Shown: in pieces, positions 1 to 64,000 of the stretch
Position numbering within the stretch: the stretch's first letter is position 1
How the letters are laid out: every line of letters begins with the position of its first letter
DNA from: Raja brachyura
Lineage: Eukaryota
Assembly: GCA_963514005.1 (NCBI GenBank)
Contig: OY740818.1
Location: 24,862,001-24,926,000, forward strand
Length of the DNA stretch: 64,000 nucleotides
Direction: 5' to 3'
Position numbers and translations under genes: made by a program
Notes under the pieces: model-generated
Seen by the model: the letters and a program-made list of their open reading frames with translations, nothing else
Told to the model about the DNA's origin: nothing
Database searches by the model: none

Positions 1-312
1 GCACGTTTTTAAGTAAAAATAAACTGTGCACTTTATTTTATCCCCTACATAAAATCCTTCCCTCACGGCTTTAGAAGATGATTTTTAAATTACTCTAGCT
101 AATAAATGATCTAGTGTAGTTTAAAAATACCTTCATAAAACAAATGTCGGAGTGATTTATCATCAGCAACAAAATTCCCTGAGATGGATCGACTTGAACT
201 GTCTGGAGAAAAACGGCATTTTAAACCCGCCCCCCTCTGAAAGGCGCCAAAGTCGCGCACACGGGGAGCGGCAGAACTGCAGCGCCGCTCAAGGTAAGTT
301 TTGTAACATACC
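1..312. mobile_element. probable right end of a non-autonomous DNA transposon (truncated by window edge)
   Basis: CpG-rich subterminal segment ending ...TTTTGTAACATACC followed by TAA; no partner TIR visible in the window. Confidence 0.25.
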
Positions 313-344
313 TAAGAAATGTCCACAAATCTTAGGTTTCCGTT

Positions 345-1180
345 TAGTTTTATTTTGTCATGTGTGTCGAGGTACAGTGAAAAGCTTCGCTTGCTAACTA
401 GTCAGATCAGATAATACCATATTATCCAATCAAACCAAACTCGAGTGCAAGCGATGCTCCAGAGATACTGCCTTACCCGCTGAGATACTCCAGCACTTTG
501 TGTCTTTTCAAGTGTAAGTACGATGGATGGAGCGAAGGGGAAGATACAGGGTGCAGAATATAGGTCTCAGCATTGTAGCCACCAGTTTAGTTTAGCTGAA
601 AGATAGATACCTTAGGTCCACCGGTTCCGCGCTGACCAACGATCATCTGTACACTAGTCCTACCCTGCATACCCGGAAAAATTCACAGAAGCCAATTAAC
701 TCACAAACCTGTACGTCCTTGGAGTATGGGAGGAAACCAGAGCACCCGGAGAAAACCCACCTGGTCACAGGGAGAACATACAAACTGTACAGACAGCACC
801 TGTAGTCAGGGGTAGAACCTGGGTCCCTGGTGCTGTCAGGCAGCAACTCGAGGTGAATTAGACAGTACCCTAGTTTATGGCTTGTGGGGGAAGCCTGATA
901 ACAGAGGAGCAGAAGCTGTCCCTGAATCTGGTGGTGCTCGCTATCAAGTATCTCCATCTTCTGCTGGGTGGGAGCAGGGAGAAGAAGGAGTGACCAGGGT
1001 GGGACAAGTTATTATGTTGGCTGGTTTTCTGAGGTAGTGTGATGTGCAGATGGAGAAAGTGGTGGGAAGTCTAGTCTGTGTGATGGATGGGGCTTCATCT
1101 ACGAATCTCTGCAATGTCTCGCAGCCTTGGGCAGAGCTGTTCCCAAACTAAAGTGTGATGCAACTTGACAACATGCTCGC
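345..1180 (-). mobile_element. Rex1/Babar-type LINE 3' fragment, interrupted by a Penelope pLTR piece (~450-510) and a SINE (586-850)
   Basis: minus-strand translation resembles HPGHSFFSLLP..RRWRYL..TTRFRDSFCS (Rex1/Babar ORF C-terminus); 3' tail reads TTCACTGTACCTCGACAC..GACAAAATAAAACTAAAC. Confidence 0.65.
586..850 (-). mobile_element. HE1/V-SINE-type tRNA-derived SINE
   Basis: V-domain (GTCTGTACAGTTTGTATGTTCTCCCTGTGACC..GGGTTTTCTCCGGGTGCTCTGGTTTCCTCCC) and (CTAAA)n tail on minus strand. Confidence 0.85.
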
Positions 1181-1319
1181 TAACATTTGGACATAATCCT
1201 ACCTTCACTGCCATTATTACTCATCTCTTCTCCTTCCTCGAATGTTGAACGACATTGGACCCATCAATAGCGTTAAATCCACAGACGTGATGCCTTCATC
1301 TTCAGCCCACAAGAAGTAA

Positions 1320-1760
1320 TAAAAGAGGGTGACGAATTATATAAATCGGGCGGTGGAAGATAATTAAATTAGCCATTGAATTGTTGTAAAATCAGGCTGT
1401 AAAATAAAATAAAACCAAGCGGCAAAGGAGTAATGAAAACCTGGTAGTGATTATGAAATAAAGTCAATGCAAGTAGATTAATGGAACTCAGAGGAAGAAA
1501 GAATATTACACAAAATTAAATCAGAGAGCTTGTTCATAAATTACTTGGGCTAAATCTGTAAACCACAAAGAAATCTGGTTGCTCAACAATAACAACAAAA
1601 ACCTCTTGCTGCTTAATCATTTGAATGTTGTTCATAGTCTGATGAAATTATAACGTCTGCCACTTTCCATGGAGACAGTAGATTCAGTGGACAATGCTGC
1701 TGTTAGTTCAGTACTGGCCACATGATCTCCCGGCAGTGACATGTTGATGTCAGTCAGTAA
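1320..1760. promoter_or_regulatory. candidate conserved non-coding element / enhancer
   Basis: TE-free AT-rich island with many TAAT/ATTA cores and a palindromic paired-class homeodomain dimer site TAATTAAATTA at 1361-1371; conservation not tested. Confidence 0.3.
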
Positions 1761-1784
1761 ATCAGGTGTCCATTTTTGGGCGAG

Positions 1785-2197
1785 ACAGACACAAAATGCT
1801 GGAGTAACTCAGCGGGTCAGCCATCATCTCTGGAGAGAAGGAACGGGTGATGTTTCGGGTCGAGACCCTTCTTCAGACTGAGAGTCAGTGGAAAGGGAAA
1901 CAAGAGATATAGACGGTGATGTAGAGAGATATAGAACAAATGAATGAAAGATATGCAAAAAAGTAACGATGATAAAGGAAACGGCCATGAGCTAGGTGAA
2001 AATGAGTCACAGCCAATGAGACTCAACAAAATGTTTTTGAAAGTAATATGATGGGTTGGGGAGGGACAGAGAGAGAGAGGGCGTACAGGGGTTATTTGAA
2101 GTTCGAGAAATCAAGATTCATGCCACTGCCCAAGCAGAATATGAGGTGCTGTTTGTCCAATTTGCGTTTGGTCTCACTCTGGCAATGGACCAGGCCA
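1785..2197 (-). mobile_element. Penelope-like element 3' end (GIY-YIG C-terminus + pLTR)
   Basis: minus translation GLVHCQSETKRKLDKQHLIFCLG-SGMNLDFSNFK*, followed by pLTR with hammerhead core. Confidence 0.8.
1849..1876 (-). ncRNA. minimal hammerhead ribozyme core in Penelope pLTR
   Basis: reverse complement CTGAAGA-A-GGGT CTCG ACCC-GAAA-CATC: CUGANGA, stem II, GAAA, NUH. Confidence 0.6.
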
Positions 2198-3083
2198 TGT
2201 TTAGTAATGTTGACACTGTTACAGACCAATAATCCGGAGCAATTTGACCATCAGGTCTGAGGCTTCCGGCATGGCCAACTGTACGGGAAGCCTGTGAGAC
2301 CAGCCTGTGAGTTATTGAAGAGGGCTCGTTGCCCGCCGTGACTCCTGGAGTGTAGCTTTGTCCCAGGAGCTGGGAGTATGAACTACACACGTCTTGTTGC
2401 CGTCATCCATCATGCCGTTTAAACCTCTCTTGACATTCACAACTTGTGAGCCATTAATTTTCAGCGTGTAAAAGCCTCAGGTGTGCGTTACTTCCCATGA
2501 GCCAATGAACCCATTTGAACCTTTGGTACTTACCATTGATTGCTTTGTGCGATTGTTTGGAACAATTACCGGTCTCCTTCGTGCAACGGCGGCACGGGGG
2601 GCGAAATCGTGGAGGGGGAATTGGTTTGTCAGCCCCTGCTTGAGTCCTATCGTCTGGTTCCAAGGAATTGGATGGATTCCTACTTCTTGCTAAATCTCAC
2701 GTTCTTTTAGATGCTAAAACTGTACGTGTAATTCCTCCATCATATCCATGCCCAGTGGGGAGCAGATGTGGCAAAATGCATCATTGATCTAAAGCAACTT
2801 TTGCAGAGTTCTCCAGCTGGGATTGAATAACTAATGGTGGTTTCTGTAACAGAAACAAGGAAGATGCCTTGTTATCCATCATCACATTTCCCAAGTCACA
2901 GTCTCCCCGCTCAAACAGCCTCAACAGATTTAGCACAAACAGGGCTTTCTATTTATACCACATCTGCTCAATGTTTGGCAATGGAACTTTAGTAGATCGG
3001 ACAGAGGAATTTGAGGCAGGGGAGAAACTGGGTGAAATAGTCGGAGGGTTGGAATGAGCAAATCCTGCCCCTAGTTGTCATGT

Positions 3084-3280
3084 TCACCCTGGCCACGCTC
3101 TCCACTGTCACCTTCTGGATGTGGATGCAGGTCCCTGAGAACCGTGACCTCCAGGTTCAAGAACAGCTTCTTGCCAGCAACCATCAGGCTCACGAACCAC
3201 ATCCCTAACCACATGCCCACCTCAGCCTCGATCAATGATGGACGTTATATAGCTTGTGCTACACACCTGGGCTTGAATAT
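3084..3280 (+). mobile_element. Rex1/Babar-type LINE 3' fragment
   Basis: PSGCGCRSLRTVTSRFKNSFLPATIRL motif in ORF 3075..3365. Confidence 0.7.
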
Positions 3281-3282
3281 CA

Positions 3283-3565
3283 TGTGTCGGAAGGAACTGC
3301 AGATGAATTCAGATCAGTCTGAAGAAGGGTCTCGGCCCAAAACATCACCCATTCCTTCTCTCTAGAGATGCTGCCTGTCCCACTGAGTTACTCCAGCATT
3401 TTGTGTCTACCTTCGATTGAAACCAGCATCTGCAGTTCTTTCCTACACAGGAGCTGTAGATGCTGGCTTAAACCAAAGAAGGGTCTCGACCCGAAGAGTT
3501 ACCTATACCTTTTAGATGCTGCCTGACCCGCTGAGTTACTTCAGCTTTTTGTGTCTATCTTCTTG
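3283..3565 (+). mobile_element. two adjacent Penelope pLTR fragments
   Basis: GAAGAAGGGTCTCG(G/A)CCC..., GATGCTGCCTG(T/A)CCC.CTGAGTTACT.CAGC and CCAGCATCTGCAGTTC tail. Confidence 0.75.
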
Positions 3566-3674
3566 CACTATCATGGTCTGGTTTACCTGGAACAATGAAT
3601 AATTCTTTGCATATTTATTGTGCTGTGTTATTTCATCGTTCCGTTCCCTGTGAAAATGACAATTAAACACTCTT

Positions 3675-3940
3675 GTGGAAACAAGGAACTGCAGATGCTG
3701 GTTTATACCAAAGATAAACACAAAGTGCTGGAGTAATTCAGCCGGTCAGGCAGCATCTGTGGTGAACATGGATAGGTGACGTTTCACAGAGTGCTGGAGT
3801 AACTCAGCAGGTCAGGCAGCATCTGTGGAGAACATGGATAGGTGACGTTTCACAGAGTGCTGGAGTAACTCAGCGGGTCAGGCAGCATCTGTGGAGAACA
3901 TGGATAGGTGACGTTTCAGGTTGAGATCCTTTCTCAGACC
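3675..3940 (-). repeat. Penelope pLTR with internal 66-bp triplication
   Basis: GTGCTGGAGTAA..CAGGCAGCATCTGTGG.GAACATGGATAGGTGACGTTTCA starts at 3725, 3791 and 3857. Confidence 0.9.
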
Positions 3941-4379
3941 ATGTCTCTCCAAGATAATTAGCATAATTCAGATTAGATCCGTATTCAGACTCGGTTTTAT
4001 CAAGAGCTTGGTATTGTTCTAGTTTGCAGTTCATTGCCATATTTCCATATTAGATCAGACTATGCCTGACACAAACTTTCTTGCCACTTATAGTTTAAGT
4101 ACACAATGAGTTCTCTTGAATCACAGAGAAATTATTCATCTGTTGTTTTCTCAAATGGAAAAGAAACATTTTCCTTGCTCCTGTCAACTTGTCAATAGTC
4201 TTCAGGATAACACTGAGGGGGGAGTCAGTGTCTGAACATACTCTTCATTGAATAGTTAGCCCAGGAGACGAGCAAAAAAAATCCTATCTCTCCCGCAATT
4301 GAACTTGATCCTTCCAAACCTTAGCAATATTGAGGAGCTGACGTGTCTGTCTGTGCGTGGCGTCTGAGCTGTGTTTGAC

Positions 4380-4960
4380 ATTCTGTTAGTTAGTGCACAA
4401 TGGTGTGAATCTGAGGGCTTTAATTACAGCTAATGACTGATCAGGGGCACAATGCTGTTCCCAGCAATTAAAAACATTGGTGCAAATAGTTCATATAAAT
4501 TGAGCGGAAGGCTGGCTCTGCATCGACACGGGAAAATTCCCTCGTGAAAATCAGTGTTGTAAAGATGCAATTCCTTCAGAGTAGCTTCATAATTGTCTTC
4601 ATCGTTAATGGAATAAAGCGTGCAGTGTAGTTTGCCTTTGTACGGGCAAGCTGCATGAAGGCAACACTAGATTGTGGAGTAATGTACCTCAATTGTTTGG
4701 GAAGACAATCTAATAGATTTTGAATAATTAAAACAAATTGTTTGCTCTTTAAAGAGGAGAAGAAGAAGTTGTTAATGTCAGGTTGGTGGTAAAGCCTCAT
4801 CATCTCAGCTGGAGAGAGAAATTAGCTGCACAGCGCAATGTCCCAGAGGAGCAGACCACAAATTTGTTTGGAGCCTAGTGGAGATGAATCTTCTTGACAG
4901 ATCTTAAAGGAACAGTTAGGGGACAAATGAGTGATTATGATTAATCAGAGATCTTACCTC
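4380..4960. promoter_or_regulatory. candidate conserved non-coding element / enhancer
   Basis: TE-free unique island rich in TAATTA, ACAAT/ATTGT (Sox-type) and TGATTAAT motifs; no ORF of note. Confidence 0.3.
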
Positions 4961-4970
4961 TCACCTGTGA

Positions 4971-5272
4971 GGCAGGCACGGTGGGCAGCGGTAGAGTCAC
5001 TGCCTCACAGCGCCACAGACCAGGGTTCCATCCTGACTCCGAGTGCTGTCTGTACGTTCTCCCCGTGACCTGCGTGGGTTTTCTCATGGATCTCCGGATT
5101 CCTCCACACTCCAAGAATGTACAGGTTTGTAGGTTAATTGGCTTGGTGTGATTGTGAAATTGTCCCTAGTGTGTGTAGGATAGTGTTAGTGTGCGGGGAT
5201 CGCTGGTCGGTGCAGGCTCGGTGGGCCGAAGGGCCTGTATCTCTAAACTAAACGAAACTAAACTAAACTAAG
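4971..5272 (+). mobile_element. HE1/V-SINE-type SINE
   Basis: tRNA-like head (GGTGGGCAGCGGTAGAG, GGTTCCATCC B-box), V-domain, GGGCCGAAGGGCCTG stem-loop, (AAACT)n tail. Confidence 0.9.
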
Positions 5273-5314
5273 TGCAGACTGGTGCATGAGGCATCTGTGG
5301 TGTTGTGTGGCTGA

Positions 5315-5535
5315 GGGAGGATCAGGATGTATCACGGGTGCTCACCTCCTCACCATTGAAGGGATCTACAAGGGTCGCTGCCTCAAAAAGGCAGCCAGTT
5401 TCACCAGAGACCCTCACCACCCTGGCCATGCTCTCATCTCACTTCTCCCATCCGGAAGAAGGTACAGGAGTCTGAAAACTGTAACATCCAGGTTCAGGAG
5501 CACCTTCTTCCTAACTGCCATCTGTCTATGAAACA
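5315..5535 (+). mobile_element. Rex1/Babar-type LINE 3' fragment
   Basis: RCLKKAASFTRDPHHPGHALISLLPSGRRYRSLKTVTSRFRSTFF. Confidence 0.85.
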
Positions 5536-5555
5536 CTACGACTGCACCTACATGA

Positions 5556-5685
5556 TGGAGCAGAAAGCCCACGCGGTCATGGGGAGAACGTACTAACTCT
5601 GTACAGACAGCACCCGTAGTCAGGATGGAACCCGGGTCTGTGGCGCTGTGAGGCCGCAACTCTGCCGCTGCGCCACCGTGCTGCT
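5556..5685 (-). mobile_element. HE1/V-SINE 5' half
   Basis: reverse complement GCACGGTGGCGCAGCGGCAGAG...GGGTTCCATCCTGACTACGGGTGCTGTCTGTAC. Confidence 0.85.
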
Positions 5686-5804
5686 GCTCTTATTGAATCC
5701 AAAATCATTAAAAAATCAACTGTTAACTCCTCTGTGCGAGGAATATTTACACAAACCACAGGAAAACAGGTGGAAGAGTTACTGAGCAAAAGATGGTACA
5801 CTAC

Positions 5805-6028
5805 AGTCTGTGGAATTCTCTGCCTCAGACGGCGGTGGAGGCCGGTTCGCTGGTTACTTTAAAGAGTGAGCTAGATAGGGCTCTTAAAGATAGTGGAGTC
5901 AGGGGATATGGGGAGAAGGCAGGAACGGGGTAGTGATTGGGGATGATCAGCCATGATCACATTGAATGATGGTGCTGGCTCGAAGGGACGAATGGCCTCC
6001 TCCTGCACCTATTGTCCATTGTCTATTG
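5805..6028 (+). mobile_element. CR1-clade LINE 3' end
   Basis: SLWNSLPQTAVEA..FKSELDRALKDSGVRGYGEKAGTG*, conserved 3' UTR hairpin and (ATTGTCT)n tail. Confidence 0.9.
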
Positions 6029-6249
6029 TTTCTTGAGGTCCTCTGAGGGAGCGCTGTATGTATGTATCTATGTGTGTATTGTTAGATCTATGTACCACTG
6101 TTTGTAGCATGTTGGTACCTGCACTGATGTAAAGCACTTTGGTCAACGAGAGTTGTTTTTAAATATGCTATAGAAATAAAATGGACTTGACTTGACTATT
6201 GACAGGAGTGACAGAGGGCCGTTTGAGAGGCTCCAGGCTGTGGGAGATT

Positions 6250-6505
6250 CAATGTGACCAAAGAGATGGGTTTTAAAGAGTGCCTTGGTGAAAGGATAGT
6301 GAGGTTGTGGAGTGGAGAGGTCCAGAGGGAATCACAGACCTCCTGGCTCTGACAGTTGAAGACCCGACCACCAAGTCGTGGGGACAATTAAACTCAGGGA
6401 CGAGCAAGAGCCTGGAAGTGGAGAGGTTTTGGCAGATGGAATTGGATGAGAGGAGATTTGGCAAAGCCACGGTGGGATTAGAGAACAAGAGGGAGAATGT
6501 CAGCA
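6250..6505 (-). mobile_element. degraded L2-clade LINE 3' fragment
   Basis: minus translation resembles L2 C-terminus (SRLLLVPEFN..GGRVFNCQSQEVCDSL..PLHSTTSLS..LKTHLF). Confidence 0.55.
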
Positions 6506-6740
6506 TTTAAACAGGTAATAATGAATCCCACGCTCCCTGTGAAATTCCGGAGTGGCCTGGTCTAACAAACATTTACAGTATTTTATTCTGATTGATGACG
6601 TTCACCGCCAGGATCACAAAATTAAAATTGCTCCCCCCCAAGTGTGCGGCCCCCTAATAACATGCGAGGCAACACTCTGGGGCTATTCAATCTTTAGACA
6701 GGTGTGGGTTAGTAACTGTACAAAACAAAACATTCATCTT

Positions 6741-7060
6741 TTTAAGAAAGAACTGCAAAGATTTGAAAAAATCGTAGACAATAAATGCTGGAGAAACTCA
6801 GTGAGTGAGGCAGCATCTATCTCTCCCTCCTAACCCCATTCTCCTACCTTCTCTCCATAACAAAACAAGGACTGTGCCAAAGATGAATGTTTTGAAGGTA
6901 GCAAAAAATGCTGGAGAAACTCAGCGGGTGAGGCAGCATTTATGGAGAGAAGGAATCGGCGACATTTCGAGTCGAGACCCAGGGTCTCTCCATTCCTTCG
7001 CTCCATAGATGTTGCCTCACCCGCTGAGTTTCTCCAGCATTTTTTGTCTACCTTTAAAGC
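6741..7060. mobile_element. Penelope pLTR fragment plus inverted-pLTR hairpin insertion
   Basis: arms AAGGTAG.AAAAAATGCTGGAGAAACTCAGCGGGTGAGGCAGCAT and CCTCACCCGCTGAGTTTCTCCAGCATTTTTTGTCTACCTT; ATGAAT(G/C)TTTT on both flanks. Confidence 0.75.
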
Positions 7061-7562
7061 ATGAATCTTTTTGGGCCATTGGAATCTGGGCTTCAAGACG
7101 GATGGGGATTTAGTGCTAAGAAATAAATGATGTGAAATCTGAGAGATTATAGAAGCAGGAGCACTGATTGGAGTTGTGGATGTGGAGTGGGGAGCGGATC
7201 ATGGTCTGGCTGGGTGGTTGCTATTGCAGACTGACTGTCTGTTACTTGCTGCCAGACGGGGGCCAGTCGGCCTCAGATCCTTCCTCTCTGGTGTCTGGGG
7301 ATGAGGGGAGGGAGCACAGGCTTGGCATCTCGTGGTGCTTTTGTTTTCATGTATCCCAGCTGATCTGAGGCTGGGTCCCGACTGCCCGGCTCACACACAG
7401 TCACACAGTGTTAGCAGGCAGTACACAAGGAGGTGGTGCTGGAGGCAACTGACCCGGGGATACCCAGCCTCAGCCCACTGCTCCTCTGGTCTAAAGGTGG
7501 TCTGTACTTCAGCACACCCCTGCTGTTCATGCACCGGTCTAAATGTCTCCAGAACTTCGGCC

Positions 7563-7893
7563 TCAGTGGGAGAATCCACCAGCGGGAGAGGACAAGAGGC
7601 CACAGACTCAGAATTAAAGGATGTTCTTTTAGCAAGGAGATGAGGAGGAACTTCTTTCGTCAGAGGGTGGTGAATCTGTGGAACTCATTGCCACAGACAG
7701 CCGTGGAGGCCAAGTCAGTGGATATATTTAAGGCAGAGATAGATAGATTCTTGATTAGCATGGGTAGGGGGTTATGGGGAGAAGGCAGGCGAATGGGGTT
7801 AGGAGGGAGAGATAGATCAGCCATGATTGAAAGGCGGAGTAGACTAGATGGGCCGAATGGCCAAATTCAGCTCCTAGAACTCATGACCTTATG
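7563..7893 (+). mobile_element. CR1-clade LINE 3' end
   Basis: RTRGHRLRIKGCSFSKEMRRNFFRQRVVNLWNSLPQTAVEAKSVDIFKAEIDRFL. Confidence 0.9.
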
Positions 7894-7984
7894 ATCTGCT
7901 ATATCTGCACGCATTTTGTTTTTGGCCCAAGCCTCACTTTGTTACCACAGAGAAGATGGTAGGGCCAGTATCTTGGACATCATC

Positions 7985-8100
7985 CTCCCCCCCCCACACC
8001 CCCCACACCCCCCCCCCACACCCCCCCCCACACCCCCCACACCCCCACCCCCCACACCCCGACCCCCCCCCCCCCACCCCCGCACCCCCCACACACCCCC
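7985..8100. repeat. C-rich low-complexity tract (CnACA)n; G-quadruplex-prone on minus strand
   Basis: runs of up to ~14 C separated mostly by A/ACA. Confidence 0.9.
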
Positions 8101-8143
8101 GTGTCCATGCTCCAGTACTATGGTTGCTGTGGCGACCCAGTGC

Positions 8144-8292
8144 TTTTTAATTAAAATAAACTTTATTCAGAATAAAAAATATATACAAAACAAGGACTGT
8201 GCAAACGTTATTCTGACATTCTTGGAGGCTATGCAAACATTCACTAGCATTGTATCGTAGTGTTCTCAGAAATGTCATTATACCCGCCACAT
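8144..8292 (-). mobile_element. Tx1-like LINE 3' UTR remnant (second copy)
   Basis: colinear similarity to 8318-8467; ends GAATAAAGTTTATTTTAATTAAAAA on minus strand. Confidence 0.6.
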
Positions 8293-8304
8293 GATGAACC
8301 AGTA

Positions 8305-8930
8305 TTTTTTTGTTTATATTTTAATCAAAATAAACTTTAATCAGGATTTTAAAATATGTAAAAAACACGAATTGTGTAAAATTGTTCGGACATTTCCCGC
8401 TACTATACATACTGTCGTTAGCATTATATTTGGTAGTGTCCCCAAAAAACATGATTATACCCCCACCCTTGCCTCTCATGTGCCCCCCTGCGGTGATGTC
8501 CCTTCCCTCATTTGAGGGGTGTCTCCACCACACCCTGCCCCCCAATGCCCAGCAGCGGAAGGACCCTAGACTGTGGCCCTCCCCCACCGAGCCTTGGCGT
8601 TGGCTGCACCGAGCTTCAGTGCGTCCCTCAGCACGTACTCCTGCAGTCTGCAGCGGGCCAGTCGGCAACATTCCCCGATGGACATCTCGCTCCTGGTCAA
8701 CTATGCTCAGGCAGATCAAAGAGCATCTTTCACCGAGTTAGTGACCTTCCAGCAGCACCCGATGTCCGTCTCTGAGTGTGTCCCTGGGAACAGTCCGTAA
8801 ATCACAGAGTCCTCTGTGACGGAGCTGATCGGGATAAACTGTGACACGGACCCTTGCAGACCTCTCGAGACTCTCTTTGCAAATCTACACTCTACAAACA
8901 GGTGGCAACCGTCTCCTCTCCATCGCAGCA
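8305..8930 (-). mobile_element. Tx1-clade (L1-Tx1) non-LTR retrotransposon, 5'-truncated
   Basis: minus translation with stops/frameshifts: GEETV.HLFVECRFAKRV..VTEDSVIYGLFPGTHSETDIGCCWKVTNSVKDAL..ECCRLARCRLQEYVLRDALKLGAANAKARWGRATV* (stop at 8566-8568); zinc-knuckle-type C-terminus; A-rich tail. Confidence 0.8.
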
Positions 8931-9479
8931 GTTGCTGAAAAGCCCAGAGCAGGGGATGTGCTGAGCAATATCTCCATCACAGGCCCCAATAGTCCTGTCA
9001 TATCACCGTGTAAACCCCACAAGCCAAATAAACGGCTATTTCCTGCACTTATGGTCTATAATGTTGTACACAATGCTTACAAAGTGCTGCCCTCATCTCT
9101 GTCCTAGCCATTCATTCATTTCTTCACAGCCCCACAATTGTTCTACTCATGCAGGCTGTTCACAGCTGTGTAAAGTGTGTTAGTGTGAGGATGCAATCTC
9201 AATTACCAGAACATTGTTTCAACTCATGAGGTGCTGACAGATTAATGTTGAATTAAATGGATTCTTACTGAAGTTCTGGCTTTGAAAGCGGGTACTTAAT
9301 TCACAATAGAAATCAACTGATATTTCCAAATTTAAACCGAGACTCCACACTCACTGGGGTCATTTACTAAGTGTAGACCCTCAGGACACAGCCCTGCCAG
9401 CGGTACACACTTCATCTTCTTGTCATGACTGGGTTTATCCAGAGGACTTGACCGAGATCAGTCACCATAATCCCATCGC

Positions 9480-9580
9480 TGCCAGTTCTGGCAGTCTGTA
9501 CACCCTTGATATTCCTCCCTCCCACATGGGCCGATGGGCCTCCAGCTGCCTAGGCCCCAGGTCTGCAACTCCCTCCCTCA
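9480..9580 (+). mobile_element. degraded L2 3' fragment
   Basis: GRWASSCLGPRSATP resembles L2 GGRAFSCLGPKLWNSLP. Confidence 0.45.
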
Positions 9581-9584
9581 ACGC

Positions 9585-9790
9585 CCATCCTGTTACTCAC
9601 CATAATCATCGTTGCTTTTGACATTTCTTTCAATCATTTGTTCTATGTACCGTCTATATCTCTCCTTTCCCTCTCCCCTGACCCTCAATCTGAAGAAGGG
9701 TCTCGACCCGAAACATCACCGATTCCTTCTCTCCAGAGATGCTGCCTGTCCCGCTGAGTTACTCCAGCATTTTGCTTCTATCTTCTGGTG
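9585..9790 (+). mobile_element. Penelope pLTR
   Basis: same pLTR consensus as 1785-2000 in opposite orientation. Confidence 0.8.
9690..9717 (+). ncRNA. minimal hammerhead ribozyme core in Penelope pLTR
   Basis: CTGAAGAAGGGTCTCGACCCGAAACATC. Confidence 0.6.
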
Positions 9791-10227
9791 TTCTCTCATG
9801 TGGCTTGAAGTCAAGGTCTTGAAAGAAACCTTGGTTTGATTTACGGGGTGGAAGTTCTGCAGAGATCCTTGTTCTTGTTCTTACATTATTCCAAGAATAA
9901 AGGTCTTTAGAGGCAGACTAATCAAGAGCTCAGTAAATCAGATTGTTTCAGAAGGCCGCGTGTGATTGAACCTGCATGGTCTGCAATCATCAGTCCCGCT
10001 CAGATCCAGAGTGTGTGAACGACACCAGAACCACATCATCCCAGCAATGAGCTGCCGGAGAATGGGGTAGACCTGGGTACAATTACAATGTTGAAACGGT
10101 ATTAAGACAGGAGTGATATTGAGTAATACAGGTAATATAAGCGCTTAGAATGAGCATTGATGGGTGTGATGAAGTGGGCTGTAAAGGCCCACGCGCTATT
10201 GTATGTTGTACGATTCTAACTTTAAAC

Positions 10228-10537
10228 AGGGCGGCACGGAGGCGCAGCGGTAGAGTTGCTGCCTTACAGCGCCAGAGACTCGAGTTCGACCCTGACTACG
10301 GGTGCTGTCTGTACGGAGTTTGTATGTCTCCCCGTGACCTGCATGGGTTTCTCCAGTTGCTCTGTTTTCCTCCCACACTCCAAACATGTGCAAGTTTGCA
10401 GGTTAATTGGCTTTGGTAGAATTGTAAATTGTCCCAAGTCAGTATGATATTATGTTAGTGTACGAGGTGATCGCTGGTCGGAGCGGACTTGGTGGGTCGA
10501 AGGGCCTGTTTCCATGCTGTACCGTTGAAGTCTAAAG
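10228..10537 (+). mobile_element. HE1/V-SINE-type SINE
   Basis: GGGCGGCACGGAGGCGCAGCGGTAGAG head, GAGTTCGACCC B-box, V-domain, CCTGTTTCCATGCTGTA tail. Confidence 0.9.
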
Positions 10538-10679
10538 TCCCCTTTTCATTCGCACAACAAACATTCTCTCCCGAGCCTCCTCCAATGCCAGAGTGAGGCC
10601 ACACACTGTAAGGACAGCAGAGTTGTACATGGTAATATTTGGTCACAATTGCTTCCACAATTGCATCATCTTTGTGACA

Positions 10680-11080
10680 CTGAGGTTTAAATCTCATCTC
10701 AATGACCAAACATTCCTAAAATCAAAAATAAGTTGAAAATGATAATAATTAAAAAAAATAAAAGTTCCACACAAATGGCAACTTCAATAAGCAATGCACT
10801 AAATGCATTCTCTACTGGATCAGATGCTGATATTGTCGTTTATTCCAGGCACAATTAGCATTAATAATTAGCTGCAAGTCCTTTCACATTTCTGAACAAA
10901 GGGAGCCATATTATGACTATGTAGGTTGGAGATTGGGATTAAATGAAGTTTGATCAACTACTCCGTAATGGGAAAACAAGTCCATGGCCGTGCAGATTAA
11001 CAAAACAACATTAGTGCAAAAGCTAATTACAAAAGCAATTTGTCAGCACAAGTGGCAATCTGTGGTTTTCTGTTGCTGAG
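10680..11080. promoter_or_regulatory. candidate conserved non-coding element
   Basis: TE-free AT-rich island with ACAATTAGCATTAATAATTAGC, AACAAAG, GGATTA and CTAATTA motifs. Confidence 0.3.
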
Positions 11081-11094
11081 ATAGGATTAGGATT

Positions 11095-11310
11095 TGTCAC
11101 CGGTACTCACCTCCCCACCATCGAAGGGATCTACAGGAGGCGCTTGTTCACTGAGGCAGCCAGCATCATCAGAGACCCACACCACTCTGGCCACGCTCTC
11201 ATCTTGCTGCTACCATCGGGAAGAAAGTACAGGAGCCTGAAAATCGTGACCTCCAGGTACAAGAACAGCTTAATCTCATCAACCATCAGGCTCTTGAACA
11301 CTGCAAAACA
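11095..11310 (+). mobile_element. Rex1/Babar-type LINE 3' fragment
   Basis: AASIIRDPHHSGHALILLLPSGRKYRSLKIVTSRYKNSLISSTIRLLN. Confidence 0.85.
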
Positions 11311-11789
11311 CCAAAGAAACACACAGCAGGCCAACTGATCCATGCCAACCAAAATTCCCCCAGTCCCATTTACATGCATTTGTTCCATATCCGTCTCAAC
11401 CTTTGCCAGCCAGACTTCAGGGTTTTTTGCAGTATTATTGGGGTAATTAGTTTAGTTTATGATGTTACCTATGTGTATTGTGTTTGCGGGTCTGCTCTGC
11501 TGCTGCAAGTATGAATGTCAGTACAGATGATCATTAAATACGCCAAACAGTGGGTTGTGTGGCTCGGTGGTTAAGGCTAACCTGCTGTGGCAGGGATTGA
11601 GTGGTGCTGAAACATGGACACACGGTGATTTAATCGCACCTCAGGGGAGGGGGTCTTTGGAGTTGCAGAGCTGGGTAGGTGGTCCCTGCTCTAACAAGCA
11701 CCTCACTTCTTAACGTCTTCATGTGTTATCCTGGTGCTGGTGGGCAGGGCAGGGCAGAGGGAATATCACAAATCTGCGGGGTGTGGAAC

Positions 11790-12297
11790 TGTGTCGGAAG
11801 GAACTGCAGATGCTGGTTTAAACCGAAGATAGACACAAAAAGTTGGAGTAACTCAGTGTGTCAGGCAGCATCTCTGGAGAAAAGGAATAGGTGATGTTTC
11901 GAGCCGAGACCATCCTTCAGACTGCGAGTCAGTGGAAAGGGAAACTAGAGATACTGTATGGACAGTGATATAGAGAGATATAGAAGAATGCAAAAAAGTA
12001 AACAGGCCATTGTTCGCTGTGGGCTAGGTGAAAATGAGTTACAGACAATGAGATAACAAGGTGATTTTGAAGCTGGTATGACTTGGGTGGGGAAGGGATG
12101 GAGAGGGAGGGGTGCAAGTTAGACAGGTTAATGTTCATACCACTGGGGTGTAAGCTGCCCAAGTGAAATATGAGATGCGGTTCCTCCAATTTGCACTGGG
12201 CCTCACTCTGACAAGGGAGGAGGGCCAGGACAGAGAGGTCAGTGTGGGAATGGGAGGGGTAATGAAAATGTTTGGCAACCGGGAGATCATGTCGATC
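11790..12297 (-). mobile_element. Penelope-like element 3' end (GIY-YIG C-terminus + pLTR + tail)
   Basis: minus translation HDLPVAKHFHYPSHSHTDLSVLALLPCQSEAQCKLEEPHLIFHLGSLHPSGMNINLSNL. Confidence 0.85.
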
Positions 12298-12679
12298 AGG
12301 CAGTGTTGCTTTACAAAGGCAGAAGCTGTGGGCCTGGAGTAACGGGAGAAGGTGTGACTGACTTATTGGGAATAGTTTGTGGTTTAATGATGAACCGTGA
12401 CTGAGGCATCAACCTCTCTATCAGAGGTCACTTTCTGCAGCTGCCCGATCCTGCGACCACAATCTGCAAAGCCCAGCAAACACATTCGGATTCTCACTCG
12501 ACAACGGCCAGAGTGAGTGTCACATCTCCGCCACCCCTCCCTGGTGAAATGTCCATGCCACCTCCACACCACTAATGGATTCCTCTGGTAATTCTGCTTT
12601 CAGATACAATCTGGGAGTAACGGCCACACATCAGGTACATCACAGCACCAACATTTACAGCACTGTTCTCAGGCACCAG

Positions 12680-12990
12680 AATCACAGAGGCATACAGCAT
12701 GGAAACAGGCCCTTCGGCCCATTTTGTCCATGCTGTCCAAAGTGCCCCATCGAAGCGAGTCCAATTGCCTGCCTTTGGCTGATATCCCTACAATCCTTTG
12801 CTATCCATGCATCTGTCCAAATGTCTTTTACATATTGTTATTCTACTTGCTTCAACTATTTCCTCTGGCAGCTCGTTCCATACAACAACCTCCCTCTGTG
12901 TGAAAACGTCTCTTAGGTTCCTATTAAATCTTTCCCCTCTCACCTCAATCCTACGCACTCTAGTTCTTGATTCCTTTACCCTGGGAGAAC
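12680..12990 (-). mobile_element. CR1-clade (HER1-like) LINE 3' end
   Basis: VRGERFNRNLRDVFTQREVVVWNELPEEIVEA..KRHLDRCMD; GGGCCGAAGGGCCTGTTTCC tail shared with the SINE. Confidence 0.85.
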
Positions 12991-13094
12991 GATTCTGGTA
13001 TTCTCCACATGTGTGGGTATTATACTTACTGGGAATTGTTCCTGCTTGAACATCAGTCCAAGAATGCAGACCAGAGCATCTGTCTCTATTTACA

Positions 13095-13408
13095 ACAGCA
13101 CGGTGGTGCAGTGGTAGAGTTGCTGCCTCAGTACCAGAGACCAGAGTTCGATCCCGACTACGGGTGCTGTCTATACGGAGTTTGTACGTTCTGCCCGTGA
13201 CCTTCATGGGTTTTCTCCGAGATCTTCAGTTTCCACCCACACTCCAAAGATGTACAGGTTTGTAGGTTAATTGGCTTGGTATAACACAAAAAGTAAAATT
13301 GTCCCTAGTGCGTGCAGGATAGTGTTAATGTGCGGGGATACCATGTCAACACGGACTCGGTGGGAAGAAGGGCCTGTTTCTGTGCTGTATCTCTAAGCAA
13401 AACAAAAC
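13095..13408 (+). mobile_element. HE1/V-SINE-type SINE
   Basis: A box TGGTGCAGTGG, B box GAGTTCGATCC, V-domain, 3' tail. Confidence 0.9.
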
Positions 13409-13640
13409 GCTCACAGCAATTCAGTTGTGGAGGGTTAGAATGGATTAGTTCACCCAGCAGAAGAGGGAGTGGTGGAATCAGATTCAGTATTCAGTCATTC
13501 TATGAGTATGTCCCGCTGAGTTACTCCAGCATTTTGTGTCTATCGGAATCTACAATCTCCAAATTGCTATTATTTACATGTCAATGAGGGTCAGATTAAT
13601 TTATTTCCAGGAAGAGACTGAAGGAACCATATATTTGGTG

Positions 13641-13855
13641 AAAATAAACACAAACTGCTGCAGTAACTCAACGGGACAGGCAGCATCGCTGGAGAGAAGA
13701 GATCGGTGACATTTCGGGTCGAGACCCTTCATCTGGAAGAAGGGTCTTGACCTGAAACATCACCCATTCCTTCTCTCCAGAAATGCTGCCTGAGTTACTT
13801 CAGCTTGTTATGTCTATCTTCGGTTTAAACCAGCATCTGCAGTTCCTTCCTGCAC
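13641..13855. mobile_element. fold-back (inverted) Penelope pLTR insertion with 10-bp TSD
   Basis: TSD ATATTTGGTG at 13631-13640 and 13856-13865; two inverted arms; ~35-nt unpaired tail on right arm. Confidence 0.85.
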
Positions 13856-14413
13856 ATATTTGGTGCATGCTGTTTCTGGTATTATTGGAGTGCTGCAGGG
13901 ACATGTGAATGGAGGGGGGTGTGAGTACATTTTGGCGAAGAAAACCTTTGATTTCATGCACCTCAAACTGGAATTAAAGATACCGGCAGAGTTAAACAAT
14001 AAGCAGAATAAGAAAACATAGTGCAGGAGTTTAAAAAGAAATCAGAACCAGCACAAATGGGAAAGGTTGCTTGTTCTGAGTGCTTTTGTTCAACGCTCCA
14101 CATAAATCTTGCAATCTCAGCTCCTAATTTTTGTTAGCATTCCTCAGAAAAATCGTTACATTTTTATGAGACCACAAACCTCAGGTGCTGGAATCTTGAG
14201 CAAAACACAAAGTGCTGGAGGAACTCAGTGGGTCACCATCACCTTGTGCACTGTGGAAGGCACAATCGTAGTTGTCTTTCCGCCAGCTGGATAGCACGCA
14301 ACAAAAGCTTTTCACTGTACCTCGGTAAATGTGACAATTAACTAAAACAAGACTAAAACTATGTGTTTAAATATAATGAGTGATTCTGGCTCTCCCACCT
14401 TCTCAAGCAGTGA

Positions 14414-14605
14414 AGGTAGACAAAAATGCTGGAGAAACTCAGCGGGTGAGGTAGCATCTATAGAGCGAAGGAATAGGTGACGTTTCAGGTCGAGATCCCA
14501 AATGTCACCTATTCCTTCACTCCATAGATGCTGCCTCACCTGCTGAGTTTCTCCAGCATTTTTGTCTACCTTCGATTTTTCCAGCATTTGCAGTTCTTTC
14601 TTAAA
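14414..14605. mobile_element. fold-back Penelope pLTR insertion
   Basis: near-perfect inverted arms; degenerate 15-bp TSD CTTCTCAAGCAGTGA (14399-14413) / CTTCTCAGTTAGTGA (14606-14620). Confidence 0.8.
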
Positions 14606-14689
14606 CTTCTCAGTTAGTGAGATCAAAACATCCAACCACCTATTAATTGCCATGAAAATAATGGTGATCTTTGACTGGAGCATATATCA

Positions 14690-15020
14690 CATGGACTACT
14701 GGGGTCAGGGTTCAGCAGTTGACTAACTGATCAATTTGCCAATGTTCACCATTAATACATTTGTAAGGATTACCAGCATTAACCAGTGTAAGCCCCTTGG
14801 TCACAGTGCCCCAGTAAGGCCCTTGTTAGTCAGAGCGAGGTGTTGGGGAGAATGCTTGTCCTCCGGGCTAGACATTGAGTAATTAACCACGCACCACATC
14901 TGTGGCCACTGGGGAGGTAATTGTTTCCAGACATAATGAGAGCAAGTTCAGCACGTGTCCTCCAGATTAACCCCTTCTACATCTAACTTAACGCCAAAGC
15001 AACTCATATTCTTACCACAG
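14690..15020. promoter_or_regulatory. candidate enhancer
   Basis: nuclear-receptor DR1 GGGTCAgGGTTCA at 14702-14714, K50-type GGATTA, TAATTA and CACGTG motifs in TE-free sequence. Confidence 0.3.
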
Positions 15021-15331
15021 CACCGAGTGTTGTGGAGAGGCACTGTGGAGATACATATTTGAGTCTAGAATAATGGTTGAAATATGAAGTTGACAGCACA
15101 TACTGGGTTTTGCAGAGACCCTTCTTCACGCATCCCTTCTCTCCAGAGATGCTGCCTGTCCCGCTGAGTTACTCCACCAGTTTGTGTCTATATTCGGTGT
15201 AAACCAGCATCTGCACTTCCTTCCTACATATAATATTTGTGTCACTGTAAGCATCAAGATAAAATATAAATCAGTTTTAGTCTCACAGGTCAAAGAAGAC
15301 AAAAAGTGCTGGGGTACCGCCATGGGTCTCA

Positions 15332-15536
15332 CCTCAGAGGGCGGTGGAGGCCGATTCTCTGGATACTTTCAAGAGAGAGCTAGATTGGGCTCTTAAAGAT
15401 AGCAGAGTCAGGGTGTATGGGGAGAAAGCAGGAACGGGGTACTGATTGGGGATGATCTGCCATGATCACATTGAATGGCGGTGCTGGCTCGAAGGGCTGA
15501 ATGGCCTACTCCTGCACCTATTGTCTATTGTCTATT
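15332..15536 (+). mobile_element. CR1-clade LINE 3' end
   Basis: FKRELDWALKDSRVRVYGEKAGTGY*, 3' UTR and (ATTGTCT)3 tail. Confidence 0.9.
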
Positions 15537-17214
15537 GGGTCAGGCAGCATCTCTGGAGAACATGGACAGATGACGTTTTGGATCAGGACCATTCATCCAT
15601 CTGCTATTTCCTGCAATGGATCTCAACTTTATTTTCCCGCTGAGTTACCCAGCACCTTAGGTCTTTTTTTTTGTAACCCAGCATCTGCAGTTCCTTGTCT
15701 CCACGTTACTCTCATAGGTGGAGGTTTACAAAAACCAGCATCACTGGGTTTCTTCTCAAACACGTGGCAGCTCCAGGGAGCGCAGGCTCTAAGTGACCAA
15801 TTAGCTGCTTCAGTGAGTGGCATTCCTTCCACATCAGCCTGGCGTGAGAAGTTGTTTACGGCCCAGGAGGTTAGTTGCTGCTTGTTCCAGGGCATGGAGC
15901 ATGGTCCCAGTAACAGATTGTGCACTAAAGATTTCCAGGTGCCTCTCTGTGTCCCAGAATAACTGAACCACATTCACCTCCACCGTCGCTGTGCTATAAA
16001 TGTGGTGGCAAGTTCAACACTTAATGTGTGTGACACATAATGAACTCTCATCAAAGATTAAACTCCAGTCTACTGCAAGCTGCATCCAATTATCCCTCTT
16101 TGCACACAGGTGCACCAAGACTTCTGGTGTAAGATTTGCATTCCAGTCGATGACTAGAATGAGGGGGGCATTGATTGGAATGTGAATTCATGTAGTTCAG
16201 AAGTTCATTAATCATAGGAGCGGAATTAGGCCATTCGGCCCATCGAGTCTACTCACCATTCAATCATGGCTGATCTAACATTTATGTTAGAGTATGAATG
16301 ATACGAGCGTACTACATGAATGGTAAGTCCCTGGGAACACTAATGAACAGAGGGACCGACACAAGAAGCCCCCTGGGTTGGTGGCCACCATTAGTCAGAG
16401 CATTGAATGGCCCCATAGCAGAAGCGTCCACATCGCGGGGTTGGGAACTGGAAGTATCCTGGGCTAATTCTGCTACCACCACCATCTACTGCAACAAGTG
16501 ACGGCTCCCACTGATTGTCGCCGGAAGCTTGCGTCCGTTTCAGGACGGACGGACGATGACAGCGATGTCAACATTTGTAACATGGAAGATGGACACGACA
16601 GAAGAAGAAGATGTATTGAATAACATGCATATTGGTACTGACATTGGCTATGTTTCCACACTGTATGACTCTGTCTAGATGCACGTACACACAATGTCAC
16701 AATGAATAAACATATCTGTCACCAGGCCTGAAAACAAAATAATGACATTTAACTTCTATCAGTATATATGTTTACAAGAAAACGCTTGCATTAACAATCA
16801 GCTTTTAAATTTAATGGCAATCACGTACTTTTAAACAGACAAGTATCATTAACACAGCACCATTTAACATGATAAAGCAAAATAAATTCACATCCATTCC
16901 TGAGAAGTTGTGATAAGTATCTGGGTATAAGTTGTGTTCAGTTGTGATATCTGCCCTGCATAATACACATATACTGCTGCAGCTGTAACGTGTTATCAGA
17001 AGTGACTTGTTTATCTTCAGTTACTGAATGTCATTGACATTTTGGGAGCATGAGTTTGTTTAACAGCAGCAAGCACTGAAATCTGTCCAAGGTTTTCTTG
17101 GAAGAAAAAGTCCAGACTTCAAATCATTTATATTCTGTGAGGAAGTGGGCAAAGGGTCAGCACGGTGTGATGGGCAGAAAGGCCCTTCTGTCTGCTGCAT
17201 GAATCTGTGACTAT

Positions 17215-17410
17215 GAGCTTGGACAGCTTAGATTGTTTTTTCTTCAACATCGGAGGTTGCGAGGAGACCTGATATAAGTGTATAACATGATGAGAGGCAT
17301 AGATGGGGTAGACAGTCAGAACCTTTCCTCCTGTGTGGAGATGTCAAAGACTAGAGTACACAGCTTTAAGATGAGAGAAGCAATGTTTAAAGGAGATGTA
17401 TGGGGCAAGT
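17215..17410 (+). mobile_element. CR1-clade LINE fragment
   Basis: RRLRGDLI.VYNMMRGIDGVD..L..SKTRVHSFKMR. Confidence 0.75.
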
Positions 17411-18444
17411 ACATATTGTTGTGGTAAATAGATTTAGAAGTGACTCAGGCTTATTCTACAGAACAATGTGATTGACAGACAGTCTGGAGAAGGTTCCCGA
17501 CTCAAATCCTCGTCTGTCCATTCCTTCCACAGATGCCACAGATAATGTCTCATAATCTTTACAGCACGCTTCTGGAAACAGTGTCTAATTCATTCAGTCC
17601 TTTGTAAAGTCCGACTCTACTGCTGATTTATGTTCTAGTCCAGTAATGTCATGGATTTGATTCATTCAATCTCCCTGCTAGTCCCAGAGATCTCTGCTAC
17701 CCAATCTCCAGAGACCAAAGTTCATCTGCTCTCCCCCTTGCAACCTGACCATTATCTTTGGCAGAGAACTGCAGCCGAGCGGTGGTGAGGCAAGCTTGCT
17801 CATTCTCCCCGCTCTTGTGTATTCCCTCTGCATATTCCATCTCGTTTTCAGAACTCTTGATGGATTTCAGAACTAAAGCAGTCATACTGAAAGCAATAAA
17901 AAATAATGTGTCCAGATTATCAAAAACTTAATGATGTGAGATCTGGTCTGTCACTTGCTCCATTAATATCACACTTTGTTCAAGTTCAATTGCACATAAA
18001 TCACCAAGACAAATGTAACGGGACATTGGCAGACTTAGATATCGTTATTTAATGTTGTCTTATGCTTATAATGGCTGGTTAATAAAGTCCATTATCAATA
18101 AATAACCCACGTTGAGATTAAACATTGTAAATACTTAAATACAAGAATAGTTACATTTACATCTATAAGATGTAGTTATTTTTTTCTTGTTTGAGTTTAT
18201 TGAACATTATTAGTTATCAGAACAAATGCAACTTTCAGCCAAGCCGTCTCATTGTTGACACTGTGATATTAACGTCCGCAATGGGTTTAGAAAAACAGAG
18301 GAGTGTTGATTAATTATCGTTCCATTTTACTTGTTTATTGCAAGATATAAATTGCTTATGTCTTTGTTGAAATATATGCCTAGATTGATCAATTGCTAAA
18401 TAAGTCACTGACAGACTTAATGTTAAATATGACACAAGATTTTA

Positions 18445-18750
18445 GAGTCATAGTCATCGAGCTGCACAGCACAGAAACAGACCCTTCGGCCCACCTTGTC
18501 CTTGCCATCCAAGCTGGCATACTGGACTAGTCCCATTTGCCTGCATTTGGCCCATAACCCACTGGTTATCTGTCCAAATGTTTTTTAAAAGTTGCATTGA
18601 GGTCGCATCTATAGCTTTCTCTGGCAGCTCATTCCAGATGCGGACTACCCTCTGAGTGAAGATGTGGCCCTGACATTTCTCTTTAAATCTCTCCCCTTTC
18701 ATCCTAAGCCTGTGCCCTCTACTTTTTGAGTCCTCTATCCTTGGAAAATG
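18445..18750 (-). mobile_element. CR1-clade LINE 3' end
   Basis: KGERFKEKCQGHIFTQRVVRIWNELPEKAIDA; 3' tail. Confidence 0.85.
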
Positions 18751-18871
18751 TTTTGCAGTAAGGTTTGAGTGCCTTGATTTAATCTTCAGTTCACTAACAG
18801 CAGAATATTTAGGAATTAAACAATGAGAGGTTGGGGCAGAGAATTTGTCTGTTCAAGAATCAGATTTGTGA

Positions 18872-19252
18872 TGTTTAAGGAAGAACTGCAGATGCTAGAA
18901 AAATCGAAGGTAGACAAAAATGCTGGAGAAACCCAACGGGTGAGGCGGCATCTACAGAGAGACGGAATAGGCAACGTTTCGGGTTGAGACCCTTCTTCAG
19001 ACATTTGGTCAGGTATGTGGATGGGACAGGTTTGGAGGGATTATGGACAAACTCAGGCAGGTGGGACTAGTGCAGATGGGGCATCTTGGTCCACATGGAC
19101 AAGTTGGGCCGAGGAATCTGTTTAGAAAGGAATTGCAGATGCCAGTTTATGCCGAGGATAGACACAAAAAGCTGGAATAACTCAGCGGGACAGGCAGCAT
19201 CCCTGAAGAGAAGGAATGGGCGACGTTTCAGGTCGTGACCCTTCTTCAGACC
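18872..19252 (-). mobile_element. two Penelope pLTR arms (18872-19002, 19124-19252) in a CR1 tail, each with a hammerhead core
   Basis: reverse complements CTGAAGAAGGGTCTCAACCCGAAACGTT (18973-19000) and CTGAAGAAGGGTCACGACCTGAAACGTC (19222-19249). Confidence 0.8.
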
Positions 19253-19942
19253 TCTTCAGCATGGGTCTGTTTCCATGCATTATGACTATGGATTTAGGTT
19301 TACTGATAACAAAGGTAAAGAACATGCTTTACATTATAGGTTCATCGTTCTTGGTTCATGGTCCTCCAAAATATTCCAAATGGAATTTAAACTGGAGGTA
19401 ACCTTAACCTAACCCAAGATGGTTGGAAACAGACCAGAGTACAAAGTGCTGGAATAACTCAGTGGGTCAGGCAGCATCAGTGGAGGGAATGGACAGGACC
19501 CTTCTTCAGACTGAGAGGTTTGCATCTTCTCTCTGTTGCCTTTGACCCACTCTTGTCCAACTGCCAGCGGCTGCCTGCACGTGGGGGCTGTTTTTTGTTG
19601 TCTCTTGCTTTCCAAAGATTCACTGCCAAACTGAAGGATAAATCACAGCAGTTAATAGGACAAACATAAGTGATACAAATTATTTAAATATGCTAATTGC
19701 CAAATAACTCAGGAAAGAGGCAGGTGGACCTTGTAACCACAATTGATCCCAGGAGAGGGAATGAGATGAGGATGTGAAGGGAACATGATGAAGGGCTTGG
19801 CAAAGGCTTTGTAGATTGCTTCCAACGCAACGGGCAATGACGCAAGTTGTGTTGGATCGCACCATCCATCATTGCAATGGAACTGACCCGTGAACCTCTG
19901 CTGCATTACTCCCATCCGTGGCCATTGGAACAATATTCCTCC

Positions 19943-21113
19943 AGCACAGAAACAGACCCTTCGGCCTAACGAGTCCATACTGACCATCGATCAGCCTAGT
20001 TCCATGTTAACTCACCTCTGCATCCACTCCCTACACACTAGGGGCCATTTACAGAGGGCCAGTTATCATAAAAACCTCCAGGTCTTTAGGATGTGAGAGG
20101 TATGTTAGCATTCATAGCGAAAGGATTTGAGTATAGGAGCAGGGAGGTTCTACTGCAGTTGTACAGGGTTTTGGTGAGGCCACACCTGGAGTATTGCGTA
20201 CAGTTTTGGTCTCCAAATCTGAGGAAAGACATCCTTGCCATAGAGGGGGTACAGAGAAGATTCACCAGACTGATTCCTGGGATGTCAGGACTTTTATATG
20301 AGGAAAGATTGGATAGACTCGGCTTGTACTCGCTGGAATTTAGAAGATTGAGGGGGGATCTTATAGAAACTTACAAAATTCTTAAGGGGTTGGACAAGCT
20401 AGATGCTGGAAGATTGTTCCCGATGTTGGGGGAGTCCAGAACAAGGGGTCACAGTCTAAGGATAAGGGGGAATTCCTTTAGGACCGAGATGAGGAAAACA
20501 TTCTTTACACAGAGAGTGGTGAGTCTCTGGAATTCTCTGCCACAGAAGGTAGTTGAGGCCAGTTCATTGGCTATATTTAAGAGGGCTTTAGATGTGGCAC
20601 TTGTGGCTAAAGGGATCAGGGGGTATGGAGAGAAGGCAGGTACGGGATACTGAGTTGGATGATCAGCCATGATCATATTGAATGGCGGTGCAGGCTCGAA
20701 GGGCTGAATGGCCTACTCCTGCACCTATTTTTCTACGTTTCTATGTTTCTATGAAACCAGAGCCCCAGAAGAAACTTGTGCAGTCACAGGAAGATTGTGC
20801 ACACTCCACACAGACAGCACTCAAGCTTGGGATCGAACCCCGGTTTAATTTAGCTTAGAGATACAGCGCAGAAATAGACCTATAAACTTAAAAACCTGTA
20901 CATCTTTGGAGTGTGGGAGGAAACCGAAGATCTCGGAGAAAACCCACGCAGTCACGGGGAAAACGTACAAACTCCGTACACTCGTAGACATGATCGAACC
21001 CGGGTCTCCGGTGCTGTGAACGCTGTACGGCAGCAACTCTGCCGCTGCGCCATCTTGCTGCCCAGTCTCCGGCATTGTGAGGCAGCAGCTCCATTAGCTG
21101 TGCCATTGTGCTG
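19943..21113 (-). mobile_element. HE1/V-SINE split by a CR1 (~20099-20753) and a second SINE (20845-21063)
   Basis: SINE consensus GTGGGAGG|AAACC and GATCGAACCC.GT|CTC resume exactly across the two inserts. Confidence 0.8.
20099..20753 (+). mobile_element. young CR1-clade LINE, 5'-truncated, ORF2 C-terminus still open
   Basis: uninterrupted frame GMLAFIAKGFEYRSREVLLQLYRVLVRPHLEYCVQFWSP...GIRGYGEKAGTGY*; (TTTCTATG)n tail. Confidence 0.95.
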
Positions 21114-21383
21114 TCCTCTTCTGAACAGTCCATCCATAAGCTAGGGGACTGTCCAATTCACCTCTACCCCTTCCCTGTCTCTGGAACTGGTGCTCTGCAA
21201 CCTCAGAGCAATATTCTGCACTCTTTGCTCAATCTATTATACTTGAGATTGATGATTGTATTTATGTATTTTCTAATCTGATTGGATAGCATGCAAACAA
21301 AGTTTCTCACTGTAGAAACAAGGAACTGTGGGTACTGGTTTACCAAGGAAAGACACTAAATACTTGCGCAACTCAGGGTGTTA

Positions 21384-21690
21384 TGGGTCTGTCCCACACA
21401 GGTGATTTTTTAGGCAACTAGTTTGTTGCCGGTGTTCGCCAGGAGTAGTCTCCTCAGTCGTGCAAAAAGTCGTTGCGCCCTTCTGGTCGCCGCTAAATTT
21501 TCAACATGTTGGAAATGTTTCGGCGACAATGGGTTTGACGCCAATGAGTGTAGCTTGACTTCGTTTGACGTCGGTACTGTCGTAGGTTGCCGCCAGGATG
21601 ACGTAGGTTGTCGCCGGTCTTTCGGCGACCTGCTACGACTATCACAGTCACCGGCAGTTGCCTGAAACATCGCCAAGTGGGACAGGCCCA
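21384..21690. mobile_element. PIF/Harbinger-type MITE
   Basis: TIR TGGGTCTGTCCCAC / GTGGGACAGGCCCA; TTA at 21381-21383 and 21691-21693. Confidence 0.85.
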
Positions 21691-22639
21691 TTAGGCAACA
21701 TCTCTGTCCTCCATGTCACTGAGTTACTCCAGCAGTTTGCCTTTTCACTGCACCTGGTTGTTGAGGCAGGCACTACCGCAATGTTTAAGAAACAATTAGA
21801 TGGATAGGGCAGGTTTACAGGGATATGGGCCAAACGTAGGCAGATGGGTCATGTTGGTCGTCATGGGCAAGTTGGGCCGAAGGGCCTGTTTCCACGCTGT
21901 GTCACTCTATGACTATCTATGTCTTTGGTACGCGTGACACCCAACCTAAAGCATGCAGCAGTCCCTCACGTTGCCATGGAGCAGTTGGACAGACGTTGGG
22001 CTTGATGTCTCAAGCTGCACCTTGCTGAGTGAGTGTGCAGTGTCCCTGATCAACACAAACCTTGACCACTGCTGGGTCTTTGTTCAATGTCCAGGCTTAG
22101 TTGTACATTGGAAAACAGCCTTGTCCTGGCCAAAGCAAACCTGTAATGTGGAAAACAGACGAATTAAACACAAAACAAAAAAGATTAACGATACAAATAT
22201 TTTTAAACATTTTCAATGACATGAAGTATTTTTAAAAGTTGTCGAAGTAGAGAGATGTGGGTTCTCAAGGGGCTAATCTTGGTGGGTAAGGAGGATTGCC
22301 GTCTCGGTCTTGGACCATGCACTAGGTACGCTTCTCATTGTCCTGACGCCATCGGCTGTAGTCAGCCCTGGCTGCATATCTTCCTGTTGCTAAACAAAGC
22401 CACGGAATATAACAAGCAGGAACAGGAAGGTCCACACAACAGAATGTGAAGCTCGCAGCAACTAAAGTATCGGGTGGTGGGTGGGAAAGCATTGATTCAG
22501 GCTGCATTCCAATTAGTAAATAGTTCTGCTATTCACACAGCTCGGGAAATGTCTGCTTCTGAAATATACCCAGAGCTAAGTAACAACTTTAATACAAGTA
22601 ATCAGACCGCACCTAGCACAACCCTGCCCTCGGCAAAAC

Positions 22640-23080
22640 AAGCCCCAGGAGGAGCTCCACAGGTCAGGCAGCATCTGTGGAGGGTATGGACAGGCGACCC
22701 TTCTACAGACTGATGGAGTAGGGGGGAGAGAGCTGGTGAAGAGGTGAAGAGGTGAGAAGTGATGAGAGGTTTGATTTGCAGATGGATGGAGTGAGTGACA
22801 AAGGCTGGAGGTGAACAGGGCACATGAAGGTGCCAGAAGGAGAGAGGAGGAGGAGGAGTGAAATATGAAGCTGGAGGGGTCGATATAGGCGGAAGAGGAG
22901 GCGAGAAAGGAACGGGGAAAGTTAAGGCAATCATCCCTCCTCACCTGTATACCTCCACCTATCAGTTGCCAAACTTTGTCCCATCCCCACCTCACTTTTC
23001 CAGCTGTCTCCCTCCTACCCCTTCAATCTCAAGAAGGGTCCCGACTTGAAACGTCATCTGTCCATTCCCTCCACAGATGG
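22640..23080. mobile_element. older fold-back Penelope pLTR
   Basis: GGTCAGGCAGCATCTGTGGAGGG...CCCTTC arm and AAGAAGGGTCCCGACTTGAAACGTCATCTGTCCATTCCCTCCACAGATG arm. Confidence 0.65.
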
Positions 23081-23342
23081 GTTGGTTAGGTTTACTACTA
23101 TAGTCTTGAGCCCCGAGGTACAGTGAAAGGCTTTTGTTTATAGGCTATCAAACCAGATCAGATAATACAATCAAACTGTACAGGTGGAGTGAAGAGAGTA
23201 ATGCCAGCGTGAAGAATATTGTTGTCAGCCTTGTAGTGTCACAGCTCCAGAGACAGAGTCCAATGTCTGCGGTGAACTAGGTTCATAAAGGACTGTCCTG
23301 TAGTCTGGTGTAAGAGGCGAAGAAGCTGCTCCTTGGTCTGAT

Positions 23343-23610
23343 AGTTTAGTTTAGAGATACAGCATGGAAACGGGTCCACAGAGCCCGTGGCAACCAGCGA
23401 CCACCTGCACACTAGTTCTATCCGACACTCCAGGGACAATTAATCTACAGACATGCACGTCTTTGGCATGTGTGAGGAAACCAGAGAAAACCCAGGTGGT
23501 CACGGGGAGAACGTACAACCTCCGTACAGACAGCTCCCGTAGTCAGGATGGAACCCGGGTCTCTGGAGCTGTGAGGCAGCAACTCTACCGCTGCGCCACC
23601 GTGCCGCCCT
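23343..23610 (-). mobile_element. HE1/V-SINE-type SINE
   Basis: full head-to-tail consensus on minus strand. Confidence 0.9.
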
Positions 23611-23934
23611 ATTCCCGAGTCCTGATGTTGCCTGACCCGCAGAGTTCCTCCGGCACATCGTTTTTTTTCCACTAGATTCCAGCATCTGCAGTTCCTCTTG
23701 TATACAGAATCTTTCACTCGCCAGCTGTGTTGGATCACCAGTGGAACTTGGAACAGTGACAGCCAGAACCGTCTGAATGAGGCCAAGCTGGTCTATATTC
23801 CAGGCCTCGACATGATCAGCCAGGCTGAGAACAACATAACTTAGAACATAGAACAGTACAGCATAGGAACAGGTCCATCAGTCTATAATGTCAGCAACAA
23901 ACGTGATGCCAAGTTCAATAAATCTTAAACTTAG

Positions 23935-24788
23935 GGGTGGCAGAGTGGTGCAGGGTCAGCATGCTGATGCAGCGGTAGAACTGCTGCCTCAGTGCCAGAG
24001 ACCCAGGTTCGATCCTGACCATGGACACTGTCTGTACAGTATTTGTATGTCCTTCCCTTGAAGGCATGGTTTTCTCCGAGCGCCCAGGTTTCCCCCCACA
24101 TTCCAAAGACGTACAGGCTTGTATGCAGTTTTGGTCTCCAAATTTGAGAAAGGACATTCTTGCTATTGACATTCTTGCAGTGCAGTGTAGGTTCACAAGG
24201 TTAATTGCCGGGATGGCGGGACTGTCATAAGCTGAGAGAATAGAGCGGCTGGGCTTGTATATTCTGGAATTTAGAAGGATGAGAGGATATTTATTGAAAC
24301 CATATTAGATTATTAAGGGTTTGGACACACTAGAGGCAGGAAACATGTTCCCGATGTTGGGGGAGACTAGAACCAGGGGCCACGGTTTAAGAATAAAGGG
24401 TAAGCCATTTAGAACGGAGATGAAGAAATACTTTTTCACACAGAGGATTGTGAGTCTGTGGAATTCTCTGCCAGAAGGAGGTGGAGGCCGGTTCTCTGGA
24501 TACTTTCAAGAGAGAGCTAGATAGGACTCTTAAAAATAGCGGAGTCAGGGGATATGGGGAGAAGGCAGGAATGGGGTACTGATGGTGGATTATCAGCCAT
24601 GGTCACATTGAATGGCGGTGCTGGTTCGAAGGGCCGAATGGCCTACTCCTGCAATTATTATCCATTGTCTATTGTAGGTTAATTGGCTTTGGTAAAAATT
24701 GTAAATAAGTGCTGGCGTACGGGAGATCGCTGGTGGGTGTGGACACAATGGGCCAAAGAGACTATTTCTGCACTGTATTTCTAAACTG
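23935..24788 (+). mobile_element. HE1/V-SINE interrupted by a CR1 3' fragment (~24124-24671)
   Basis: CR1 QFWSPNLRKDILAI...EMKKYFFTQRIVSLWNSLP with (ATTGTCT) tail; TTGTA repeated at 24119-24123 and 24672-24676. Confidence 0.85.
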
Positions 24789-24986
24789 ATCCTTTCAGCC
24801 TGCACATGATCCATATCCTTGCATTTCCTGCATGATCATGTACCTGTCCAAAAGCCTCTAAAATGCCACTGTCACAACATGTTCCAGACACCCATCACTC
24901 TCTGTGTAATTAATACAACGCATGCAGAACAGGTGAGTGGTTGTGCAATGTTGCAGTGTGAAACCGGCGGTGAAAAAAAATATTCA

Positions 24987-25317
24987 CGGGCCTGTCCTAC
25001 TTACGCAACTTATTTCGGCGACTGCCCGCACCCGCCATAGGTCGTTGCAGGTCGCTGACATTTTTTAACATGTTGAAAATGCAGCGGCGACCAGAACTAG
25101 GTACGGTTCTTTGGGCGACTACTCACGGCCGTACAGGCTTCATCCCGCGACATGTCGCCTGTATGGCCGTGAGTCGTCTCCTCAGTCGCCCAAAGAGTCG
25201 TAGCGTCTTTCTGGTCGACGCTGGATTTTCAACATGTTGAACATTTTCGGCGACCGGCAACGACCTATGACGGGTGCCGGCAGTCGCCGAGAAAGTCGCG
25301 TAAGTGGGACAGGCCCG
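24987..25317. mobile_element. PIF/Harbinger-type MITE, almost fully palindromic
   Basis: TIR CGGGCCTGTCCTACTTACGC / GCGTAAGTGGGACAGGCCCG; inverted symmetry extends to the centre (~25150); flanks TCA/TAA. Confidence 0.85.
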
Positions 25318-25350
25318 TAAGGAACAATAACAGGGGAACCGATTGAGTAA

Positions 25351-25626
25351 TAGCCCTGTCCCACGGTACGCGTTCATTCCAAGAGCTCTCCCGAGTTTAA
25401 AAAAATCAAACTCGTGGTAAGCACAGAAAATGAAGGTAGGGGGTACGTCGGAGCTCGGGGACGTCTCTTAGCGGCTCGTAACGCTAACGGCTGGTACTCG
25501 GGAAGACTCGCTAACAGCAGGTAAGCACGGGAAGACTCGTGAAGATTTTTCAACACGTTGAAAAATGTCCATGAGAGCAAACTCGGGAGAGCTCTTGGAA
25601 TGAACTCGTACCGTGGGACAGGGCTT
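25351..25626. mobile_element. PIF/Harbinger-type MITE
   Basis: ~47-bp TIR AGCCCTGTCCCACGGTACG.GTTCATTCCAAGAGCTCTCCCGAGTTT; flanks TAA/TTA. Confidence 0.85.
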
Positions 25627-26654
25627 TTAGAGTTAGGAACAAGAGTACAAAGCAGCAACTTCAGGAATAGGGTATAAAAGAGGTGATTGGTTCCTGAGAC
25701 GTCTGCAGTGGAGAAGAAACTGTTCTTAAGTCTGGATGTTCGAGTTTTCAGGCTCCTGAATCTTGAAACCTGAAATTTGTAGACTTTTCCAGGGAGTCTA
25801 AATAAAGGAAACATCGACATCTTGTAAATGTCTTCCACAGTAAACAGTAGTGACATTTTAAATAATCAAAATTACCAGGAATATTGGAGATGAAAGAACA
25901 ATCTGTAACAGAAAGCTGGCATGGAAACGCAGTCTCCGGAGCCAGTTCTGGTGGAGTTTGGCCCAGTCTCAACGGGAAGAGGTTGAGGAAGCAGATGCTG
26001 CTGAACGCTGGCAGTCCATGTCTTCAGCAGAGCTCCTCTTCCACAGACTGACTCACTCAACCCAACAGGGCGCCAATTGCTCTGCTCATCACAGTGCTTC
26101 CAGCTCATTCATGTCCTTCCCCTCAGGGGTTTGGAAACCACCCCCACATGGTAAATGGACTACACAGGTAGTGTGCCATCAGCTGCAAGGTCACGTCCTC
26201 AACATTCCCGTGTGCGGGGAAGGAATTGGCTTCAGTAGTGCTTGACGATGTCAGAACCTCTGGCTGGGAAGAGTGTTGGAATCAATGACGTATTTCCCCA
26301 ATTCTCACTGTTGTCCCTTGAGCAGAAGTGGGCATCTTTTGATTGTGATCTATTTTTATTTCTTAGAACGTTTCGGCCACAGTGTACATGATAAACAAGG
26401 TAAACACATCTCCTCTGCCTGCACGTGATCCATAGCCCTCCATTCCCTGCATATCTATTTGCCTGTCAAACCTGCCACAATCGAATCTGCCTCCACCACC
26501 GCCCCAGGCAGCTCGATCCAGGAATCACCACTCTCTATGTAACAAGACTTACTCCACATCTGTTGTAAACTTTGCCGCTCCCACCTGAAACCTATGCCCT
26601 CTAGTATTTGATTTTTCCATCTCAACGAATTGAAATTTCAGCACAGAGTTAAAC

Positions 26655-26950
26655 GTTAGACTTTAGAGATACAGCATGGAAACAGGCCCTTCAGCCCACC
26701 GAGTCTGTGCCATCAGCGTACACCAGCACTCTCCTACTCACCGAGGACAGTTTACAATTTACAGAAGCCAATTAACCTGCAACCCCGTACATGTTTGGAG
26801 TGCGGGAGGAGGCCGGAGCACCTGGAGAAAAACGCACGCAGGTCACAGGGAGAACGTACAAACTCCACACAGGCAGCGCCCGTGGTCAGGATCGAGCCCA
26901 GGTCTCTGGCGCTGTAAGGTGGCAACTCTACCACAATGCCACTGTGGCAA
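26655..26950 (-). mobile_element. HE1/V-SINE-type SINE
   Basis: consensus head, V-domain and tail on minus strand. Confidence 0.85.
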
Positions 26951-27112
26951 TGTTCAAACAGAAAGCCCACCGCTTTGCTCAGACGGTAATGCATGTCCAG
27001 TTATGCCTTGGTTCGTAAATTCCTTGAGTTGGTGCGTGAAGGAGTGAAGCCCCCCCTCACCCCCATTCACACAACTACCACACGTCACATATACTGTGAC
27101 TGGACACCTATT

Positions 27113-27342
27113 TTAGTTCAGTTTAGTTCAGAGATACAGCATGGAAACAGGCCCTTCAGCATGAAGATAGACACAAAGTGCTGGAGTAACTCAGCGGGAC
27201 AGGCAGCATCTCTGGAGAGAAGGAATGGGTGACGTTTCGGGTCGAGACCCTTCTTCAGACTAGCCATCGAGTCCGCGCCGACCAGCGATCCCCACACATT
27301 TGCACTATCCTACACACACTAGGGACAATTGACAATTTACCC
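27113..27342 (-). mobile_element. SINE 3' part interrupted by a young Penelope pLTR arm (~27161-27261)
   Basis: GGCCCTTCAGC...AGCCATCGAGTCCGCGCCGACC resumes across the insert. Confidence 0.8.
27231..27258 (-). ncRNA. minimal hammerhead ribozyme core (consensus-perfect)
   Basis: reverse complement CTGAAGAAGGGTCTCGACCCGAAACGTC. Confidence 0.65.
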
Positions 27343-27359
27343 AAGATTTCACCATCCCC

Positions 27360-27860
27360 GCTCACGCTTTTCCCTTCTTGCATCTTTATGAAAAACATGT
27401 GATAAAAGTCAATGGAAATAGCTGACAGAAATCCAATTCTGTTTCAACTTTTACTGCTTCTGCCGTGATGAAGTCCCGTCAGGAAATATTCAAACTCATT
27501 TTAACCATACCAGATCAGAGACTTTGCACAATATTTATGGCTTCAGCAAATGTATGATTCATTGCGAAGTTGCCACCAACAAATTGAGGTTATCTCCATC
27601 AGAGTTTAATTGCTGTTTGTACAGATGTTGGCGTTATACAGATTGGTGTCACCTGACACCATGACTCATTAAAAGATGTAAACTCTGACCTTTGCCAAAG
27701 AGAAAAAGGTTCCAAAAATACTATTTGCGAACAGCACGCATTGATTTATTGTCCATGCAGACCTGGGCACAAGATATTAATCAGCTGCAGAATATGACAT
27801 TGATTGCTGCTACACTCAACTTCATCCTTGCAGTGACCTATTGAGAGGGAGCAATGAATG
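27360..27860. promoter_or_regulatory. candidate conserved non-coding element
   Basis: TE-free AT-rich unique island; TGATTTAT (Pbx-Hox-type), TGACAG/TGACA and TGACCTTTG motifs. Confidence 0.25.
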
Positions 27861-28434
27861 GAAGGTCACCCTGGTCTCCAAGGTCACTGCTTTCATTTCA
27901 CTTTTCTCCTTGACATTAATGTATCTCCTGTAAAACCCATTGAGAGAGAGTTCTGTCCGTTCAGTACTAGAACGCCTGGGTGTCCAGCAGTAATCTCCAA
28001 ATTCAAGTCCTCTCCATTTGTTGACAAGGTTGCAGTCAAATGTTGAATCAGACAGGTGATGGGGGAAGCTGGAGGTGTTGCAAGCAGTCGGCACTTCAGG
28101 CAATATCTGCAAAGGAGAAAGGAAGAGAGGTGACTGAATAGTGTGCATTACAGGAAGGAAGTGGAGACTTTGGAGAAGGAGCAGAAGAGGTTTGCCCAAA
28201 TGCTGCCTGGATTAGAGGGTATTGTCTATAAGGAAAGGTTGGTTTAATTACCCTGGATTGCTGGAGATGGAGGGGAGTATAATTTGATATGCTTCTGCCA
28301 GAAGTATATATCATTATCAGAGGCAAAGAATCTTTTTCACAGGATGGAAATCTAAAAGTTTTCCAAATCATTAAGCTGAAAAGAGTGCAGAGAAGATGTA
28401 CAAGAACGGGTTTTTGTTGGGGGGGGTTTTTTGT

Positions 28435-29180
28435 ACAATAGTTGCAGGAGTCGGCCATGCGGCCCTTCGAGCCAGCATTCAATGTGATCATGGCTAATCA
28501 TCCCCAATCAGTACCCCGTTCCTGCCTTCTCCCCATATCCCCAGACTCTGCTATCTTTAAGAGCCCTATCTAGCTCTCTTTTGAAAGTATCCAGAGAACC
28601 AGCCTCCACTGCCCTAACGGAAGGCAGAGAATTCCACAGACTCTCTGTGAGAAAAAGTGTTTCCTCGTCTCCGTTCTCAATGGCTTACCCCTTATTCTTA
28701 AACTGTGGCCCCTGGTTCTGGATTACCCCAACATCAGGAACAAGTTGCCAGGATTCAAGGGCTTAAGCTATAAAGAGAGGTTGAGCAGGCTGAGCAATTC
28801 CTTGGAGTGCAGGAGGCTGATGGGCAATTTTGTGGCAGTGTGTAATATCACGAGGGCAATATTTCTCAGTGGGAGTCTATTACCCAGAGCAAAACCAGGG
28901 GACACAGGTTTAAGGTGAAAGGGAAAAGATTTAATAGGAAACTGAGGGGCAACATTTGAACACAGAGGGTTGGTCGGTATATGGAACGAACTGACAGAGG
29001 AGGTAGTTAAGGAAGGTATAATTACATTTAAAAGAAACTTTAAAATATATTGATAGGAAAGGTTCAGGGGGAAACGTGCCTAATGCAGGTAAACGGGATG
29101 AGCTTAGATGAAGCATTTTATTCAGCATGGACGAGTTTAATGAAGGGTCTGCTTCCCTGCTGTTTCACACTAGGACTCCA
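28435..29180. mobile_element. two CR1 fragments back to back (28435-28740 minus; 28741-29180 plus)
   Basis: CR1 3' UTR and C-terminal motifs in opposite orientations. Confidence 0.8.
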
Positions 29181-29784
29181 TGTCCGGTTCAGATTAGCTG
29201 ACTGCAATTTACACCAAGGTGCAGTGAAACTCCTTGTTCACATGAAGCTGACGGAGCAAAGAGCACACATGCAGTAATGATAAATACTGCAATAAATACT
29301 GGTAATCCTATGTAATTTTTACCCGTTCTATCTGATCGTAATATTGCCATGGCATTTAAATCAAACTACCTGTAATGTGTTTACTTTATATGAGTTCCTG
29401 TCTGACCTGTATAGATCATAAAGTGTATTGGTTTTAAATTCTATTCATTACAACTGAGGTTAGATGATACAGTATCAGAATTAAATAGATTTTAATGGCC
29501 AGTGGTAAATTATCTGAACACACATCCTAACTTGCGTTTATTGCTGTCATGCTGCCAAAATATCAAAATAATCATATGTCAGGATTCCTGGCATACAATC
29601 CTTAATTTCCTTTTGAGGGTTGTCCAAAGAATGGTAAAAACATCTCTTGCAAGGGTCAGGTCATGGTATTGTGAAAGCTAACGGGGCATTGAAATACGTG
29701 GAAAACATCATTACAGTAAATGAGAAACACTGCACTTTCATTGTATAATGTTTGAATCAGGGCACACCCTCAACAGTATGTTTA

Positions 29785-30299
29785 NNNNNNNNNNNNNNNN
29801 NNNNNNNNNNNNNNNNNNNNNNNNNNNNNNNNNNNNNNNNNNNNNNNNNNNNNNNNNNNNNNNNNNNNNNNNNNNNNNNNNNNNNNNNNNNNNNNNNNNN
29901 NNNNNNNNNNNNNNNNNNNNNNNNNNNNNNNNNNNNNNNNNNNNNNNNNNNNNNNNNNNNNNNNNNNNNGTGTGTGGGTGTGTGTGTGGTGNNNNNNNNN
30001 NNNNNNNNNNNNNNNNNNNNNNNNNNNNNNNNNNNNNNNNNNNNNNNNNNNNNNNNNNNNNNNNNNNNNNNNNNNNNNNNNNNNNNNNNNNNNNNNNNNN
30101 NNNNNNNNNNNNNNNNNNNNNNNNNNNNNNNNNNGGGGTAGGTGTGGATGTGTGTNNNNNNNNNNNNNNNNNNNNNNNNNNNNNNNNNNNNNNNNNNNNN
30201 NNNNNNNNNNNNNNNNNNNNNNNNNNNNNNNNNNNNNNNNNNNNNNNNNNNNNNNNNNNNNNNNNNNNNNNNNNNNNNNNNNNNNNNNNNNNNNNNNNN
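29785..30299. other. assembly gap (N runs) with (GT)n-rich islands
   Basis: three N blocks separated by GTGTGTGGGTG-type sequence; probably an unresolved microsatellite. Confidence 0.95.
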
Positions 30300-33200
30300 T
30301 ATAAAAATATTGTTTAAAAGGTTGAGTGTATACATTAAACTTGGTTGTCTATATGGTGGTTACAGTACTGTAATTACATATGTGCTGTGCTGCTGCAAGT
30401 AAGTATTTCATTGTTCTGTTTCAGGACCTATGACAATTGCACATTGATGTGGGGGGGGGGGGGGGGGGGGACACTGAGATACTGAATTGCTTAAATTGAA
30501 CCTTCCCCAGAGAGAACAGGCATGTCCTAAATCTCATTGAGACCTTTTCAAACAACTGTTCTGATTTCAAACATCAGTTTCTGATGAACCAAATCTCAAT
30601 TTTTACACTACTTCCCATCTCCACATTCCAACAGCCAAATGTCTGTGGTCTCTTTTTACTCTGGTACTTTATTTCCACATGTTTCATTTATAATGTTTTA
30701 TTTTTAATTGTCTGCTGTATATCGTGTATATACCATGTGCCGTCAAGTTCCTTGTATGTATACATACTTGGCCAATCCAACTTTGTTCTATTCTATTCTA
30801 TATCTGTGCACCTTGTGGAAGCTGTGAAAATCACGGGAGGAGTCTACAACAATTTGATTTAAATTGGATAGAAAATGTTTCCATCAAAACATTGAGTTTC
30901 CCATCATAAATGTTAGTAGCTCTATAAAAATAATGTAAGCACAGAGCTTTAATAATGGATATAAAATAGCGCATGTAGTAGCATTAATCTGAGATAAGGA
31001 CTGGGCATGCAGTGAGCTAACACACTGCCCTTTCATCATCTGAATACAATTCTCAACGCAGCCTCGTTGGATGAGATGAAAGGTCTTAGCCATCACAGCT
31101 GTGATAGTCCACACGTAATTCAGTTCAAATCCTTGGGGTATAAATTCACAACACTAGACGTCCATAATTTGGGACTAATTGGCAATGTGTATTGCTCTAT
31201 ATTTAGTGGGGACATTAAACAATGAAAGCACATAAACTTACACCTCTTTATTTTTTGTAAATAGACAACCTCTAGGGCACTTGGACCAGTCTCAGCTACA
31301 AGTTATTGCGATTGTTCAGACTGGAGTTAGAATCCAGGCTCCATAACTATTCCAAGCAGTGAAGGAGTTGACAGAACCTAACACCAACATCCACACTCCT
31401 ATTGAGGTAGGAATTAGTGGAGTGATAACAGACCCAGTTGGCCCAACTTGTCCACGTCGACCAAGTTGCCCCATCTAAACCCAGAGTTTATAAACCCAGC
31501 AGATATTGAATGATCTTCAGGTGGGGTTGGAGGCGTGGGGTTGGAGGCGCGGGGCGCTAGGGGAGTCAGATGCAGGAGGGGACGCAGTCAGTCAGTTTAG
31601 ATTATTGTCACATGTACCGAGGTACAGTGAAAACCATTTGTTGTGTGCTAGCCAGAGAGTCCACCTCTGATATGAAAGAGTCCAAACTTTAACCTTGATA
31701 TGAAATATCATTGGCATCTCCAAGTCCCCTGCTGTTACTTCCAGAGAAACTATGAGCAGAAGATCAGCTCGACCAGGAAAGTAAACACCATGGCTACAAG
31801 AGTGTGTCGGATGTTGGGCATCTTGCACCTCCTCTTACCACAAGGGTTCTACATACTACACAAGCCACTGGTCAGGAATGCTCTCCATATCCCTGGAAGA
31901 TTTCATCTCTAGCAATTGTCAAAGAGCAATTCTCAAAGAGCTCAACACTGTTCAGGAGCAAGCAGCTGCCCAGACCACCCTAAACATTGATCCCCCCACC
32001 CCAGACACACAGTAACTATTCTATTTATAACATTCACTGCACTTATTATCCAGGCCATTCCAACAGTGCCTGCAAATTCCAAGCCAAGTTGCACAGATTT
32101 CTGATGGATAAATTGCCATTGCTGCATTCTAACATCAATATAAACATCAATGTAAATAGCTTCCAGGTTAAATACAATAAAAGTGAGATGTGATCAGATC
32201 AATATTGTCAGAACACAATTCCAATCCAAACCTCTATCAACATCACATTAGTATCTTTAAATCATTTGGATTAGGATTGGATGTGGGCCATGACAAGGAT
32301 GGATGGGAGTGGGGGAGCAAGGGTTAATCCAGCCCCCCCACCCCCACCCACCCCAGCAACACTGGGGGAGCTCCTTCACCCAAAGAGGCAGAATGGGACA
32401 AGATGGCAACTCACCCCCACCCTCCCACAAGGGCGGTTAGGGATAGCCATTGAATGCTGGCCTGGCAGCTAGACCCAGCTCCTGAAATAAACGTTAAAAA
32501 TCCAGCATGAAAATAAATCCTAAAGTTGTGTACTGACAGGAGTCACTGACAGGACTGGCCTCAAATAGTTTACATATCATGGAGTGACGTTTAGCCGGAG
32601 GAGTGTAAAGTCGTGCACAAAGTCCTTCCCCGTGTGTACCACCAGCTCCCTGCGGCAGATCTGCTTCCAATCCCCCCGTGGCATTGACCTCAACAGCAAT
32701 TTGTGTCTGAAGAAGGGTCTCAGCACGACACATTACCCATTCCTTCCCTCCAGAGATGCTGCCTGTCCCGCTGAGTTACTCCAGCTTTTTTGTGTCTATC
32801 TTCGGTGTAAACCTGCATCTGCAGCTCCTCCTTCTGTTGGACCCATTGAGTGGTGGACCACTGTGTTAAACAATACACCAGTGGGAATGGAAGTTTGTGT
32901 GAACTCAGCCCCTTTGCTCCCCCACCTCCAATCTATCCATAACACAACCCACATTAAATCTCAATCTAAAAGATTTAAAGATGTTGGCATAATTTTGATA
33001 GAGTTTTGGGTTGGAGTTGTGTGCCGATAATATAGACATCTTCATATCTTTCACGTCTGTTGTATTTAATCCAGGAATGATTTACATTGATGTTTGCTAC
33101 ATGAAAGGCCAAATCTCCAAGAGTAGACGTCACTTCATAACAACATCAACCCCCCCCACCCACACTCCCCAACCCCCCTCCACAAATCTAACGTTAGAGT

Positions 33201-33632
33201 AAATCAAATCAAACATTAATCAGTTCAAGGGGCATTTGAATTCATTTTAAGCAGAATAATAAATAATAGATTGTGTAATATATTTTGTACTTTTCCTCAC
33301 AAGCAGATTATAAATCACATCCCATAAAGTGAGGCTATGTTCCGTATCTTGCAATTGATCCCGTGAGTATTTATTTTGATATTTGCTTTCTCCAACTTTT
33401 TAATATAAAGTGAAACAGCATAAGGGTCAACTTTCTCATTCACAATAAACTACACTGGACTTTTTCAAAAAACAAAATCCTTAGCATTGCATAACAGATG
33501 TGTAGATTTGTCTACAGTTAGAGGAATAATAGCTTTATCATTTGTCAGCCTTCCATGTTAATTTGTTGCCTAAAGTGCTTCATTCTTTTGAAGTATTGCT
33601 CAAATTCAGTTGAAGTCTGGGGATCTGAGGAT

Positions 33633-33865
33633 GGAGACACGAGAGACTGCACATGCTGGAATCTAGAGCAAAACACACAGTGCTGGAGGAACTCAGCGGG
33701 TCAGGCAGCATCTGTGGAGGGTATAGACAGACAAAGTTTCTTCACTCTCAGTGGAAAGACGACCTTTGGGATGAGCACCCTTGTTCAGACTTGGACTGTC
33801 CCCTGCCCATTGAGTCTGAAGAAAGGTCCTGACCCAAAACATTGTGTGTCCATTCCCTCCACAGC
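33633..33865. mobile_element. older fold-back Penelope pLTR
   Basis: GAGGAACTCAGCGGGTCAGGCAGCATCTGTGGAGGG arm and CTGAAGAAAGGTCCTGACCCAAAAC arm. Confidence 0.65.
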
Positions 33866-34002
33866 TTTGCTCAAGGTACGGGCATTTTTGTCTCTTGTGT
33901 CTCCTGGTTATGAGTTACGCTGCCTGGGATGTTTGAGCATCCATGTTCCCTCAGTCTCATCACCCTCCTCAATGCCCTACCTCACTCTACAGTAGTTGTA
34001 CG

Positions 34003-34230
34003 TAGGTTTAAGGTGAGGGGAACAAGATTTAGTAGGAACCTGAGGGGCGTCTTTTTCACACAGAGGGTGCTGGGTATATGGAACGAGCTGCCAGAGGAGG
34101 ATGTTGAGGCGAGTACTGTGACAACATTTGGACAGGTACATGGATAGGAAAAGTTTAGAGAGATACGGGCCAAATGCAGGCAAATGGGACTAACTTAGCA
34201 TGGATGGGTTGGACTGTTTCCGTGCCCTAA
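34003..34230 (+). mobile_element. CR1-clade LINE 3' end
   Basis: RFKVRGTRFSRNLRGVFFTQRVLGIWNELPEEDVEA. Confidence 0.85.
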
Positions 34231-34632
34231 AAGAATAGTTGACGGATAAATGCATAAGAATGAGAGGAGATTTGTGTGAGTGTTAATATTGGCACAGATC
34301 TGTATCTGAACGGTCTGTTTCCCTGCTGTAAACACTGTAACGTTGTAATATTTCATGCCCCTATGTAGTGAAGCAGAACTAACGATGAATTAAACAATCA
34401 TGCACTGGTTCACACATGCCGGGGTCTGGCTTTCATTATCTTCGAACAAACTTTCGGGTCACCCAATCAACTTTTAATCTCCTGGCCAATATTGCAACAA
34501 TATCCTCATGGTTGTGGTTAAGCTTTTGATCCAAGGCATTTAATGTAAAATTCTGGAGGAACTACTTATCCCATAGAATGTGGGGTACGTGAGAATAAAA
34601 AGCAGAGATGTCACAAGTCTTGTCATTCACGT

Positions 34633-34942
34633 TGAGCGGTGACACAGTGGTAGAGTTGCTGCCTCACAGCGCCAGAGACCCGGGTTCAATCCTGACCTCG
34701 GGTGCTGTCTGTACGGAGTTTGCACGTTCTCCCCATGACCTGGGTGGGTTTTCTCCGGGTGCTCCTGTTTCGTCCCACACTCAAAAGACAGGTTTGTAGA
34801 TTAATTCACATGGAATATTTGCAAATTATCCCCAACATGTGTAGGATAGTGTTAATGTGCAGGGATCGCTGGTCGATGCGGCCTCGGTAGGCTGAAGGGC
34901 CTGTTCTGCGCTGTACCACTAAAACTAAACTAAACTAAACTG
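34633..34942 (+). mobile_element. HE1/V-SINE-type SINE
   Basis: B box GGTTCAATCC, V-domain, (AAACT)n tail. Confidence 0.9.
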
Positions 34943-35545
34943 ATGTGTACCAACAACAGAACAATGAAGTTCTAATTTGCTGCAGCCTAACGCAATAGCA
35001 CAGGTAAATATATAATCATCTATAATGCAATAAATTAATCATCATAATACTAAGTAACCATAATTATGCAAAACCAAACTAGGTGGTGGAAACAATAGTG
35101 ATGTCAGCGTTGTGCAGCGTTCACGAGCCTGATGGTTGCTGAGAAGAAGCTGCTCTTGAACCTGGGGGTCAGTACACGTGATGGACCGGGCGGTCTCTGT
35201 TGTGTTGTTTAAGAGGAAGTTGATTGCTTGATGTGAAGGAGATGTGTACACATTGAATGTGGGAGAAGGGGAGACTCCAGCAGCGCAAGACTCCAGCGGC
35301 TGGGGTGAACGTTCTGCTCTGTGCAGTAAACTCCAGCCAATTACTGGTGAATATAATTGACTCTCAAGCCTGCATTGCAGTGGTAAAGTGGGTGGATTAG
35401 ATGAAACATTCCTGGTGGCTCCAGGATATTTGTAAGGAATAATTAAGTAATGAATGGTGAAGTTTATAGGTCCTGTGCGTTAAGCGAGCTGGAAGGCCAG
35501 GTTTCTGGGCTTAGCTGGGGTTGGATGTGCAGCTGGTGAGCCTGG

Positions 35546-35623
35546 CTGGAGGGGAGGACTGATGGGGTACAGGGGTACAAAACTCTGGAGGGGGGGACTG
35601 ATGGGGTACAGGGGTACAAAGCT
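35546..35623. repeat. 39-bp tandem duplication
   Basis: CTGGAGGGG(A/G)GGACTGATGGGGTACAGGGGTACAAA(A/G)CT x2. Confidence 0.9.
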
Positions 35624-35822
35624 CTCATGTTCACCTTCTGCACCGCACAAGGATGACAAAAATCTTGCAACACAATGGTCTAGAACATAGAATAGTACAG
35701 CACAGCAACAGGCCCTTCAGCCCACAATGTCCATGCTGTACATGAAGCCATGTTAAACTAATCTCCTCTGCCCGCATGTAATCCATATCCCTCCATTCCC
35801 TGCATCTCCACATGCCGATATA

Positions 35823-36355
35823 AAAGGGTCTTGATCCGAAACATCCCCCACTCCTTCTCTCCAGAGATACTGCCTGTCCCACTGAGTTCTCCCCCACCCC
35901 CCCCCCCCACCCTCTTTGTCCTTTCTGTGCCTGCCCCAACCTGGTGTACCCCAACACCCACCCCATTACCCTGGCCTCTTTGTACACATCTCCTGTTCCC
36001 TCTCATACCTCTCATTCCCCTCCCCCTTGTCCCCTTCTACCCACAGCTTTACATTTCACACCTCATCTCCTTATCTGATACCTTGTCTCCTTTCCACCTT
36101 TAGCCATTGCCTCTTACTCCACCCATCTGCAAATCAACCCTGCCCCCCCCCCCACTCACCTATATCCACCTATCACTTGCCAGGATTGTCCCACCCCCAC
36201 CTCTCTTGCCCATCTTTCATCACTCCAAGGAGGAGTTGCGACTCAAGACTTTGTCTGTCCATTCCCGTCACAGATGCTGCTTGATCTACCCAGTTCCTCC
36301 AGCACTTTGTGTTTCGAGCAAGATTGCAACGCCTGCAGTTCCTTGTGTCTCCACA
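35823..36355 (+). mobile_element. Penelope pLTR fragments
   Basis: pyrimidine-rich pLTR body, degenerate hammerhead region, CCAGCACTTTGTGT and CTGCAGTTCCTTGTGTCTC tail. Confidence 0.65.
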
Positions 36356-37917
36356 GGTGCTGGCTGTTGCCACGTTTCCATGTGTTGTGTGAGACCGTTT
36401 CTGCTCCACACCTGATGTCGGCATTCAGACCCAAGACCCCGATGGTCTCCGCCTCCCCTCCACACCGCCCTTGCCACCTTGGGCAGCTCAGACTGCCCAT
36501 AGTGTTGGCTCCAGCAAGACAATGGGGACCGTTCATTAACAAATGACAAATGATGGAGTAAAAGTGTACAGCCTTCGTTAGGCTTTATTGGAATACTTGC
36601 TAGACAATTTATACTTCCTGTGTTAAGGCAGCTGTCATCTTGTTTTTGTTCTTTACATTTATAGTATCTGATTGATTCTTGAATAAACAAGTTATATTCA
36701 TGAAATGAAGCAACGTCAGTAAAGACCTTAGACTTGGGTTTTGCGATGTGCTTGCTGAGCCAAGCTGTAGACAGAACAAATATTTATCTTTTTTCCCCAA
36801 TGACCTTGGTTCAAAGATGCCTGTGGGAATGGATGAGGCTGCATTCAGTATTTTGGCAAGAGCATTAATGGAGGTCCAAAGATATATCTTTGCCACAGCA
36901 GATACACAACAACCTATTAAATCAACGTTAGACTGCATGCAAGAACGTAACACTATTTGTGGTACTCCGGAGCAGACCCATCCCCTCAACTACAGATTGG
37001 TTTATCATCAAGTTCTATTTATAAAGGGACCTCTGATCTCCCCACCCTGCATCTGAAAGAGTCTGGGAACGTATTGTATTAAATATTCCTCTCCTCCACA
37101 TCGCCCCATCCGTGAGATCAAGGAGTCCGCGCCTTATTCCTGTCCTTGTTTATATGATCGCTTCCAGCTGTCAATTGTCAAAGTTCTGGTAATTGTCTCA
37201 ATCTCTTTTAAAATCAGTCAGCATGTTGATTTTTGTTTTGCCAGAACATTTATTCAGCTCGGTCTGAGATTTCCCCATCGTTCCAGTTTCATTGCTAAAT
37301 TGTCCGGTTTGATCAAGTTTCGTTTTCCTGCCCCCAGTACTGCTTCAGGCTGCAAATAGTCGAGCTAATTACCTCAATTCAATAAATATACCCCAATCCG
37401 AAAAGCCAAATAGCCCAGTGGCCAACAGTCCATGTCCACAGTTTAGCACTGAACAACCAAGATGGGGTGTGTAGGAATGAACAGCAGATGCTGGTTTACA
37501 AATGTGGAAATCAGTGCATCCTGTTGACTACACACAACATGTTTATCCTTATGAGATCTACAGGAGGGGCTGCTTCTAAAAGGCAGCCAGCATCATCAAT
37601 GTCCCACGCTCTCACGGCCACGCTCGCATCTCGCTGCTACCGTCAGGACGAATATCCATCAGATTCTTGCACACTACACAACACTAACCTCAGCTACGAA
37701 CTTCCATGGACTGTGTAGGTTGCACGATGAACCAGGTGTTTTGTACTAGTATTATGGCTATTGATTTATTGAGTTTTGTGTTATTATATATTTACAAGCC
37801 TGTCACGTGTACCGAGGTACAGTGAAATTTGATTTACCACAGTCATACCAAAAAAGCAGCAAGATATAAAACTACATAAAGATGAAACATAAGCAGCCAC
37901 CACAGTGGGAATCCCCA

Positions 37918-38202
37918 GGGCACACGGCATAAGTGGAGACCCACAGCCATCAGTTCAATGTCCGGGCCACACACAGACACGCTCCTTCACCGTGGTGTGA
38001 CCAGAGTTGTACCGACCGCTGTCACTCTCTCTGCTGTCCCTGTCCGCCCTAACAGCCACAAAGCCGTCCACACTCGCACTAGACTCTGGGATGTCCTCAT
38101 GGCACGATGTCCCCACAAACACTGAGATCACGGCACTCACGGCACTCACACCGAGTCCTCACCAGCGCAGCAGCACATCCATCTTGTTTCTTCAGCGACC
38201 TC
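37918..38202 (-). pseudogene. isolated degraded APE-endonuclease fragment of a Rex1/Babar-type LINE
   Basis: frameshifted minus translation RSLK.KMDVL.ALVRTRCECREC..HEDIPESSASVDGFVAVRADRDSRES..GHTTVKERVC..PDIELMAVGL. Confidence 0.7.
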
Positions 38203-38291
38203 ACATCCCCCACTGTGATGGCAGACAATTAACTTACATCCTCATTACTTCTTTTCTCCCGCGGTCGGGTGGATTGAAACATCCGCAGTCG

Positions 38292-39787
38292 AGGCGATCG
38301 AAGCCCCCGCAACGGGGCGACCGAAGCCCCCGCAACGGGGCGATCGAGGCTCCCGCAACGGGGCGATCGAAGCCCCCGCAACAGGGCGATCGAAGCCCCC
38401 GCAACGGGGCGATCGAGGCTCCCGCAACAGGGCGATCGAAGCCCCCGCAACAGGGCGATCGAGGCTCCCGCAACGGGGCGATCGAAGCCCCCGCAACAGG
38501 GCGATCGAAGCCCCCGCAACAGGGCGATCGAAGCCCCCGCAACGGGGCGATCGAGGCTCCCGTGATCAGGGCGATCGAAGCCCCCGCAACGGGGCGATCG
38601 AAGCCCCCGCAACGGGGCGATCGAAGCCCCCGCAAAGGGGCGATCGAAGCCACCGCAACGGGGCGATCGAGGCCCCCGCAACGGGGCGATCGAAGCCCCC
38701 GCAACGGGGCGATCGAAGCCCCCGCAACGGGGCGATCGAAGCCCCCGCAACGGGGCGATCGAAGCCCCCGCAACGGGGCGATCGAGGCTCCCGTGATCGG
38801 GGCGATCGAAGCCCCCGCAACGGGGCGATCGAGGCTCCAGTGATCGGGGCGATCGAGGCTCCCGTGATCAGGGCGATCGAGGCTCCCGTGATCAGGGCGA
38901 TCGAAGCCCCCGCAACGGGGCGATCGAGGCTCCCGTGATCGGGGTGATCGAAGCCCCCGCAACGGGGCGATCGAGGCTCCCGTGATCAGGGCGATCGAAG
39001 CCCCGCAACGGGGCGATCGAGGCTCCCGTGATTGGGGCGATCGAAGCCCCCGCAACGGGGCGATCGAGGCTCCCGTGATCAGGACGATCGAAGCCCCCGC
39101 AACGGGGTGATCGAGGCTCCCGTGATCGGGGCGATCGAAGCTCCTGCAACGGGGCGATCGAGGCTCCCGTGATCGGGGTGATCGAAGCCCCCGCAACGGG
39201 GCGATCGAGGCTCCCGTGATCGGGGCGATCAAAGCTCCTGCAACGGGGCGATCGAGGCTCCCGTGATCGGGGTGATCGAGGCTCCCATGATCAGGGCGAT
39301 CGAGGCTCCCGTGATCGGGGCGATCAAAGCTCCTGCAACGGGGTGATCGAAGCCCCCGCAACGGGGTGATCGAGGCTCCCGTGATCGGGGTGATCGAAGC
39401 TCCTGCAACGGGGTGATCGAGGCTCCCGTGATCGGGGCGATCGAAGCTCCTGCAACGGGGCGATCGAGGCTCCCGTGATCAGGGCGATCGAAGCCCCCGC
39501 AATGGGGTGATTGAGGCTCCCGTGATCGGGGTGATCGAAGCCCCCGCAACGGGGCGATCGAGGCTCCCGTGATCGGGGTGATCGAAGCCCCCGCAACGGG
39601 GCGATCGAGGCTCCCTTGATCGGGGTGATCGAAGCCCCCGCAACGGGGCGATCGAGGCTCCCGTGATCGGGGTGATCGAAGCCCCCGCAACGGGGTGATC
39701 GAGGCTCCCGTGATCGGGGCGATCGAAGCTCCTGCAACGGGGTGATCGAGGCTCCCGTGATCGGGGCGATTGAAGCTCCTGCAACAG
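38292..39787. repeat. CpG-rich minisatellite, 23/24-bp units, roughly 60-65 copies
   Basis: unit A GGGGCGATCGAAGCCCCCGCAAC (23 bp), unit B GGGGCGATCGAGGCTCCCGTGATC (24 bp). Confidence 0.97.
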
Positions 39788-40039
39788 GAGCTCTCAAAGC
39801 CGATCCCTAACAAAGGGACCGCCAGATCCACGATGTTAGGCTGCGGTGTGGACGGAGATACGACACGGAAAAAGTTGCATCTCTGTCCAGGAAAGATTTA
39901 AAAAAGTTTCTCCCTCCACCCCCCCAAAAAGTTTCTCCCTCCACCCTTTACATTCTACGCACAATTCCAGAATCTGCAGTTCTTTGTGGCTTTTTTTTTC
40001 TCTCCAGATTGTTGTGGTGTGCCCCTCACCTTCCCGGCC

Positions 40040-40140
40040 CATTCCCCAGAGCCTCTCTGCACCTCCGCCCACCCCCACCCCCACCCCCACCCCCACCCCC
40101 ACCCCCAGAGCCTCTCTGCACCTCCGCACACCCCCACGCC
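40040..40140. repeat. (CCCCCA)n tract flanked by a duplicated CCCCAGAGCCTCTCTGCACCTCCGC
   Basis: seen directly. Confidence 0.85.
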
Positions 40141-40290
40141 AACAAATCTCTCATTCCATTCCTCTCTCACTCCACATTCACACACCCCTGAAACCTCAGT
40201 ATCTTCTCTTTGGTCTCTTGCTTCCCTCATTGTTGTTGCCTATTTACATAGACTCCTCTTTACCTTTGACCTTACTGATCTAATCAGTTA

Positions 40291-40527
40291 AGGGCCTGGC
40301 CCACTTACGCGACCTTGGCTCGCAAATTACGCGACCTCGTGGTCGCTTGAGGCGTACGGGCACCGTATGGCCACGCGGGGCCGGTCCCACTTAGTGGCGT
40401 GGAGTTGTGCGGGGCTGGTCCCGACATCGTGGGACTTTAGCGCAAACTTAGCGTGAACTTAGCGCGACCTCCGCTTCTGGTTGGTCGCGCCAAACGCACG
40501 CAATCGCATGCAAGTGGGACAGGCCCT
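40291..40527. mobile_element. PIF/Harbinger-type MITE
   Basis: TIR AGGGCCTGGCCCACTT / AAGTGGGACAGGCCCT; TTA at 40288-40290 and 40528-40530. Confidence 0.85.
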
Positions 40528-41220
40528 TTACTTCCTGCATCAGATGATGAATAACAACATGCAATGGAACGTTATTTGTCACACATGCAACTGCGCAGTG
40601 AGATTCATCTGCATATATCACACATGCGGGAGCTGTCATTATTCAAAGTCCAAAGTCCGCTCGGCCCGCCCGCTCGATGTACAGGAGCAGTTCCCGTCAA
40701 CCAACGTCCCTCTCCTCGTTCGTCCGTTTATTTGTCCCGGGGGAGCCTCCTGCAGCCGACCTTGAAGGTGCTGGAAGCATTACCCAAGTTCACCCTCCCA
40801 CCGGCCCTTGCCCCCCACGTCCAACATCTCCAACTCCCCCCAGTTACACCGCTGAGCGGCCAGCGAGCCTGCGGGCGGGTTACAGATGTTTTCATGTACA
40901 GTATGTGATGAAGAAATACTTTCTCTCCAATGACTTCCACATCTGGATAATAGGAAACTATATTTCTTGGCAGGGTCAAGGAATAATTCATCAAACAGTA
41001 AACGATGTGTTATTGTAGCGCTGAGGATTACCTGCCCTCTTTGTTGACTTACTCTTTTTCACATTCTCTGATGTCTTTGGTTGTTCAAAAACCTCATTAA
41101 AGTGATTTTGTACAAATAAAATCCAATTCTGGAAATTATCTTGTGAGAAAGAGTATGATATTGGGAAGTGTAATATTGTCAATTTTGGCAAAGAAAATGT
41201 GGTTTGAAAATCTTAATACA

Positions 41221-41456
41221 TAGATACATAGACAATAGGTGCAGGAGTAGGCCATTCGGCCCTTCGAGCCAGCACCGCCATTCAAGGTGATCATGGCTGA
41301 TCATCCCGAATCAGTACCCCGTTCCTGCCTCATCCCCATGTCCCCTGACTCTGCTATCTTTAAGAGCCCTATCTAGCTCTCTCTTGAAAGTATCCAGAGA
41401 ACCGGCTTCCACCGCCCTCTGAGGCAGAGAATTCCACAGACTCACAACTCTCTGTG
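41221..41456 (-). mobile_element. CR1-clade LINE 3' end
   Basis: reverse complement of the 5805-6028 type consensus. Confidence 0.9.
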
Positions 41457-42479
41457 ACAACTTATTATCACGTACCTAGGTGCAGTGAGATTCCTTTTTT
41501 GCATATAGTTCAGTGAAAGTGCGACTGTACACAGATACAATTATACTCGCGTACAAGAGTGTAGGAACACTCTTGTGTACAAGTGTCACTACGTTTCAGA
41601 CACCATTTTGTGTGATTCAAGACCAAAGCTGTTAACAATGAGAGTCTATCTTAACTTGGCCATAAATGTAAGTCCTGGTGTCATGGCGACGGCACTGGGC
41701 TGGAGTTGCAGGGTCAGCCCGGCCTGGCGATATTGTCGGTGACCTCCAGCGCCGCTCCACCGCTCCCTGCCGCTGCAGCCCGCATCCGATCCACACGCTA
41801 GCTCACACATGCATGCTCTCAGCTTCTTGGAGCGGTGCCCAATCTAATGGAGCCCCAGGCTGCTGCAAGGCCTCCGCGCGGGGCCTACACTGGGAATAAA
41901 CGCTTCAACACGTGAACAAGAGGCATTGACGGGTAAGATTTGCTCAGAGAGTAGAGATATCTAAGTAGGATACAGATCTAATGCTGGCAAATGGGGGTCA
42001 GGGTAGATAAACAAAAATCCAGTATGGATGTGGTGGGCTGGAAGACCTGTAACAGCGCTGAACAAACTCTACAACTCAATGGAAATTACAAGCACCATGA
42101 GCTTGAAATCAAAAGGAAATTCTGGAACTTAGTTCTGCTGTTTCCACAGTGGGCACTAGAGGGACCTGGTGAGGCAATATAGAGTTTGCTGCCTTGGGTT
42201 TGAAGCATAATATTATCGTGGACAGCCCCTGATGTTAAATTGGTTTCATCCTTGACTTTCCCACTTTTGAACAAAGATCATCGCCCTGAACACATCCCCA
42301 CCAAAGATCATCCCCCTTGTCTCCCAAACCTCCAGGGTCTCTGAGAATCTCAAACACCAACCACCTCATCCATCAAGGTCATGTGTTGCTCTCTGAGCCT
42401 CTGGACCTTCTCCAAGCGAGCGAATTGTCCCGATGAAGGTGACTGAGAGATGATCGGATGATGTTTAGCATCATATGAG

Positions 42480-42870
42480 AGGGAGATATGAACAGCTGGG
42501 AAGAATGGGTCCCTGAATCTGGAGGTATACGTGTTCACACTGATGTATCTCTTGCCTGATGGGAGACGGGAGAAGAGGGAATGATCGATGCCAAGGCAGC
42601 ATGAAGTATAGATGGAGTCAATGGATTTGACTCCTGCAGATGCTGGTTTAAACCAAATATAGACACAAAAAGCTGGAATGCCTTCATTTGAGACTGAAGA
42701 AATGTCACCTATTCCTTTTCTCCAGTTGCTGCCAGAGCTGCTGAGTTATTCCATCTTTTTGTGTCTATCAATGGAAGGGAGGTTGGTTTGTGTGATGGTC
42801 TGGGCTGCGTCCACAACTCTCTGCGGGCTTGAGTGGAGCTGTTCCCAAACCTTGCTTGGCTGCATAAGCT
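42480..42870 (-). mobile_element. Rex1/Babar fragment interrupted by Penelope pLTR (~42635-42768)
   Basis: LPSGKRYISVNTYTSRFRDPFFPAV motif; AWFGNSS-like motif near 42850. Confidence 0.65.
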
Positions 42871-43691
42871 GGCTTCACCTCTTGTGCCCCTCGCAGCAGG
42901 GGCTCTGTGGGTTTGCCGGGATCATTATTAGGGTGCTTCCTGCTGCCGGATAGCAAAGACACAACATCAAGCTATGAGACTAAAGTGTGAGAGGTTTTGC
43001 ATCAGGGCAGGCCAGAAGGGTTAACCCTTTTCCAGTCGTGTCTAATATAGATCCCCAAATCTCAAATAAATATGTCACGCACACCTTCAAACACCCTGAG
43101 TACTTTAGTTATTGTTATTTATGAGGTGGCTGATGGAATATATAGGTGTAAAGGATTCCTCAGTGTATACAGGCAGCATGTGTGAAATGCTGGCCTGGAG
43201 TGTACCTGCTGCCTGTCCCGGCCTTTCTCCTGCCCTCTCCCAGGGGGAAGTTGGGGATTTGTTACCTGGAAGCATCAAGAGGCAGGTGGGAGGTATCTTC
43301 ACAGAAGCTAAGTCTGCCGTCCAGCGAGATATCACTCGACTCAATTCAGAGGGACATGGACCAAACGCGGGCCGATGGGACTAGTTTAGATGGAGCATGT
43401 TGGTCGGCGTGGATCAGTTGGTCAACGTGCCTGTGTCTGTGCTGTGGGACTATGACTCCGTAGTTGGCACAGACTTTGTACCATAACTTGGTGCTCCTGT
43501 TCCAACCATGGCTGAGGGTCTCATCCTCCGACTGACCCCTGGGTTCAGTGACCACCCACCTTGAACAAAGCCTGCCAGGCTCCCTTTGGCCAATGTCAGC
43601 ATGTCCAAGGTGGCCACTAACGTTCCATCAACGGCAGGTTTGATTGTTGTTGGGAAAATATGCAGTTTGGAAAGAAGGAATTCCAGCAATG

Positions 43692-43880
43692 CAGACAAAA
43701 GTGCTGGAGAAACTCAGCGGGTGAGGCAGCATCTATGGAGCGAAGGAATAGGTGCCATTTTGGGTCTCGACCCGAAACATCTCCCATTCCTTCGCTCCAT
43801 AGATGCTGCCCCACCCGCTGAGTTTCTGCAGCATTTTTGTCTACCTTCGATTTTTCCAGCATCTGCAGTTCCTTCTTAAC
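43692..43880. mobile_element. fold-back Penelope pLTR insertion
   Basis: inverted arms with one-sided tail; AATTCCAGCA / AATCCCAACA flanks (degenerate TSD). Confidence 0.8.
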
Positions 43881-44725
43881 AAATCCCAACACATCCCTCC
43901 ATGTACGGCCCCGATGTGTCAGGTAGTCCAGTCCTTATCACCTGAAACACACACAGTGCCCGATCGCTCACCTGTGCTGATGGGTTTTTCCTCTGGAACG
44001 CTGGAGGTTCAGAGGAGACGACAGAAGATTACAAAATTGTGAGAGGCGTGGATGGTGTAGGCAACAGAGGCATAGAGTGTGGAAACAGGCCCTTTGGCCC
44101 ATCGTGCCCACACCAACCCCACCAACAATCACAACCTTTGCTTCCCAGGATAGAAGTGTCCAACACTAGTGGGCATAGCTGTAAGAAGCGAGGGGGAAAG
44201 TTCAATGGCGATGTGCCTGGAACACATTCCCAGGGGTGGTGGTGGTGGTGGTGGTGGTGGTGGAGGCAGGGACATTAGTGGTGTTTTACAGGCTTTAAGA
44301 TAGGCACATGGAAGTGCCGCAAATAGAAGGAAATGGATCATGTGCAGACAGATGGGGTCAGTTTAGCTTGGCATCATGCCCATTGTGGGCCGAAGGGCCT
44401 GATCCTGTGCTGTACTGTTCTACGTTCCGTATTTTAACAACTCCTACCAATAGCTGTGGAGGAGCCATCACTGGACGCTCCTGGTCATAGCTGTAGCTGG
44501 CTGGCTCATTGTCTTGACCCCTGTCACACTAGTGTTGAACGTTGGTGAACACACACATAGCTGAGCCTCCAGTGGAGCCCAGACACAGTGAAGATCAAGA
44601 GGCTGCATGGTTAAGGGTTAGCGATCCTCCAGAGGTGAGAACATTCACACACTGGCCACCCAGTTGGACAACACACCTGTCCAAGCTGTTCTGAAGAGGT
44701 GATGAGAAAAAGAGGTGGCCATTTA

Positions 44726-44872
44726 TGTGTAGGGAAGAACTGCAGATGCTGGTTTAAATCAAAGGTAGCTACAAAATGCTGGAGTAACTCAGCGGGCCAG
44801 GCAGCTTCTCTGGAGAGAAGGAATGGGTGATATTTCGGGTCGAGTCTGAAGAATGATCTCAACCCGAAACAG
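44726..44872 (-). mobile_element. Penelope pLTR arm
   Basis: GAACTGCAGATGCTGGTTTAAATC...GAGTAACTCAGCGGGCCAGGCAGC...TTTCGGGTCGAG. Confidence 0.8.
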
Positions 44873-44915
44873 TGATTTGCAGCAGTTTGGGTGGCCATTT
44901 TTCACAGGAATTAGA

Positions 44916-45231
44916 AGACAATAGACAACAGGTGCAGGAGTAGGCCAATCGGCCCTTCGAGCCAGCACCACCATTCAATGTCATCATGGCTGATCATCCC
45001 CAATCAGTACCCTGTTCCTGCCTTCTCCCCATATCCCCTGACTCCGCTATTTTTAAGAACCCTATCTAGCTCTCTCTTGAAAGCATCCAGAGAACCTGCC
45101 TCCACTGCCGTCTGAGGCAGAGAATTCCACAAACTCACAACTCTGTGAGAAAAAGTCTCTGTTCTAAATGGCTTACCCCTTATTCTTAAACTGTGACCCC
45201 AGGTTCTGGGCTCCCCCAACATCGGGAACAT
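44916..45231 (-). mobile_element. CR1-clade LINE 3' end
   Basis: MFPMLGEPRTWGHSLRIRGKPFRTE..VVSLWNSLPQTAVEAGSLDAFKRELDRVLKNSGVRGYGEKAGTGY*. Confidence 0.92.
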
Positions 45232-45839
45232 AGTGTAATTTAAGAAAGTGTTTATAAAATAATGACAACATCTTTTTTAATCTTTTTACTGGAATTATTG
45301 GATTAACTGGAATTTTAGAATTCCAAATAAACCCAGCACAAGGAGCCAATGGATCTGGGCATGTTCCATAGCCTGTTCTGTGTGTCGGTGAGACATTATA
45401 AGGTCACCAAAATGCAGTTTCCAGGAACGCGAATGGTTCCCAATCTCCCAGGGATACAAAAATGGACACAAAGTGCTAGAATAACTTGTATCGTTGAAAG
45501 TATCATTGAATCATCGAACGGGGTCAGGCAGCACATCTGGAGAACATGGGGAGATGATACTGTGGGCCAGGACCCTTCTGCAGGTTCACCTTGATGAGAT
45601 TTCACAGTGGAGCAGTAAAATGGAGACACAAGGAACTGGAGATTTAGACACAGTGCTGGAGCAACTCAGCAGTAATTCTGAAGAAGGGTCCTGACATGAA
45701 ACATCATCTATCCATGTTCTCCAGAGATGCTGCCATGTCCACTGAATTACTCCAGCACTGTGTATTCTTTTGTAAACCAGCATCTGCAATTCTTTATTTT
45801 TCTGAGAAATACAGATGTTTTCAGACAGTTAAGAGATAA

Positions 45840-46237
45840 ATCCAGGTCAGGTCGGGGGGGCGTTCTCCCCGCCACGGGTTCCATGTAATCCCGTGCTACC
45901 CGCTCCATGGTCGGATAGTCGGCGACTAAACCGTCTCCCCCGCCTGGTTTGCCAGGTGAGGAGGGGGCTGTGGAGCCCCAGCAGGACCAAAAACAAGACC
46001 TGTCAAAGGGCGGATGAGCTCCTAGCGAGCCAACGGCCATCCACACTTCAGTAGAAGTTGCAATCACTGTCGTACACGGCATTGTAAGGAATGATGATAA
46101 AGCACACACACCAAAACCCTAGACTTCCAGCGGCAGAAGTCCGCAGGAACTGGAGGACAGAGATGTGCGGTGCATCCGTCACCGTTCCCGCTGGAAACCG
46201 GTGCCTCTGCGTCGCTAATGTTTTCAACGACGGTGAA
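45840..46237 (+). mobile_element. unclassified 398-bp CpG-rich insertion with 10-bp TSD (possibly RTE-derived, non-autonomous)
   Basis: TAAGAGATAA at 45830-45839 and 46238-46247; several hairpins; no TIR and no tRNA head. Confidence 0.6.
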
Positions 46238-46407
46238 TAAGAGATAATGATACGTTTTCCAGTTACTGATTTGATAACTTGGGTCCAATTCCTGATCTGG
46301 CTCCTGTTCTCTAGGGAGATGTGGCTGAATGTCTCCAGCATTTCCTGTTATCACTCTTGGAATTCTGGAATAGAGACGTAACAAGATCATAGAGACATAG
46401 AGTCATA

Positions 46408-46491
46408 CAGCACTCTGGCAGCGGCGGCGTCGACAGTGGATGCAGCAGAATTCAGCACTCTGGCGGCAGCGTCGACAGTGGATGCAGCAGA
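46408..46491. repeat. ~45-bp tandem duplication
   Basis: CAGCACTCTGGC..GCGTCGACAGTGGATGCAGCAGA x2. Confidence 0.85.
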
Positions 46492-47744
46492 TATGATAGC
46501 ACTGTTTCAGAGACTTTAGAAAGGATGTGCATGGAATAAAGGGATATGGATTATATACAGGTAGATAAGGGTGGTCTTGGAATAATGTCAATAGAAACTC
46601 AGAAACATAGAAAATAGGTGCAGGAGTAGGCCATTCGGCCCTTTGAGCTAGCAATGCCATTCAACATGATCATGGCTGATCATCCAAAATCAGTACCCCG
46701 TTCCAGCTTTCTCCCCATATCCATTGATTCCGTTAGCCCATAGAGCTATATCTACTGTTACTGTAACTCTCTCTTGAATACATCAGCACAGACATTGTGG
46801 GCCGAAGGGCCTGTTTGTGATGTACTGTTCTATGATCTATGTAACTCGATACAAATGACAATGCTAAACCGATACCAACTGTGTGGCCAGGTTGTCTCTC
46901 TTGGAACTTGTAAAGATATACTAACCACCGTACAGGAATCTAACTGTGAGCGTACATCAGAAAGGCAATCTGTACTCTATTTGCAAGCATTGGTGACCTT
47001 ACAAGCAAAATGATATGTTGGGTTTCACATTCCAGTAACAAGGGCATCCTGTGAACACAGTGCAGTCAGGTTGCAATTAGAATCCATAACTGGAGAGAAA
47101 GTATGGAAATAATTTACAAGTACATTATATAAAGTTGTAGAAATTCATTCGAAGCATAAATTTTAAATCAAGCGTGAATTCAGTGGGGATGCCAGATTGT
47201 GGACTTCCGCTCTGTTGATGTCAGCCCAGTACCACCGACATGCAGCTGAGACACTTCACTTCACAGAGCCAGAGGTCGACGTTTACACATCTCCTTCCCG
47301 GCTTTCTCCCCCACTACCACAATCAATCCGAAGAAGGGCCCCGACCCAAAATATCATCAGTCCATCTCCCTCCACAAATGCTGCCTGACCCACTGAGCTC
47401 CAGTAAGAAATTCCAGTGAAAAGCCAAAAATATGTAGTCATCATTTTATAAAACCTGTCTTCCAATTCCTGCGACAAATAGCCAGGCCTGTTCCTGGCAC
47501 TGTCCACAATTCTGACTACTCCTTGCTCAGTTTAAGAAAGCGCTGATCCAATTAAAACAGGAGATTGCAAGATTGGCTTCCAAAAACTAAATGGAAATCA
47601 TGAATCAGAAGTCTGGAAACACAGAAAAAAAACCCAATTCACTGAATAAAGAAATATTCAAACAACGTTTCAATATATCGCACTGTCCAATAGTGACCAT
47701 CTTTTACATCTGGACCTTACAGAAGCACCAAATCCTGAGGAAAT

Positions 47745-48017
47745 TAGTTTTTAGTCTTGAGATACAGTGTGCAAACAGGCCCTTCGGCCCACCGTGTCCA
47801 TGTCAACCAATGTTCACCCGTACTATAGTTCTATCCTACACACTAGGGACAATTTACGGAACCCATTAAATCTACAAACCTGTAGTCTTTGGAATGTGGG
47901 AGGAAACCTGAGCAGCTGGAGAAAACCCTCACGGTCACAGGGAGAAAGTGCAAACTCCGCACAGACAGCACCCGTAGTCAGGATTGAAACCGGGTCTCTG
48001 GCACTGCAAGGCAGCAT
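47745..48017 (-). mobile_element. HE1/V-SINE-type SINE
   Basis: consensus V-domain, B box and tail on minus strand. Confidence 0.85.
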
Positions 48018-48029
48018 CTGGGCATATAC

Positions 48030-49400
48030 ACAGTGACACTTACAAACTTCTACAGATGCACCACAGAAAGCGTCATGTCAGATTGCATCACAGCTAGGTT
48101 TGGGAACAGCTCTGCCCAAGGCCACAAACAATTGCAGAGTTGTGTATGTAGCCCAGTCCATCGCACAGACCACACTCCCCACCATTGTAGATGTAGCCCA
48201 GTCCCACACAGACCACACTCCCCACCATTGTAGATGTGGCCCAGTGCCACACACACCACACTCCCCACCATTGTAGATGTAACCCAGCCCATCACACACA
48301 CCACACTCCCCACCATTGTAGATGTAACCCAGCCCATCACACACACCACACTCCCCACCATTGTAGATGTGGCCCAGTCCCACACACACCACACTCCCCA
48401 CCATTGTAGATGTAGCCCAGTCCCACACACACCACACTCCCCACCATTGTAGATGTAGCCCAGCCCCACACACACCACACTCCCCACCATTGTAGATGTG
48501 GCCCAGTCCCACACACACAGACCACACTCCCCACCATTGTAGATGTGGCCCAGTCCCACACACACCACACTCCCCACCATTGTGGATGTGGCCCAGTCCC
48601 ACACACACAGACCACACTCCCCACCATTGTAGATGTGGCCCAGTCCCACACAGTCCACACTCCCCACCATTGTAGATGTGGCCCAGTCCCACACACACCA
48701 CACTCCCCACCATTGTAGATGTAGCCCAGTCCCTCACAGACCACACTCCCCACCATTGTAGATGTGGCCCAGTCCCACACACACCACACTCCCCACCATT
48801 GTGGATGTGGCCCAGTCCCACACACACAGACCACACTCCCCACCATTGTAGATGTGGCCCAGTCCCACACACACCACACTCCCCACCATTGTAGATGTAG
48901 CCCAGTCCCACACACACCACACTCCCCACCATTGTAGATGTAGCCCAGTCCATCACACACACCACACTCCCCACCACTGACTCTATCTACACTTCACATT
49001 GCCTCGGCAAAGCAGCCGACATCATCAAAGACTTGTCCCACCCCGGTCATTCCTTCTTCTCCCTGCTTCCATCTAGCATAAGGTACAGAAGCTTGAAAGC
49101 GCGCACCACCAGACTCAGGAACAGCTGCTTCCCCTCTGTTATCAGGCTTCTGAACGATCCTTCCATAAGCCCGGGTACTGTCCGATTCACCTCTACCCCA
49201 TTGCGGACATTGGTCTTTGTCTCTGGAACTGATGCGCTACAATGCTGAGAACTATATTCTGCACTCTGTATCTTCCCCTTTGCTCTACCTGTTGTACTGG
49301 AGTTAGATTTGATCATATTTATGCATGGTATATCTGATCTGTTAAAGCGGGCAAACAAAGCTTGTCACTGTACCTCAGCACACGTGATAATGATAAACCT
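48030..49400 (+). mobile_element. Rex1/Babar-type LINE 3' part carrying an internal minisatellite
   Basis: LTNFYRCTTESVMSDCITARFGNSSAQ before the array and HPGHSFFSLLPSSIRYRSLKARTTRLRNSCFPSVIRLLN after it; 3' UTR and tail. Confidence 0.9.
48140..48979. repeat. minisatellite, 19 copies of a 43/45/47-bp unit
   Basis: TTGTAGATGT(A/G)GCCCAGTCCCACACACACCACACTCCCCACCA. Confidence 0.97.
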
Positions 49401-52009
49401 AAAATCAACAAACATTACAATTTTCATTTAAACAATAAAAGACAAAGATTTGTTATCGCCTCAGTGACCTACTTTAAGAAATCCACAAACAATTTGTAAA
49501 GCGGAGCAAGTTCTGCAAATCTCCGGAAGCCACACAGATCTCCACTGACGGGAACATCAGATGCTGCCAAGCTTCCTCGGAAAGAATGTCTGACCCGTGA
49601 CCTTGGCATTTATTCGGTGTGGGAGCTGTTGATTTATTTAGAAATTCTACATCTCTGAGCATTGTTTTAGGGGACAGTTTAGTTGACGTGAACTGGTTGG
49701 GGAATATTATTTTGTTTTTTAATTTATGGGAAAGTTAAACATTAGCTGCAGCTAAAAAAAGGCTGAGATAGAGAATGTGGTAAACAAATGGGATTATATT
49801 GTTGCATTCCTGTTTATCTCAAAACACGGCCACAATATTGTATCATAGTCACGACAACCAGTGATGTGTGATGGCATCTCACAGCTGCTCAAGACAAGGA
49901 TAAGCTGTTGTTCTTCATCATCACTGATCTGATTTTGAATTTCCTGCCCAGGGAGAGATCTTTGACCTAGAACGTGGATCTTCTTTGGATAAGGCTAATG
50001 AAAGCCATAGTGTGATGGAGTTGCACAGCATGGAAGCAGGCCCTTCAGCCCACCCTGTCCATGCTGCCAAGTTGGCATTCAGGGCTAGACTGATTCACAT
50101 GGAAAACATAGAAAATAGGTGCAGGAGTAGGCCATTCAGCCCTTCGAGCCAGCACCGCCATTCAATAGGATCATGGCTGATCATCCAGAATCAGTACCCT
50201 GTTCCTGCTTTCTCTCCGTATCCCTTGATTCCGTTAGCCCTAAGAGCAAAATCTCTTGAACACATCTCTTGAACACATCATGCCTGCATTTTGGCCATGT
50301 CCCAGGCATTTGGGATGTCATTGAGTGGCTGGGAAGATGCTCAGTAGCAAGCTGCCAGTGCTTTCTCGGCTGTGCCTTCAGTGTTGGCAACAGCAGTTCT
50401 GGCCAACATACATGGTTTACACCAGTCAGTACACTGAAGCACTTGGAGGAGGGGCGTAGAATAACATGGATGAGACAAGAGAGACTTTGCAGAGGGAAGA
50501 CTGAGATGAAACTCCCATGCTCTTCATGTTTCTAATCCACTCAGCGAAACATAGAAAGTAGGCACAAGAGGAGGCCATTTGGCCCTTTGAGCCAGCACTG
50601 CCATTCATTGTGATCATGGCTGATCCTCCACAATCAGTACCATGTGGCTAATTTCCTGGGGATGGGAGGGGGGTGAACCATCATCAGACGAAGCAAAACA
50701 AGAACCAACGTGGCTGCAAGGGCAAAGACATCCAGGGAAGCCTCCTGCAGATGGTGACCCTGTCTGCTATTAATCGCTTTGTCAGGGTAAGAGGCATCTG
50801 GGCTAAAGTATCACTTTCCCTGCTCCAAGGAAACCAGCTGCAAGCTAAATATTGACAATAAGAAGTTCTCACAGGTAATTTACATAAGTGACAGGATGCT
50901 CGACTTTGTGCAATAACAGACAGTAAGGATCTGCAGTAACACTCAATGCTTTAAACCACCAATGGATACAACAAAAAAAAGCATTAAAGTATCAAAGATC
51001 GAGGAGATGCCACAGCCACGTCTAAGTTTGCTTTGCCCTCTGAACTGCGATTCTCTGGAACTCATTAACCCCGGATCACAGAGCTCCTCTCCAGCACTGA
51101 AGGACATCCTCGTTGAGGTTAGCGCTGTGTTTCCAACTGCAGTAACTTCCACTGTGAGTGTCTGGTGTTCGACAAGCCTCAGTAAACATGGACGGACCAT
51201 GGCAGATTCCTCAGTCAGCTTGAAAACCTTAAATGTTCAGCCTTAAATACAGATAGACACAAAGTGCTGGAGCAACTCACAGGTCAGGCAGCATCCCTGG
51301 AGAAAAGGAACAGGTGTCGTTTCAGGTCGGCACCCTTCTTCAGACAATTGCATCGAACATGAACCAGGTTCAAACCAGCATCTGCAGTTCCTTCCAACAC
51401 ATTCAACCTTAAATGAAATGGTTAAGGGTCTAAGTACATTTGAATCGGCAAATGTCAAGATCTATTAGTCTGCGGGACAGATTATTCCAGTTTTGTAGTC
51501 CTCGGGCAAATAGTTCTGTTGTTGTTCTAGGTTTCCTTTGCGTGTCTCGGACTTCCTTCCTTCAGGATAGGGCTTGTGTTCACCTTCTATGAACCATGTA
51601 CCTGACCTAGAACTGCCTCCACACTCGTCACTCCAGCTTGTCAGAAGCAATCTCCGCTCCTGCCGCACTGCTCCACCCTGCAGCTTTCTCCCACTATTGT
51701 CCACCCTCCCTGTGCTGCAGTCTTCCTCATGAGGCCAGGTCACACAACCCACCACACCCTGGAGATGAATCTTGATGTGGTCTGGACACAGCCCAGATCT
51801 GCTGTTGTCCTCCTTGCCATCGACCTGGCTTTCTCCATTCTTTCTCCATTGAGAGAGAGTTTATTTCTACTCATTTGTTTTCACATTTTATCTACACCTG
51901 GAAGGAATTTATTAAACAATATTCAATAGACAATAGGTGCAGGAGTAGGCCATTCGGCCCTTCGAGCCAGCACCGCCTTTCACTGTGATCATGGCTGATA
52001 TTCCGGCCA

Positions 52010-52697
52010 TTGAGCTAGTAGAGTTGCTGCCAGGGATCCACATTTGATCCTGATCTGACCTCATTGAAACTCACCAAAGAGTGAAAGGCTTGGACAGAGT
52101 GGATGTGGAGAGGATGTTTCCACTAGTGGGAGAGTTGAGGACCAGAGGTCACGGCCTCAGAATAGCAGGACATTCCTTTAATAAGTAGATGAGGAGGAAT
52201 TTCTTTAGTCAGAGGGTGGTGAATCTGTGGAATTCTTTGCCACAGAGGCTGTGGAGGTCAAGTCAGTGGATATTTTTAAGACAAAGATAGATAGATTCTT
52301 GATTTGTACGGGTGTCAGGGGTTATGGGAAGAAGGCAGGAGAATGGGGTTAGGAGAGAGAGATAGATCAGCCATGATTGAATGGCAGAATGGATGATGGG
52401 CCGAATGGCATAATTCTGCTCCAATCACATGAGTCTGACCTTATGACCTTGGATGCTGTCTGTGTGGAGTTTCTACGTTCTCCCTGTGGCCACCTGGGTT
52501 TCCTCGGGTTGCTCTGGTTTCCTCCAACATGTCATAGACATGCAGGGGTGCAGGTTCGTTGACCCTCGGTAAATTGTCCCTAGTGTGTGGGGAGCGGATG
52601 AGAAAGTGGGATAGCATTGTCAACGTGTGATCGCTGGTCGGCGTGGACTCGATGGGCCAAAGGGCCTGTTTCCATGCTGTATCTCTAAACTAAATAA
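52010..52697 (+). mobile_element. SINE interrupted by a CR1 3' fragment (~52059-52445)
   Basis: SINE head TTTGATCCTGA.. resumes as TGACCTTGGATGCTGTCTGTGTGGAGTTT after the CR1 (FFSQRVVNLWNSLPQRLWRS..). Confidence 0.8.
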
Positions 52698-53419
52698 ACT
52701 CTTAAGGATCTCAGGACAATCCCATTACCCACACTCATCTGATTATTTATTTGTAACTCATTCTCTCTCATTGTCCGCACCTGATTTGACTGAGTAGCAA
52801 ACAAACACAAGCTTTGCACTGGACCTCGGTACACGTGACAATAAGTTCCAATGCCCATATTACATTGCACATTCGATGCATGGGATTTAAATCCGTCAGT
52901 CCTTTTCTCACCGAACTGTCCAAGTGCTGCCTGTGCTTTGCCAGAGGAAGAGGCTCTTAACTAGCCTCGATCTTCGCGGAAACACCAGCGAACACTAGTT
53001 CCACACGATATCACTCAACTACAGTCTTCCCACAAATACTCTGTTTCCCTTTTTAACCTAACCTCCTTATCCAGGGCCACATACTCCTCTGGATTCTCAT
53101 GACAAGTTTTTTGACTTCATTATAAATAATTCATATGGAACTTATCAAAAAGGATTCCTCAAAATCCAAACAAAATATTGAATCCTATGTCAGCACTGGG
53201 ACAATGCGCACAATTCATAATTAGTTTGTGATGTTGTTCGCGGGTATGAATACCATCACATTAACCTCCAAAAAATGTAAAGCTAGATTTTCAAATGGTT
53301 TAAATATTGCAGAAAAAGTATTTGTTAATTTAGGCACAGACTCTTAGGTACGTAAGCGGCGAGTTGGACAACGATCTGCCACATGCATGGAACAACCTGC
53401 GTACAGGCAACTTTGCGTT

Positions 53420-53965
53420 ATAGTCATAGAGTGATACAGTGTGGAAACAGGCCCTTCGGCCCAACTTGCCCACACCGGCCAACATGTCCCAGCTACACTA
53501 GTCCCTCCAGCCTGCGCTTGGATATCCCTCCAAACCTGTCCTATCTATGGTACACAAAATGCTGGAGAAACTCAGCGGGTGCAGCAGCATCTATGGAGCG
53601 AAGGAGATAGGCGACGTTACGGGCCGAAACCCTTCTTCAGACTGATAACAGACTCTGTCCTATCTATGTACCTGTCTAATTGTTTCTTAAACGATGGGAT
53701 AGTCCTAGCCTCAACTATCTCCTCTGGCAGCTTGTTCCACACACCCAGCACCCTTTGTGTGAAAAAGTTACCCCTATTAAATATTTTCCCCTTCATTTGA
53801 ACCTATGTCCTCTGGTCCTTGATTCCTCTACTCTGGGCATCGACCCGATCTATTTCTCTCATGGTTTTGTACTCCTCTATAAGATCTCCCCTCATCCTCC
53901 TGCGCTCCAAGGAATAGAGGCCCAGCCTGCTCAACCTCTCCCTATAGCTCACACCCTCTGGTCCT
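53420..53965 (-). mobile_element. CR1 3' fragment interrupted by a Penelope pLTR arm (~53551-53646)
   Basis: LPGPEGVSYRERLSRLGLYSLERRRMRGDLIEEYKTMR; CTGTCCTATCTATG duplicated on both sides of the pLTR. Confidence 0.85.
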
Positions 53966-54011
53966 GGTAATGATGTAAAACACTGCCTTAGCTGTTGCAT
54001 GGTGCTATATG

Positions 54012-54490
54012 TGGGCGGCACAGTGACACAGCTGGTCGAGCTGCTGCCTCACAGGGCTGGAGAGATGGCGTTGATCCTGACCTCAGGTGCTGTCTGCGCT
54101 GCATTTACACCTTCTCCCCGTGACCGCGTGGGTTTCCTCTGCGTGCTTCAGTTCCTTCCACATCCTAAAGACATGTTGGTTTGTAGGTTTACAGTCAAGA
54201 GTGTAATAATGTCAGATGCCCCAAAATGACGGAACAATAACATTCCTACTAGCAGCAGTACACCAGATATGTAAACATAGTACTCTGTAAAACCCACAAT
54301 AAACGCACACAAAAATCAGTAGATATTCAGAAAAACAGACTAATAAAAATAATAAATAACAAATAATAGTTAATTGGCCTCAGTAAACCTGTTCCTCGTG
54401 TGCAGGGAATGGGTAGGTGGGATAACATAGAACTAGTGTGAACAGGTGAGTGATGGTCGACATGGACTCAGTTTCCACGCTATAACTAAA
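54012..54490 (+). mobile_element. HE1/V-SINE interrupted by an inverted LINE tail (~54190-54368)
   Basis: TTTGTAGGTT|TAATTGGCCTC consensus resumes after the insert. Confidence 0.7.
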
Positions 54491-55027
54491 TTTGTTAACA
54501 AAATCAGAAACACATTGTGGAGATATTTTTGGGAATAATGTTATTCATGAAGTGTGATTAAAATTTTCAGAATTCTGGAATTTTCCCAAGAAATAGACAT
54601 TTCAATCTTTTTCAGTTTGTTCCATTGAGTATTTTATGTTTATTCGTGCTCTTTAGGAAGTCGGGTTTGTGTGATGGACTGGGCTACATCTACAACTCTG
54701 ACAATGAATGCAAAGTGAGAGAATCTAAAATGATGGTCAACGTGACATTGACGTGACCTCTAATGTGTCAGATCCAAAATCAACCTTCATCCTTGGTTCC
54801 AATTCACAACCATTAGCTCAGCATGTTGAGCATTGTCATGAAGTAATTGAGCACGGAAACAGGCCCTTCAGCCCAACTCATCCATGCCGACCACATTGAC
54901 AATCGAAGATAGTCTTGTTTGCAGCGGATTGACCCATATCCCTCAACACTTGAAGCATTGTCTTTATGTTGTGTTACCACGCCTGCTCCAGTTGCCTCCT
55001 GTCACTCCTGAATGCACACAATATTTA

Positions 55028-55262
55028 ATCCCACTTTCTCATCCACCACCTACACACTGGGGGCAATTTACAGAGGGCCAATTAACCCACAAACCCGCGC
55101 GTCTTTGGAACGTGGGAGGAAACCAGAGCACCTGGAAGAAACCCACGCTGTCACAGGAAGCATGTGCAAACTCCACACAGACAGCATTCGAGGTCAGGAT
55201 TGAACCCAGGCCACTGGCGCTGTGAGGCAGCAGCTCCACCTGCTGCGCCACCGTGTCGCCCT
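55028..55262 (-). mobile_element. HE1/V-SINE-type SINE
   Basis: consensus on minus strand. Confidence 0.85.
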
Positions 55263-55796
55263 GGTAGAATTCATCAGACCTGCCAAGCAGGTCCCAGCCC
55301 ACACACTTACCCTGGCCATTCACTGTGCTGCAAGCTGGGGTAATATAGATGGTGACAGCATGGTCAACAAGGGGAACCTTCACCCTGGGATTAGGCAGTG
55401 ACTGGTTACGGACAAATAGTGAGTGAGGAATGACTTGGTGCCTGGGAATCCTGCCTAGTTTGGCGCATAATTGGCAGCGACACTCTGCTGAGACTGATTC
55501 CATTTCACATGAATTACCCAACACATCACGGCCACGATAAATCACCCAATGAAGGAAATGCAGAGACAATTCCAAACACTTCATGATTCATGAAAGAGCG
55601 GCAAAAGTTGAGAATTATGCTCGCTGTTAAAGTCTGCTTTCACCAGCTGCCAGCAATTAGATCTAACCCCCTGCCCTTCCTCCACAACTTGTTGCATGTT
55701 TACAAATCTGCACAGACCATTGGTGGCTCCGCACATTCCTCATTCAATGCTTCACCTCGTCTCTTTCACAGTCCTAGACAAAATTAGGGACATCCA

Positions 55797-56522
55797 GGGG
55801 CGATACAGCTCTCAACCGGGTTCAGTCCTGACCTCGGGTGCTGTCTGTGTGGAGTTTGCACGTTTTCCTGTGACCATGTGTAAATTGTCCTGAGTTTGTA
55901 TAGAGCAGATGTGAAAGGGGGATAACATAGAACTAGCGTGGACGGGTGATCGATGATCAGCATGGGTTCGGTACGCTGAAGGGCCTTTTTCCATGCATCT
56001 CTAAACTAACTAAAGGCGGCATGGTGGTGCAGTGGTAGAGCTAATGACTTAGAGCGCCAGAAACCTGGGTTAGATCTGTAAGGAGTTTGTATGTTCTCCC
56101 TGTGACCGTGTGGGTTTTCTCCAGGTGCTCTGGTTTCCTCCCACATTCCAAAGGTTTGTAGGTGAATATGTGTAGGATAGAACTAGTGTATGGGTGATCA
56201 CTGGTTGGTGTGGACTCGATGGGCCGAATGGCCTGTTTCCACGTGGTATCTCTACACAGGTTCGATCCTGACTACAGGTGCTGTCTGTACGGAGTTTCTA
56301 CGTTCTCCCAGTGACTGTATGGATTTTCACCAAGATCTTCAGTTTCCTCCAACACTCCGAAGACGCACAGGTTTGTAGGTTAATTGGCTTAGTTTAAGTG
56401 TAAAATTGGCCAGTGTGTGTGTGTGTCAGATAATGGTAATGTGCGGGGATCACTGGTTAGTGCGGACCCGGTGGGCCGAAGGGCCTGTTTCCACGCTCTC
56501 TCTCTAAACTAAACTAAACTAG
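55797..56522 (+). mobile_element. three HE1/V-SINE copies head-to-tail
   Basis: units start near 55797, 56015 and 56258; each ends in the GGGCCGAA.GGCCTG..CC..TCTCTA tail. Confidence 0.8.
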
Positions 56523-57703
56523 ACAACGATTTCTCAGTTGGGTGACGGGCATGGTCTGAAGACAGAGGGAAAGGACAAAGAGATGATATAAACATTTATA
56601 CAAGCTGAACAAAAACAATGTTTTTCTCATTCCTTTGATATAATTTGTATTTTAAAAATAAGAAAATTACCATTGAACGGAAGTGACTCTCTGCTTAAAA
56701 TGTACACAAAAGGATGAACGTTGTTTGAACGATGCAGTGTGGAAGGAGGCCCTTCGGCCCAGTCTCCATCACCTGTTCATGCTAGCTCTATGCTAACCCA
56801 CTTTCTCACCCACTCCCTACACACTCGGGGCAATTTACAGAGGGCTGATTAACCTACAAACCCGCACGTCTTTGGGATGTGGGATTGCAACCTAGATCTG
56901 TGTCCCCTCTTCCCCATCTCTCTTTGCCTTGATTGTTTGAATACCTTGCATGCACTGTTCCCACACCAAACCCTTTTTCCCGAATCGTACATGGTATCCC
57001 GATTTCATTGATCTACTTTTAAAATCCACTCTGTATTTTTGAATAAGGGGTGACATAGAACTATATGGCACAAGAACAGGCCCTTCAGCCCACAATATCT
57101 CTTGCAAACATGATGTCAAGACCATCTCTTATCTGCCTGCACAGAATCCACACTCTGCCATTTCCCGCATATCCATGTGACTAACAATACATCTTTTAAA
57201 TGTCTCTAATGTATCTGCTTCAATCACCACCCCCTTACAGGTTCCAGGCACCCACCACTTTCTGTGTAAGAAAAAAACTTGCCCTGCACATCTCCTTTAA
57301 ACGTTGCCCCTCTCACCTTAAAGCTGTGCCCTGTTGCATTGGATTTTTCTGCCGTGGGAAAAAAGATTCTGACCATCTACCTTATCTAGGTATCTCATAA
57401 TTTTATATACCTCTACCAGGTTTCCCCACAACCTCTGGCCTTCCAGAGAACACAATCCAAGTCAGCCCACCCTCTCCCTGTGGCAGGTGCCTGCTAATCC
57501 TGGCAGCATTCTGGTAAATCTCCTCTCCTTTCCAAAACCTCCACATCCTTCCTGTAATGGAGGTTTTGACCAGAGGTTTTGACCAGTTCCTGTAGTGACC
57601 AGAACGTTGACCAGCGGCCAAACCAACGTCTTATGAAGGGTTACACAAAAAGCTGGAGAAACTCGGCAGGTGCAGAAGCATCTAAGGAGCGAAGGAGATA
57701 GGC

Positions 57704-57731
57704 GACGTTTCGGGTTGAGACCCTTCTTCAG
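57704..57731 (-). ncRNA. minimal hammerhead core (left arm)
   Basis: reverse complement CTGAAGAAGGGTCTCAACCCGAAACGTC. Confidence 0.6.
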
Positions 57732-57734
57732 AGT

Positions 57735-57762
57735 CTGAAGAAGGGTCTCGACCCGAAACGTC
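57735..57762 (+). ncRNA. minimal hammerhead core (right arm, consensus-perfect)
   Basis: CTGAAGAAGGGTCTCGACCCGAAACGTC. Confidence 0.65.
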
Positions 57763-58663
57763 GCCTATCTCCTTCGCTCCTTAGATGTTGCTGCACCCGC
57801 ACCTGCAGCTTTGTCTGACTGCACCGCCATGCTGGAAAGTTTCTCCAGCTTTTTGTGTAACCCTCGATTCTCCAGCATCTGCAGTTCCTTCTTTAACACA
57901 ATGTCTTATGAAGCTGCCTCCATGATTACCAGAGTTCACCTGCACTTCCAGACTTCATTGACGATCACTGTACTACAAGCAGGCTGACTGACTGGAGAAT
58001 GGCAAACGCCATCTCTCTTGGTCAACTCTCCAGCAAGTCCAGATAGCAGGAACTCTGCCTTATTTTCCCAAATCCCCAGTCAAAGATTAACATGAACCAG
58101 AAATTCAACTTGCAATCTATTGATTGCTGCAACTCACCGGCACCCCAGTGGTCTATGTTCTTATTGGGACTCTGGACATTGCCACTGCCTAAGGTGACCA
58201 AACATCATCAATCAGTGTTTAACTCGAGAGAGAGAGAGAGAGAGAAGTCAGCCACAACTAATATATGATACAACGCAAGGCCAGACGGTCTAATCTGTTT
58301 ACTCTCCAGATTATAATTGGGCATTTTATTACTTTCAAAGCAGTAATTGTGGCATTTTAAATGATGTACAGAAGTAATTACAAGTGTATTGAGATGTGTG
58401 GATTTATATAAAAAGCACAGAACATCATAGTGGCAATTGTTAGCTCGAGATATTTGTCCTTAGTGTGAAATTCTGGCCACACCGTTACAGGAAGGATGAG
58501 GATTTGGAGAGGTTGCTGACCGGGTTTACCAGAACACTGCCCAAATTACAGAGTTTTAGCAAAACGAGGTTGGGAAAACGTGGCTAGTTTCCTCTGTAGC
58601 GTCGGAGGCTGAGATACGGCAAGATAGACGGTTTTTAAATTAACAAGTGCAGAGTTAGGCTTA

Positions 58664-59023
58664 TTCAGGCCAACTCGCTGGAATGATGGAACTCCGGTGT
58701 CGGTACGGAAGAACACTCTTGGAGTTTCCGAAGCGGCCGATTCCAGAGTTCCGTCATCCCGGCGAGAGGGCGTGAAACATCGGGTCGCCGTGCGGCGACT
58801 GCGGAGGCCTCGATAGCCCCAACCACGGGTGACCAACAGGAAGAGGACTGAACTTTACTGCCTTCCCTCACAGTGGGAAACGGTGATCCTGTTGTGGGGG
58901 GATGGTTTATGTTTTTTGTTAAATTCTATAGTGTTGCGTTTAATTTATTTGTGTGCTGCAAGGTAACTAAAATTTCACTGCACCAATTGGTGTATGTGAC
59001 AATAATGCCCTTTGTCCTTTGTC
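58664..59023 (+). mobile_element. non-autonomous retroelement with Rex1/Babar-type tail and 5' inverted duplication
   Basis: tail AATTTCACTGCACCAATTGGTGTATGTGACAATAA + (CCTTTGT)n; 34-bp imperfect inverted repeat 58664-58697 / 58743-58776. Confidence 0.65.
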
Positions 59024-59921
59024 AGTACCTTTTGGTATTTGGGAATGTTGAATACCAGTTATGTGTGAGCCATCAACTGCGTCCCAGTCCCCAGCCCCGT
59101 CCCTGCAAGATTAATTGTGATCACGTGAAGTCTTTATCACCGTGACAAAGCTTTCAACTGTACCTCAATACACGTGACTATACAAACTAAACTAAACTCT
59201 ACTGATCCAGGGCCCACTGAACATAAACATAGAATTATAAAATTATCCAACACTGAAACAGGACCTTCGGCCCATTTCGTCCATGTTAACTGTGCTGCTT
59301 TTCCAACGCTAGCTGTGGTGAACAAGAAATATAGAAATATAAAAACAGGTGCAGGAGTTGGCCATTCGGCCCTTTGACCCAACTATGATCATATATGATC
59401 ATGGCTGATCTTCCAGAATCAGTACCCCGTTCCTGCTTTCGCCCCATATCCCCTGATTCTGTTAGCCCTAAGAGCTAAATCTAACTCTCTCTTGAAGAAC
59501 ACGCATGTGACAGGCAGTGACTAACAATACAAGGTCTCCAGGAATGGCGATCTCGGAGCTGGAATTGATCCTGCGAGAGACTTACACTGGGATAATCAGT
59601 CCGAGATAGATCCTGAATGCCTGCTATTCTTCATTTGTGAATCTGTCAGCATTAAAATAAAAGCAGAGGGTTTAACAGCAAGGAGAGGAAGTACGTTTTA
59701 ATCATGTACTGTAGATAAAGGGAGAAATATTTTGAAAAACATTCCTGTTTTATACCAACAGAGGCAAGTTGCACTAAAACTGTCATGTTTTTTTCTGCTG
59801 CTTTTCCTTTGACATCCTCAAATAGTCAATCTCCATCCAATCCCAACGGGATGATCCATATTTAGTGGGCTGTAAATAAACATTAGACCAGATACTGGGG
59901 AGAGAATCTGATGACTGAATT

Positions 59922-60459
59922 GTAATCTGAGGAAAGACATTCTTGCCATAGAGGGAGTACAGAGAAGGTTCACCAGACTGATTCCTGGGATGGCAGGACT
60001 TCCATATGAAGAAAGACTGGATAGACTCGGCTTGTACTCACTGGAATTTAGAAGATTGAGGGGGGATCTCATAGAGACTTACAAAATTCTTAAGGGGTTG
60101 GACAGGCTAGATGCAGGAAGATTGTTCCTGATGTTGGGGAAGTCCAGGACAAGGGGTCACAGTTTAAGGATAAGGGGAAAGTCTTTTAGGACCGAGATGA
60201 GAAAATCATTTTTCACACAGAGAGTGGTGAATCTGTGGAATTCTCTGCCACAGAAGGTAGTTGAGGCCAGTTCGTTGGCTATATTTAAGAGGGAGTTAGA
60301 TGTGGTCCTTGTGGCTAAAGGGATCAGGGGGTATGGAGAGAAGGCAGGTACAGGATACTGAGTTGGATGATCAGCCATGATCATATTGAATGGCGGTGCA
60401 GGCTCAAAGGGCCGAATGGCCTACTCCTGCACCTATTTTCTATGTTTCTATGTTTCTAT
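59922..60459 (+). mobile_element. young CR1-clade LINE, 5'-truncated
   Basis: open frame NLRKDILAIEGVQRRFTRLIPGMAGLPYEERLDRLGLYSLEFRRLRGDL...GYGEKAGTGY*; (TTTCTATG)3 tail; very similar to 20099-20753. Confidence 0.95.
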
Positions 60460-61859
60460 GACCCACATAGACATCAGGCAGAATTGAGCATGAGTCCCGT
60501 AGTCATGTGTGCAACAGCTTTGTCTGACTGCACCGCCATGCTGGAATTAGTTTAGTATAGTTTTTACTGTCACGTGTAACGAGGTAAGGTGCAAAGCCTT
60601 TTGTTGCGTGCTAACCAGTCAGTTAAAAGACTATAGAAACGTAGAAAATAGGTGCAGTAGAACGTCATTCGGCCCTTCGAGCCACCGCCATTCAATATGA
60701 TCATGACTGATCATCTACAATCAGTACCCCGTTCCTGCTTTCTCACCATATCCCTTGATTCCATTAGCCCTAAGAGCTGAATCGAACTCTCTCTTGAAAA
60801 CATTGTGATTACATACATACATGTTTACAATGAACCATCCACAGTGTACAGATACAGGATAAAGGGAATTACGTTTAGTGCAAGATACGGTTCAATAACG
60901 TCTAGTTAACGGCTGTTGAAGGTCTCCAATCTCGTGTGCTTCACGTATGGAGAATGCCCACCTTATTCGAGTACACACACCACCAGACCCTGAGCCAGCC
61001 AGAACCGCACCAGTTGAGTTTATTGTAAGATACAGCTGCAGTGAACATATTGCTTGCGATAGTGGAACAGGCAGATAGATTTAGACAACGCATAACACGC
61101 ATAAATTATACATAAATACTGCAAGACAGTAAAAAAACAAAAGACTGCAAAAAAACAAGACAGCACTGAACTAGAGGGAGAGGTTGGGCTGGCGAGGACT
61201 CTATGCCTTGGAGCGCAGGAAGCTGAGGGGTGATCTCATAGTGTGTACGACCATGAGGGGAATAGACAGGGTGAATGCACAGTATTTTATCCAGGGGAGG
61301 GAGATTGAGGACCAGAGGACATTAATGTAGTATAGTATATAATATGTCCATGTTAAATTCTATTGTCTGTTGTGTTCATTTTATTCGTATGGCTGTATGG
61401 CAACTGAAATCTCACTGTACCAATTGGTGCATGTGACAATAAATGTAACTTGAACTTGAATATACAGGATAGTATATAGTATAGTGTATGGCACAGTATG
61501 TAGTGTATAGCGTAGCGTATAATAGTGTTTGGTTTAGTTGGTGGAAAGATGCTATAGGAACCTGAGGGGCAACTGGAGGCCACAGAAGAGGAGTGTTGGG
61601 ATGGGACTGAGCTGGAGCAGGTGGTCTGCAGAGCTCGGATGGACAGAGCCCAGTAGCAGCAGAGCCATGGTCATGGAAAGCAGAGGGATGTTGTTCCAAT
61701 GACTCACGGAGATATATCATCAGGAAATGAACATGGAGCTGACAGACCGGTGAGTGTTTCCCGGTTTGTGGAGTTTACCCGGAGATTGAACATCCCGCCT
61801 GTAGCCCCTTGTCCACTGTCCCTCACTAACTGGCCCCCAGACCCCACCTCACTCCACGC

Positions 61860-62222
61860 ACGTGTACACAGATGCAGTACACACTAGTGTACACACACAC
61901 ACGCACACACACACATGCACACACATGCAGGGATACATGCACACACGCACATAGACAACCTCAACACACATACATGTGGATACACGCCCGCTCACCCACA
62001 TACACACACGCACACACACTCGCACACATGCACACATACACATACGCACGCACACACACCCACATGCACACATGCCAGACACATTCATGGGGGGATACAT
62101 GCACACACACACACATAGACAAACTCACCACACATACATACACACACACACACGCACCCATGAATGGCTCCATGCACACACACAAAGTCAGAACCTCATC
62201 ACACACACACACACACGCATGA
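61860..62222. repeat. degenerate (CA)n microsatellite
   Basis: seen directly. Confidence 0.95.
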
Positions 62223-62519
62223 CAGACCAGTCAGCTTTTCTCCGGATGCTCCAGTTTCCTCCCACATTCCAAAAGGGTGCAAGTTTGTAGGTTAATTGGC
62301 CTCTGTAAACTGCTCCTAGTGTGTAGGATAGAGCTAGTGCATTGGGTGATCGCTGGTTGGCACGGACTCGATGGGCTGAAGGGCCTGTTCCACACTGTAT
62401 CTGTAAAACATCTCAGTCATCAAGGTTCCTTACAGACTGCCTCGTTGGAACTTCTATAGGCTTTGTGGCAGCCCAGAGATGTATTAGTCAACGGCATTGA
62501 TGCTACGGCCAAGAATGCA

Positions 62520-63115
62520 CATCTACTTCATCAGAAGACTAAGAAATTCAAGATGACTGCAACAATTCTTGCCAACTTCTACAGATGCACCATAGAAAGC
62601 ATCCTAACGGGATGCATCATAGCTTGGTTTGGCAACAGCTCTGCCCAAGACCACAATAAATAACAGCGTGTTATGAATGTAGCCCAGTCCATCACACAGA
62701 CCACATTCCTCACCATTGACTGTATCTACACTTCAGATAACCAGCCAACATAATCATGGATCACTCACACCTCTGTCATTTTCTCTTCTCCCCTCTCTGT
62801 TCAGGCAGAAGGTACAGAAGTTTGAACGTGGACACCACCAGATTCTGGAACAGCTTCTTTCCCACTGTTATCAGGCTAATAAACCATCCTCCCATAAACT
62901 GGGGTGTAATCCCAATCTTCCGACCTACCTCCCTGGGAGTTTTCCCCCTGGAACTGTAATACTGTAGCACTTTCATGTGATATTCCGTCCCTTGGTATTT
63001 GCGTTATCTGTTGTACCTGTGTAGGGCTTGACTGTGCTCATGCCTAATAAGATTTTATTTGAACGGATAGCACGCAAACAAAAGCTTTTGACTGTATCTC
63101 GGTGCATGTGTGAAT
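62520..63115 (+). mobile_element. Rex1/Babar-type LINE 3' part
   Basis: LANFYRCTIESILTGCIIAWFGNSSAQDH and SGRRYRSLNVDTTRFWNSFFPTVIRLIN; single copy of the 45-bp segment amplified at 48140. Confidence 0.88.
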
Positions 63116-63769
63116 AATCCAAGCACGGCACAATTCTTAATGCAGTAACAGGCACAAAGCAACAATGATTGTTCTCAAGCAATATGACGTGTCGCCAGTG
63201 TTGAAGAGAGAGATGGTGTGAGTATTTACAGTTTGTATCTGTCACACCCCTGTTTCCTCAATGTTATGACTTTAGTTGAAAGATCATCTCACTCCTCTTC
63301 CGAGCAGTTCTAGTCTTTGAGTTAATTGCGTTTAAGTGTCATATGTGCTGAAAATGGAAGCATGAAATTCTTGCTTTCAGCAGCATAACATGCCTGTAAA
63401 CACAGTCAGACAGGCAACATAATAAACAAGAAATTAAAATAAATTAAAAACCCAAAAAGCCCAAAGTCCTTAGTACAACCAAGACAGTTTATAGTTGGTA
63501 GTTTAGCTAGTACCCAATTAGAGTCACACAGCATGGTAATGAATGAATGAATATGCTCACATACAAGGAATTTGCCTTGGTGCTCCGCCCGCAGGTGACA
63601 ACAAGACATACAGTGACAATTAAGAATGACACAGAAGACATTAAACATTAATAATAAACACACGGTTCGGCCCAACTTGTTAGTGTTTGTCATGTTTGGG
63701 GCTCAATACTTTAAACAGTCCAGATAATTATTTTGCTCCTCACATCTACACCTCTACATCCCCACGTTC

Positions 63770-63932
63770 CGTCTCCCTCATCCCACACCACAATCCTTTT
63801 TGTCTCAAGAAGGGTTTTGACCTGAAACACCACCTATCCATGTTCTCCAGAGATGCTGCCTGACCCCTGAGTTACTCCAGCACTTTGTGCCTTCTTTTGG
63901 TAAGCCAACATCTGCAGTTCCTTGTTTCTACC
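63770..63932 (+). mobile_element. Penelope pLTR
   Basis: AAGAAGGGTTTTGACCTGAAACAC..GATGCTGCCTGACCCCTGAGTTACTCCAGCAC..CATCTGCAGTTCCTTG. Confidence 0.8.
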
Positions 63933-64000
63933 CCCTCTGTCTCTCCGTCACTTTCCCGACTGTCCCTTGCCTCCATCTCTGCTCTCAGTGTTTAAAACCT

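What the first reader, a model, noticed from the sequence alone, without database searches (positions are those of the whole stretch)
57704..57762. Minimal hammerhead ribozyme cores scattered through the window in Penelope pLTRs, here as a back-to-back pair
Seen: CTGAAGA-A-GGGT(CTCG)ACCC-GAAA-CGTC is intact or nearly intact at 1849-1876(-), 9690-9717(+), 18973-19000(-), 19222-19249(-), 27231-27258(-), 57704-57731(-) and 57735-57762(+). About ten more copies are degenerate; one at 53613-53640 has a UUCG loop. Established: CUGANGA / stem II / GAAA / NUH is the hammerhead core, and Penelope-like elements carry minimal type I hammerheads whose short palindromic stem III (here ACGU) is thought to need dimerisation. 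An extra A between A9 and G10.1 is tolerated in some natural hammerheads. Inference: any transcript across this region could carry latent self-cleavage sites on both strands. Caveat: stem I here is only about 2 bp (GU/AC), so many copies may be inactive.
Basis: partly seen in the sequence, partly recalled or inferred. Interest (0 to 1): 0.7.

Follow-up and report, generated by a model that had tools for sequence, protein, structure and literature searches.

The report
Head-to-head Penelope stubs burying their hammerheads
This is a single small insertion made of two mirror-image end pieces of a very common jumping gene; each piece carries a known minimal self-cutting-RNA motif, but the two pieces are predicted to zip together and silence it, so the interest lies in what such pairs likely record about how the element copies itself into both ends of a cut.

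Summary
The motif is real: 10 near-exact copies in the window against 0 in shuffles and 50,608 exact copies in the genome. It is the pLTR hammerhead of a young Neptune-type Penelope-like element; I found an intact 3,965-bp master with RT and GIY-YIG. The pair at 57704-57762 is one insertion (57637-57899) with an 11-14 bp target duplication; 3,263 such pairs exist. The 'latent cleavage on both strands' reading fails here: either strand folds into a long hairpin that buries the core (about 58 kcal/mol), helix I is 2 bp, and opposite-strand cores cannot dimerise. Stem II does not covary within the family, but does against a second Penelope family in the genome. More telling: in 90 pairs the 35-bp tail is on one arm (72) or none (18), never both; in 8 of 26 young pairs neither arm contains the other; copies begin at the hammerhead's 5' edge, not at its cut site. 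Likely mechanism: both target strands prime reverse transcription at two fixed sites on uncut RNA that starts at the hammerhead. The scan noted this family, pairs and start site before on other DNA.

The parts
57625..57638 (+). Left target-site duplication (11 bp exact at 57628-57638; 14 bp with one C/T difference); last 2 nt shared with the end of the left arm
   Evidence: the 11-mer occurs only at 57628 and 57903 in the window
57637..57732 (-). Left arm: pLTR piece from position -1 (relative to C3) to +67 after the cut site; no tail; 4 differences from the master in 96 nt
57704..57731 (-). Minimal hammerhead core, one change in the stem II loop; predicted cut between 57704 and 57703
57732..57734 (.). 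Junction; A57732 serves both arms (1-nt overlap); the right arm begins at the element's A(-3), the inferred RNA start
   Evidence: start inferred
57732..57899 (+). Right arm: pLTR piece from -3 to about +102, with tail
57735..57762 (+). Minimal hammerhead core identical to the master; predicted cut after 57762
57799..57837 (+). 39 nt in place of 4 nt of the element; 57806-57837 is an exact copy of 60515-60546 (likely a later templated repair insert)
   Evidence: the 32-mer occurs at exactly these 2 places in the genome
57865..57899 (+). 35-bp PLE 'tail', present on this arm only
57900..57913 (+). Right target-site duplication
60515..60546 (+). Donor of the insert in the right arm, 2.7 kb away
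27231..27258 (-). Solo copy with an exact core (older subfamily)
18973..19249 (-). Two same-strand copies 249 nt apart that both pass the strict descriptor; the only place in the window where an intramolecular dimer is conceivable
   Evidence: dimer not tested

Best explanation
The pair is one insertion of a Neptune-type Penelope-like retrotransposon, two short head-to-head copies of its pLTR inside one target duplication, likely made by priming reverse transcription from both cut strands, and its two hammerhead cores are predicted to be inactive because the arms pair with each other. Steps: (1, shown) both arms match the pLTR of an intact RT/GIY-YIG master. (2, shown) copies end 3' at about +66 or +101 after the cut site, 35 nt apart, and head-to-head pairs use one end each. 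(3, inferred) the protein nicks both strands 11-15 bp apart and each nick primes cDNA at one of the two internal start sites, as shown in vitro for the anole element PAc. (4, inferred) the template is uncut and begins at A(-3), the 5' edge of the hammerhead, probably a capped transcription start, so priming in the 5' pLTR gives run-off cDNAs of about 95 and 130 nt. (5, inferred) the two cDNA ends are joined by microhomology at the small palindrome around C3. (6, predicted) in any read-through RNA the arms form a long duplex; the hammerhead matters, if at all, only in the master's RNA, as a dimer or with protein help.
For: Master: 3,965-bp unit repeated at 100% identity, 1,033-codon frame with RVT_1 and GIY-YIG hits (both below Pfam cut-off), DKG and CX4CxxC motifs; its pLTR matches both arms. 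TSD at the locus; shared word >=8 nt in the flanks of 44 of 93 pairs against 9 of 465 mismatched controls. After removing 3 duplicate rows, 72 of 90 pairs carry the tail on one arm, 18 on none, 0 on both (p=1.5e-7 for no two-tail pair). In 8 of 26 young pairs the tailed arm is the 5'-shorter one, so neither arm can be a DNA copy of the other; 6 of these 8 have a TSD; the reverse occurs once. Arms are from the same subfamily (87 of 613 diagnostic mismatches within 48 pairs, 2,866 of 5,972 between). 5' ends: 29 of 45 correctly anchored young copies end at -5..+2, 7 run further upstream, 9 end inside the core, 0 at the cut site (8 mis-anchored rows dropped from 53). Of 204 whole-core copies only 46 continue into the 3' UTR. 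Solo copies that begin with the element's AGT have G before it in 15 of 23 non-C cases (expected 0.27, p=1.4e-4), as a copied cap would give. Folding. Literature: PAc nicks and extends both strands, starts at two internal sites that define the tail, and uses uncut RNA (PMC11167929).
Against: No RNA ends were seen: only assembled contigs were available, so the start site and cap are indirect. 30 of 53 solo AGT copies still have the element's C at -4 and the ends spread over -5..+2, so the start is not one sharp base, or joining trims and extends it. The G excess is absent for copies beginning at -2 (9 of 24, p=0.25). One RNA versus two RNAs is not resolved; one pair (L212) has arms of different subfamilies. 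49 of 93 pairs show no TSD >=8 nt (mostly old). A few copies (about 7 of 465) begin at or next to the cut site, so rare cleavage is not excluded. Folding is thermodynamic prediction only. The sample is 96 stretches at round-number positions plus the window, not a random draw.
Confidence: 0.8

Rival explanations
1. The pair is a pair of latent, usable ribozymes that cut read-through transcripts on both strands.
For: Both cores pass a strict descriptor; PLE minimal hammerheads show low cleavage as dimers or trimers (PMC4209133) and PAc cleaves with protein help (PMC11167929).
Against: Core unpaired probability 0.006, ribozyme fold 56-58 kcal/mol above the hairpin on both strands and in nascent RNA; one sense core per strand; helix I 2 bp; a single min-HHR was inactive in vitro; no transcription shown.
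Confidence: 0.04
2. The inverted arm arises by self-priming or fold-back of one strand at the junction palindrome, and the one-sided tail by endonuclease resolution, as proposed for rotifer PLEs.
For: Junctions sit on a palindrome (27-nt perfect centre in many of the 50 listed pairs); 15 of 26 young pairs have arms of about equal 5' extent; self-priming is the published proposal (PMC3846280) and tail-by-resolution is stated in PMC8557442.
Against: 8 of 26 young pairs where neither arm contains the other; solo copies use the same two 3' ends; PAc starts at both tail boundaries in vitro.
Confidence: 0.12
3. The pile-up of 5' ends at -5..+2 comes from something other than a transcription start: a 3' splice site (pyrimidine tract then CAG at -4..-2), an RT stop, or microhomology bias at the palindrome.
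For: The upstream 3' UTR is pyrimidine-rich and ends in CAG; in Drosophila virilis Penelope an intron ends at the 5' end of helix I and the start lies 46 bp before that intron (PMC2377424).
Against: Solo copies show background base composition beyond about -7 and no shared upstream exon; TSDs abut or lie within about 15 nt of the end; G excess before A(-3).
Confidence: 0.3
4. The 28-nt core is kept as a promoter (initiator plus downstream element) or protein-binding signal and is no longer a ribozyme at all.
For: No stem II covariation within the family; even the master's 5' RNA prefers other folds by 8-10 kcal/mol; few copies start at the cut site; Penelope has an internal promoter with Inr and an ACGT-containing downstream element.
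Against: All catalytic positions, G10.1-C11.1, the extra A and the ACGU palindrome are free of subfamily-diagnostic change; a 32%-identical PLE family in the same genome has the same core with a fully paired helix I and III. The two roles can coexist.
Confidence: 0.25

Closest known systems
Minimal hammerheads (min-HHR) in pLTRs of metazoan Penelope-like elements (Cervera and de la Pena 2014, PMC4209133; parts 1-2 of 4 of the text read)
   Same: Conserved boxes, unpaired base between 9 and 10.1, G10.1-C11.1, palindromic 15.2-16.2 with no loop 3, location in a PLE pLTR, mostly solitary dispersed copies; that paper also saw dual motifs on opposite strands 100-700 bp apart.
   Different: Helix I is 2 bp (4-5 bp in the paper's schistosome families; 2 bp in its D. 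virilis variant), helix II 4 bp; copy number far higher (50,608 exact against 4,000-9,000 in coelacanth and Xenopus); cores here are 3 nt apart.
EN+ PLE insertions with an adjacent inverted 5'-truncated copy and a one-sided 30-40 bp tail (Craig et al. 2021, PMC8557442; Arkhipova et al. 2013, PMC3846280; passages read)
   Same: Head-to-head inverted pLTRs, palindromic junction, tail on one end, 8-15 bp TSD.
   Different: Here the whole insert is only the two pLTR stubs (263 bp); the tail is never on both arms in 90 pairs, and non-nested arms argue for two priming events rather than the self-priming proposed in PMC3846280.
PAc (Poseidon of Anolis carolinensis) in vitro (Frangieh et al. 2024, PMC11167929; parts 1-2 of 4 read)
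   Same: Two internal RT start sites downstream of the hammerhead that bound the tail; both strands nicked and extended; uncut RNA is the template.
   Different: Poseidon clade versus Neptune-type here; the ORF starts inside the PAc hammerhead, whereas here frames start after the tail; that paper saw no strand difference in start-site use, while genomic pairs here use one site per strand.
L1 twin priming (recalled, no call)
   Same: Both target strands prime cDNA, giving an inversion inside one TSD.
   Different: In L1 the two cDNAs cover adjacent parts of the RNA; here they overlap almost entirely.
Non-LTR retrozymes (bioRxiv 10.64898/2026.07.22.740005; part 1 of 5 and passages read)
   Same: PLE-derived non-coding repeats with type I hammerheads.
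   Different: Retrozymes are direct tandem repeats with a hammerhead in each unit; this is an inverted pair.

Membership tests
PLE minimal type I hammerhead | CUGANGA, GAAA and NUH boxes | tested here: met
   both cores
PLE minimal type I hammerhead | G10.1-C11.1 and an unpaired base between 9 and 10.1 | tested here: met
   features from PMC4209133
PLE minimal type I hammerhead | Palindromic 15.2-16.2, no helix III loop | tested here: met
   ACGU in both cores and the master
PLE minimal type I hammerhead | Helix I of 4-5 bp | tested here: not met
   2 bp (U-G or U-A, G-C), then A-C mismatch in 91 of 105 copies; a 2-bp helix I is described for D. virilis
PLE minimal type I hammerhead | Covariation in helix II | tested here: inconclusive
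   none in 338 copies of this family; three double changes against one other PLE family
PLE minimal type I hammerhead | Lies in the pLTR of a PLE | tested here: met
PLE minimal type I hammerhead | Self-cleavage as a dimer | not testable with these tools
   predicted blocked at this locus
Rfam hammerhead models | Hit to a hammerhead covariance model | tested here: not met
   the models also miss the canonical fold in L121/L126
EN+ Penelope-like element, Neptune/Nematis type | RT with DKG motif and C-terminal GIY-YIG in one frame | tested here: met
   (E 5e-4 and 1.4e-3, below curated cut-offs), for the motifs
EN+ Penelope-like element, Neptune/Nematis type | CX2-5CxxC linker before the endonuclease | tested here: met
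   CX4CxxC in the L142 translation; definition
EN+ Penelope-like element, Neptune/Nematis type | Tandem or inverted pLTRs, one-sided 30-40 bp tail, TSD | tested here: met
EN+ Penelope-like element, Neptune/Nematis type | Placement in the Neptune rather than Nematis clade by RT tree | not tested
   no reference PLE proteins were on hand
Non-LTR retrozyme | Direct tandem units each with a complete hammerhead | tested here: not met
   inverted pair; definition

The most novel reading that the evidence does not exclude
This Penelope-like element integrates by a coordinated two-ended reaction: a protein dimer nicks both strands and primes one strand at +66 and the other at +101 on a single uncut RNA whose capped 5' end is the edge of the hammerhead. 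The +101 cDNA must displace the first and often stops near +66 (arms of +52 to +75 onward in four young pairs). The hammerhead is then a dual promoter/ribozyme at the very start of the transcript, and the roughly one million stubs are a genome-wide record of the reaction.
Probability: 0.4. Interest if true: 0.6.

Novelty: new member of a known kind. Interest (0 to 1): 0.33.

Why it matters
As a ribozyme the locus is ordinary and probably silent. As a fossil of insertion it bears on an open question: how Penelope-like elements, the sister group of telomerase, make head-to-head ends and a one-sided tail. The strict one-tail rule and non-nested arms favour two-ended priming over the published self-priming idea, and give sharp predictions for the in vitro system that now exists. 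An intact, young master and a very large number of products make this genome a good place to test them. About a million copies, many as perfect inverted repeats, may also be a large source of double-stranded RNA and fragile DNA in this animal (inference).

Tried and rejected
Rfam scans found no hammerhead; uninformative because a canonical fold was missed too. MIR1507, MIR2118 and MIR5048 hits are these hairpins, below gathering score. The first GIY-YIG search returned mainly a different, subtelomeric PLE family, not the parent of this motif. A peak of 5' ends at G12, which might have shown RT stalling at stem II, is mostly a 66-bp tandem repeat and was dropped. The per-base conservation test (46 of 609 against 380 of 3,301, Fisher p=0.004; per-site p=0.36) used a noisy flank filter and I do not rely on it. 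The 5'-end histogram is capped at -5, so its -5/-4 bins include long copies and were not used as ends. Public runs were contigs only, RNA status a guess; they hold the repeat but cannot show starts, cleavage or expression; three runs held one near-identical contig each, which I do not interpret. A test for very short inverted arms beside solo copies gave 3 of 96 against 1 control: no general excess. Shared rare variants between arms were few (8 of 172 counts) and do not decide one RNA versus two. The Lunse et al. 2016 paper on PLE hammerhead dimers was not available; I saw only its title in a reference list. Searches found no paper stating one start site per strand or an RNA start at the hammerhead edge; the library is partial and supplements of PMC4209133 and PMC11167929 were not read and may list this motif.

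Full report
Observation. The 28-nt motif is present at every coordinate given (10 matches at up to 3 mismatches, none in 100 shuffles). It occurs exactly 50,608 times in the 2.7-Gb genome, the reversed control 0 times. A profile made only from the 68 nt downstream of the predicted cut finds 41 copies in the window and 421 in 1.024 Mb (96 ten-kb stretches plus the window), which extrapolates to about 1.1 million. Of 204 sampled copies with a whole core, 36 pass a strict descriptor; in the window 5 of 19.

What the repeat is. Long copies continue upstream into a pyrimidine-rich 3' UTR and a GIY-YIG frame. [quoted passage not shown] These are the marks of Neptune/Nematis-type EN+ Penelope-like elements (PMC8557442, passages); I did not build a tree. 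Both arms of the finding match this master's pLTR: 4 differences in 96 nt on the left; on the right 1 substitution and one insert.

Anatomy of the pair. The insert runs 57637-57899. It is flanked by an 11-bp direct repeat found only at 57628 and 57903 in the window, 14 bp with one mismatch. The left arm spans -1 (relative to C3) to +67 after the cut; the right arm -3 to +102, the extra 35 bp being the PLE tail. The arms share one base at 57732. The right arm carries 39 nt in place of 4; 32 of them are copied from 60515-60546 and occur nowhere else in the genome, which looks like a later templated repair. Such pairs are common: 3,263 sites have two exact 13-nt half-cores back to back within 15 nt, and 57 of 204 whole-core copies have an inverted partner. 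Long insertions with kilobases of ORF show the same layout (L144, L145, L149).

Can it cut? Both strands fold into a long hairpin (z about -24). Forcing the hammerhead costs 57.8 and 58.5 kcal/mol, and 56.2 for an RNA that ends 12 nt past the cut; the core is unpaired with probability 0.006. The antisense arm is always transcribed first. One sense core per strand cannot make the dimer that a loop-less helix III needs; single min-HHRs were inactive and dimers weak in vitro (PMC4209133). Helix I is 2 bp followed by an A-C mismatch (91 of 105 copies). Even the master's own 5' RNA prefers other folds by 8-10 kcal/mol, one of which pairs the CUGA box with the tail. No host gene was found in the window (92 of 114 frames of 95 codons or more scanned, none at cut-off; short exons would be missed).

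Is the motif a real hammerhead by descent? Within the family stem II shows only wobble changes and CpG decay. Subfamily-diagnostic sites avoid the core (1 of 22 non-CpG sites, in the loop, against 13 of 58 downstream; p=0.053, with the core pre-selected at up to 6 mismatches). Position 1.1 alternates A and G opposite U2.1. A second PLE family in this genome, 32% identical in protein, has a canonical type I hammerhead before its first frame: 8-bp helix I, the same extra A, G10.1-C11.1, three other helix II pairs all changed on both sides, and a 5-bp helix III (the MFE is the hammerhead, though not better than shuffles, z -0.7). That is two families only, but it supports a ribozyme origin.

What the pairs say about insertion. 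Young copies end 3' at about +62-68 or +99-103. In 93 head-to-head pairs, 90 after dropping three duplicates, 72 have the tail on one arm, 18 on none and none on both (p=1.5e-7 for the last). Flanks share a word of 8 nt or more in 44 of 93 pairs against 9 of 465 controls. Arms come from the same subfamily. In 8 of 26 young pairs the tailed arm is the 5'-shorter, so neither arm contains the other, and 6 of those have a TSD; the opposite case occurs once, 15 are about equal, 2 unclassed. A DNA fold-back of one cDNA, the self-priming idea of PMC3846280 (passages), does not give this. It fits PAc in vitro, which nicks and extends both strands, starts at two internal sites bounding the tail, is predicted to be a dimer, and uses uncut RNA (PMC11167929). 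Four short tailed arms stop at +52 to +75, near the other start site, a hint that both primings use one RNA; this is not shown.

Where the RNA begins. Of 45 correctly anchored young copies, 29 begin at -5..+2, none at the cut site. Only 46 of 204 whole-core copies continue into the 3' UTR; in solo copies the match fades from 0.73 at -1 to background by about -7. Solo copies starting with the element's AGT have a G in front in 15 of 23 informative cases (p=1.4e-4), as a reverse-transcribed cap would leave; copies starting at -2 do not (9 of 24). The sequence there resembles an initiator (recalled), and D. virilis Penelope has an internal promoter (PMC2377424, passages). I put about 0.6 on a transcription start at A(-3). 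About 7 of 465 copies start at or beside the cut site, no clear peak, so rare cleavage is neither shown nor excluded. RNA data could not test this: only contigs were served.

Comparison and verdict. It works like, and is, a PLE pLTR stub pair with a minimal hammerhead; all structural features are described (PMC4209133, PMC8557442, PMC3846280). It is not a retrozyme. New here at most is the genomic evidence for one start site per strand and for a transcript that begins at the hammerhead; searches did not find this in print, within a partial library and without supplements. The scan's own notes on other pieces of this genome report the family, the pairs and the start-site idea; I had noted twin priming and the 5' pile-up before reading them, and they are not independent support. 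Interest 0.33; new member of a known kind.

Noticed in passing
window 16409-16474 (+), element to about 16612: HDV-like ribozyme that scores over the Rfam cut-off for the mammalian CPEB3 ribozyme (39 bits, cut-off 35). It heads a roughly 200-bp repeat with a GAA tail (2,591 candidates). In 20 copies the element starts at G1, P1 (6 bp, G1-U), P1.1, P2 and P3 pair, and the catalytic C is invariant. An earlier scan note links such elements to Vingi LINEs; I did not test that.
   Followed up: partly
L121, L126 (G000:C8, C15 ends) and about 100 further GIY-YIG hits: A second intact PLE family in arrays near contig ends: 602-codon frame with a weak GDSL/SGNH hydrolase hit, 760-codon RT/GIY-YIG frame, a canonical monomeric type I hammerhead before the first frame, and a 3' end joined to reverse-complement telomeric repeats in L121. 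An endonuclease-bearing PLE tied to telomeres may deserve its own look.
   Followed up: partly
L123 (G000:C41:5212001-5222000): 2,757-bp perfect tandem of the second family's RT/EN frame without its hammerhead or most of the first frame.
   Followed up: no
L141-L143 (G000:C18:46.36-46.38 Mb): Tandem array of full-length, 100% identical 3,965-bp masters of this family; first frame overlaps the RT frame, so a frameshift may join them.
   Followed up: partly
window 3719-3918; also L070, L201: 66-bp tandem repeat of the segment from G12 to about +58, found at independent loci; a core-less stutter that seems to have spread.
   Followed up: no
window 6902-7053, 13643-13820, 14414-14571, 43690-43846: Four older head-to-head pairs of the same family; their junctions fall in stem II or the core, and they cause the plant and bird microRNA hits in Rfam.
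   Followed up: yes
window 38293-39785 and 48146-48976: GC-rich 23/47-bp minisatellite (about 64 units) and a 43-bp minisatellite (about 19 units).
   Followed up: no
window 25015-25290, 25348-25629: Inverted-repeat elements with 51-82 nt arms, MITE-like, unrelated to the hammerhead family.
   Followed up: no
master pLTR, +20 to +101 after the cut (L142): Predicted helix with an inner hairpin whose blocks are as conserved as the ribozyme core; the two 3' ends lie in its internal loop and just past its base, so it may be the protein-binding and RT start signal.
   Followed up: no
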